This document shows, piece after piece, positions 1 to 31,570 of a stretch of 31,570 nt of DNA; position 1 is the stretch's first letter; the number at the start of each line of letters is the position of its first letter. Under the pieces are notes generated by a model. It searched no databases. It saw nothing but the letters and a program-made list of their open reading frames with translations, and was not told where the DNA came from. A program made the translations under genes and the position numbers. The stretch comes from Promethearchaeota archaeon (lineage in GTDB: Archaea > Asgardarchaeota > Lokiarchaeia > Sigyniarchaeales > SOKP01), in contig RDOE01000040.1 of NCBI GenBank assembly GCA_011364975.1, forward strand, positions 1 to 31,570, read 5' to 3'.

Positions 1-452
1 AGAAAAGGGACTTGCTTTATAGTAATAAAGGTATCCTTTATGCTTTTTTTATTGGAATTGTTATTTTAGTTTTTGGTTTAATATTTCAATTTCCAAGCTT
101 TTTATATTTTAATTCAATCTCCTCTATACTTTATTCTATAGGAATTATAGTTGTAGCGTTAGCAGTTCTCATCATAATAGAAATATTTGAATACTTCAAA
201 CCAAAAAAGAGTTATAAATATCTCTATTTTTATTCGTATTATTCATTTACCATTTTTTTGGGGCATAATCTATTACTTATGCTTTTTTTCCAACAATTAA
301 ATGCCTATCTTACTATTTGGATTGCGATAGTGGTAGGAAATGTTTTACTCGGATTATTATTCAGAACTATGTATAAAAAGATGGGCCCTAAACTTTCCTT
401 AAAAGCAATAATTAATATAGCAAGTTTCGAAATAGTTAGTGTCAAGATTTGA
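1..452 (+). CDS. C-terminal part of a polytopic membrane protein (possibly acyltransferase-3/DUF1624-like), 5' truncated by the window
   Basis: The frame is open from position 3, so the TTG at 12 is not necessarily the start. About 4 hydrophobic helices. YSFTIFLGH resembles the SYxIYLxH motif of membrane acyltransferases. Confidence 0.6.
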   Translation, partial: KRDLLYSNKGILYAFFIGIVILVFGLIFQFPSFLYFNSISSILYSIGIIVVALAVLIIIEIFEYFKPKKSYKYLYFYSYYSFTIFLGHNLLLMLFFQQLNAYLTIWIAIVVGNVLLGLLFRTMYKKMGPKLSLKAIINIASFEIVSVKI

Positions 453-549
453 AAAAAGAAAAGAAAAGCTAAGATCCTACTAACATAATCAATTCCAATT
501 TTTTAAACATTGCTTTTATTATAACAATGGTTTTCTTGTCAAAATACCC

Positions 550-632
550 AGTATCTAATATATTAGAGTAAAAAAGTTTATATACCTCGGAGAGCGTTGC
601 ATCAGTAACAATAGTATTAGAAATATCAGATT
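550..632 (+). promoter_or_regulatory. Archaeal promoter (BRE + TATA) of the padR-ABC operon, flanked by two related putative operator boxes
   Basis: AAAAAG (571-576) followed by TTTATATA (577-584). Perfect palindrome TCTAATATATTAGA at 554-567. The box at 613-632 matches 550-569 at 14/20 positions. Confidence 0.6.
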
Positions 633-678
633 TTTTAATCACGAAGTTATTATAAAATTTCTCTAAAAAGTGAAATTT

Positions 679-1305
679 ATGGTTGAAAATATAGCAGACA
701 AATTCGAAAAGACAATGAAAAAAGGATTCGTTAATGTTTTTGTACTTTTAGTTTTAAACAAGGAACCAACTCACGGGTATCAAATTAAAAAGTTGATAGA
801 GGAGCGCACATTTGGAGTTTGGAGCCCCACAGATTCAACTATGTACACGATTCTTAAAGATTTACGAGATAAAGAGTTGATAAGACAAAGAAATCCTCAG
901 GATCCTGATGAGTCAAAGAAAGTATATGAACTTACACAAAAAGGAAAAACAATGCTAGATTTAATGCTACAAAGAGAAAGAGAAATGCGAGAATCGTTGA
1001 GGGCAATAATTTTTTCTACAACTGATACCGATGATGCATTTATGGAAGAAGGGATTCAAAACTTTATTTTACGTGGACCTAAATTTCCAGGACCTCCGAT
1101 GCATGGTCCTCATATGAAAGGTCCATTTATGGGTCAATTTAAAGGGGATTTTATGGAGCGAATTAAAGATATGCCTAAAGATGAACAATTAAAAGTCATG
1201 AACTTTCAAAAGCAGTTTGTTAGTAAACAAATTATGCATTTAACTCAACGATTAGAAGATATTGACAAATTTATATCAAAACTAGAATCTGATATTACAA
1301 TCTAA
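679..1305 (+). CDS. PadR-family transcriptional regulator
   Basis: KGFVNVFVLLVL..PTHGYQI..WSPTDSTMYTILKDL..KKVYELTQKG winged helix, with a C-terminal coiled coil. ATG at 679 preferred over GTG at 670. Confidence 0.9.
   Translation: MVENIADKFEKTMKKGFVNVFVLLVLNKEPTHGYQIKKLIEERTFGVWSPTDSTMYTILKDLRDKELIRQRNPQDPDESKKVYELTQKGKTMLDLMLQREREMRESLRAIIFSTTDTDDAFMEEGIQNFILRGPKFPGPPMHGPHMKGPFMGQFKGDFMERIKDMPKDEQLKVMNFQKQFVSKQIMHLTQRLEDIDKFISKLESDITI
1075..1134 (+). repeat. 4 x 15-nt imperfect tandem repeat encoding GPxxx pentapeptides inside PadR
   Basis: ggacctaaatttcca / ggacctccgatgcat / ggtcctcatatgaaa / ggtccatttatgggt = GPKFP GPPMH GPHMK GPFMG. Confidence 0.7.
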
Positions 1306-1343
1306 ACTATATTTAAAAAAATCTAAAAAAAATTAAAAAAATC

Positions 1344-2405
1344 ATGTCAGAAATAGTAATAAAACTGGAGAATTTAACTAAAAAATTTGGTAACTTTACC
1401 GCTGTAAATAGTATCAATCTTGAAGTCTGTCGAGGCGAGACTATAGGACTCGTTGGTCCGAATGGTGCTGGAAAAACAACAACAATCAAGATGATTGCTA
1501 AAATTCTTAGACCAAATTCAGGAAGGATTTTAATCAGAACCAATCACAGTGAGTTAAGAAATTTAGAAGATGTATCTAGTACCATTAGTCAAATGGGATT
1601 TTTAATTGATATCCCAAACTTCTATAACATGACCGCTTATGAATTACTAAAATATTTTGCTAAGATTCAGAAATATCCAAAAGATAAGATTGATGATAGA
1701 ATTGATGAACTCTTGAACCTTTTTAAGCTTTCTGAATGGAAATATGAAAAGGTAAAAAATTTTTCAAAAGGAATGACTCAAAAACTAGGAGTTATACAAG
1801 CGATTATACACGATCCTGAAATCATTATTCTTGATGAGCCTCAAACGGGATTGGACCCTTTAGCACGTATCGAAATACGACGATATATACGAGAACTCCA
1901 ATCACAAGGAAAGACTATATTTGTTGCATCTCACATGCTTTATGAAATATCTGAAGTGTGTGATAAAATAGCTTTGATAAATTATGGACAAATAATAGGT
2001 TTTGATACTGTTGAGAACTTAGCACTTAAATTAAGAACAAGTATTTTAAATTGTATCCTACTTAAACCTTTATCAGCTGAGAACTTACAACCATTACTCA
2101 CACGAATGAGGGAAAAGTTATATCCTTACTTAGACCAAAATTTAGATCCTAAGGTATCTGCAATCCCAATACGATATAAACCTGAAAAGCAGGAGTTAAA
2201 AATCTATTATGATGGAAAAGCAGAATCTAGAGGTCAAATTCTTAAAATCCTAATTAAGGAATTTGAATCTGACTTTACGGTAACATCATTTACACAACCA
2301 AAAACTTCTCAATTAGAGATGGTATATTCAGAAATGGTGAAAAATAATGTACCAGAGGGGACTCAAAATATAAAAGGAGGAAGTTTACAAAATGAGAGAC
2401 AATAA
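1344..2405 (+). CDS. ABC-2 type exporter ATP-binding subunit
   Basis: Walker A GPNGAGKTT, signature FSKGM, Walker B IIILDE, H-loop ASH, and an extended C-terminal domain. Confidence 0.95.
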   Translation: MSEIVIKLENLTKKFGNFTAVNSINLEVCRGETIGLVGPNGAGKTTTIKMIAKILRPNSGRILIRTNHSELRNLEDVSSTISQMGFLIDIPNFYNMTAYELLKYFAKIQKYPKDKIDDRIDELLNLFKLSEWKYEKVKNFSKGMTQKLGVIQAIIHDPEIIILDEPQTGLDPLARIEIRRYIRELQSQGKTIFVASHMLYEISEVCDKIALINYGQIIGFDTVENLALKLRTSILNCILLKPLSAENLQPLLTRMREKLYPYLDQNLDPKVSAIPIRYKPEKQELKIYYDGKAESRGQILKILIKEFESDFTVTSFTQPKTSQLEMVYSEMVKNNVPEGTQNIKGGSLQNERQ

Positions 2406-3246
2406 TGAAAACGGTATCGGAATAAAACCAATTATCGATACGATGTTTTTCGAGATGAAAAAACAAAAAAAGAAGTTCTATTTCTTTTTTATTGTTGCAA
2501 TTTTGGTTGATTTGCTGGTTTGTTATTTACTGCAATTAATTCCGGGTAATGTTCTATCAGACACTCAAGCAGGGTTCTTTAGTACTGGATTAAATTTTAT
2601 TTCCTTTTTGACTTTATTCGCAGCGTGCTTATTTTTTTCGGGAATAATTTGTTCTGAATTTGATAAGAAGACAGGATTTATTCTATTTCCCAAAATTAAT
2701 AAGTACAAATTAATCCTCGGAAAATATCTTGGAAATTTAATACTAGTGGTTGCCATTGTTACAATATATTACTTTATACTCGGTTTATTTGGATTCTATT
2801 ATTATGGGGGTCCTATTAATGTCAGAATCTTTTATTCATATGGATTTGCAATTTTATATGTAATAGCATTAAGTAGTTTTGTCACACTCTTTAGCTCTTT
2901 TCTTAGAAGTGAGACAATAACTATTATCATTTCTTTAATTATACTTTTAATAGGACTTAATATTGCAGATCAGATAATTACATTAATATTTAAAGACGCG
3001 TTTGAACCATTATATTCCCTATCATATTTGAGCAACCTAATAACCTCAGTTTTGGAAAATCCTTTTCCTAACCCAAGATATGTTGAATTTTCATTTGGGG
3101 GAATGGGACCTGGAGGTTTTGGAGGAAATTTCACATTTGGTACTTGGATAACTCCTAGTATTGAAATGGGAACTACATTGTTAATAGTATACATTGTAGC
3201 ATTTTTTGCATTAGCAGCATTACTATTTAAAAGGAGGCAATTGTGA
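2392..3246 (+). CDS. ABC-2 type exporter permease
   Basis: About 6 TM helices and the EFDKKTG..P....LILGKY motif. Overlaps the ATPase stop (translational coupling). Confidence 0.9.
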   Translation: MRDNNENGIGIKPIIDTMFFEMKKQKKKFYFFFIVAILVDLLVCYLLQLIPGNVLSDTQAGFFSTGLNFISFLTLFAACLFFSGIICSEFDKKTGFILFPKINKYKLILGKYLGNLILVVAIVTIYYFILGLFGFYYYGGPINVRIFYSYGFAILYVIALSSFVTLFSSFLRSETITIIISLIILLIGLNIADQIITLIFKDAFEPLYSLSYLSNLITSVLENPFPNPRYVEFSFGGMGPGGFGGNFTFGTWITPSIEMGTTLLIVYIVAFFALAALLFKRRQL

Positions 3247-3248
3247 GT

Positions 3249-4220
3249 ATGAGAATCCATAAAAATAATATTAAAACGAAAGTTTTCAGCTTGCTTTTAC
3301 TGGGCGTAATTGTTTTGACAGTGTTTCCGTTTACAGTTATAGGCTCTACAACTTATCAAACAACTTTAACAAAAGGAACTGAAATTTATATTGTAGATCA
3401 CTATGATGAAGAGGCATGGAAATCTACAGTTAATTCAATTTCTACACCCAATGATTGGTTTAAGGGAAATGTTAGCTTAGTTGATGCTAAAAGTAAAATA
3501 ACTCTAAAGGGATATGTTTTTACTACATGGAATACTTATGATGTATTAACATCAATATTTATGCCCGAATATTTTACTACTCAAGAAATTTATACCCTTA
3601 TAGGAATAATGAATCTGCAAGGATACAATGAAACTACTATTAATTCAAACTATAATGAGAGCTTTAAATTATGGTATGGGATTAGATCGGTATGGAATTT
3701 TACAGACAGTGATTATGAAGAACTACCAAGCTATACGGACGGTGTAATTGTACTTCAGAATCCTTTAGATTATAAAAAAATGTTGGATGATTACACTAAT
3801 TTATCAGTAGAACTAAATGGAAATCCATTTATACAATTTTCAGGATATTCTTTTCCAAATATTACCCCAGATCAATTTCTCTGGCAATTAGCTTTAAATG
3901 GATTAGCAATTGCAGACCCTCAAGCAGAATATTTAACAGAATTAATCAATGAAATGGGACCTGAAAACGCATCTGCAACCGAAACAACACTAATTTTCGA
4001 GCGTTATGGAGTTACAGATTATAATGTCGAAATTGAATACGGACCTAAAGGAATGATGTCTAGTTTTTTAGTAAAAGATAGTGGTGATACAATAATATTC
4101 CGATTGATTAGTACTAATTCAGATTGGATATTTTTTACAGTCCTCATTATAGTTAGCGCGTCAGTGGGATTACTTATAGCCTTTATGATTGTCAGAAGTC
4201 GGAAGCTAAAAAGACGTTAA
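3249..4220 (+). CDS. Secreted, C-terminally membrane-anchored hypothetical glycoprotein
   Basis: N-terminal signal-like helix, 7 NxS/T sequons, C-terminal TM followed by RSRKLKRR. Start (GTG 3243 or ATG 3249) is coupled to the permease stop. Confidence 0.8.
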   Translation: MRIHKNNIKTKVFSLLLLGVIVLTVFPFTVIGSTTYQTTLTKGTEIYIVDHYDEEAWKSTVNSISTPNDWFKGNVSLVDAKSKITLKGYVFTTWNTYDVLTSIFMPEYFTTQEIYTLIGIMNLQGYNETTINSNYNESFKLWYGIRSVWNFTDSDYEELPSYTDGVIVLQNPLDYKKMLDDYTNLSVELNGNPFIQFSGYSFPNITPDQFLWQLALNGLAIADPQAEYLTELINEMGPENASATETTLIFERYGVTDYNVEIEYGPKGMMSSFLVKDSGDTIIFRLISTNSDWIFFTVLIIVSASVGLLIAFMIVRSRKLKRR

Positions 4221-4228
4221 ATTATAAA

Positions 4229-4283
4229 TTTTAATTTTTTTCTATATTTTTTTCAATAATTGAAAATTAATAAATAAAAAAAA
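4229..4283. terminator. Bidirectional oligo(T) terminator region between convergent genes
   Basis: T-tracts on + (4229-4253), A-tracts on + that are T-tracts on -, and a small inverted repeat TTTTCAA-taa-TTGAAAA at 4250-4266. Confidence 0.5.
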
Positions 4284-4295
4284 GTATAATATAGT

Positions 4296-6905
4296 TTATT
4301 TTACATCTTCTCCTGTATTATTAAGCTCTTCTTTATTAGGGAAAGAATATCCCGACGGATAAAGATTAGTAATCTTACGAGGAGTGGTATTATAATCATG
4401 TTTTTCCATTTTCTTATAAAGTTTGTTAATATTATAATCCATTGAAAATTCCATAATTTCTCCAGCTAAAAGAATGTATGAAAAAGCTGTTAAGAAAGGA
4501 ATTCCTGCAAAGAACACTATAATCATTAGCATACCAAAAATATAATTTAGGATTTCTTCACCACTAAAAAATCCTGAAAAGTCAACGGTAGCTAAGAAGC
4601 CGACTAATGTAATAATCGCAGAAAGTCCAGCAATTCCTTTTATTAAAGATTGTGCCCAAACACTGATAGGTTCTATATCTGCAGGTTGGCGATATTTCTT
4701 TGATTGCTTAAAGTAAACAACACCAGCATCATCGAGTAGGAAATTACCAGAAATAAAAAACGAAAACACAATAAATGCAAGAATCATAGGAAAGATACAG
4801 CAAAGCATATAACCGTTCATAAATTGAAAAAATTCAGTACTTCCGAAGACCTCAAAATCTTGTGGAAATCCTAAAATAGGTGTCAAAGCATTATATGCGT
4901 AAAACCCAGTTGCAATTGAAAGAAGTAATGGTAAAACGACTCGTTTAAGTTGAATTAAAGTGCCAATTTCTTTCCTTTCTTCCATGTCCAGTACAATTAT
5001 ATCAGTATTATAGTGTCTGGAAATTTTAAAGAATAAACGCCGGAGTTTAACAAATAAGAAGGCAAAACTAGGAGCAAAACGGTTATAAAGAGCAGCTGTT
5101 AGAGGCAACATTCCATACCACGCTATAGTAACTATTAAAAATACATTAGTAATCGTTGTCATATTATCACCACTTATTAAAGTTCGATTGAAAACGTTCA
5201 GTTGTAATAAAAATAGAGCAAACGCTACTGTCATCAGTCCTATTGTAATAGTATTCACAACTATCGTCAACTTATGTTCTTTAATTCCTTCTCTCTTATA
5301 ACTGACTTTCCTCCCCTTTATAGCAAATATTAATAAGCCGATTCCTAAAAATACTACTAATGTTATAAATACGGGAAATCCCCAAGAAAAGCTGGAAGAA
5401 AGCCATAAACCTAACGGTTTTGCTGAAGATAACGCTAATATCCTATCGTTGCTTGGAAACGAAAAATCCTTTTTTCCATCGCCATCCAAATCAGGAATGG
5501 TTAATATGTTATACCTTGCATCGTATTCTATATTTAGAATCGCTAGTTTTTGGTTCTCTGGAACGCTTGTAACTGTTATTCGACGCACCTCACTTGTTGA
5601 GAAAATAGGCGTAATCCTTTCAGTAACAATAAGTTCCTCAATTCGGTCTCCGTTTAAATCTTCGTGAATAACAAAAGCATTCTTAGTTTCATCTCTGGAT
5701 TCGTCTAAAAGCCTCCAAATTATTTCTTCAGAAGTTTCCGTAAGAGAATAAACAGCCAATTGAACCTCGCGTATTTCGGTACTTGGAGTATATTTATCAC
5801 TTTTTACCAAAATTAAGGCTTCTTTATCCAATGGATCTGTACCTATTACATCAATCCAATGATTTGAATAATTTCCCGCGATTTGAAAGTTTCTAATAAT
5901 GGTTCCGTCAATACCACTCAAAATTGAAATATTGCCTTCATAATTAACCGTGAGAATCTCTGAATATCCGTCATCGTTTAAATCCTCTATAACTTCATGG
6001 CCCCTTACGCCATTAATAACAGTATTATTATATATTTCTTCAAAGAAATTAGATTCTTCCATGTTATAAAGAAAGAGTGAGTTTTCGTCTACAAATAGAA
6101 GAGTTTCTTCGGTACCATAAGGAAATTTTGTTAGGACGGGTATTTCATTCTCTGTTCCTAGCCACCTTTGGGCAAAGTAAAACGAATCGTATTGGGTACC
6201 ATTTAGATAATAACTAGATATATTGCAATAGTATTCGTTCGTAGTATTCACTTTAAGTTCGCATTCAATAAAGACGAATTCAGGACGATAGTCTCCGAGA
6301 TCATCCAAAAAGACTATATCATGAACATAAAAATTGGAATAGTTGTGAATCTCGTCGGTTGCATTTAGAATAAATTCTCCATCAGAGCCATTAATAATGA
6401 CATTTCTGTAGTCATTAGGAAAGATTTCAGGGATTTGCTCACCAGGATTATAAGGATGATCTATCCAGTCCGGTCCAACTGTAGCAATATCTGCCATATA
6501 TTCACTAATACCATCTCCAGTTAAATCCATAATTTTAAACAATCTTTTAACGGGGTTATCAACAATTTGTTCCCATAACTTTACTCCAGTTAAACCATCT
6601 ATGGCATATATTCCTCCAAATTGGGGAATGTCGTTTAGTAATCCCTCTTCTCTGTGAGTATCACGCCTGTTAACATCAGTATACGAAATAATTTCGGGAA
6701 ATCCGTCCTCGTTAACATCATCACCTACTAAAGCGTACATATCCATAGAATTTACGCTATTTAACTCGCTCCATATCCATCCCGGTTGAAGTTCCATCTG
6801 AGTAACAAATATAATCCCAAGACTACCAAAAATGATAAATGAAACCGCAAGCAGCACATAATTAACAGGATGTGATTTTTCCTTTTTACGCTTTTGTCCA
6901 GTCAT
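4296..6905 (-). CDS. Membrane protein with FG-GAP/VCBS-like beta-propeller ectodomain and about 7 C-terminal TM helices
   Basis: N-terminal TM/signal anchor. Six DxxxDxxxE/D Ca-binding-type loops (DVNEDGFPE, DLTGDGISE, DLGDYRPE, DLNDDGYSE, DLNGDRIEE, DLDGDGKKD). PQQ-like AIDGLTGVKLW. Seven hydrophobic segments after about residue 505. Confidence 0.8.
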   Translation of the reverse strand: MTGQKRKKEKSHPVNYVLLAVSFIIFGSLGIIFVTQMELQPGWIWSELNSVNSMDMYALVGDDVNEDGFPEIISYTDVNRRDTHREEGLLNDIPQFGGIYAIDGLTGVKLWEQIVDNPVKRLFKIMDLTGDGISEYMADIATVGPDWIDHPYNPGEQIPEIFPNDYRNVIINGSDGEFILNATDEIHNYSNFYVHDIVFLDDLGDYRPEFVFIECELKVNTTNEYYCNISSYYLNGTQYDSFYFAQRWLGTENEIPVLTKFPYGTEETLLFVDENSLFLYNMEESNFFEEIYNNTVINGVRGHEVIEDLNDDGYSEILTVNYEGNISILSGIDGTIIRNFQIAGNYSNHWIDVIGTDPLDKEALILVKSDKYTPSTEIREVQLAVYSLTETSEEIIWRLLDESRDETKNAFVIHEDLNGDRIEELIVTERITPIFSTSEVRRITVTSVPENQKLAILNIEYDARYNILTIPDLDGDGKKDFSFPSNDRILALSSAKPLGLWLSSSFSWGFPVFITLVVFLGIGLLIFAIKGRKVSYKREGIKEHKLTIVVNTITIGLMTVAFALFLLQLNVFNRTLISGDNMTTITNVFLIVTIAWYGMLPLTAALYNRFAPSFAFLFVKLRRLFFKISRHYNTDIIVLDMEERKEIGTLIQLKRVVLPLLLSIATGFYAYNALTPILGFPQDFEVFGSTEFFQFMNGYMLCCIFPMILAFIVFSFFISGNFLLDDAGVVYFKQSKKYRQPADIEPISVWAQSLIKGIAGLSAIITLVGFLATVDFSGFFSGEEILNYIFGMLMIIVFFAGIPFLTAFSYILLAGEIMEFSMDYNINKLYKKMEKHDYNTTPRKITNLYPSGYSFPNKEELNNTGEDVK

Positions 6906-7030
6906 TACTATTTCGACTTTAAATTAATTTAATTACTAATATATACAATTGCAGAATTTTAAATCTTAACAAACTGTATAATTCTACTATAAAAAGCAGT
7001 TCTCAAAATAAACTTAAATTACTAAATATA

Positions 7031-7055
7031 AGAAAAAGTAAAAAATAAAAAAAAA
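7031..7055 (-). terminator. Oligo(T) terminator of the padR-hsp20 transcript
   Basis: Long A-tracts on + (T-tracts on -) about 105 nt downstream of the hsp20 stop. Confidence 0.5.
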
Positions 7056-7068
7056 TTACATGTTAATT

Positions 7069-7150
7069 GGGGTGCTTTAGATTTTAGTTTATCGATTGAC
7101 TACAGATGGTCGAACAAACATAATAATCTGAAGCGCTCCTCTTTTTGTTT
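7069..7150 (+). ncRNA. Candidate structured RNA (long G-U-rich hairpin followed by a U-tract)
   Basis: GGGGTGCTTTAGATT (7069-7083) pairs 15/15 with AATCTGAAGCGCTCC (7125-7139) using 3 G-U pairs. Inner stems GTTT/AAAC and TCGATTG/TGGTCGA. Followed by TCTTTTTGTTT. Confidence 0.35.
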
Positions 7151-7159
7151 CTAAAGCGT

Positions 7160-7642
7160 TTAATTGCTGCCTTCTTCGCCGATGTTAATATTTTTCGCTG
7201 GCTTTTTTCCCATTGAAATCCTTAACAGACCATTAGCCATTTTTGAAGTTATTGTGTTTTCATCCGCATCGGAGGGAAGTGGAATGTCCATGTTTACATC
7301 AATAAACGTGAACCCTTTCCATGGAGAACAACATTCTTGGCCCTCCTTTTTTGATTCCTTATTTTCAGATTCGGGGACTTTTGGTTTTTTAGCTGAAATA
7401 TTCAAGTTTTTATCAAGTAGTGAAACACTTACCTCTTCTTTTGTACGGCCTGGCAATGGGACTGTTATTAAATAGCTATCTCCTAAATCTTCGACATTAT
7501 GAGGAATATAACTTCCCATAAAGTTTCCCATAAAATGATGTGCCATCCGCCTCATTCGAGCAACATCTCTCGGCGTGAAAGAAAAGCAACCATACATACC
7601 TTTTGGCCCATGAACTGATCCATGATGTCTCTCATCACACAT
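7160..7642 (-). CDS. Hsp20/alpha-crystallin small heat-shock protein
   Basis: YLITVPLPGRTKEEVSVSL, LPSDADENTITSKMANGLLRI and a C-terminal IxI motif (INI). GAGG RBS upstream. Confidence 0.92.
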   Translation of the reverse strand: MCDERHHGSVHGPKGMYGCFSFTPRDVARMRRMAHHFMGNFMGSYIPHNVEDLGDSYLITVPLPGRTKEEVSVSLLDKNLNISAKKPKVPESENKESKKEGQECCSPWKGFTFIDVNMDIPLPSDADENTITSKMANGLLRISMGKKPAKNINIGEEGSN

Positions 7643-7706
7643 TTTTTTTTCCTCAATTTTGTTTTTTGTTTATTATGTTTAGATTATTAAGTGAAGTTAA
7701 ATATCT

Positions 7707-8393
7707 TTAATCTCCTTCGTTATCATTTTCTTTCCTATCTTCATCGAAATCCCGCAAAAATTCTTCATCATCGACAATATCTATAGTCTTCATTTTCTTC
7801 TCTCTTTCATTTTTGAGCTTTTCAAACAACTCTTGAAAATATGATAATCGCTTTTCGATTTCCTCTAATCGGTGAGATAATCTACCTTTTGAAAATGTTA
7901 GATCATGAATTATGCGTTTAATTTGCTCTATATTATTCAGAGAACAATCCTCTTCATCGATTTCTCTCATTTTAGGTCTACAATGGAAAGGAAAACATGA
8001 CATGGCTTCATTTATGCTTTCTTCGTTAGGAACCCAGGTTTGGATTATTGTGCTTATGTAATCTCCAAGAGTACCCATACTTGACGCTAAATTATCTTTC
8101 AAAACCTCATGTAATCTTTCTTTACCTTCCGTAGTAATTCTATAAATCTTCAGTTCTCGATTATTTTTTAGAATTTTTTCAATTGTAAGAAAATTTCTTT
8201 CTGTCAACTGATTCAATAAAGGATATATTGTACCCGGGGTAGCTCTCCATAATCTGCGAAATTTTGAATTAATTTCTTGTATGAGATCATAACCAGATAT
8301 TCCGTCAAAATTCTTTATGATAGAAAGGACAAGAATATCTAATCCGGATATTTGACCTGATTTATGCCCATAAAATCGCTTTCCAAAAAACAT
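7707..8393 (-). CDS. PadR-family transcriptional regulator
   Basis: ILVLSII..ISGYDLIQEI..WRATPGTIYPLLNQL..KIYRITTEG, with a C-terminal coiled coil and acidic tail. GGTGA RBS at 8408-8404. Confidence 0.92.
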   Translation of the reverse strand: MFFGKRFYGHKSGQISGLDILVLSIIKNFDGISGYDLIQEINSKFRRLWRATPGTIYPLLNQLTERNFLTIEKILKNNRELKIYRITTEGKERLHEVLKDNLASSMGTLGDYISTIIQTWVPNEESINEAMSCFPFHCRPKMREIDEEDCSLNNIEQIKRIIHDLTFSKGRLSHRLEEIEKRLSYFQELFEKLKNEREKKMKTIDIVDDEEFLRDFDEDRKENDNEGD

Positions 8394-8419
8394 AAACTTA
8401 ACTTCACCATATTTTTATG

Positions 8420-8500
8420 ATATATCTAGAGCGATATATTATGTAACCTAAGAAAACACAAGTATAAAAATGTATCGGCTGGGATATATGATAATATATC
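8420..8500 (-). promoter_or_regulatory. Promoter of padR-hsp20 with two ATATATC-N6-GATATAT operators
   Basis: ATATATC-TAGAGC-GATATAT (8420-8439), ATGTATC-GGCTGG-GATATAT (8470-8489), an extra half-site at 8494-8500, and minus-strand TATA TTTTTATA at 8470-8463. Confidence 0.75.
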
Positions 8501-8647
8501 GAGCACAAAAAATTAAGTGAACAAATTGATATATATTATATCTTATTGAAGAAAAAATCAGTGGCTTGATTTCATTTAATTAATTGGAAGTGTAATTATA
8601 TTTCTAACCATTTTGCAGTAAATTTAAAGCGTACTTATTCTAAGGTT

Positions 8648-8980
8648 TTAAAATTTTAGAAATGAACTAAATTCTCGTCCTTGAGCTTTAATTATACATT
8701 CTTTACCTTTAGGATTTATTTTTAAAACCGCTTGATCAATTACTTCAAGTGGAATCCCTTCTTTTTGCAAAACTTTATGAAACCACTCAATAATGGATTT
8801 ATAATAACGTTCTACATCATCTCCTCCTAAATCCGGGGAAAAAGTACCTGTTTTTAAATCAATTATTATTTCAAATTCAGGTGTATGATAAAAAAATGGA
8901 TCCACCATGTATCCTTGGGAATCTCCAGATGATTCTCTTATTGTTTGATTCACTATTGATTTCAATCTGTTTAATTTCAT
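8648..8980 (-). CDS. Hypothetical protein (about 110 aa)
   Basis: Globular-looking ORF filling the gap. ATG at 8980 is preceded by GTGGT; alternative start at 9004. Confidence 0.7.
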   Translation of the reverse strand: MKLNRLKSIVNQTIRESSGDSQGYMVDPFFYHTPEFEIIIDLKTGTFSPDLGGDDVERYYKSIIEWFHKVLQKEGIPLEVIDQAVLKINPKGKECIIKAQGREFSSFLKF

Positions 8981-9084
8981 TTTTACCACTAAAATACATT
9001 TCATTAAGAGATAATTATTTATAAACTATCAATAAATATCAAACATAAAAAAAATATTAGTAGGAAAAAAAAATATTAATTTAA

Positions 9085-12000
9085 TTAATAGTTCTGTTTC
9101 TTAAATTGTTCTTTTTTACGTTTGTAAAAAACAATAGAAATTACTATGAATTCCACACTGATCATAAAAAATACAATCCCTGGTTCTAAACCTATTACTT
9201 CTTCAATTTCCCCTGTATAACGAATTCCAGCACTGAAAAGTGGTGATACTTCAGGTATTATTTGGCTGTCTCTAAGTTGAATGAAAACAAATTTCACACC
9301 TTCGCCTGTTGAGAGTAACATTTGAAATTCTGGGATAAAAGAAATCCAAGAGGCGCTAATTAAGTCTTTTATATCTTCCGCATAACGCATATGCGTAGGT
9401 GTAAAAGCATTGATGGAACTTTCGTCATTTCTTGAGATACTAATACTAATGTTTACTAAATTTGTTTTTGTAGTCTTACTGCCATTATTAATCTTTACAC
9501 TAGCTTCTGCAGAAAGTACATTTTCTTTTGGAATTGCTTTATAAGCTCTCGTAAACCCTGTTTCATTAAAGAGTGCGGTATCTGCTAAAAAGCGATAATA
9601 ATAGGTTTGATAGTTCGTTACGCTTGTATCGTTATAGGTTTCAATGTATTTCGAACCGTAAATTATCGAATATCCAAAGACAGGATTCATAGAACGATAT
9701 ATGTAAAGGTTATTATAATTGACTGTAGACGCATTCGGCATCATCATATAAACAAATTTATTGCCAGGATACACTTGAACACTAGGAAATTTCTGCATTG
9801 AGTCATCTGATGGATCCAATGGATTCAATCCGAAATAGACCTCTGAATTATCCCCTTGACCTCCATAATCAGTATCCGAATTGAGTGGATCAGTTCCATG
9901 GAAAAACTCATTAATATTGGTAAGCCAATCTTGATCAGGATCTCCACTTGCGCCATGTTCTCCTATAGCTGATAGATGGTTTAATCCATAGTATTTTTCC
10001 CAATTATCAGTAAGTCCATCCCCATCAGTGTCTATTATCTGCTGCCTTTGACCTTGCAGGTAAAATGCACCAGTTTTAATTCTCATAAAGGATCTTCCCT
10101 TATTATCGGTTCCTGTAGAATTAATCAAAAACTGATAAGAACCCTCTTCAGAAGTAGCAGTATATAAGTTTCCATAAATGCCATCATTTGGTAGTGAATC
10201 TCCATGATTTCCATCGTCATATAAGGGAATTTGAAATAGCGTATTATGACTCTTGTAGCCCGGAGGAGTGACGGTCATATGAACCTCTGCATTTCTAATC
10301 TCTTTAGTATCGGTTAAACTAATAAGGATAGGGATTTGAGAGCCTTTTTTCTCGGTATTTCCCCACCCAGGTGAGATAATACCATTTGGGGGCGTAAGTA
10401 AAGTCATTGTAAGATACGTATGGGCAGCACCCTCAACAAAGTATAATAATTCGCTACTAGAAGCACTCGTCGTGATAGTAATTGTCCATTCACCCGTTTG
10501 AGGATAATCCTTTTGATAAATCCTATGTCCCATGCCAGAAACGTCATTTGTATATGTAAAGCTTACAGGATTATTACTTGGGTCTCGCAATTGAATGGAA
10601 GTAGGTGGTTGAGATGCATTATAATGAACCACAAATTCTATTCTGTCCATATCATCTGTAACTTTTAGTTTAAATTGTTTAGCAGTTCCGGGATTAACTT
10701 CTCCACGTTCATAATAAAATCTTTCCATATGGCGCACTTTTTCAAAAATCGCACGGTATAATTCTGCTAAATCATTTGGGATGTCCCCACTAGATGGATC
10801 AAAACAATGGAAGTAAGTTCCTCCAGTATCTGCCGCGAGTTCCTGCATTTGTTCATAAGCAGCATCTGCCCCGATTGTAATAACATGAATGACTGTTCCA
10901 TTTCCCAAAATATGTGGTAAGACCTCGTAAATCATTGGAGCTGTATTTTCCATCCCATCACTTAACAATACAATATGATCGGGGTAATCAGAAATCCCTT
11001 TTAAATACAATTCATTTTGAGATTTAAATAAACTATCCCCAATAGAAGTTGAACCCCCAGCAGATATGGATTCAATTTGAGATATCGCATTACTTCGATT
11101 ACCGGGTGTAAGTTTCGCGAGTCCATGAAGGAGAGTCGCTATGGATTCAAATTGAATAACTCCTAATTGATCCTCACTTAAAAAGCTATTTACGAATAAT
11201 TTACCTGCAGATTTAGCGGCAAGAATCTTATTTGAAGATATCATACTGCCAGATCTATCTATATTTACCATGATATCATAATATGAGGCACCATAATTTA
11301 CACAGGCTGGTTCCATATCTGTATCCACCACGTTAATATCAGCATCCACTAAATCAACATCAAGCTTATAAAACCCATTTGCAGTTTGATTTGGGGCTTG
11401 AATTTGTAAGAAATATTTACCATATACATCCACGGCTGTAAGTACGTCGGCATCTATTCCACCTACTCGAGATATAAAATTTTCCGTGAAAAATCCATGC
11501 ACTGGAAGATCTTGGCGATAGTAAATATTTACAATAGCTATAAATTTTTCCGGAGCATTATGAGGACCAACTCTCGCTTGAGCAGGCTCAGGAAGATTCT
11601 TTGGGTATTCAATGTTGATAAAAGGAGTTCCCGCTTCGATTTCATACTCGTACATTGCAGGATTAGCCACAACATTTTCAAGACCAGCAACTATTATACA
11701 TATCTTATCATAATTATTGTTTATTATTGCTCTTCTAAAATCCTTAGATTCTACAGTGTAGGAATATTCTACATCATTTCCATTTGAACATATTAACGCA
11801 TAAAAAAGCTTATTCGTAGTTGACTGGTTAAATTGAATCGAGATTACTTCAACGCCGGGATCGATGTTGACTTCATAGTACTTATTTGCCCAACTGGTTA
11901 CATTTTCATCTAGATCGGTCAATGATCCTCCTGGTAATAAGGTTGGTATCGGATCTATTTCTTTTGAAATAGTACCATAATTCCCAGAGCCATCGATTTC

Positions 12001-12954
12001 ATCATCGTCAATAAATGTCCATTCAGAAGGAACTGAAGCTGCATTAAAGTCTTTTGTATATATGGCGATGGAAAAATCTTCAAAAATATCTTCAAATGAA
12101 GTTCCGGGACTTATATAATCTAAAGCATTATTCAACATTGTAACTCCATCTCCACCGCTAGGATTTGCATCACTACTCCAATATGTAGTGATAGCATCAA
12201 CACCATAATCGGGATCAGTAGTATCTGTACCGAATTGCTCACAATAATACTGCCAAAATAAGCATGACGAATAACTAATCGTTGTCAGATCAGATTTATG
12301 ATTTTCCGATAAATATCCTTGAGATTGCCTAACAAAGCTACTTCCTGCCTCAGTTCCATCAGCATGATCAAGCCAATCGGAAAGCTTATCTTGAATCATA
12401 CGAGCTTGACCTTCCCTTACCCATTTACTAGCAGGTGTACCTGTGTGAGCATATTGGCATATATGAAATAGTTCGTGCCCCGCTACCTTTAAGGGTTCAT
12501 GATCCGCAGGAAATCCTTGAGTAATATAGTCAGGATAAACTCCTGTTTTAAAATTACTTTCTCGATCAGGACAACAAGCCCAACCATTATATTCACCAAC
12601 CGTATTTTCTACTGTCACTTCGATGGGAGGCTCATCTGCATCTAACATTGGATCTGGAAAATTCCAAGATCCAACTAAAATACTATATGCGTCCTCTAAT
12701 ACTTCAGCATAATCTTCGACTTCAGCTTGAGTCACGAAATTTGTATCCCAAGTATCCACCCGAAAATTACCTAAACTTGAATCAACAGTAGGCCCTGGAG
12801 CATTTGTAGATAATCCTTTAAAATTATTAGTTTCAGCTTGGATGTTTAAGTTTAGACTGTTAATCAAGAGTATTACAATAAAGCTAATTAAAACAATGGA
12901 TCTTAAATTTTTAATTAAGATTGAAATAGATACATTTTGAATTCTATATACCAT
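9085..12954 (-). CDS. Large surface protein: HExxH zinc metallopeptidase + VWA + CLCA/choice-of-anchor-X-like beta domain + TSP3-like Ca repeats + FN3-like domain + TM anchor
   Basis: Signal peptide. GHELFHICQ..WVREGQA. MIDAS residues DRSGS/TSIG/LLSDG. LYDDGNHGDSLPNDGIYG. DTDGDGLTDNWE, DPDQDWLTN, DTDYGGQGDNSE. YNDTSVTNYQTYYYR. C-terminal TM followed by KRKK. Confidence 0.88.
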   Translation of the reverse strand: MVYRIQNVSISILIKNLRSIVLISFIVILLINSLNLNIQAETNNFKGLSTNAPGPTVDSSLGNFRVDTWDTNFVTQAEVEDYAEVLEDAYSILVGSWNFPDPMLDADEPPIEVTVENTVGEYNGWACCPDRESNFKTGVYPDYITQGFPADHEPLKVAGHELFHICQYAHTGTPASKWVREGQARMIQDKLSDWLDHADGTEAGSSFVRQSQGYLSENHKSDLTTISYSSCLFWQYYCEQFGTDTTDPDYGVDAITTYWSSDANPSGGDGVTMLNNALDYISPGTSFEDIFEDFSIAIYTKDFNAASVPSEWTFIDDDEIDGSGNYGTISKEIDPIPTLLPGGSLTDLDENVTSWANKYYEVNIDPGVEVISIQFNQSTTNKLFYALICSNGNDVEYSYTVESKDFRRAIINNNYDKICIIVAGLENVVANPAMYEYEIEAGTPFINIEYPKNLPEPAQARVGPHNAPEKFIAIVNIYYRQDLPVHGFFTENFISRVGGIDADVLTAVDVYGKYFLQIQAPNQTANGFYKLDVDLVDADINVVDTDMEPACVNYGASYYDIMVNIDRSGSMISSNKILAAKSAGKLFVNSFLSEDQLGVIQFESIATLLHGLAKLTPGNRSNAISQIESISAGGSTSIGDSLFKSQNELYLKGISDYPDHIVLLSDGMENTAPMIYEVLPHILGNGTVIHVITIGADAAYEQMQELAADTGGTYFHCFDPSSGDIPNDLAELYRAIFEKVRHMERFYYERGEVNPGTAKQFKLKVTDDMDRIEFVVHYNASQPPTSIQLRDPSNNPVSFTYTNDVSGMGHRIYQKDYPQTGEWTITITTSASSSELLYFVEGAAHTYLTMTLLTPPNGIISPGWGNTEKKGSQIPILISLTDTKEIRNAEVHMTVTPPGYKSHNTLFQIPLYDDGNHGDSLPNDGIYGNLYTATSEEGSYQFLINSTGTDNKGRSFMRIKTGAFYLQGQRQQIIDTDGDGLTDNWEKYYGLNHLSAIGEHGASGDPDQDWLTNINEFFHGTDPLNSDTDYGGQGDNSEVYFGLNPLDPSDDSMQKFPSVQVYPGNKFVYMMMPNASTVNYNNLYIYRSMNPVFGYSIIYGSKYIETYNDTSVTNYQTYYYRFLADTALFNETGFTRAYKAIPKENVLSAEASVKINNGSKTTKTNLVNISISISRNDESSINAFTPTHMRYAEDIKDLISASWISFIPEFQMLLSTGEGVKFVFIQLRDSQIIPEVSPLFSAGIRYTGEIEEVIGLEPGIVFFMISVEFIVISIVFYKRKKEQFKKQNY

Positions 12955-13127
12955 TTTCCCTCACAAAAAATTTGGTATAAATCTTGATTTATTTACTGAG
13001 AATATAAATTTTTGGTTAGATCATTTATTGAGCAGGTATCAAATCGAAATTTCAAATTCTTGGTTTTTAGTAAAGACAAGTTATATCGATTTTATTTACT
13101 AAAAAATATTATTTTAATTAGAAAATA

Positions 13128-13970
13128 ATGATTGATTATATTCTTAGAACGGCTGAATTAAATGAAATAGAAGATTTATTAAAAATTGTATTCCAAGCAT
13201 TTAACCGACCAATCCCTACAGATATAAAGGATCAAGAAAAGTTGCTAATTGACTTAATTAGGAATGAGATGGCTCATTTTGTTATACTTCAGCTTGATAA
13301 TAGAATTTGTGGATTAGGAGGAGCATTCTTTTTTGGAAAAGTTTGTAGTTTTGGTTATATGGCTGTATTAAAGGAATATCGCAATAGGGGAATTGGAACT
13401 AAGATATTTAGCAGTTTGATGGAATATGCTAAACATAAAAATTGTGAAACATTTACGTTATACGCCTCAAAATTAGGTGAACCAATATACAAGAAGTTTG
13501 GTTTCAAAGCTCGATTTTATGAAACTATGTATAATTTACCTAAAGAGTTGAATATGGATGCTTTAACTCCAAAAAAAATTCGAATGGGTGATAAATTGCC
13601 TAAATGGGCCATTAATCTTGATATAAAGGCTGTTGGATTTGATCGTTCTAAATATTTGAACATTATAATAAAACATGGTTCTACTCTTTTATTAATCGAA
13701 GATGAAGGTTATGCTTTGATTTCAGGAGCAAGGATTGGTCCCTTAATTGCTAAAAATCTAGAAACTGCCCGAATTCTTATTAGAGAAAGTGTCTTATATG
13801 ATGCTGATCATATTATTATCCCAAAGCATTCAAAATTACCAATTGAATTGTTTAACGTTATTGAATTAACTGTAAAAGCAGAGAATAAGAATCGAATGAT
13901 GATCAAAGGTAAAGAGCTTCAGAGAAATTTGGAATACTTTTATGCTTTAGGTACATATGCCATGGGTTAA
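13128..13970 (+). CDS. GNAT-family N-acetyltransferase with a second C-terminal GNAT-like domain
   Basis: MAVLKEYRNRGIG, LYASKLGEPIYKKFGF, and C-terminal DxxAVGFDR..IGPLIA. Confidence 0.9.
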   Translation: MIDYILRTAELNEIEDLLKIVFQAFNRPIPTDIKDQEKLLIDLIRNEMAHFVILQLDNRICGLGGAFFFGKVCSFGYMAVLKEYRNRGIGTKIFSSLMEYAKHKNCETFTLYASKLGEPIYKKFGFKARFYETMYNLPKELNMDALTPKKIRMGDKLPKWAINLDIKAVGFDRSKYLNIIIKHGSTLLLIEDEGYALISGARIGPLIAKNLETARILIRESVLYDADHIIIPKHSKLPIELFNVIELTVKAENKNRMMIKGKELQRNLEYFYALGTYAMG

Positions 13971-14193
13971 TATAATATGAAGAAGCTTATAAGAAATATA
14001 ATTATATGACTTAAAATATAAAATAGAGTGAGAATGTTAATGGTGTTTTCTTTATAACTATTCTTGAACTTTTTATTTTGAATTATAAAAAATAAAAACA
14101 ATAATTTTATGGAAGTATCCTCAATTAAAACAAAAGGATTCATTAAATATCAAATAAATTTATTCGCAACAAATTTAAAGAGACAAAAAAAAT

Positions 14194-16182
14194 ATGATTT
14201 CGGACGTTATTGTTGAAGATAAAGAACGAGCGTTTCTATTTTGTAATGAGGCAATTGTGCGCGGAGCTCTTGAGTCCGACGTAAAAGTTGTCGCTTTTTA
14301 TCCAGGATCACCCGTTTCTGAAATATTAGACACATTTTTTCAAATTTCTGAAAAATTTGGAATAAAAATGGAGATCGCTACCAACGAGAAGGTTGCTTTA
14401 GAGATTGTAGCAGGCGCATCAATGGGTGGTCAAAGATCACTTACTGCGATGAAGAGTGTAGGATTAAATGTTGCTTCAGATACTTTTTTTAGTTTAGGAT
14501 ATACCGGTATTAACAAAGGTTGTGTTTTAGTTTTTGCAGATGATCCCTTTTGTCATTCATCTCAGAGTGAAGAAGACGGTCGGTTTTTTGCTGAAAATTC
14601 GTATATTCCTATGTTAGAACCAACTGATCCCGTTGAAGCGAAAGCAATGGTTAAGAAAGCTTTTGATCTTTCTGAAGAATACCATACTCTAATTCTAATC
14701 AGAACAACAACTCGAATCAACCATCAATCAACTATAGTGCCTTTAGAACCATTGAATCGTTCTGATTTTAAACCCCAAAGTTTTCGATCATTTAATAAAA
14801 AATATTCTACTGTCGGCGTGAGAGCTCGAGAATTAAAACTTGAAATGCTTAAAAGAAGAGAAAAGATACGAGATGAATTTGAAAATTCTGAATTTAATAA
14901 CGTGATTGAAGGTACATCAAAAATAGGGATAATAACTTCAGGAGTTTCTTACAATTATGTATTAGAAGTCAAGAATAAACTAAAAATAAACCCTCCAATC
15001 TTAAAGCTTGGAACTACATATCCTTTACCCGAAAAGTTAGTTCAAAATTTTATAAAGGAATTAAAAGCAGTCATTATTATTGAGGAATTATCACCTTATC
15101 TTGAACGAAATGTGAAAACTTTTGCCAAAGATGTCAACCCAGAATTAAAGATATATGGTAAACAATCAGACCACTTTAGTGAAGCTTTTGAATATAATGT
15201 TCCAATTGTATATAACGCCTTAAGAGATATTTTTCAGATTGAAAGGGGTAAAGATTATAATGCAATTCTAAAAAATGCAAACCAACTAAAATCCATATTA
15301 CCCACAAGAATTCCTGTGTTTTGTCCAGGGTGTCCTCATCGAGCCACGTTTTGGGCGTTTCAAAACGCTATTGGGGGAAAATCAAGTAACATCGCATTTA
15401 TCAACGATATTGGTTGTTATTCTATGCTTTTACTTAATAAAGAAATCTATTCAAAATTACATCCAGATGATTTATTACTTGCAATGGGTGCTACTTTAGG
15501 AACTGGTAGTGGAATATCATTAGCTTCTGAGGAAAAAGTAATCTCTATAATAGGTGATAGTACTTTTTTTCACGCAGGGCTCCCAGGGATAGTAAATATA
15601 TGTAATAACGATGAGAATATACTGGTTATAATACTTGATAATTCAGTTACAGCTATGACTGGTCAGCAACCAAATCCAGGAACAGGATACGGGCCAGGAA
15701 ACGCTCCCAAAAACAAAATAAAAATTGAAGAAGTATTAAATGGAATAGGGTTTAATAATATTTTCATAAATGATTGTTTTGATGCCAAAAATGCTATTAC
15801 CTCATTTAAAAAGGCAATAAGCCAATCAGGTCCGACTGTTATCATATCACGCGGACCATGTGCTCTTTGGAACGATAGAAATAAACGCAAAAGAGGAGAA
15901 AAGATACAACCTTACTTTGTAGATCAGCAAATTTGTCGAAAATGCCATACTTGTATGCGAGATTTCTATTGTCCGGCAATTAGTATGGAAGACAAGGAAA
16001 CAGAATACGTTGATGAGAATGGAAAAGAATGGAGAGGGTTTTCTTCTCATATTTCTTCAGAATTATGTGATGGTTGCGGAGTTTGCTCAATCCTATGTCC
16101 ATACACAAATCATGAAGCGCGCTCAGAAAGGGACGTCATTAGAATTTTAAATAAGCCACGGGAGGTGCGTCATGACTTATAA
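14194..16182 (+). CDS. iorA: Indolepyruvate:ferredoxin oxidoreductase alpha subunit
   Basis: NEAIVRGA, YPGSP, NEKVALE, FCPGCPH, DIGCY, TPP motif GDSTFFH..DNSVTAMTG, and a C-terminal 2x[4Fe-4S] domain (CRKCHTC..CP; CDGCGVCSILCP). Confidence 0.95.
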   Translation: MISDVIVEDKERAFLFCNEAIVRGALESDVKVVAFYPGSPVSEILDTFFQISEKFGIKMEIATNEKVALEIVAGASMGGQRSLTAMKSVGLNVASDTFFSLGYTGINKGCVLVFADDPFCHSSQSEEDGRFFAENSYIPMLEPTDPVEAKAMVKKAFDLSEEYHTLILIRTTTRINHQSTIVPLEPLNRSDFKPQSFRSFNKKYSTVGVRARELKLEMLKRREKIRDEFENSEFNNVIEGTSKIGIITSGVSYNYVLEVKNKLKINPPILKLGTTYPLPEKLVQNFIKELKAVIIIEELSPYLERNVKTFAKDVNPELKIYGKQSDHFSEAFEYNVPIVYNALRDIFQIERGKDYNAILKNANQLKSILPTRIPVFCPGCPHRATFWAFQNAIGGKSSNIAFINDIGCYSMLLLNKEIYSKLHPDDLLLAMGATLGTGSGISLASEEKVISIIGDSTFFHAGLPGIVNICNNDENILVIILDNSVTAMTGQQPNPGTGYGPGNAPKNKIKIEEVLNGIGFNNIFINDCFDAKNAITSFKKAISQSGPTVIISRGPCALWNDRNKRKRGEKIQPYFVDQQICRKCHTCMRDFYCPAISMEDKETEYVDENGKEWRGFSSHISSELCDGCGVCSILCPYTNHEARSERDVIRILNKPREVRHDL

Positions 16183-16774
16183 TATAATGACATGCGGAGT
16201 GGGAGGTCAAGGATTGATGCTTCTTTCCAATATTATAGGATTAGCTTGCGCTGAAAATAACCTAAACATAAGAACTGCAGAAACACATGGCTTAGCACAA
16301 CGTTCTGGCTCTATCTATACTCACATTCGCATAGGAGATGATGCATTTTCACCACTCATACCCTACGGTGAAGCAGATGCTCTATTAGGTATGGAAGCTA
16401 TTGAAACACTTAGATATATAGAATTTTTAAAACCAAATGGGATTATAATACTTAATAATTATATTTGGCATCCAGTTCAAAGCACCTATGAGAGAGTAAA
16501 AAACCCTCAGGGTAAATATTTAAATATCGAATCAATTATTAATAAATTAAACAAATATAGCAACCATTTATTTCTTATAAATGCACTGGATATTGCGATT
16601 GAGGCAGGAAATTCATTAACTACTAATGTTGTATTATTAGGAGCTCTTATACATACTAAAGACTTTCCTTTATCATTTAATCAGCTCGAAGAGACTTTGC
16701 CTCGAGTAGTCCCAAAAAGTGCACTAGACGTAAATAAAAAAGCACTTTTTTTGGGTTATAAATCAATTGAATAA
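16172..16774 (+). CDS. iorB: Indolepyruvate:ferredoxin oxidoreductase beta subunit
   Basis: GVGGQG, ETHGLAQRSGS, SPLIPYGEAD, NVVLLGAL. GGAGGTG RBS; overlaps the iorA end. Confidence 0.95.
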   Translation: MTYNIMTCGVGGQGLMLLSNIIGLACAENNLNIRTAETHGLAQRSGSIYTHIRIGDDAFSPLIPYGEADALLGMEAIETLRYIEFLKPNGIIILNNYIWHPVQSTYERVKNPQGKYLNIESIINKLNKYSNHLFLINALDIAIEAGNSLTTNVVLLGALIHTKDFPLSFNQLEETLPRVVPKSALDVNKKALFLGYKSIE

Positions 16775-16839
16775 AGAAGATTCAATTCTTACTTTATTTT
16801 TCAAAGATTTTTTTTAATTTCTAATATAACTTTATCTGT

Positions 16840-17667
16840 ATGACTATAAAAAAAACTGAAAGAGATGTTGTGGATTATACAGACTCTCCAATCACAATTG
16901 GGGGTTTAAAGCATGATTTTGAACAACTAAAAATTACTTCCGGTTCAGTGATAATAATGCATAGTTCGTTGAGTAAAATTGGTTGGGTGGTTGGAGGGGC
17001 TATAGCAGTGATTAAAGCCATGGTCGACATATTAACACCTGAGGGTACCTTAATTATGCCAACATTTAGTGGAGATAATTCTGAACCCTCTTACTGGCAA
17101 AATCCGCCGGTACCCCAAAAATGGTGGGAAATTGTTAGAAAAAATATGCCTGCTTACCACCCGGATATAACACCAACTCGTGGTTTAGGTATAATTCCGG
17201 AAGTATTCCGAAAATGGCCTAAGGTTATCCGAAGTGGGCATCCCAGTTTATCTTTTTCCGCATGGGGGAAATATGCTAAATATATCACTAAAAACCATGA
17301 TGTAGGTGTAGATTTAGGAGAAGATTCTCCGCTTTCCCGGATTTATTCTTTAAATGGTAAAATATTATTAATAGGCGTGACTCATGAAAATAATACATCT
17401 TTACATCTAGCTGAATATCGAAGTGATTTTCCAAATAAAGAATATCGTTTGGCAGGAGCAGCTATTCAGGGAAAACAAGGAAGAAAGTGGATTGAATGGG
17501 AAGAATTAAACATAAAAAGTGATGATTTTGAAAAATTAGGCACCGATTTTGAGGAAAAGTATAATATTCAAATGGGTAAAGTTGGTTTGGCTGATACAAG
17601 AGTTATACTCCAAAGAGAAATTGTTGATTTTGCGGAAGAGTGGTTAAAGAAAAACCGAGGTAATTAA
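16840..17667 (+). CDS. AAC(3)/YokD-family N-acyltransferase
   Basis: HSSLSKIGWVVGG, GTLIMPTF, RSGHPSLSFSAWG, GEDSPL, NTSLHLAE. Confidence 0.93.
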   Translation: MTIKKTERDVVDYTDSPITIGGLKHDFEQLKITSGSVIIMHSSLSKIGWVVGGAIAVIKAMVDILTPEGTLIMPTFSGDNSEPSYWQNPPVPQKWWEIVRKNMPAYHPDITPTRGLGIIPEVFRKWPKVIRSGHPSLSFSAWGKYAKYITKNHDVGVDLGEDSPLSRIYSLNGKILLIGVTHENNTSLHLAEYRSDFPNKEYRLAGAAIQGKQGRKWIEWEELNIKSDDFEKLGTDFEEKYNIQMGKVGLADTRVILQREIVDFAEEWLKKNRGN

Positions 17668-17694
17668 TTTAGCTTTCATTCAAGTATCCTTTAA

Positions 17695-18264
17695 TTATTC
17701 TAACTCCTTAAATTTAAGAGCAATATCTTTCCAATTATAAACTCTTATCACATTATTTTCACATATGGAATGCTGATTCCATGGTTGATCATATAGTAAG
17801 AGAGTTCTTCCTTTTAGATTTTTTATGGATTCTGCTAAATTAGGATTATCATCAATATAGATATCAAAATTTTCTCTTAATTTAATATCAGAAGGATAAT
17901 GATGTAATAATATAACCTCCTTATAATGAACCTTATGCAGAATATTATGATCTCTTAGTTTCTTCACAATTTCGTTTTGATATTCTGGTAATCTAGCTGA
18001 AACAATTGACACTTCATGACTTTTGTTTAACTTTTTTAAAATATCAGGAGCATCGCTATCAATAAAAGGAACATTACTTGAATTGGCATAAATCTCAAAA
18101 AAGATTCTAAACGCGGTTTCCTCATCTATGTTCCATTCTTTAAAAAAATCCCAGGATGTCACATCTTTTTTCTGATAATGCGTCCCATAGCGTTTATTGA
18201 AAATTTTGCAATATTCAATTATGATATCAAGTAGAACTCCATCTATATCTACAGCAACTTTCAT
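17695..18264 (-). CDS. HAD-superfamily 5'(3')-deoxyribonucleotidase (NT5C-like)
   Basis: VDIDGVL motif I, VSAR motif II, YIDDNP motif IV, and DQPWN. Confidence 0.85.
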   Translation of the reverse strand: MKVAVDIDGVLLDIIIEYCKIFNKRYGTHYQKKDVTSWDFFKEWNIDEETAFRIFFEIYANSSNVPFIDSDAPDILKKLNKSHEVSIVSARLPEYQNEIVKKLRDHNILHKVHYKEVILLHHYPSDIKLRENFDIYIDDNPNLAESIKNLKGRTLLLYDQPWNQHSICENNVIRVYNWKDIALKFKELE

Positions 18265-18481
18265 AGTGAGTAAAGGTCAATTAAATTAATTATATTTTCC
18301 AATAAAATGTTAATAAATTATTTCATTAAAACTGATTGAAATTTGTTTTATGTTAGTTGACTGAAATATTAAATAATTATTATATTGTTCAATAATATTT
18401 TAGAAACATCATTTTTGTTCAGGAATATTGTATAAACTGAAACTAAAATAATAATTAAGTGAAAAAAAGTGAAAAAAAATA

Positions 18482-18572
18482 CAATAAGATTTATAAAGCT
18501 ACAATTCTATTTATTTAGTAATAAAGTTCCCATTATTTTCCCATTCTAAAAAAATGAAGGTGATGTAAGGAA
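18482..18572 (+). promoter_or_regulatory. Orphan + strand BRE/TATA promoter followed by a hairpin (candidate sRNA)
   Basis: CAATAAGA followed by TTTATAAA (18490-18497). CATTATTTTC (18531-18540) pairs with GAAGGTGATG (18556-18565). No + strand ORF downstream. Confidence 0.3.
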
Positions 18573-18749
18573 GTAAAAATAACATAATAGTTACTAGTTT
18601 AGAAAAATTATCGCTCAAGTTATCCTAAAATACGACCCTATTAAAATTAAAATTTCTAAATACTATTTCTTTTTTTCCTCCACTTATAAATTAATCTTAG
18701 AAATTTTAATCAAATTTTATTTTTGATACTAAAATCCTCTTAAATTTCT

Positions 18750-19580
18750 CTAACTACTGTTTTTATTACAATTTTTTATTATTTTCTTAGATAAAATCAT
18801 ACTCCCTAAAGATATAGTTACTATCATCCATAAGAAATTATAACCTGAGATGACGGGATTACATTCATTATTATCGTAAATTTGGTTATTGTTCCCTAAA
18901 TCATTGATATCTCCGCCAGTGTTTTCACAAAAAGTATTCTGAAAAATAATATTGTTCTCTGAATTGCTATCTAAATAGATGGCATAATTATTATTATTTG
19001 AAACAGTATTTCCCGAAATGGTATTATTATCAGAATAGGCAAGTCTTATTCCTGTATAACCATTTAAAACATTATTTCCCGTTACTGATATATGAGACGA
19101 TTGCCATAGACTGATTCCAACTTCATTATTGGAAAAGTCACAATTACTAATTGAAATATTTTGACATTGTGATATAAATATTCCTCCAGCACTCCATGCA
19201 CCCTCTGAATTTTCTAGGGTACAATCTCTAATAATTAAATATCTATCAGTGTTTTTGATTTCAATAGCACTACCTACTCCTGCAAAAATCTCTGCTTCTA
19301 TTTCATAGCTTTCAATCACATGCGCTGTGAACCATGATAAACCATCCGTTCCATCACCAGAACAAAAAGTATCTAGAGCAACATTTCCATCAATAGAGAT
19401 GGGTGAATGTGATGTAGATAGTTTTAGGACTGATACGTTTGTAAGCGGTATATTTTCTTGAGGTTGTGATAATAGAGATATATTTAGAATTATAGTTAGG
19501 AAGAGATATATTGAAAATAAACTAATTATCTTTCTAAAAACAGCTGTATCTTTTTCAAGATTTAATATATTAAATTTCAT
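18750..19580 (-). CDS. Secreted right-handed parallel beta-helix (NosD/CASH-like) protein with a Loki-CTERM-like sorting tail
   Basis: N-terminal TM, GIxLxxSxxNxIxGNxxxNN repeats, and C-terminal ISGYNFLWMIVTISLGSMILSKKIIK. ATG at 19580 preferred over TTG at 19625. Confidence 0.85.
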   Translation of the reverse strand: MKFNILNLEKDTAVFRKIISLFSIYLFLTIILNISLLSQPQENIPLTNVSVLKLSTSHSPISIDGNVALDTFCSGDGTDGLSWFTAHVIESYEIEAEIFAGVGSAIEIKNTDRYLIIRDCTLENSEGAWSAGGIFISQCQNISISNCDFSNNEVGISLWQSSHISVTGNNVLNGYTGIRLAYSDNNTISGNTVSNNNNYAIYLDSNSENNIIFQNTFCENTGGDINDLGNNNQIYDNNECNPVISGYNFLWMIVTISLGSMILSKKIIKNCNKNSS

Positions 19581-19701
19581 TAGATTACCCAATTGAAAAA
19601 TGATGGATAATTTAACCAATGTCAAAATATAAACATAACCATATAAAATTTAGACAATGTATTACTAAAATTCTTTAAGGCTTTTTTCATAAATTTTAAG
19701 G

Positions 19702-20508
19702 ATGACTATAATTCAAAAAAGTTCAAGAAAGATAAAAGGAATCTTATCTGATTTAGATGGAACAATCTACTTTAAGGGAAAACCAATTCCAGGATCTATA
19801 GAGACTATTTTATCTTTAAATGAGAAAGGAGTAAAATTATTATTTTTTACAAACACAGATAGTAAATCACCAGGCACTATACTAAAAAACTTATATAATT
19901 ATGGCTTTAATGTCAAAAAAGAGGAGTTATTTACTCCAATTATTGCATTAAAGGAATTTTTATCTAAGAAACCTGCAAGCACTTTATTTTTAGTCACAAC
20001 AGAAGAGGTTAAGGAGGAATTTAAAAAATTTTCGATAATAACAGAATTTGAAAATTCTAAAATTCCAGATTATGTTATTATTGGAGACTTTCATGATAAT
20101 TGGGATGTAAATCAACTAAATCATGCTTTTAAATATGTAATGAAAGGAGCTAAACTGTTGGGAACACAAGGGAACAGATACTATTTGGATAAACAAGGTG
20201 AACCTGTTTTAGACACGGGTTCCTTCGTTAAAATGGTAGCCAATGCTGCCAACGTCGAACCACTAATCTTTGGGAAACCCTCGAGGGAATACTTTTTACA
20301 AGCTTTAATAAAAATTAATCTTAAAGCTGAAGAAGTGATTGTTATTGGAGATGATATTGAATCTGATATTCAAGGTGCTATAAACGCGGGTTTAAGGGGT
20401 GTTTTGGTTAGAACAGGTAAAGGGAAGTTTATAGATCTAGACGGATTGAGCATTAAACCATTTAAGATTATAGAATCATTTAATCAAATATTTAAGATTT
20501 TAAATTAA
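19702..20508 (+). CDS. HAD subfamily IIA hydrolase (LHPP/HDHD2-like)
   Basis: DLDGT, FTN, LDTGSFV, FGKPS, IGDDIESDIQGA, LVRTGK. Confidence 0.92.
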   Translation: MTIIQKSSRKIKGILSDLDGTIYFKGKPIPGSIETILSLNEKGVKLLFFTNTDSKSPGTILKNLYNYGFNVKKEELFTPIIALKEFLSKKPASTLFLVTTEEVKEEFKKFSIITEFENSKIPDYVIIGDFHDNWDVNQLNHAFKYVMKGAKLLGTQGNRYYLDKQGEPVLDTGSFVKMVANAANVEPLIFGKPSREYFLQALIKINLKAEEVIVIGDDIESDIQGAINAGLRGVLVRTGKGKFIDLDGLSIKPFKIIESFNQIFKILN

Positions 20509-20541
20509 ATCTCAATTGAGTTACCATATAAAAGAATAAAG

Positions 20542-20757
20542 TTAACGTATATAACTTTGAGATTTTTCTTCAAACGAGTTAATATATTCATTATCTCTAA
20601 AACTCTGATAAGTATCCTTTATTTCATCTAAATTAACTGTAACAAGAGTATGTTGATGATGGGATTTTTCAAAAAGATTTAATTTGGATTGGTTTAATGG
20701 ATTATTAGGATGGATTACGATATATTCCTTACATTTAATACAAGCTCGTGCTCGCAT
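20542..20757 (-). CDS. Small putative Zn-binding protein (CxxC...HxxH)
   Basis: CIKC and HHQH. GGAGGT RBS lies upstream of ATG 20757; alternative start at 20772. Confidence 0.75.
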   Translation of the reverse strand: MRARACIKCKEYIVIHPNNPLNQSKLNLFEKSHHQHTLVTVNLDEIKDTYQSFRDNEYINSFEEKSQSYIR

Positions 20758-20878
20758 AATTTTGACCTCCATAACGAGTTCTAATTTCCAAATATGATAT
20801 GGAATAAATAGTATTTCAAATTATCTTTTATTTTGTAAAGATGTTCGTGATGATGCTACATATCAATGTAATTATGAA

Positions 20879-22312
20879 TCAAACTATTTCTATTTTATTT
20901 CTTATAATTTCTTCGTCTAAGTCGCATATTTCTTTTAAACAAATGCTACAGATTGTATCTTCACTTTTTCCAATCGCGTCAATAAGTCCATTCATAGATT
21001 GATACTTTAGGCTGTCTGCGCCGATATATTTTCTCATTTCTTCGTTAAAATTATCGAAATTTTTAATTTTTGCTTCAAGCGCAATAAAAATATCCCGATT
21101 AGATAGACTATCATTTAGATCACAATTTTTTATAAGAGGTGGACAGCTGATCCTTACATGAATTAATTTGGAACCTGCATTTCTTAACATTTTTATTATC
21201 TTTTTCATAGTAACTCCACTAACGATAGAGTCATCCACCAAAACAATATCTTTATCATAAGTTATAGCCTTTATAGGATTCAATTTCTCATTAAAATCTT
21301 TTTTCAATTGCCATAAATAACGATTTTTCATCAATCCTTCTGCATAGGTTATTTTGGATTTCCAAGAATATCCCATAGCAGCACTTCTTCCAGAATCAGG
21401 GACAGGTACTACAATAGCATTTTCCGATGGTACATCATCACCTATCGCTAAATTAATTCCTAAGTTATAGCGAACTTTTCCTACAGAAATACCATCAATT
21501 ACGGAATCAGGGCGGGCAAAATAGATGTATTCATAACTACAGATACCATGTTTTAGATGAGGAATAATCTGTTCTCTTTTCAGACTTTCAGTAGGATTAA
21601 CATAAACAATTTCTCCCGGTTTCACATCATCAATTACTTTTGCTCCAATCACATCAAGAGCACATGATTCAGAAGCAAAAACATAAAAATGCTTATCTTC
21701 CCTTTCTAAGCTCCCAAAGCACAAAGGTTTATAACCAATGGAATCCCTAATAGCAAAAATGTCGCCTTTTTTTGTTAAAACTACGATACAATATGCCCCT
21801 CTAACAACTTTCATCATGTCCTTTAAAGCATCAAATATTTGATTTGTTAAATCATAAAATGCTGCTATTAGAGAAGCAAGTAATTCAATATCTGATATTC
21901 CAGTCAGCACTCTTCCCATCTTTTCTAACTTAATCTGAATTTCTGTAGGATTTGTTATTCTTCCATTTAATGCTATTGAAAATTCTATTTTATTAGATTT
22001 ATAAAGATAAGGCTGAGCATTCTCTTCATTAGAACAATATGGAGTCCCATAGCATACATGACCAATTCCAACATTTCCGATAAAATTACGTAATGTTTTT
22101 GGAGATAAGACTTTAGACACAAGACCTTTCCCTTTGTATGTATCAATAGGACCTTCACAAGAACTTATAGAGATACCAGAATAGAGTTGTCCACGATGTT
22201 GAAGCGCCATTAAACCAGAATAGATCAAACCTGCTACTGAATAACTAAAGTCTTTACTTACAATTCCAAATACTCCACAATAGTCTCGAATCTTACTACC
22301 AATATTGCACAT
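20879..22312 (-). CDS. purF: Amidophosphoribosyltransferase homolog, divergent (several active-site motifs altered)
   Basis: 11-aa propeptide then CGVFG, LQHRGQ, EYIYFARPDS, PVPDSG, VDDSIV, IGADSL and the Fe-S Cys set. Directly downstream of purL. Confidence 0.85.
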   Translation of the reverse strand: MCNIGSKIRDYCGVFGIVSKDFSYSVAGLIYSGLMALQHRGQLYSGISISSCEGPIDTYKGKGLVSKVLSPKTLRNFIGNVGIGHVCYGTPYCSNEENAQPYLYKSNKIEFSIALNGRITNPTEIQIKLEKMGRVLTGISDIELLASLIAAFYDLTNQIFDALKDMMKVVRGAYCIVVLTKKGDIFAIRDSIGYKPLCFGSLEREDKHFYVFASESCALDVIGAKVIDDVKPGEIVYVNPTESLKREQIIPHLKHGICSYEYIYFARPDSVIDGISVGKVRYNLGINLAIGDDVPSENAIVVPVPDSGRSAAMGYSWKSKITYAEGLMKNRYLWQLKKDFNEKLNPIKAITYDKDIVLVDDSIVSGVTMKKIIKMLRNAGSKLIHVRISCPPLIKNCDLNDSLSNRDIFIALEAKIKNFDNFNEEMRKYIGADSLKYQSMNGLIDAIGKSEDTICSICLKEICDLDEEIIRNKIEIV

Positions 22313-22328
22313 TAAATACTCTCTTTTT

Positions 22329-24575
22329 TTATATATCCATCATATCAGGAAGTGTTGAATCATATAATGACTTCATTTTGCTTAGATCTAATTTTATATC
22401 TTTAACTTGAAAGCCAGAGATAATTATTTCTGGTGAATCTATTATAGTTCCCAGTTGCTTTACATAAACTCCGAACTTTTCAGCAAGATTCATAACGTCA
22501 TCATGATCTGCGGGACTTATTTCGATTATGAATCTACCTACAGATTCGCTAAACAGCAACTCGTCATCTTTAAGTCTGTTTGAGTTATAATCATTTATAT
22601 TTAATCTAGCGCCCAGATTATGTTTAAAACACATTTCTGCAATCGTTATTATAAAGCCTCCTTTATCCACGTCATGATTCGATTTAATATAATTGTTCCT
22701 ATAGAGTTCAAATATATAATCCCATCTTTTTTTTATCTCTCGCTCATTAACTTTTGGAGGGATGCCTCCTTCCATATCGTAAATTACAGAGTGGTATTCT
22801 GAGCCTCCTAGTTCCGCATACGTCTCACCAATGATCAGAATTTCATTTCCTTCTTCTTTAAAAGGAAGTGTTATGATGTTTTCTTGACCAATAATAAGTC
22901 CAACAATCATAATAACAGGTGTTGCTTTTATCGCTGTTTTTTTAACCTCGTCTTCATTATAAAATGAAACATTTCCCCCAACAATCGGTATTTTTAAATC
23001 TCGACAGAAATCATTCATTCCATCGACAGATTTAGAAAAATACCAAAATGACTCTGGAATCTCTGGATTTCCAAAATTACAGCAATTTACCATAGCCATA
23101 GGTTTTGCACCATTGGAGATAATATTTCCACATTGCTCGACTAATCCTCCTTTAGAACCCTCATATGGATCCAAGAAACAATGTTTTGAATTAACCCCTA
23201 CGCTCGCAGCTATGAATTTATTTGTTCCTATTATTCTTAACACTCCAGAATCTCCTTCACCACATTTTATTACTGATCTTACCCCTACTTCATGATCATA
23301 TTGGCGATACACCCATTCTTTGCTGCAAATATTTTCAGAAGCAATTAATTTGTAAATGATCTCATCTAATGATAAAATCCTTTTTGGAGTTTTTTCAAGT
23401 AATAACTTATCTAGATATTTTGGTCGTTTTTCTTCTCTTTTGAACGTAGGAGACTCAGAAAGGGCTTTTGAAGGTATGCTTACAACCAATTCATCTCCAT
23501 CATATACTTTTAAAATTTTTGAATCGTCTGTTCTCCCAATCACGGCAAAACTCATCTCATACTTCCTAAAAACATCAAGAACCATTTCTAATCCTTCAGG
23601 TTTAACAATAAAAGTCATTCGTTCTTGTGATTCTGAAAGCATTATTTCATAAGAATTCATTCCGGGTTCCCTTGTTATAACTTTTCTTAGATCTACATCA
23701 GCACCAGTATCACCACTACCAGTCAACTCGCTTGTGGCACAGGTCAATCCACCACCACCCAAATCTTTTAAACCTCTTACATAACCCGTTTTGACAGCTT
23801 CTAACGTAGCTTCTATTATCATTTTTTTAATAAATGGATCCCCAATCTGTACTGCAGGTCTATCCGCCTCAGACATTTCTGTTAATGTACGAGATGCAAA
23901 AGTAACCCCATGTATTCCATCTCTACCAGTAGAACCACCCATCAATATAACGTAATCTCCAGGATTGTATGCTTTACTAGGAGCGTGTTGGAAATCCTCT
24001 TTCGTTCCTAAACCAATGCAGGCTACATTTACTAAACAATTACTTTCAAAGCTGTCATCGAATTCCACTTCTCCACCAATTGTAGGGATGCCTGTGCAAT
24101 TACCATAATCAGCAATACCTTTAACTACATATTTAAATAACCATTGTGAATGAGAATTATCTTTTAGGCAACCAAATCGTAAGGGGTCTAATAGCGCAAT
24201 AGGTCTAACTCCCATACATAATATATCTCTTATTATTCCACCTATACCAGTAGCGGCCCCATGATAAGGCTCGATTGCAGAGGGGTGATTATGGGATTCT
24301 ATTCTAAATGCTAGTACATATCCATCACCAATATCAATAACCCCAGCGTCTTGACCAGGACCAGCCAATACATAATCATAATTTTTTTCTGCATCCTCAA
24401 AAAATTTTAACTTCGGGCGGGAGGATTTATATGAGCAATGTTCACTCCACATTACATCAAACATGCCTAATTCTGTGACGTTTGGCTCTTTTTTTAATAA
24501 TTCTTTTACAGCTTCAAATTCATCCTTGGTCATTTCTATATTTATATCCTCTCCATTAAGTTTTACTTTAGTCAT
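22329..24575 (-). CDS. purL: FGAM synthase subunit PurL
   Basis: WSEHCSYKSS, ESHNHPS, GGSTGRDGIHG, DLGGGGL, SESQERM, NFGNP, GGNVSFYN. Confidence 0.98.
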   Translation of the reverse strand: MTKVKLNGEDINIEMTKDEFEAVKELLKKEPNVTELGMFDVMWSEHCSYKSSRPKLKFFEDAEKNYDYVLAGPGQDAGVIDIGDGYVLAFRIESHNHPSAIEPYHGAATGIGGIIRDILCMGVRPIALLDPLRFGCLKDNSHSQWLFKYVVKGIADYGNCTGIPTIGGEVEFDDSFESNCLVNVACIGLGTKEDFQHAPSKAYNPGDYVILMGGSTGRDGIHGVTFASRTLTEMSEADRPAVQIGDPFIKKMIIEATLEAVKTGYVRGLKDLGGGGLTCATSELTGSGDTGADVDLRKVITREPGMNSYEIMLSESQERMTFIVKPEGLEMVLDVFRKYEMSFAVIGRTDDSKILKVYDGDELVVSIPSKALSESPTFKREEKRPKYLDKLLLEKTPKRILSLDEIIYKLIASENICSKEWVYRQYDHEVGVRSVIKCGEGDSGVLRIIGTNKFIAASVGVNSKHCFLDPYEGSKGGLVEQCGNIISNGAKPMAMVNCCNFGNPEIPESFWYFSKSVDGMNDFCRDLKIPIVGGNVSFYNEDEVKKTAIKATPVIMIVGLIIGQENIITLPFKEEGNEILIIGETYAELGGSEYHSVIYDMEGGIPPKVNEREIKKRWDYIFELYRNNYIKSNHDVDKGGFIITIAEMCFKHNLGARLNINDYNSNRLKDDELLFSESVGRFIIEISPADHDDVMNLAEKFGVYVKQLGTIIDSPEIIISGFQVKDIKLDLSKMKSLYDSTLPDMMDI

Positions 24576-25285
24576 TATGAAGTCCTCCGTTTTATAAATT
24601 CTATCATTGAATCAAAAAACAATTTACCATGTTCCGTATAATTAGGGCTTAATATTGGTTCTGAAGCTCTTTCTGGATGTGGCATTAATCCTATACAATT
24701 TCGTTCTAAATTACAGATTCCTGCAATATTGTCCATTGAACCATTGGGATTCGCAATTGCTGTTATATTACCTTTCTCATTAGAATATTTAAAGACAATC
24801 TGATTGTTTTCCTCAAGCTCCTTTAGATTATCCGTAAAATAACGACCCTCTCCATGAGCAATCGGAATTGCGAGCACATCACCAATATTCATTTGGTTTG
24901 TAAGAGCAGTTGCATTATTTTCAACTTTAAGATTCACCCATTTGCATACAAACTTTAAGGAATCGTTTCTCAGCAAGGCACCAGGAAGAAATTGTGATTC
25001 TGTCAGAATTTGAAAACCATTACAAATACCTAGAATAGGACGTCCATCTTTCAACATAACTCTTGCCTCATCAATAGCTGGACTATGCGCTGCAATTATT
25101 CCAGCACGTAAATAATCCCCAAATGTAAATCCTCCCGGTAAAATGACTCCATCGTATTTGGATTCCTTGAAATGATTGTGCCATACTAAATCAGTTTCTA
25201 TACCTATTACATTTTTCAGTACATGTATGGCATCCAAATCACAATTAGCTCCCGGAAATTGAATAACTGCTATTTTAACACTCAT
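24575..25285 (-). CDS. purQ: FGAM synthase glutaminase subunit PurQ
   Basis: [43 protein letters not shown]. Confidence 0.98.
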
Positions 25286-25291
25286 ATTTCC

Positions 25292-25558
25292 TCAATTTCC
25301 CTTTGTTAAATTTAAAATCTTGAAATTTTGGGTGACTGGATTAAAAATGCGTAATTTATTTAATAAATCTTCAATAATTCGTCTTGCGGCATCCTCATTT
25401 TCTGCTTCTAAATTAAACCTAAGATACTGACCAGAACGAACGTTGGATACCATTTTATAACCTTTTTTGGCGAGTAGATCCCTTCTTATTGTTTCTCCAA
25501 CGGGATCTCTAGCCATTTCTTTGTTTTGAATTATAACTTCTATGTTAAAATCTCTCAT
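25292..25558 (-). CDS. purS: FGAM synthase subunit PurS
   Basis: DPVGETI, VRSG, NPV. Size is 88 aa and it precedes purQ. Confidence 0.93.
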   Translation of the reverse strand: MRDFNIEVIIQNKEMARDPVGETIRRDLLAKKGYKMVSNVRSGQYLRFNLEAENEDAARRIIEDLLNKLRIFNPVTQNFKILNLTKGN

Positions 25559-25589
25559 AATATTCTAAAAAAAGGTGTGTATTAATTTT

Positions 25590-25641
25590 AATAATTCTTA
25601 TTAATTAATAAATAATTCTTATCGACAAATATGAGTTTAAA
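25590..25641 (-). promoter_or_regulatory. Putative purSQLF promoter with a 12-bp direct repeat and an embedded palindrome
   Basis: AATAATTCTTAT at 25590-25601 and 25611-25622. TTATTAATTAATAA palindrome at 25598-25611. TTTAAA at 25636-25641. Confidence 0.35.
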
Positions 25642-25686
25642 GGCTATATTTTTTGCTAAAAAAAGTAGATTTTATGATTGAAATAA

Positions 25687-25893
25687 TCAAAGAGGAGCAT
25701 AAGCGAAACTAACAAAAACTAAAAGGAAAAGCGACAAAAAGCTTAGCAGAAAACTATATTTACCTAGTCTTGGTAGTTTCTCATCAGGAACTCTATTCTC
25801 ATTTCTCTTTTTCGAAGTCAAGTCAATAACTAACGCAATAAAACCTGCGATAAATAAACCAAATGATAAAGTCATTAATATAAAATTGAACAT
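25687..25893 (-). CDS. Small two-TM membrane protein
   Basis: Two hydrophobic helices around a basic loop (SKKRNENR). Same strand as the pur genes. ATG at 25893, TTG at 25902. Confidence 0.6.
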   Translation of the reverse strand: MFNFILMTLSFGLFIAGFIALVIDLTSKKRNENRVPDEKLPRLGKYSFLLSFLSLFLLVFVSFAYAPL

Positions 25894-25938
25894 AATAAAC
25901 AAATTACACTTAAATGTTATTTAAATCTTTCTCAAGAA

Positions 25939-26916
25939 TTATAAAAATTCAGTCCTCTTTAAATTTTCAATTATTCTTTGATGTACATCAGACACTTCTG
26001 CCTTAAATTCTTCACCAGTAATCTTTTCATAACTTCTCATGTACCTTTTTGCGAGTTCAATTTTAATGTCAGAGGAAATTGGAGGAATTGGTTGATCGGG
26101 TTTAATATTAGGAAATATATCTGGATATGTTTCCATTAACCAACCTCTAAATATTTCTTTATCTAAAATTTCTGGTTCATTCCCCTTAGAAAAATTTTCA
26201 TCATAGCTATCGAGTATCCAAAATCTTGAAGAATCTTGAGTATGAATCTCATCAATAACATAAAGCTCACTGTTTTTTATTCCAAATTCGTATTTAGTAT
26301 CAACTAAAATTAGTCCATTTTTCTGGCAAAAATCTTGGCCAAATTTAAATAACTTAAAAGCAGTCTCTTCCATTTTTTCATAGATATCTTTATCTACTAA
26401 ATTTTCCTTGATAATTTGGTCTTTAGAAATATAAATATCATGTCCACTTTCTGCTTTTGTGGAAGGTGTAAGAAGAATATCGTCGAGTTTTTGATTTTTA
26501 ATTAATCCTTTTGGTAAAGTAATTCCTGAAGTTGTTTTACCTTGCTGATAATCTCTCCAAGCTGATCCTGTTATGTATGCTCTTACAACCATTTCAATAG
26601 GGATTAATTCGCATTGTTGTACAATAGCAACGTTAGGATCTGGAATGCTTATAATATGATTTTTAGCTAAATGTTTAGTTTTATCGAACCAAAATGATGA
26701 GACTTGATTTAATAGTTGTCCTTTAAAAGGAATGGTTGTTATTACACGGTCAAAAGCAGATAGTCGGTCTGTGGCAATAATTATTCTAAAATCATTATTA
26801 ATATAATTATCTCTTACTTTTCCTTTATATAACTTACCTAAACCTGTAAAATTTGTTTCAATTAGGGTTTTATCTAATTGATTTTTGATAATCTCATCAA
26901 TATTTTCTGGAACCAT
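25939..26916 (-). CDS. purC: SAICAR synthetase (long form)
   Basis: YKGKVRD, TDRLSAFD, PFKGQ, EMVVRAYITGS, LVDTKYEFG, DEIHTQDSSRFW. ATG at 26916. Confidence 0.97.
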   Translation of the reverse strand: MVPENIDEIIKNQLDKTLIETNFTGLGKLYKGKVRDNYINNDFRIIIATDRLSAFDRVITTIPFKGQLLNQVSSFWFDKTKHLAKNHIISIPDPNVAIVQQCELIPIEMVVRAYITGSAWRDYQQGKTTSGITLPKGLIKNQKLDDILLTPSTKAESGHDIYISKDQIIKENLVDKDIYEKMEETAFKLFKFGQDFCQKNGLILVDTKYEFGIKNSELYVIDEIHTQDSSRFWILDSYDENFSKGNEPEILDKEIFRGWLMETYPDIFPNIKPDQPIPPISSDIKIELAKRYMRSYEKITGEEFKAEVSDVHQRIIENLKRTEFL

Positions 26917-27008
26917 GGTTATTATAAAAACCAACTCGCATAAAAACTCTTTTTATATAATTTATATAGTTATTATTAAACCAATAATAGCATAATCTCT
27001 TTCATAAG

Positions 27009-27377
27009 CTACTTTTTATAGAAGGATCCATCATTAAATTCTTGTGATGAATATTTTTGTCTATTCTTATTCATTTTAAGCTGAAATATATGAGTTAAAT
27101 CCATTTTTAAGCTATTAATCAAACTAATTAAATAAATAAAGACATCAGCGATTTCATCAGAGATTTTTTCTTTTAAAATTTGATCCTTTAATATATCATT
27201 AACGGAATAATCTTTAAAAAGAAAAATTTCTAATAATTCGCCAGCTTCTACGGATAGCGCTTGAGCTAGGTTATTTGGGGTATGATAATTTAACCAGTTT
27301 CTCTCTTGGACAAACTCATTAACTTCTTTTTTAAAAAATGAAATTGTTTTCTCAGAATCATTTTGATCCGAAGTCAT
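27009..27377 (-). CDS. MazG-like nucleotide pyrophosphohydrolase (DCTPP1-type)
   Basis: FVQERNW..YHTPNNL..SVEAGELLEIF..DEIADV..KMNKNRQKY. Confidence 0.92.
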   Translation of the reverse strand: MTSDQNDSEKTISFFKKEVNEFVQERNWLNYHTPNNLAQALSVEAGELLEIFLFKDYSVNDILKDQILKEKISDEIADVFIYLISLINSLKMDLTHIFQLKMNKNRQKYSSQEFNDGSFYKK

Positions 27378-27419
27378 AAGAACGAGTTATTTGAGTTTTT
27401 AGTTAATATTAGGTAATTA

Positions 27420-28256
27420 TTACTTGATACTTGTAATAAATTCAGTTATTAACTGATTAATTACATCTTTACGTTGAGCAGGAGCAAAATGACCCGCCAT
27501 ATCGATAATTTCAAGTCTTGAATTCTTTATTTTTTTATGCATCTCTTCTGACATCTGTTCTGGTGCAAAATTATCTAATCTTCCCCCTATAATCAATGTT
27601 GGACATTTGATTCCTGATGGATCATATTCTTTAATTTCATTTACCATACTAAAAATTTGTTCTTCGATAAGCATTTGAAGTTTATCTTTAGTTACTTTCA
27701 TTCCATTAATATAATCGGCTAAAGATGTAAGGATGTAGGGAATAATTCGATCAAGAATATCCTCTATTGCTTTAGCAGCTACTTCTAAAAAGTTCATGCG
27801 TATAAAGTAAGGTAAAAGATTGTAAAAGATATTTCTTATAACATTGTCAATCATTATATAACCAGAATTTAATAAAATTAAATATTTTATATTCTCGGGA
27901 TGTTTGATACAAATTAATTGCGCAATCATTCCACCAACGAGCGAATGCCCAATAATACCATACTTTTCATCTATATTTAAAAAATTAAGCAAATCTTCTA
28001 AATCTCTAATAATATCATACCTCAAATTTTTTGAAAGGTTTAATTCCTTTGGATGTTCACTCCTTCCATGTCCTAAAGCATCAAATGCAATTATTCTATA
28101 ATTTTCCCTTAGAACTTGAATCTGCCCCTTAAAAAATGATGCAGATGATGCAAAACCATGCAATAATATAATTATTCCTTCTGTTTGATCCTTTCGATCA
28201 CCGTTGATATCTTCGTAATAAAGGTTATAACCTTCTTGATTCTTAAAGAAGGGCAT
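27420..28256 (-). CDS. Alpha/beta-fold hydrolase
   Basis: LLHGF, DALGHGRS, GHSLVGG, CPTLIIGGRLD, AGH. ATG at 28256 preferred over TTG at 28337. Confidence 0.9.
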   Translation of the reverse strand: MPFFKNQEGYNLYYEDINGDRKDQTEGIIILLHGFASSASFFKGQIQVLRENYRIIAFDALGHGRSEHPKELNLSKNLRYDIIRDLEDLLNFLNIDEKYGIIGHSLVGGMIAQLICIKHPENIKYLILLNSGYIMIDNVIRNIFYNLLPYFIRMNFLEVAAKAIEDILDRIIPYILTSLADYINGMKVTKDKLQMLIEEQIFSMVNEIKEYDPSGIKCPTLIIGGRLDNFAPEQMSEEMHKKIKNSRLEIIDMAGHFAPAQRKDVINQLITEFITSIK

Positions 28257-28537
28257 GGTTATTTGATTATATTTTTGAATTATGATTTTTAAAATAAGGG
28301 TTTCCAAAAATAGTTTTCGATAATGAAAGAAATTCAACCAATTAGTCTAGTTTTGAAAAGTTTTAATAGTTAATTTAGCGGATCATTTTATTTAATGAAT
28401 TTTTTTCAATTCTCCTAAATAAAGTTCAAAATATATAATAAAAGAAATTGAAATTTATTTGTCTGAGGATTTTTTATAGATTTGATTATAAAAACTAAAT
28501 GAATAAGAAAAAAAAATTAAAATTAGTTAAAGAGATA

Positions 28538-30001
28538 TTATAGATCTTTTGTTATACGTTTCTTTTCGTTAGTTTCTAATACTGTGGAAAAAAATATACG
28601 AGACAGTTTTTTATAAATCTTTACATTCTCTTTATTTGGAATTTTTTCCTCAACAAATCGTACCATTTGATTAATAGCATCAGAAAGGTTATTATATTTT
28701 CCACATCCGTGAAAACCTAATATGGCTGCACCCAGTGCTGCACCATCCTTATTTTCTGGCAGAAGAACTTTTTTGTTAATAACATCAGCAAATATTTGCG
28801 CCCAGAAGCTACTATTCATAGCCCCACCATCTGATTTTAATTCCTCAGTTCTTATCCCGCCAAAACCTTCAATCAATGTTAAATACATTTGAGCAGATAA
28901 AGCAGCACTCTCCATAATTGCCCGAGCAAAGTGAGTTCTATTATGATGCCATCCTAGACCATGAATAGTCCCCTTTCGAAAGATATAAAGAGGGATGAAT
29001 AATAATCCATTACTCCCAGGAGGGGCTAGTTCAGCTTCTTTAGTGAGCATATTATATACATTGAGATTCTTTTCTTCACATTCTTTTAATAATAATTGAG
29101 AAAAATTCTTTGCATATGTTTGAAACATGGTCCCTGTTCCTGGCATAACCCCTTCTAATACCCACTTTCCTTTAATTACATGCGGGTAAGTAAAAATGGG
29201 GATATCTCCAACTACTCTTTTAGGTTCTTCAATAACATAATCCACGAAGGTACCTGTTCCGGTGGTTACTTTTGATTTTCCTTTTTCAATTACGCCCATT
29301 CCCAAAGCTGCACATTGTTGATCTCCTCCACCTAAAACAATTGGAGTACTAGACTTTAATCCAAGATCAGCAGCAGCACCAGTTGACAATTCCCCTATAA
29401 CTTCACCGGGATTGTGCAGTTCAGGCCATAATTTTAAAGGTAATTCAAAAGCTTCTGCAAGTTTTTCATCCCAGCGTAGGGTTTCCAGATTCAAAATTCC
29501 AAATAAGCCGTTTGTAGGATCTGTTACATACTTATCACATAATTTCATATAAATATATGAATCTGGACAAATTATTTTAGAAGCCTTACTAAATAATTCT
29601 GGTTTGTTGGCTTTCAACCATAATAACTTTGGAAGTGAGTTTCTCCATATTAATTCATCTTTAAACCCTTTAGCATCTGTTAATTCACGTTCGTCCATCC
29701 AAGTTAGTGCTGGATGAAGAATTTCGTCATTTTTATCTAAAATGGTGACTGTTCCACGTGCGAAGGCTGCTGAAATTCCAATTACATCCTCTGGATTAAG
29801 TTTTCCACTTTTTACGACTCTATTACAAGTATTTTTTATTGCATCCCACCAAATTTGTGGATCTTGCTCTGAAATACCAACTGGTTGTTTAGGGATTTGA
29901 TACTCCTCATAAGCCTTTACAATTTCTTTTCCAGTAGCATCAAAAATTATTGTTCTCGCTCCAGTGGTACCCACATCAAATACACATATTAAATCATTCA
30001 T
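28538..30001 (-). CDS. FGGY-family carbohydrate kinase (xylulokinase-like; substrate unknown)
   Basis: DVGTTGAR, EQDP, WMDER, PKLLWL, GGGDQQCAALG, TTGTG, DGGA, GAALGAA. Confidence 0.93.
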   Translation of the reverse strand: MNDLICVFDVGTTGARTIIFDATGKEIVKAYEEYQIPKQPVGISEQDPQIWWDAIKNTCNRVVKSGKLNPEDVIGISAAFARGTVTILDKNDEILHPALTWMDERELTDAKGFKDELIWRNSLPKLLWLKANKPELFSKASKIICPDSYIYMKLCDKYVTDPTNGLFGILNLETLRWDEKLAEAFELPLKLWPELHNPGEVIGELSTGAAADLGLKSSTPIVLGGGDQQCAALGMGVIEKGKSKVTTGTGTFVDYVIEEPKRVVGDIPIFTYPHVIKGKWVLEGVMPGTGTMFQTYAKNFSQLLLKECEEKNLNVYNMLTKEAELAPPGSNGLLFIPLYIFRKGTIHGLGWHHNRTHFARAIMESAALSAQMYLTLIEGFGGIRTEELKSDGGAMNSSFWAQIFADVINKKVLLPENKDGAALGAAILGFHGCGKYNNLSDAINQMVRFVEEKIPNKENVKIYKKLSRIFFSTVLETNEKKRITKDL

Positions 30002-30012
30002 ATGATCACGCT

Positions 30013-31275
30013 CTAAAGACTTTTAATTAATAATTCAGATATATCAAATATTTTAATCTTTTCCTTATCTTCATTGGTGATACCATAATTCAATCCTAAT
30101 TCACACAATGGACATGCTGAAATAATATTATTCGTTTTTGTTTCCTTTAACTCTTTAATCCTATTTTGAGCTTCTCGAATAGCTAATTCTCTATCAGCCC
30201 AATGAGCTGCCCCACTCCAACCACAACAGTGTACTTCTTCCTTGTTATACATAGGTTCAAAAATCTCTAAATTAGGAATTGAATTAAGAACTTCTCTTAT
30301 TGAATCATTATCTTTTAAGTTTCGTGCAATAAGACAAGGATCGTGAATTGTTAATTTTGAAATACCGATATTTTTAGTAGGATTGATTTTTCCGTCTTTT
30401 AATAGGTTAGCAATATATTCAACAATATGAACAACCTTAACATCGAGTTCAACATCTACATTGTTATATCGCTTTATTAATGTTAAAACACATCCAGGAC
30501 AATCAGATACTACTAATTTCGCTCCAGTGCTTTCTATAAGTTCCTTATTCTTCTGGGCAAAATTCTTAGCAGTTTCTAGGTCCCTAATGTTGAAGGCAGG
30601 TCCACCACAACATATTTTTTGGTCTAAATTTGTTGAAAATTTCACTCCAGCTTTTTTTAGGATTTCTATATTCGCTTTAACTACACTGGGAAATTTCATC
30701 ATTTCACATCCAATATAATAATATACTTCATCATTACCATCAGTTTCAATGTTTTCTATTCCCTTTTCCTTATAAGATTCAAAAATATTATACTCTTCTA
30801 TAGTATTTGAAGAGTTTAAATTATCAATTTGTTTCTTACAATAATAAGGCATTAATCCCTTTTTATTAAGATCATCTCGTACAGTTTCTAACAAGGATAC
30901 TACTGAAAAATCGAATGGACACCAGATTTTACAATTTTCCTCGTTAGTGCATTTATACATTAAATTGATAAATTCTTTATTCTCCGGTTTTGATGGGTCA
31001 ATTTTACCCATAGTTAAATAATATCCTATTTTCGATTTGTAAGCGGGACTCATTGATTCCTTTTGAGATGCTTGAAGAGTTCCGCAATCAAAACGGCACA
31101 TATTTGGGCATAAAGCGCAATTAATTAGATTAGTAACATCAGCTTTACGTTCCTCTTGTGGATAATAATTCTTCTTGACAAGACGTAACCCATTAAGCAC
31201 TTTTCTTTTTACATCCTTTTCTACTTTGTTCAAATCTTCCATAAACCATTTATATTTATCTAAAAATTCCTGCAT
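30013..31275 (-). CDS. Fe-S oxidoreductase with a ferredoxin-like domain and two CCG domains (GlpC/GlcF/HdrD-like)
   Basis: CALCPNMCRFDC, CTNEENCKIWCP, YYIGC, CCGG, CPGC, HDPC, CCG, CPLC. Confidence 0.92.
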   Translation of the reverse strand: MQEFLDKYKWFMEDLNKVEKDVKRKVLNGLRLVKKNYYPQEERKADVTNLINCALCPNMCRFDCGTLQASQKESMSPAYKSKIGYYLTMGKIDPSKPENKEFINLMYKCTNEENCKIWCPFDFSVVSLLETVRDDLNKKGLMPYYCKKQIDNLNSSNTIEEYNIFESYKEKGIENIETDGNDEVYYYIGCEMMKFPSVVKANIEILKKAGVKFSTNLDQKICCGGPAFNIRDLETAKNFAQKNKELIESTGAKLVVSDCPGCVLTLIKRYNNVDVELDVKVVHIVEYIANLLKDGKINPTKNIGISKLTIHDPCLIARNLKDNDSIREVLNSIPNLEIFEPMYNKEEVHCCGWSGAAHWADRELAIREAQNRIKELKETKTNNIISACPLCELGLNYGITNEDKEKIKIFDISELLIKSL

Positions 31276-31570
31276 TTAACGATCCCCTCCTTTCCAGCTA
31301 CTTTCAAATACTTTACCTGGATTGAATATATTATTTGGATCTAGAATCTTTTTAACATCTCTTAATATTTCCATACTCTTACCCCACTCATTATCCATCC
31401 ATTTTGATCGATTTATACCGATGCCGTGATGATGAGCGATTGAACCCCCTGACTCTAGTACTGCCTTTATAGTAGTATTCCAAATTTTTTTATAAAATTC
31501 AAAATTAGAGATTTCTTCCATCTCAACACCACCAAATGAAAAGTAAAATCCTACTCCATTAGGATAAAAG
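31276..31570 (-). CDS. C-terminus of an FAD-linked oxidase (VAO/PCMH family), alkyl-dihydroxyacetone-phosphate synthase-like; 5' part lies outside the window
   Basis: Frame is open to the window edge (FYPNGVGFYFSF..). GGSIAHHHGIG and KKILDPNNIFNPGK. Confidence 0.85.
   Translation of the reverse strand, partial: FYPNGVGFYFSFGGVEMEEISNFEFYKKIWNTTIKAVLESGGSIAHHHGIGINRSKWMDNEWGKSMEILRDVKKILDPNNIFNPGKVFESSWKGGDR

Follow-up and report, generated by a model that had tools for sequence, protein, structure and literature searches.

In adhesion GPCRs, a large adhesive-type ectodomain with a GAIN/GPS domain is followed by seven helices and a cytoplasmic end. Proteins of the Wntless/GOST type are laid out as a TM1 helix, a luminal domain and then seven helices, which in Wntless resemble a GPCR. 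Bacterial receptors of the 7TMR-DISM type consist of an extracellular domain plus a 7TM region. Integrin alpha chains carry FG-GAP repeats with Ca-type hairpin loops in a seven-bladed propeller, together with thigh and calf domains and a single C-terminal TM helix, and form heterodimers with a beta subunit that has a beta-I/VWA-like domain. Asgard archaea need close cell-cell contact with partner organisms, yet hardly anything, to our knowledge, has been reported on the proteins of their surface. The protein described here combines a Ca-loop propeller of the integrin type with a membrane module that is undescribed, and the organism labels on its relatives are almost only Asgard.

Among the papers listed by literature searches on Asgard archaea for FG-GAP, integrin, beta-propeller and 7TM proteins, none describes this family, and the supplementary ESP tables of Liu 2021 may list it or a relative. 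PMC9258230 concerns a different, integrin-beta-4-like family and cites Liu et al. 2021 for 'integrin repeat-containing ESPs'. In a 2026 preprint (10.64898/2026.10.28.762692), '7TM proteins' are mentioned as belonging to the ESP families from Eme 2023 and Liu 2021.

The gene and its homologues

The window (i.e. the whole stretch of 31,570 nt that was analysed, from a Promethearchaeota archaeon) contains a real, well-conserved Asgard gene whose product is referred to as P0001. The gene and the parts of its product are as follows.

4296..6905, (-) strand: whole gene; open ORF with stop codon, 869 aa (P0001)
6798..6866, (-) strand: TM0, predicted N-terminal signal-anchor helix, aa 14-36, after a K/R-rich cytoplasmic N terminus
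5382..6797, (-) strand: extracellular FG-GAP-type beta-propeller, aa 37-508, with six Ca-type loops and nine N-x-S/T sequons
4446..5381, (-) strand: TM1-TM7, aa 509-820, from hydropathy, AF2 and alignments with minimal and short forms
4941..5084, (-) strand: cytoplasmic loop 3, aa 608-655, with an extension of the TM3 helix and a beta-strand at 632-639 (DSSP), and with D640 and R655
4650..4751, (-) strand: cytoplasmic loop 5, aa 719-752, LLDDAGVVY...DIEPISVW, with a beta-hairpin (729-735 and 743-746)
4299..4445, (-) strand: cytoplasmic C-terminal tail, aa 821-869, with an amphipathic helix (822-835) and a short strand (841-842) by DSSP

The gene is present as one copy in its own genome, and the family was found in 68 of the 134 scored genomes of the source organism's own family. 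More than 150 full-length homologues with 43-79% identity were obtained, and such conservation excludes chance as the origin of the features of P0001. Their organism labels were all Asgard, except for 'uncultured archaeon' titles and one short contig labelled Bathyarchaeota, in agreement with the Asgard source that the earlier note had suggested. Being conserved, Asgard-labelled and this widespread, the protein makes a concrete candidate for a role in contact, adhesion or surface processing. Conservation, charge and sequon statistics were calculated from an alignment of 64 homologues. There is strong support for P0001 being an Asgard-restricted integral membrane glycoprotein with eight predicted TM helices and an N-in/C-in topology.

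Membrane topology

A Kyte-Doolittle plot (19-aa window) of aa 500-818 gave seven peaks, at 511-529, 548-566, 588-606, 656-674, 700-718, 754-772 and 789-807. The peaks begin where the earlier note had begun its seven hydrophobic segments and coincide with helices of the AF2 models, which had a pLDDT of 85 and pTM of 0.80 for the full length and a pLDDT of 90 and pTM of 0.85 for aa 496-869. A further N-terminal peak (aa 17-35, score 2.58) is preceded by MTGQKRKKEK and corresponds to TM0, which lies in an AF2 helix (aa 2-36) with block pLDDT of 82-95. Mean column conservation was 0.62 for TM0 as compared to 0.43 for the ectodomain, and a helix corresponding to TM0 is present in propeller-less forms of ~440 aa. 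The membrane part as a whole was more conserved than the ectodomain (0.54-0.78 versus 0.43).

The alternation of Lys/Arg-rich loops with acidic or sequon-bearing loops, first seen in P0001 itself, extended across the family. Mean net charges (i.e. K+R minus D+E) were +3.5 for loop 1 and +6.0 for loop 3, as against -0.4 for loop 2 (with 1.4 sequons), -1.3 for loop 4 and -2.4 for loop 6; in P0001, loop 2 carries NRT at 573 and NMT at 581. These positive-inside and sequon statistics agree with an N-in/C-in topology. An N-out/C-in 7-TM protein had been proposed, and this stands for the seven helices after the ectodomain, which run out-to-in and end C-in, but not for the whole protein as the conserved N-terminal helix brings the predicted total to eight and places the N terminus inside.

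The extracellular propeller

All six of the D...D...[DE] loops that had been described in the ectodomain were found (at aa 63, 127, 201, 308, 416 and 472). They have the Ca-type pattern D-x-N-x-D-G-x-x-D/E, in which D308 is Asp in 64/64 homologues and D205 in 61/64. The ectodomain is as rich in sequons as had been claimed, with nine in P0001 and a family mean of 9.8, and has a mean net charge of -47.6. Its assignment to the Ca-loop propellers of the FG-GAP/integrin-alpha type was supported by a Pfam FG-GAP match on P0001 (23.0 bits versus a cutoff of 22.1), by matches of the family profile to a bacterial FG-GAP 'hemolysin-related protein' (6mlt, 2e-8), integrin alpha-4 (3.8e-4) and the PL11 lyase YesW (0.0015), and by Foldseek matches to propellers (e.g. 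the PL11 lyase YesX, 6.2e-7; integrin alpha-V 6om1, 1.4e-6).

The ectodomain model contained 34 strands, and the Foldseek targets that best covered the propeller included the 8-bladed BamB, Tako8 and YesX. Read from the strand list of the model, the number of blades is probably eight, as in YesW/YesX and BamB, whereas integrin alpha has seven. P0001 resembles integrin alpha in its FG-GAP repeats with Ca-type hairpin loops, but differs in having no leg domains, in having eight TM helices and in having its propeller inserted into a polytopic protein, with a TM helix on either side.

A six-helix core in three architectures

Asgard proteins of ~300 aa (i.e. minimal forms, 289-330 aa) contain TM2-TM7 only, align with P0001 from TM2 to the C-terminal tail, and have WLL-x-D-x-G, K-G-x-x-G and P803 in common with it. 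In the short forms of ~440 aa, a TM0/TM1 hairpin is added, whose two helices are linked by a short loop, and it is in the outer loop of this hairpin that the propeller of P0001 is situated. The minimal forms are set to one side of the tree by a branch with 99% SH-aLRT. Sequence comparisons thus strongly support a six-helix core (TM2-TM7), and not a 7TM domain, as the conserved evolutionary unit of the superfamily. Its signature is WLL-x-D-x-G where TM5 ends, a beta-hairpin, K-G-x-x-G where TM6 begins and a conserved Pro within TM7, with D726, G728, G760 and P803 invariant in 21 sequences across the three architectures. A search with a core profile retrieved 33 proteins, for which every source name given was Asgard. 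A six-helix module with three architectures, absent from Pfam and NCBIfam, is hereby defined.

No matches to the core were obtained in Pfam, NCBIfam or PDB-sequence profile searches, and Foldseek detected no relative of the membrane part among solved structures (best E 0.21). A search of the ESM Atlas gave no usable match for aa 496-869 and only Asgard clusters for a minimal form, for which the nearest named match was RcgA with a score of 0.76, below the lead threshold. A fold without a relative among solved structures is strongly supported. Comparison of TM2-3, TM4-5 and TM6-7 against each other by hhalign detected no internal repeat (probability <=4%), and no shared gene context of the minimal forms was observed across 8 loci.

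Conservation is highest on the cytoplasmic face, where loop 5 ranks above all other regions (mean column conservation 0.78). D726 and G728 were invariant in all four alignments; R655 was invariant in alignments A1, A2 and A3 and near-invariant in A6, and both R655 and K756 were near-invariant across the three architectures. In minimal forms, E, M or Q takes the place of the leading Asp in the DD pair. The C-terminal tail has the consensus N..KLY..MEK..Y(D/N)TTPR in alignment A2, and short forms have a related tail, D-P-R-(I/V)-V-x-I-x-L. Secondary structure and topology of the model suggest that the invariant and near-invariant residues cluster on a small cytoplasmic beta-sheet formed by loops 3 and 5 and the C-terminal tail. 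A cytoplasmic enzyme domain is absent from P0001, as the earlier note had stated.

Comparison with GPCRs and other receptors

The layout of an adhesion GPCR-like 7-TM receptor that had been proposed for this unit was not upheld, with eight helices in total, a core of six and no GPCR match. Either kinship with adhesion GPCRs or a 7-TM receptor built on their plan would account for the large adhesive-type ectodomain followed by seven helices of out-to-in polarity and a cytoplasmic end, and 5-HT receptors were among the weak matches of the full-length profile (E 0.0037-0.04). With a membrane-only profile, the best match among PDB sequences was 5-HT1F at an E of 0.31, covering TM1-TM3 only. Weak hydrophobic matches to GPCRs are to be expected, since no other membrane chains are as common in the PDB. 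In Foldseek comparisons with the GPCR chains listed, TM-scores were 0.11-0.29 with rmsd of 14-27 A. No GPCR family was matched in P0001 by Pfam at E up to 10, and no GAIN/GPS domain was found before TM1, where the model shows the propeller running straight into the helix. Unlike adhesion GPCRs, P0001 also has an extra conserved N-terminal TM helix and a six-helix conserved unit. The reading as an adhesion GPCR is therefore very improbable. GPCR homology of the membrane part was rejected on the Pfam, Foldseek and PDB-sequence profile results, which removes the tempting but mistaken claim of an archaeal adhesion-GPCR precursor.

P0001 is similar to Wntless/GOST proteins in having an N-in anchor helix, a large outside domain, seven more helices and a C-in end, but its model matches no GPCR-like chain and its outside domain is a propeller rather than a beta-sandwich. 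No sequence relation to Wntless was detected: there were 107 matches and, among the names looked up, none was non-Asgard. P0001 resembles 7TMR-DISM receptors in being prokaryotic and in having an outside domain before a helical bundle, but differs in helix count and in having no cytoplasmic output domain, and the Pfam 7TMR-DISM_7TM and DISMED families gave no match at E up to 10.

Genomic neighbourhood and probable promoter

Of the 46 loci with >1.5 kb of upstream DNA, 32 have PadR-HSP20 immediately upstream of the gene and on its strand. Alignment of 28 HSP20-to-gene spacers revealed a conserved TATA-like box ~55 nt upstream of the ATG:

6951..6968, (-) strand: TATA-like box TTAAGATTTAAAATTCTG

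This box probably serves the gene as its own promoter. HSP20 and the gene are set apart by a conserved hairpin plus T-run, and the palindromes of the PadR side are absent upstream of the P0001 gene. The spacer gave nothing at or near the gathering score in Rfam and no pairs were predicted by RNAalifold, whilst the copy in the window folded no better than shuffles (z -0.93). PadR2, considered as a possible archaeal heat-shock regulator of the Phr type, matched only bacterial PadR, AphA and Rv3488-type chains among PDB sequences at E up to 0.001. A 1289-aa VWA-domain protein is encoded at 9085-12954 and had no match in 60 loci, showing that it is not conserved beside the gene. Divergent paralogues of the family show translational coupling to NosD/beta-helix proteins of secreted type and adjoin pectate-lyase-like and BNR proteins.

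Functional interpretation

A contact sensor or anchor is our best guess for the role of P0001. In the explanation that we prefer, tentatively and at somewhat less than an even chance, the propeller would recognise an external glycan or protein in a Ca-dependent manner. The six-helix core would hold a working site, comprising D726-x-G728, R655, K756-G-x-x-G760 and D640/D743 on the small cytoplasmic beta-sheet, which may bind a cytosolic partner, an ion or a small ligand. The whole protein would then be a contact sensor or an adhesion anchor at the surface, coupling outside binding to the cytoplasmic site. The high conservation of loop 5 favours a cytoplasmic working site, although the invariant residues could be purely structural (e.g. 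salt bridges of the small sheet), and a surface or contact role is favoured by the coupling and neighbours of the paralogues. Any likeness to an integrin or adhesion receptor is at most one of layout, P0001 not being a GPCR homologue. In a bolder version, which we regard as improbable, the core is a new module for transmembrane coupling, confined to Asgard archaea and with a fold so far absent from solved structures, and the propeller forms are integrin-like receptors for Ca-dependent cell-cell or cell-substrate contact that signal through the D726/R655/K756 face. If true, archaea of the lineage that is closest to eukaryotes would have invented outside-in adhesion signalling independently.

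As the core also occurs without any ectodomain, it has a function independent of an external sensor and, against the sensor reading, such a pattern is seen more typically in transporters or enzymes. Movement of an ion or a small solute (perhaps an oligosaccharide) through the core, with the propeller capturing or processing an external substrate, is possible but rather unlikely. Transport modules often stand alone, as does the core in the proteins of ~300 aa, and the conserved in-helix residues P601, P659, G667, G757, G760 and P803 would suit moving helices. Such a transporter or channel would also fit with the rhamnogalacturonan lyases YesW and YesX being among the eight-bladed FG-GAP propellers (at the E values given above) and with the NosD/beta-helix operons of the paralogues beside pectate-lyase-like and BNR proteins. 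However, the conserved polar residues are at the cytoplasmic interface with none, charged or polar, in mid-membrane, the hhalign comparisons detected no internal repeat, and no transporter fold was matched, SecY, NapA, CTL1 and TPT reaching TM-scores of only 0.11-0.18. The same interface residues could instead be catalytic or Mg-binding in a membrane-embedded enzyme acting on a lipid or lipid-linked substrate, with the propeller as an accessory. An enzyme would be in keeping with the invariant D726, the near-invariant R655 and K756 and the conservation peak in loop 5. Several polytopic transferases (e.g. the MraY/WecA and UbiA families) bind Mg through Asp-rich motifs at cytoplasmic helix ends. 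No enzyme family is similar in sequence or fold, minimal forms do not retain the leading Asp of the DD pair and the cytoplasmic parts are very small, and we consider an enzyme quite unlikely.

The PadR-HSP20 neighbours point to stress biology and so stand against adhesion. They would be consistent with a static surface-coat or envelope protein, possibly of a heat or envelope stress regulon, in which the propeller builds a glycosylated surface and the membrane part serves only as its anchor; a strongly acidic ectodomain dense in sequons would also be in keeping with this role. The chance of such a static coat protein is judged to be low: the gene has a TATA-like box of its own, the hairpin plus T-run lies between it and HSP20, and none of the PadR-side palindromes occurs upstream of it. 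Furthermore, an anchor does not need eight helices and an invariant cytoplasmic motif, and it is the membrane part and not the ectodomain that is the more highly conserved.

An eight-helix protein with an external propeller

The minus-strand interval 4296..6905 contained a single open frame encoding an 869-aa protein (P0001, whose residue numbers are used throughout). Hydropathy analysis (Kyte-Doolittle, 19-aa window) detected seven hydrophobic segments within aa 500-818, starting at the positions given in the earlier note, plus a strong N-terminal segment that the note had left uncounted, which peaked at aa 17-35 with a score of 2.58. The six D...D...[DE] loops (aa 63, 127, 201, 308, 416 and 472) and the sequons were present as described, with nine sequons on the ectodomain and a further pair, NRT and NMT, in the loop joining helices two and three of the seven.

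Over 64 homologues, mean net charge (K+R minus D+E) was +2.2 for the N terminus, -47.6 for the ectodomain (9.8 sequons), +3.5 and +6.0 for loops 1 and 3, and -1.3 and -2.4 for loops 4 and 6; loop 2 carried 1.4 sequons. This pattern supports a predicted topology of N-in, propeller out and C-in. Mean column conservation of the N-terminal helix, TM0, was 0.62, on a par with the other helices (0.54-0.67; ectodomain, 0.43), and the AF2 model placed it in a 35-residue helix (block pLDDT 82-95), which argues that TM0 is unlikely to be a cleaved signal peptide.

The ectodomain matched the FG-GAP/integrin-alpha-type propeller proposed earlier. Pfam FG-GAP scored 23.0 bits on P0001, barely over the cutoff of 22.1. 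A profile of 70 homologues matched the FG-GAP 'hemolysin-related protein' 6mlt (E 2e-8), integrin alpha-4 (E 3.8e-4), YesW (E 0.0015) and integrin alpha-V (E about 0.004-0.012). In the full-length AF2 model (pLDDT 85.2, pTM 0.80), aa 38-492 were all-beta, and Foldseek retrieved propellers, among them the designed Cake9/10 (8e-8), BamB (4e-7), YesX (6e-7) and integrin alpha-V 6om1 (1.4e-6). The ectodomain, in which 34 strands were counted in the AF2 model, is read as eight four-stranded blades by our own count from the strand list, not as tool output. On this reading the Ca-type loops would join the first two strands of blades 1, 2, 3, 5, 7 and 8, and strand 38-45 at the N terminus would close the ring. 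All six loops were conserved over 64 homologues, with D308 retained in 64/64, D205 in 61/64 and D472 in 59/64.

A six-helix membrane core shared by three architectures

The AF2 model of aa 496-869 (70-sequence alignment; pLDDT 90.1, pTM 0.85) contained a long TM3 helix (aa 581-628), a small cytoplasmic sheet (strands 632-639, 729-735, 743-746 and 841-842) and an amphipathic helix in the C-terminal tail (aa 822-835). Loop 5 exhibited the highest conservation in the protein (0.78). As judged from topology and secondary structure only, D640, R655, D725/D726, D743, S748, W750 and K756 are predicted to cluster on the cytoplasmic face. The membrane core matches no known fold or family: a Foldseek search with this model against 350,542 PDB chains gave no match at E <=0.001 (best E 0.21), the best E of a membrane-only profile against PDB sequences was 0.31, and the family is in neither Pfam nor NCBIfam. 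Nor did it turn up in the literature that was searched.

Shorter relatives were informative on the organization of this region. In the alignment, forms of 430-500 aa consisted of a K/R-rich N terminus, two helices with a short connecting loop, and then the helix series and motifs of P0001. Frames of ~290-330 aa from eight genomes gave phmmer matches to aa 545-836 (E from 1.5e-14 to 3.9e-10) and possessed six hydrophobic helices along with the motifs WLL-E/M-D-T/S-G, ADIEG.GNWY and LKG(F/Y)AG. These comparisons indicate that the unit, as predicted from sequence, is a six-helix core (TM2-TM7) to which a hairpin (TM0/TM1) has been added, with the propeller in the external loop of that hairpin. 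When 21 sequences covering the three architectures were compared, D726, G728, G760 and P803 were invariant and R655, L724 and K756 near-invariant. A profile of these sequences pulled out 33 proteins, none with a Pfam domain, and the organism names given among them were all Asgard (Thor, Sif, Loki and Promethearchaeota); the minimal and short forms had no match in Pfam or NCBIfam.

In an IQ-TREE quick-search tree built from 84 membrane-domain sequences (<250 aligned residues was the limit for excluding rows), a 99% branch had all 13 minimal forms on the same side, ten of the short forms made up a single clade (100%) and P0001 fell within a 34-member propeller clade (99%). At least four changes of architecture were required, in a direction that this tree does not fix. 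Two 'short' rows, P0159 and P0164, were nested in propeller clades and may be truncated gene calls; the start residue of P0159 is not M.

Genomic context of the propeller gene

The following features flank the gene.

670-4220 (+): operon of PadR, ABC ATPase, ABC-2 permease and an unknown 325-aa sequon-rich protein; downstream, convergent
7069-7081 and 7127-7139 (-): inverted repeat, TCTAAAGCACCCC (7069-7081) and GGAGCGCTT(C/T)AGA (7127-7139), in the HSP20-gene spacer directly after HSP20
7160-7642 (-): HSP20; upstream, same strand as the gene
7707-8393 (-): PadR-family regulator, PadR2; upstream, same strand as the gene
8420-8439: candidate PadR operator, palindrome ATATATC-N6-GATATAT, upstream of PadR2
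8483-8500: candidate PadR operator, palindrome GATATAT-N4-ATATATC, upstream of PadR2

PadR and HSP20 were found upstream in the same orientation in 32 of the 46 loci (out of 60) with >1.5 kb upstream of the gene. The HSP20-to-gene gap was 210-300 nt in 25 of these 32 and 2.2-2.6 kb in four. Most of the 14 loci that lacked the pair were the more divergent orthologues (25-48% identity); one was a fragment. The convergent operon recurred in 14/60 loci; conservation did not extend to the outer genes, as neither the 118-aa protein of the window nor its VWA-domain protein had a match in the 60 loci. The VWA-domain protein (1289 aa; 9085-12954, minus strand), which also has a bacterial TSP3 repeat, is probably a surface protein. 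The N terminus of HSP20 is conserved and Cys/His-rich (MC..HHGP..GC), and the C-terminal part bears an I-x-I motif. At 58-68% identity across 34 syntenic orthologues, HSP20 is better conserved than the propeller protein.

The spacer inverted repeat encloses a variable insert of 20-55 nt; a T-run (7040-7055) comes after the repeat. The whole element (7040-7139) was present in 29/29 aligned spacers and matched no Rfam family; 94% of cells were paired, with covariation almost nil. It probably either terminates the PadR-HSP20 unit or serves as a binding element for a protein. A conserved TATA-like box lies ~55 nt before the ATG of the propeller gene. Each PadR2-side palindrome occurs once in the window (0.01 expected by chance), and neither was found upstream of the propeller gene. 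The inverted repeat with its T-run, the gene's own TATA-like box and the non-recurring palindromes suggest that the propeller gene is transcribed separately from PadR-HSP20.

Divergent paralogues from another family of the order have different neighbours. Two overlap ~770-aa NosD/right-handed beta-helix genes by 4 nt (L070:1407-3743, plus strand; L071:4428-6740, minus strand; further coordinates L071:6958-8958 and L072:3096-4115) and adjoin pectic-acid-lyase-like and BNR-repeat proteins; the long-form paralogues are 1101-1122 aa. A third paralogue overlaps a TSP3-repeat protein. The NosD, pectate-lyase-like and BNR neighbours hint at polysaccharide handling.

Possible functions

P0001 combines an established architecture and out/in polarity with Ca-type loops, a conserved cytoplasmic motif and an autonomous six-helix core. 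The core would act via its cytoplasmic face and the propeller would add Ca-dependent recognition outside; taken as a whole, this reading as a contact sensor or adhesion anchor is our preferred one, held tentatively. Likeness to integrins is limited to the repeat type of the propeller, and likeness to adhesion GPCRs and Wntless to gross layout; P0001 lacked the tested defining features of each system.

A transporter or channel, with the propeller capturing substrate, is a somewhat doubtful alternative; the Foldseek rows, GPCR, SecY, CTL1 and NapA chains among them, had TM-scores of 0.06-0.29. Less likely still, and about equally so, are a membrane enzyme, for which the core offers conserved cytoplasmic residues and no family match, and a static surface protein belonging to a stress regulon. 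For the latter, the conserved PadR-HSP20 adjacency does no more than hint at a connection with stress, and the gene appears to be separately transcribed. A GPCR-like receptor is very improbable. The receptor-like layout suggested earlier is upheld in part; its 7TM/GPCR framing is not, the membrane part being a six-helix core plus hairpin and the GPCR rows of the Foldseek check falling within the same TM-score range, none at E <=0.001.

Distribution of the family

A word-indexed search (7990 candidates scored) identified 158 homologues at E <=0.001. Among the 120 listed, identity to P0001 was 43-79% (the query itself excepted), and nearly all were ~860 aa and covered 97-100% of P0001; source names among the matches listed were all 'hypothetical protein' from Asgard-labelled MAGs (Loki, Promethearchaeota, Heimdall, Hermod, Hod, Thor and Odin). 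With aa 496-869 alone as query, a full HMMER scan covering 1.84 billion representatives returned only 107 proteins at E <=0.001, in groups of ~860, 1000-1430 and 390-500 aa; in the last, the match begins near residue 40-60. Ten of the 107 were looked up, and the five with organism names were all Asgard (Hodarchaeota, Sigynarchaeota and Promethearchaeota).

The 60 loci were found in a one-genome-per-species set, under titles with Asgard labels or 'uncultured archaeon', bar one 3186-nt contig labelled Bathyarchaeota. Matches at E <=1e-5 occurred in 96/400 genomes of the phylum, including 68/134 of the window's own taxonomic family and 16/89 of three further families; all 16 rows shown for these were f31, with frames of ~300-340 aa. 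The window's own genome carries one copy.

Two neighbours of family members in other genomes were also recorded. At L078 (4320-6443, plus strand), a convergent 707-aa protein matched Pfam PF00928 (adaptor-complex medium subunit; E 6e-12) and DUF11, and may be an Asgard case of a mu-homology-like domain. At L068, a PfkB kinase gene separates a minimal six-helix form from Snf7 (ESCRT-III; 3973-4359, minus strand), which is thus the second gene away; this proximity, seen in 1/8 loci, is probably incidental.

Follow-up and report, generated by a model that had tools for sequence, protein, structure and literature searches.

Does the gene in the purF position of a Lokiarchaeial purine operon encode an amidophosphoribosyltransferase, or has this copy been turned to another use? 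The window analysed here, a stretch of 31,570 nucleotides, carries the gene row purC-purS-purQ-purL on the minus strand: purC (25939..26934; Pfam SAICAR_synt, 222.5 bits), purS (25292..25558; Pfam PurS, 62 bits), purQ (24575..25285; Pfam GATase_5, 145 bits) and purL (22329..24575; Pfam AIRS, AIRS_C and FGAR-AT linker). On the same strand, with purL 16 nt upstream, lies purF-B (20879..22312), which encodes a 477-residue PurF paralogue with an Ntn glutaminase-type domain and a type I phosphoribosyltransferase (PRTase) domain. Last in the row is a small conserved CxxC-containing ORF of 76 residues (20542..20772, minus strand), in which no Pfam family scores above cut-off. The position of purF-B after purL matches the order of the B. 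subtilis pur operon. The initial annotation regarded the product as a repurposed paralogue or pseudoenzyme. As far as computation reaches, this is supported by a clade-wide residue pattern, by a second purF copy and by a low dN/dS ratio (omega 0.075). We regard PurF-B as an accessory paralogue of amidophosphoribosyltransferase that is specific to its lineage and maintained by selection.

PurF-B retains the PurF scaffold

The purF-B frame contains no internal stop. Pfam identifies GATase_7, GATase_6 and Pribosyltran in the product, and B. subtilis PurF can be aligned with it over the full length (1ao0_A; E 5.8e-80; residues 12-460 on 1-439). Its structural model (pLDDT 83.7) matches 1ao0 with TM-scores of 0.83/0.87 and an E value of 4.5e-44 in Foldseek. 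Hence, the two-domain PurF architecture is present according to Pfam, full-length alignment and fold comparison. On the NCBIfam purF equivalog model TIGR01134, the protein reaches 330.7 bits, under the 350-bit cut-off.

The 1ao0_A alignment bears out several features proposed at the outset: an 11-residue propeptide (residues 1-11) followed by the nucleophile Cys12 (22277..22312, minus strand), and four cysteines, C258, C397, C455 and C458, aligned with those of the [4Fe-4S] cluster of the B. subtilis enzyme. Cys12 is aligned with the first residue of the mature B. subtilis enzyme. The first candidate Fe-S ligand, Cys258 (21539..21541, minus strand), is aligned with B. subtilis Cys236, and the C-terminal CSIC motif (20921..20950, minus strand) supplies two others. 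All four are present in 48/48 PurF-B sequences (see below). The terminal CFTGxYP motif had been described as lost; this holds for the conserved Y-P, which is missing from the segment downstream of CSIC, but not for the CxxC cysteines, which are retained.

Substrate-holding residues are lost across the clade

PurF-B was compared column by column with the canonical form, PurF-A. The PurF-B set comprised 48 sequences: that of the window and 47 of the 55 clusters with scores of 512 bits or more, below which the next match was at 463 bits. They were set against 65 PurF-A sequences from Lokiarchaeia and 127 further PurFs. Sixty-three columns are conserved in all three groups. Only 12 columns conserved in PurF-A and the outgroups differ in PurF-B (positions 87, 90 and 92; 335-337; 364-365; 400 and 402; 463-464), and all of them fall inside five motifs that the initial annotation had named.

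In the glutaminase domain, the glutamine loop reads GHVCYGT (residues 84-90; 22043..22063, minus strand) in place of the canonical GHVRYAT in the 1ao0_A alignment. With E. coli residue numbers assigned by motif, the position of Arg73 holds an arginine in 0/48 PurF-B (C29 G6 S5 A4 N3 E1), in agreement with the proposed loss of the glutamine-carboxylate arginine, and that of Thr76 is variable, with threonine in 4/48. In PurF-A both residues are found at 100%, and in the outgroups at 90% and 84%, respectively. Table 3 of PMC7953260 lists them among the DON-binding residues of E. coli PurF. No conserved basic residue compensates for the lost arginine in the 48 sequences, positions 90, 92 and 118 being variable. 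New cysteines appear at positions 87 (29/48) and 463 (33/48), with no strict pairing visible by eye in 14 genomic sequences. The catalytic residues, on the other hand, are kept: Cys1, Gly2, Arg26, Gly27 and Gly102 occur in 48/48 PurF-B and Asn101 in 46/48, while Asp127 is relaxed (Asp in 33/48). In window numbering, nucleophile and oxyanion hole correspond to Cys12-Gly13 (48/48), Asn116 (46/48) and Gly117 (48/48). The change of HNGN to LNGR, previously read as a loss, is correct in its letters but not in that meaning, since the canonical PurF-A of the same genome has FNG at this place and the Asn-Gly pair is kept.

In the PRTase domain, the flexible loop KNRYLWQLKKDFNEKLN (residues 329-345; 21278..21328, minus strand) is nine residues shorter than that of B. 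subtilis PurF and has lost R-T-F, as had been suggested. The same is seen throughout the clade: the loop has 17-18 residues in 48/48 PurF-B, nine below the PurF-A length, and Q/L/K-type residues replace the R, T and F in every sequence. In PurF, this loop seals the PRPP site and forms the ammonia channel (PMC7056826). The PRPP loop reads DDSIVSGVT (21209..21235, minus strand) instead of DDSIVRGTT. Its D360, D361, S365, G366 and T368 are found in 48/48 PurF-B, whereas its first threonine is variable; position 365 is an arginine in PurF-A and the outgroups. Further on, NCDLNDS (21107..21127, minus strand) stands in place of PC(Y/F)xGID (PCFYGID in B. subtilis PurF), so that the Fe-S cysteine remains and YGID is gone, its glycine being replaced by Asn400 in 46/48 sequences. 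Both this substitution and that of the PRPP loop were confirmed by the B. subtilis alignment. Finally, position 463, Tyr in PurF-A and the outgroups, is Cys in 33/48 PurF-B, and position 464, Pro in these same groups, is variable. The proposed erosion of both substrate sites needs one qualification: the change in the PRPP loop is an alteration and not an erosion, with D360, D361, G366 and T368 invariant and the arginine replaced by an invariant serine.

Taken together, Arg73, Thr76, the R-T-F triplet and Arg371 are conserved in the 65 PurF-A and in 83-98% of the 127 other PurFs, and gone in 48/48 PurF-B; the substitutions are therefore not unique to one strain. Among the seven residues contacting cPRPP in the E. 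coli enzyme, four are absent from PurF-B; Thr333, Phe334, Arg343 and Arg371 are given as cPRPP contacts in Table 3 of PMC7953260. The equivalents of E. coli Tyr258, Lys349 and Thr374 are retained, as is the PPi loop. The losses are targeted and anything but random: they strike the positions through which the E. coli enzyme contacts DON and cPRPP. Because the carboxylate-holding residues, the flexible loop and the PRPP-loop arginine are lost, PurF-B is predicted to lack canonical coupled phosphoribosylamine synthesis, that is, to be unable to couple glutamine to PRPP in the canonical way.

A canonical PurF-A is encoded elsewhere in the genome

A search for a second, canonical purF in the same genome had been suggested, and we found one on another contig (G000:C161:7903-9315). 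PurF-A scores 437.5-437.7 bits on TIGR01134, over the cut-off, and shows GH.RY, a full R-T-F loop, DDSIVRGTT, CYMGID and CxxCLTGEY. The G+C content of its contig is 0.316, versus 0.317 for the window. Full-length PurF-A occurs in 10/14 PurF-B genomes, with GH.RY and CYMGID in 10/10 and R-G-T-T seen directly in 7 of these 10; wherever a full-length second copy stands beside PurF-B, it is canonical PurF-A (10/10). In the remaining 4/14 genomes (78-91% complete), the second PurF-like pieces are partial and located at contig ends. Canonical phosphoribosylamine synthesis would then be left to PurF-A.

A third paralogue, PurF-C, adjoins PurF-A in the window's genome. It starts with M-G-G-L-F-G, hence without Cys1, has a full flexible loop and carries DDSIVRGTQ. 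We considered a mutual exclusion between PurF-B and PurF-C, since PurF-C occurs in 3/14 PurF-B genomes versus 28/47 others. This is a trend only, as the relatives are non-independent and 19 genomes have neither gene, and the proposal was rejected.

PurF-B is patchily distributed and under purifying selection

PurF-B is seen in one Lokiarchaeial family only, and in some of its members. Within this family, 14/61 genomes encode it and 47/61 have no PurF-B-type match. In a sample of the phylum, matches were obtained in 10/69 genomes of the family (the window's genome and 9/68 others), one of which looks A-type, and in 0/232 genomes of 29 other families. Where present, purF-B lies directly downstream of purL (14/14 genomes) and its frame is intact (14/14), two apparent stops falling outside the 461-residue and 472-residue frames used. 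At 24 loci that lack the gene, one of which ends at purL, tblastn detected no purF-B remnants after purL (E 1e-5), so that presence and absence amount to a clean indel. In genomes without PurF-B the CxxC ORF comes directly after purL, with a homologue on the same strand at 15/24 of these loci.

Selection was estimated against strain L044 (97.3% nucleotide identity over 13.4 kb), the comparison being confined to this pair since synonymous sites are saturated among distant orthologues (51-63% protein identity). purF-B shows 34.5 synonymous and 10.5 non-synonymous differences, giving the omega of 0.075, a dN/dS estimate having been among the proposed checks; the neighbouring values are 0.183 for purL, 0.081 for purC and 0.44 for purQ. 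purF-B is under strong purifying selection, which together with the clade-wide conservation rules out strain-specific decay.

In the phylogeny, the PurF-B sequences form a single clade (SH-aLRT 100) whose sister group is the PurF-A of Lokiarchaeia (99); the stem branch of PurF-B is 0.63 and its members are 51-63% identical. It evolves at a median of 2.8 times the rate of PurF-A from the same 10 genomes. In broad outline the trees of PurF-B and PurF-A agree, which favours repeated loss of PurF-B as the probable origin of its present distribution.

Evidence for transcription is weak and too little for a claim of expression: a single 327-nt contig inside purF-B, with 3 differences, comes from an RNA library in which DNA may be present, and the stretches without coverage carry no information. 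In a separate study, a 214-nt RNA-library contig falls inside purL.

The predicted interface resembles that of PurF tetramers

The predicted interface covers 44 positions, and PurF-B and PurF-A have the same consensus residue at 35 of them, versus 218/406 elsewhere. This conservation may reflect ligand binding, as the interface overlaps active-site and PPi-loop residues. A model of the PurF-A + PurF-B complex scored 0.81, the best of 3 controls scoring 0.00; this mark is met by 116/157 solved complexes and by 2/215 mismatched pairs. At least 86% of contacts agreed between runs, and partner pLDDT was at least 85. Because PurF homotetramers are already solved, the score measures the likeness of the interface rather than the binding of these particular copies. 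The heteromer modelling proposed at the outset succeeds, though by likeness to known PurF tetramers, and the model does not separate a heteromer from a homomer.

Possible functions of PurF-B

Overall, PurF-B keeps the PurF fold and dimer interface, the Fe-S cysteines, the nucleophile with the oxyanion hole, and in the PRTase domain both the PPi loop and the DD..SG.T core of the PRPP loop. Our leading interpretation, held tentatively and at a little less than an even chance, is that it serves as an accessory ligand-binding partner or regulatory subunit. It would most likely still bind a 5-phosphoribosyl ligand, either PRPP or a purine nucleotide. The conserved interface of the PRTase domain would let it associate with further copies of itself or with PurF-A, and in a regulatory or sensing role it could then, along with the expression of purCSQL, tune how much enters the pathway. 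The patchy presence in 14/61 family genomes suits an accessory role.

Not all residues point to a silent subunit. The invariant Cys1-Gly2, Arg26-Gly27 and Gly102 argue against a purely inert, non-catalytic scaffold; the Cys-less PurF-C illustrates what glutaminase loss looks like; and Ser365 and Asn400 look more like changed than lost specificity. Because the nucleophile is invariant, a neofunctionalised enzyme is a serious rival, even if we think it rather unlikely. The Ntn domain would still hydrolyse an amide, though not free L-glutamine held in the normal manner, and/or the PRTase domain would act on or hold a different 5-phosphoribosyl compound, resulting in a new purine-linked reaction. 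With catalytic residues kept at 46/48 or above, loss in the glutaminase domain is limited to the substrate-holding Arg73 and Thr76, with Asp127 relaxed. The newly conserved Ser365 (48/48) and Asn400 (46/48) in the PRTase site, the low omega and the purL linkage in 14/14 genomes also speak for an enzyme. However, there is no candidate substrate, and no conserved basic residue compensates near the glutamine site. In 48/48 the deletion hits the loop needed to close the PRTase site and build the channel, 4/7 cPRPP contacts are missing, and the gene is dispensable in most relatives, 47/61 family genomes being without a PurF-B-type match.

A divergent amidophosphoribosyltransferase isozyme, for instance a low-affinity or ammonia-dependent form used under specific conditions and co-expressed with purCSQL, is improbable. 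The classical purF position after purL would fit. So would what is retained: Cys1 and the oxyanion hole, the Fe-S cysteines, the PPi loop, the equivalents of Tyr258 and Lys349 and, within the PRPP loop, DD and T. Ammonia-dependent PurF activity has a precedent: according to PMC3261824, E. coli PurF Cys1 mutants are active with ammonia, without glutamine, and the same is proposed for PurF'. Yet the TIGR01134 score of 331 against a cut-off of 350, and the absence from 48/48 PurF-B of Arg73, Thr76, R-T-F and Arg371, all conserved elsewhere, stand against it. An enzyme relying on ammonia alone would not need an invariant Cys1, and canonical PurF-A accompanies PurF-B in 10/10 genomes with a full-length second copy. 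A gene decaying towards a pseudogene, or a second purF brought in by binning, is very hard to credit: most relatives lack the gene, it evolves 2.8 times faster than PurF-A and the estimated contamination of the genome is 6.09%, but the frame is intact in 14/14 genomes, omega is as low as that of purC, the same changes and newly invariant residues recur across 48 sequences, PurF-A and PurF-B occur together in ten genomes and the two contigs have equal G+C.

Extending the reading of PurF-B as a regulatory partner, a bolder proposal, which we put forward as speculation and with more doubt than belief, would make it the first PurF-derived regulatory pseudo-subunit, an Fe-S-containing protein that binds PRPP or a nucleotide and forms mixed tetramers with the catalytic PurF-A, much as HisZ does with HisG. 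Some Asgard archaea would thereby gain an additional control over the start of purine synthesis, coupled to the operon and possibly redox-sensitive. Just as bold is the idea that the intact Cys1 serves some new reaction, amidohydrolase or amidotransferase, with a phosphoribosyl compound as substrate.

Comparison with known systems

PurF-B shares its fold with canonical Fe-S type PurF (B. subtilis 1ao0/1gph, Arabidopsis 6lbp, TIGR01134), at TM-scores of 0.83-0.87, as well as the propeptide and Cys1, the oxyanion-hole Asn-Gly, the cluster cysteines, the PPi loop and, within the PRPP loop, DD and T. What sets all 48 members apart is the loss of the glutamine-holding Arg and Thr, of nine flexible-loop residues including R-T-F, of the arginine in the PRPP loop, of YGID and of Y-P at the C-terminal end. 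Non-catalytic paralogues act as regulatory parts in other pathways, as HisZ does with HisG and as do the PRT-domain regulators PurR and PyrR. PurF-B shares with them the concept, in that ligand binding and assembly would be kept and the parent reaction lost, but no sequence relationship; it has no DNA- or RNA-binding domain and keeps the nucleophile.

Duplicates of archaeal purF are noted, without explanation, by Brown et al. 2011 (PMC3261824). The PurF' of Crenarchaeota described there is, like PurF-B, a second archaeal paralogue that accompanies a true purF and lies close to other genes for purine synthesis. By definition, however, PurF' has lost the N-terminal Cys, which PurF-B keeps in 48/48. 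The two patterns of decay are roughly complementary, since the glutaminase is what PurF' has given up, and the PRTase loop and glutamine holding are what PurF-B lacks. PurF-C of the window's genome fits the Cys-less PurF' in its features. Mlab_0150 of Methanocorpusculum labreanum, also from PMC3261824, is likewise a lineage-specific purF duplicate suspected not to be a true enzyme, but it has Ser for the active-site Cys and is described as a recent duplication, whereas PurF-B forms an older clade with Cys intact. Our literature search found no PurF paralogue that retains the Cys but has the loop deleted, though such genes might be listed in Additional Files 1-2 of PMC3261824.

PurF-B represents a second, clean kind of PurF paralogue. 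The three forms that co-exist in this genome (canonical, dead glutaminase and PRTase-loop-less) offer a natural dissection of the half-reactions and their coupling. If PurF-B is a regulatory partner, PurF would become one of the few enzymes under the control of an inactive paralogue of their own; an enzymatic PurF-B would instead bring a new Ntn/PRTase chemistry. Public records name PurF-B genes 'amidophosphoribosyltransferase', and because of this annotation, the first step of purine synthesis may be counted too often or assigned to the wrong gene when pathways are reconstructed for Lokiarchaeia.

PurF-B, a divergent PurF encoded in the purine row

The purine row of the window lies entirely on the minus strand. 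It comprises purC (25939-26934), a 71-aa hydrophobic ORF (25687-25902) for which no Pfam family was found, purS (25292-25558), purQ, purL, purF-B (20879..22312) and a conserved 76-aa ORF with a CxxC motif and several histidines (20542-20772), which closes the row and for which no Pfam family exceeded its cut-off (DUF3364, 21.5 bits versus 27.4). Sixteen nt separate purL from the start of purF-B, an intact frame of 477 aa. PurF-B matches Pfam GATase_7 (57.7 bits), GATase_6 and, barely over the cut-off of 26.3 bits, Pribosyltran (27.3 bits). Its residues 12-460 align with mature B. subtilis PurF (1ao0_A, E 5.8e-80), and an 11-residue propeptide precedes Cys12.

The initial annotation read this protein as a pseudoenzyme or repurposed paralogue with both substrate sites eroded, and every motif change it listed is found at the same position in the alignment to 1ao0_A. 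GHVRYAT becomes GHVCYGT, the flexible loop is shortened by 9 residues and lacks R-T-F, DDSIVSGVT and NCDLNDS stand for the B. subtilis DDSIVRGTT and PCFYGID, and CSIC is retained while the subsequent Y-P is gone. Four cysteines line up with the cluster cysteines of B. subtilis PurF. One listed change, at HNGN, carries no meaning: the canonical PurF of the same genome has Phe at the His position, and PurF-B retains Asn-Gly.

E. coli residue numbers (Arg73, Thr76, Asn101, Gly102, Asp127, Lys326, Arg332-Phe334, Lys349, Arg371, Thr374) were set by motif. Table 3 of PMC7953260 gives the roles of Arg73, Thr76, Gly102, Thr333, Phe334, Arg343, Lys349, Arg371, Thr374 and Tyr258; Arg73 and Thr76 hold the carboxylate of the substrate analogue in E. 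coli PurF, and the equivalent side chains are missing from PurF-B. Four of the seven cPRPP contacts listed there are absent (Thr333, Phe334, Arg343, Arg371) and three are retained (Tyr258, Lys349, Thr374). Also absent is the loop whose closure makes the ammonia channel, one of the roles of the PRTase flexible loop described in PMC7056826.

PurF-B differs from the PurF equivalog (NCBIfam TIGR01134) in its score (331 bits, 330.7 in the genome search, below the curated cut-off of 350), in the Arg73/Thr76 pair, in the flexible loop and, in part, in the PRPP loop. It also differs from PurF' of Crenarchaeota, whose single defining feature is the lack of the Cys that PurF-B possesses. No description of a PurF form like PurF-B was found in full-text searches of the literature or in the text of the archaeal purine review PMC3261824.

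Other PurF copies in the genome

The genome assembly (3.74 Mb, 200 contigs, 99.25% complete, 6.09% contamination) yielded four matches to TIGR01134. Among them is the second, canonical purF that the initial annotation had suggested looking for: PurF-A (437.7 bits, over the cut-off; 534-aa ORF) is encoded on contig C161 (7903-9315; 1369-2973 of L001, a stretch of this contig), whose G+C equals that of the window (0.316 versus 0.317). In PurF-A, GH-N-R-Y, DDSIVRGTT, C-Y-M-G-I-D and C-x-x-C-L-T-G-E-Y-P are all present, and the flexible loop is complete (K-N-R-Y-V-W-R-T-F). PurF-B shares 47% identity with PurF-A and 30% with PurF-C, the product of a third gene that adjoins that of PurF-A and is convergent with it (L001:2975-4375, minus strand; 177.8 bits, 466 aa). 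The N-terminus of PurF-C, M-G-G-L-F-G, leaves no nucleophile Cys and the Arg73 segment is also missing; the full flexible loop and DDSIVRGTQ are retained. Its lack of the N-terminal Cys matches the defining feature of PurF' of Crenarchaeota, as given in section 6 of PMC3261824. Of 61 family genomes, 31 encode PurF-C (72-80% identity), whose conservation exceeds that of both PurF-A and PurF-B; its presence in 3/14 PurF-B genomes versus 28/47 others is a trend without statistical weight given shared ancestry. The fourth match is a weak, N-terminal one on contig C126 (97.4 bits).

purD (419 bits) and purE (153 bits) lie elsewhere in the genome; the purE match, on C190 (153.3 bits), contains two stop codons within the matched stretch. 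For purM, nothing in the whole genome exceeded the TIGR00878 cut-off (best 95.2 bits versus 236.35, C158:20699-21712).

Distribution and conservation of PurF-B

In the 61 family genomes, PurF-B-type matches (51-62% identity, at least 512 bits) were found in 13 beyond the window's own, while PurF-A-type matches scored at most 448.5 bits. A collection of 5.8 billion proteins gave 55 clusters of at least 512 bits, the next one scoring 463, and their source names are Promethearchaeota/Lokiarchaeota. In a phylum sample of 301 genomes from 30 families (E ≤1e-135), matches were confined to the window's family, with 9 of its 68 other genomes matching (one, at 454.9 bits with a 523-aa frame, looks A-type) and 0/232 genomes in other families.

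The window protein was aligned with 47 of the 55 clusters, omitting P0001 (99% identical) and the truncated P0003, P0008, P0013, P0017, P0038, P0039 and P0049. Cys1, Gly2, Arg26, Gly27, Gly102, D360, D361, Ser365, Gly366, Thr368, the four Fe-S cysteines and a K-N-R-Y...K-L-N loop of 17-18 residues are present in 48/48 sequences, Asn101 and Asn400 in 46/48 each, and Asp127 is D in 33/48. Arg is found at the Arg73 position in 0/48 (C29 G6 S5 A4 N3 E1). When these 48 sequences were compared with 65 Lokiarchaeial PurF-A and 127 other PurF representatives, 63 columns were conserved in all three sets. Of the columns conserved in PurF-A and the outgroups, only twelve differ in PurF-B (87, 90, 92; 335-337; 364, 365; 400, 402; 463, 464). 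At two of them PurF-B has a different residue that is itself conserved, Ser for Arg at 365 and Asn for Gly at 400. The losses are therefore confined to the residues that hold glutamine, the loop that closes the PRTase site, the Arg of the PRPP loop and two motifs by the cluster cysteines, and the rest is spared. The changed motif pattern belongs to the clade as a whole and is not decay within one strain.

Descent and selection

In a tree of 14 PurF-B, 26 PurF-A and 20 outgroup sequences (IQ-TREE quick search, SH-aLRT support alone), PurF-B forms a single clade (SH-aLRT 100, stem 0.63), sister to Lokiarchaeial PurF-A plus cluster P0121 (SH-aLRT 99). In the ten genomes having both, the distance between PurF-B sequences is, in the median, 2.8 times that between PurF-A sequences (range 1.6-5.2, 45 pairs), and the subtree lengths are 7.98 and 3.16, respectively. 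A metagenome contig of another strain, L044, is colinear with window 14874-28312 (97.3% DNA identity over 13.4 kb). Between the two, purF-B shows 34.5 synonymous and 10.5 non-synonymous differences (dS 0.125, dN 0.0093). The dN/dS called for by the initial annotation is thus 0.075, i.e. strong constraint in this one strain pair; among the 11 of 12 genes for which omega was computed are purC (0.081), purL (0.183), a HAD gene (0.191) and purQ (0.44).

In 14/14 genomes, the gene that immediately follows purL, on its strand, is that of PurF-B. At 17 PurF-A loci, purL was found within ±1.5 kb at none, and PurF-C adjoins at 8. In 24 loci of genomes without PurF-B, no purF remnant followed purL (tblastn, E 1e-5), and a homologue of the small CxxC ORF stands directly after purL in 15, so that PurF-B is a clean presence/absence between these two genes. 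Taken together, tree, rates, omega and distribution thus identify PurF-B as a family-level invention that arose when the lineage duplicated its own purF. It evolves faster than its parent, constraint on it is strong in the genomes that have it, and most relatives lack it.

In genus g8 (e.g. contig C15 of genome G008, 64647-68859), purL, PurF-C and PurF-A form one row on one strand, and PurF-A is divergent, without two short insertions of other PurF-A sequences that are likewise absent in PurF-B. One contig of DNA run X3, probably chimeric or foreign, links window 21204 to 25340. It omits the 4135 bases in between, has 20 letters of other sequence at the junction, and matches over just 23 letters on its shorter side. 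Window 16840-17667 (plus strand) encodes a 275-aa ORF with a strong Pfam Antibiotic_NAT match (aminoglycoside 3-N-acetyltransferase, 297.7 bits) in this archaeal genome.

Possible functions

Judging from the motifs, the coupled glutamine-dependent reaction would be unable to run canonically in PurF-B, and PurF-A would be the housekeeping enzyme. We tentatively favor PurF-B as a partner or regulatory subunit that would bind a ligand, contain Fe-S, be co-expressed with purCSQL and assemble through a conserved interface. The main counter-argument is the invariance of the nucleophile and oxyanion hole, which, with two PRTase-site residues that are new and invariant, leaves room for an altered enzyme, a possible if somewhat unlikely reading. 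That PurF-B, in a genome that also encodes PurF-A, is a still-functional isozyme is less likely and appears doubtful. Decay or an artefact is practically excluded for a clade-wide motif pattern under strong constraint. The interest of PurF-B would be greater if it proved to be a partner subunit or to perform new chemistry.

Predicted structure and assembly

The AlphaFold2 model of PurF-B, built from the 48-row alignment, has a pLDDT of 83.7 and a pTM of 0.84, with low confidence at residues 1-10, at 332-334 in the shortened loop, at 402-411, where YGID formerly stood, and at 462-477. The top Foldseek match is B. subtilis PurF 1ao0 (E 4.5e-44, TM 0.83/0.87), followed by other PurF structures.

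The heteromer with a canonical PurF raised by the initial annotation was modelled with PurF-A (45-515) and PurF-B (12-461). The complex scored 0.81, versus 0.00 for the best of three controls, passing a mark reached by 116/157 solved complexes and 2/215 mismatched pairs; contacts agreed to at least 86% between runs and partner pLDDT was at least 85. Because PurF homotetramers are solved, this result indicates that a PurF-type PRTase-domain interface is kept in PurF-B and does not distinguish binding to PurF-A from self-assembly. Of the 44 positions in the predicted interface, 35 have the same consensus residue in PurF-B and PurF-A, versus 218/406 elsewhere. Because the interface positions overlap the PPi loop and the 'A-R-P-D-S' segment, their conservation could equally well reflect ligand binding. 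Conserved residues specific to PurF-B at the predicted interface are Met35, Tyr282, Met313 and Trp317.
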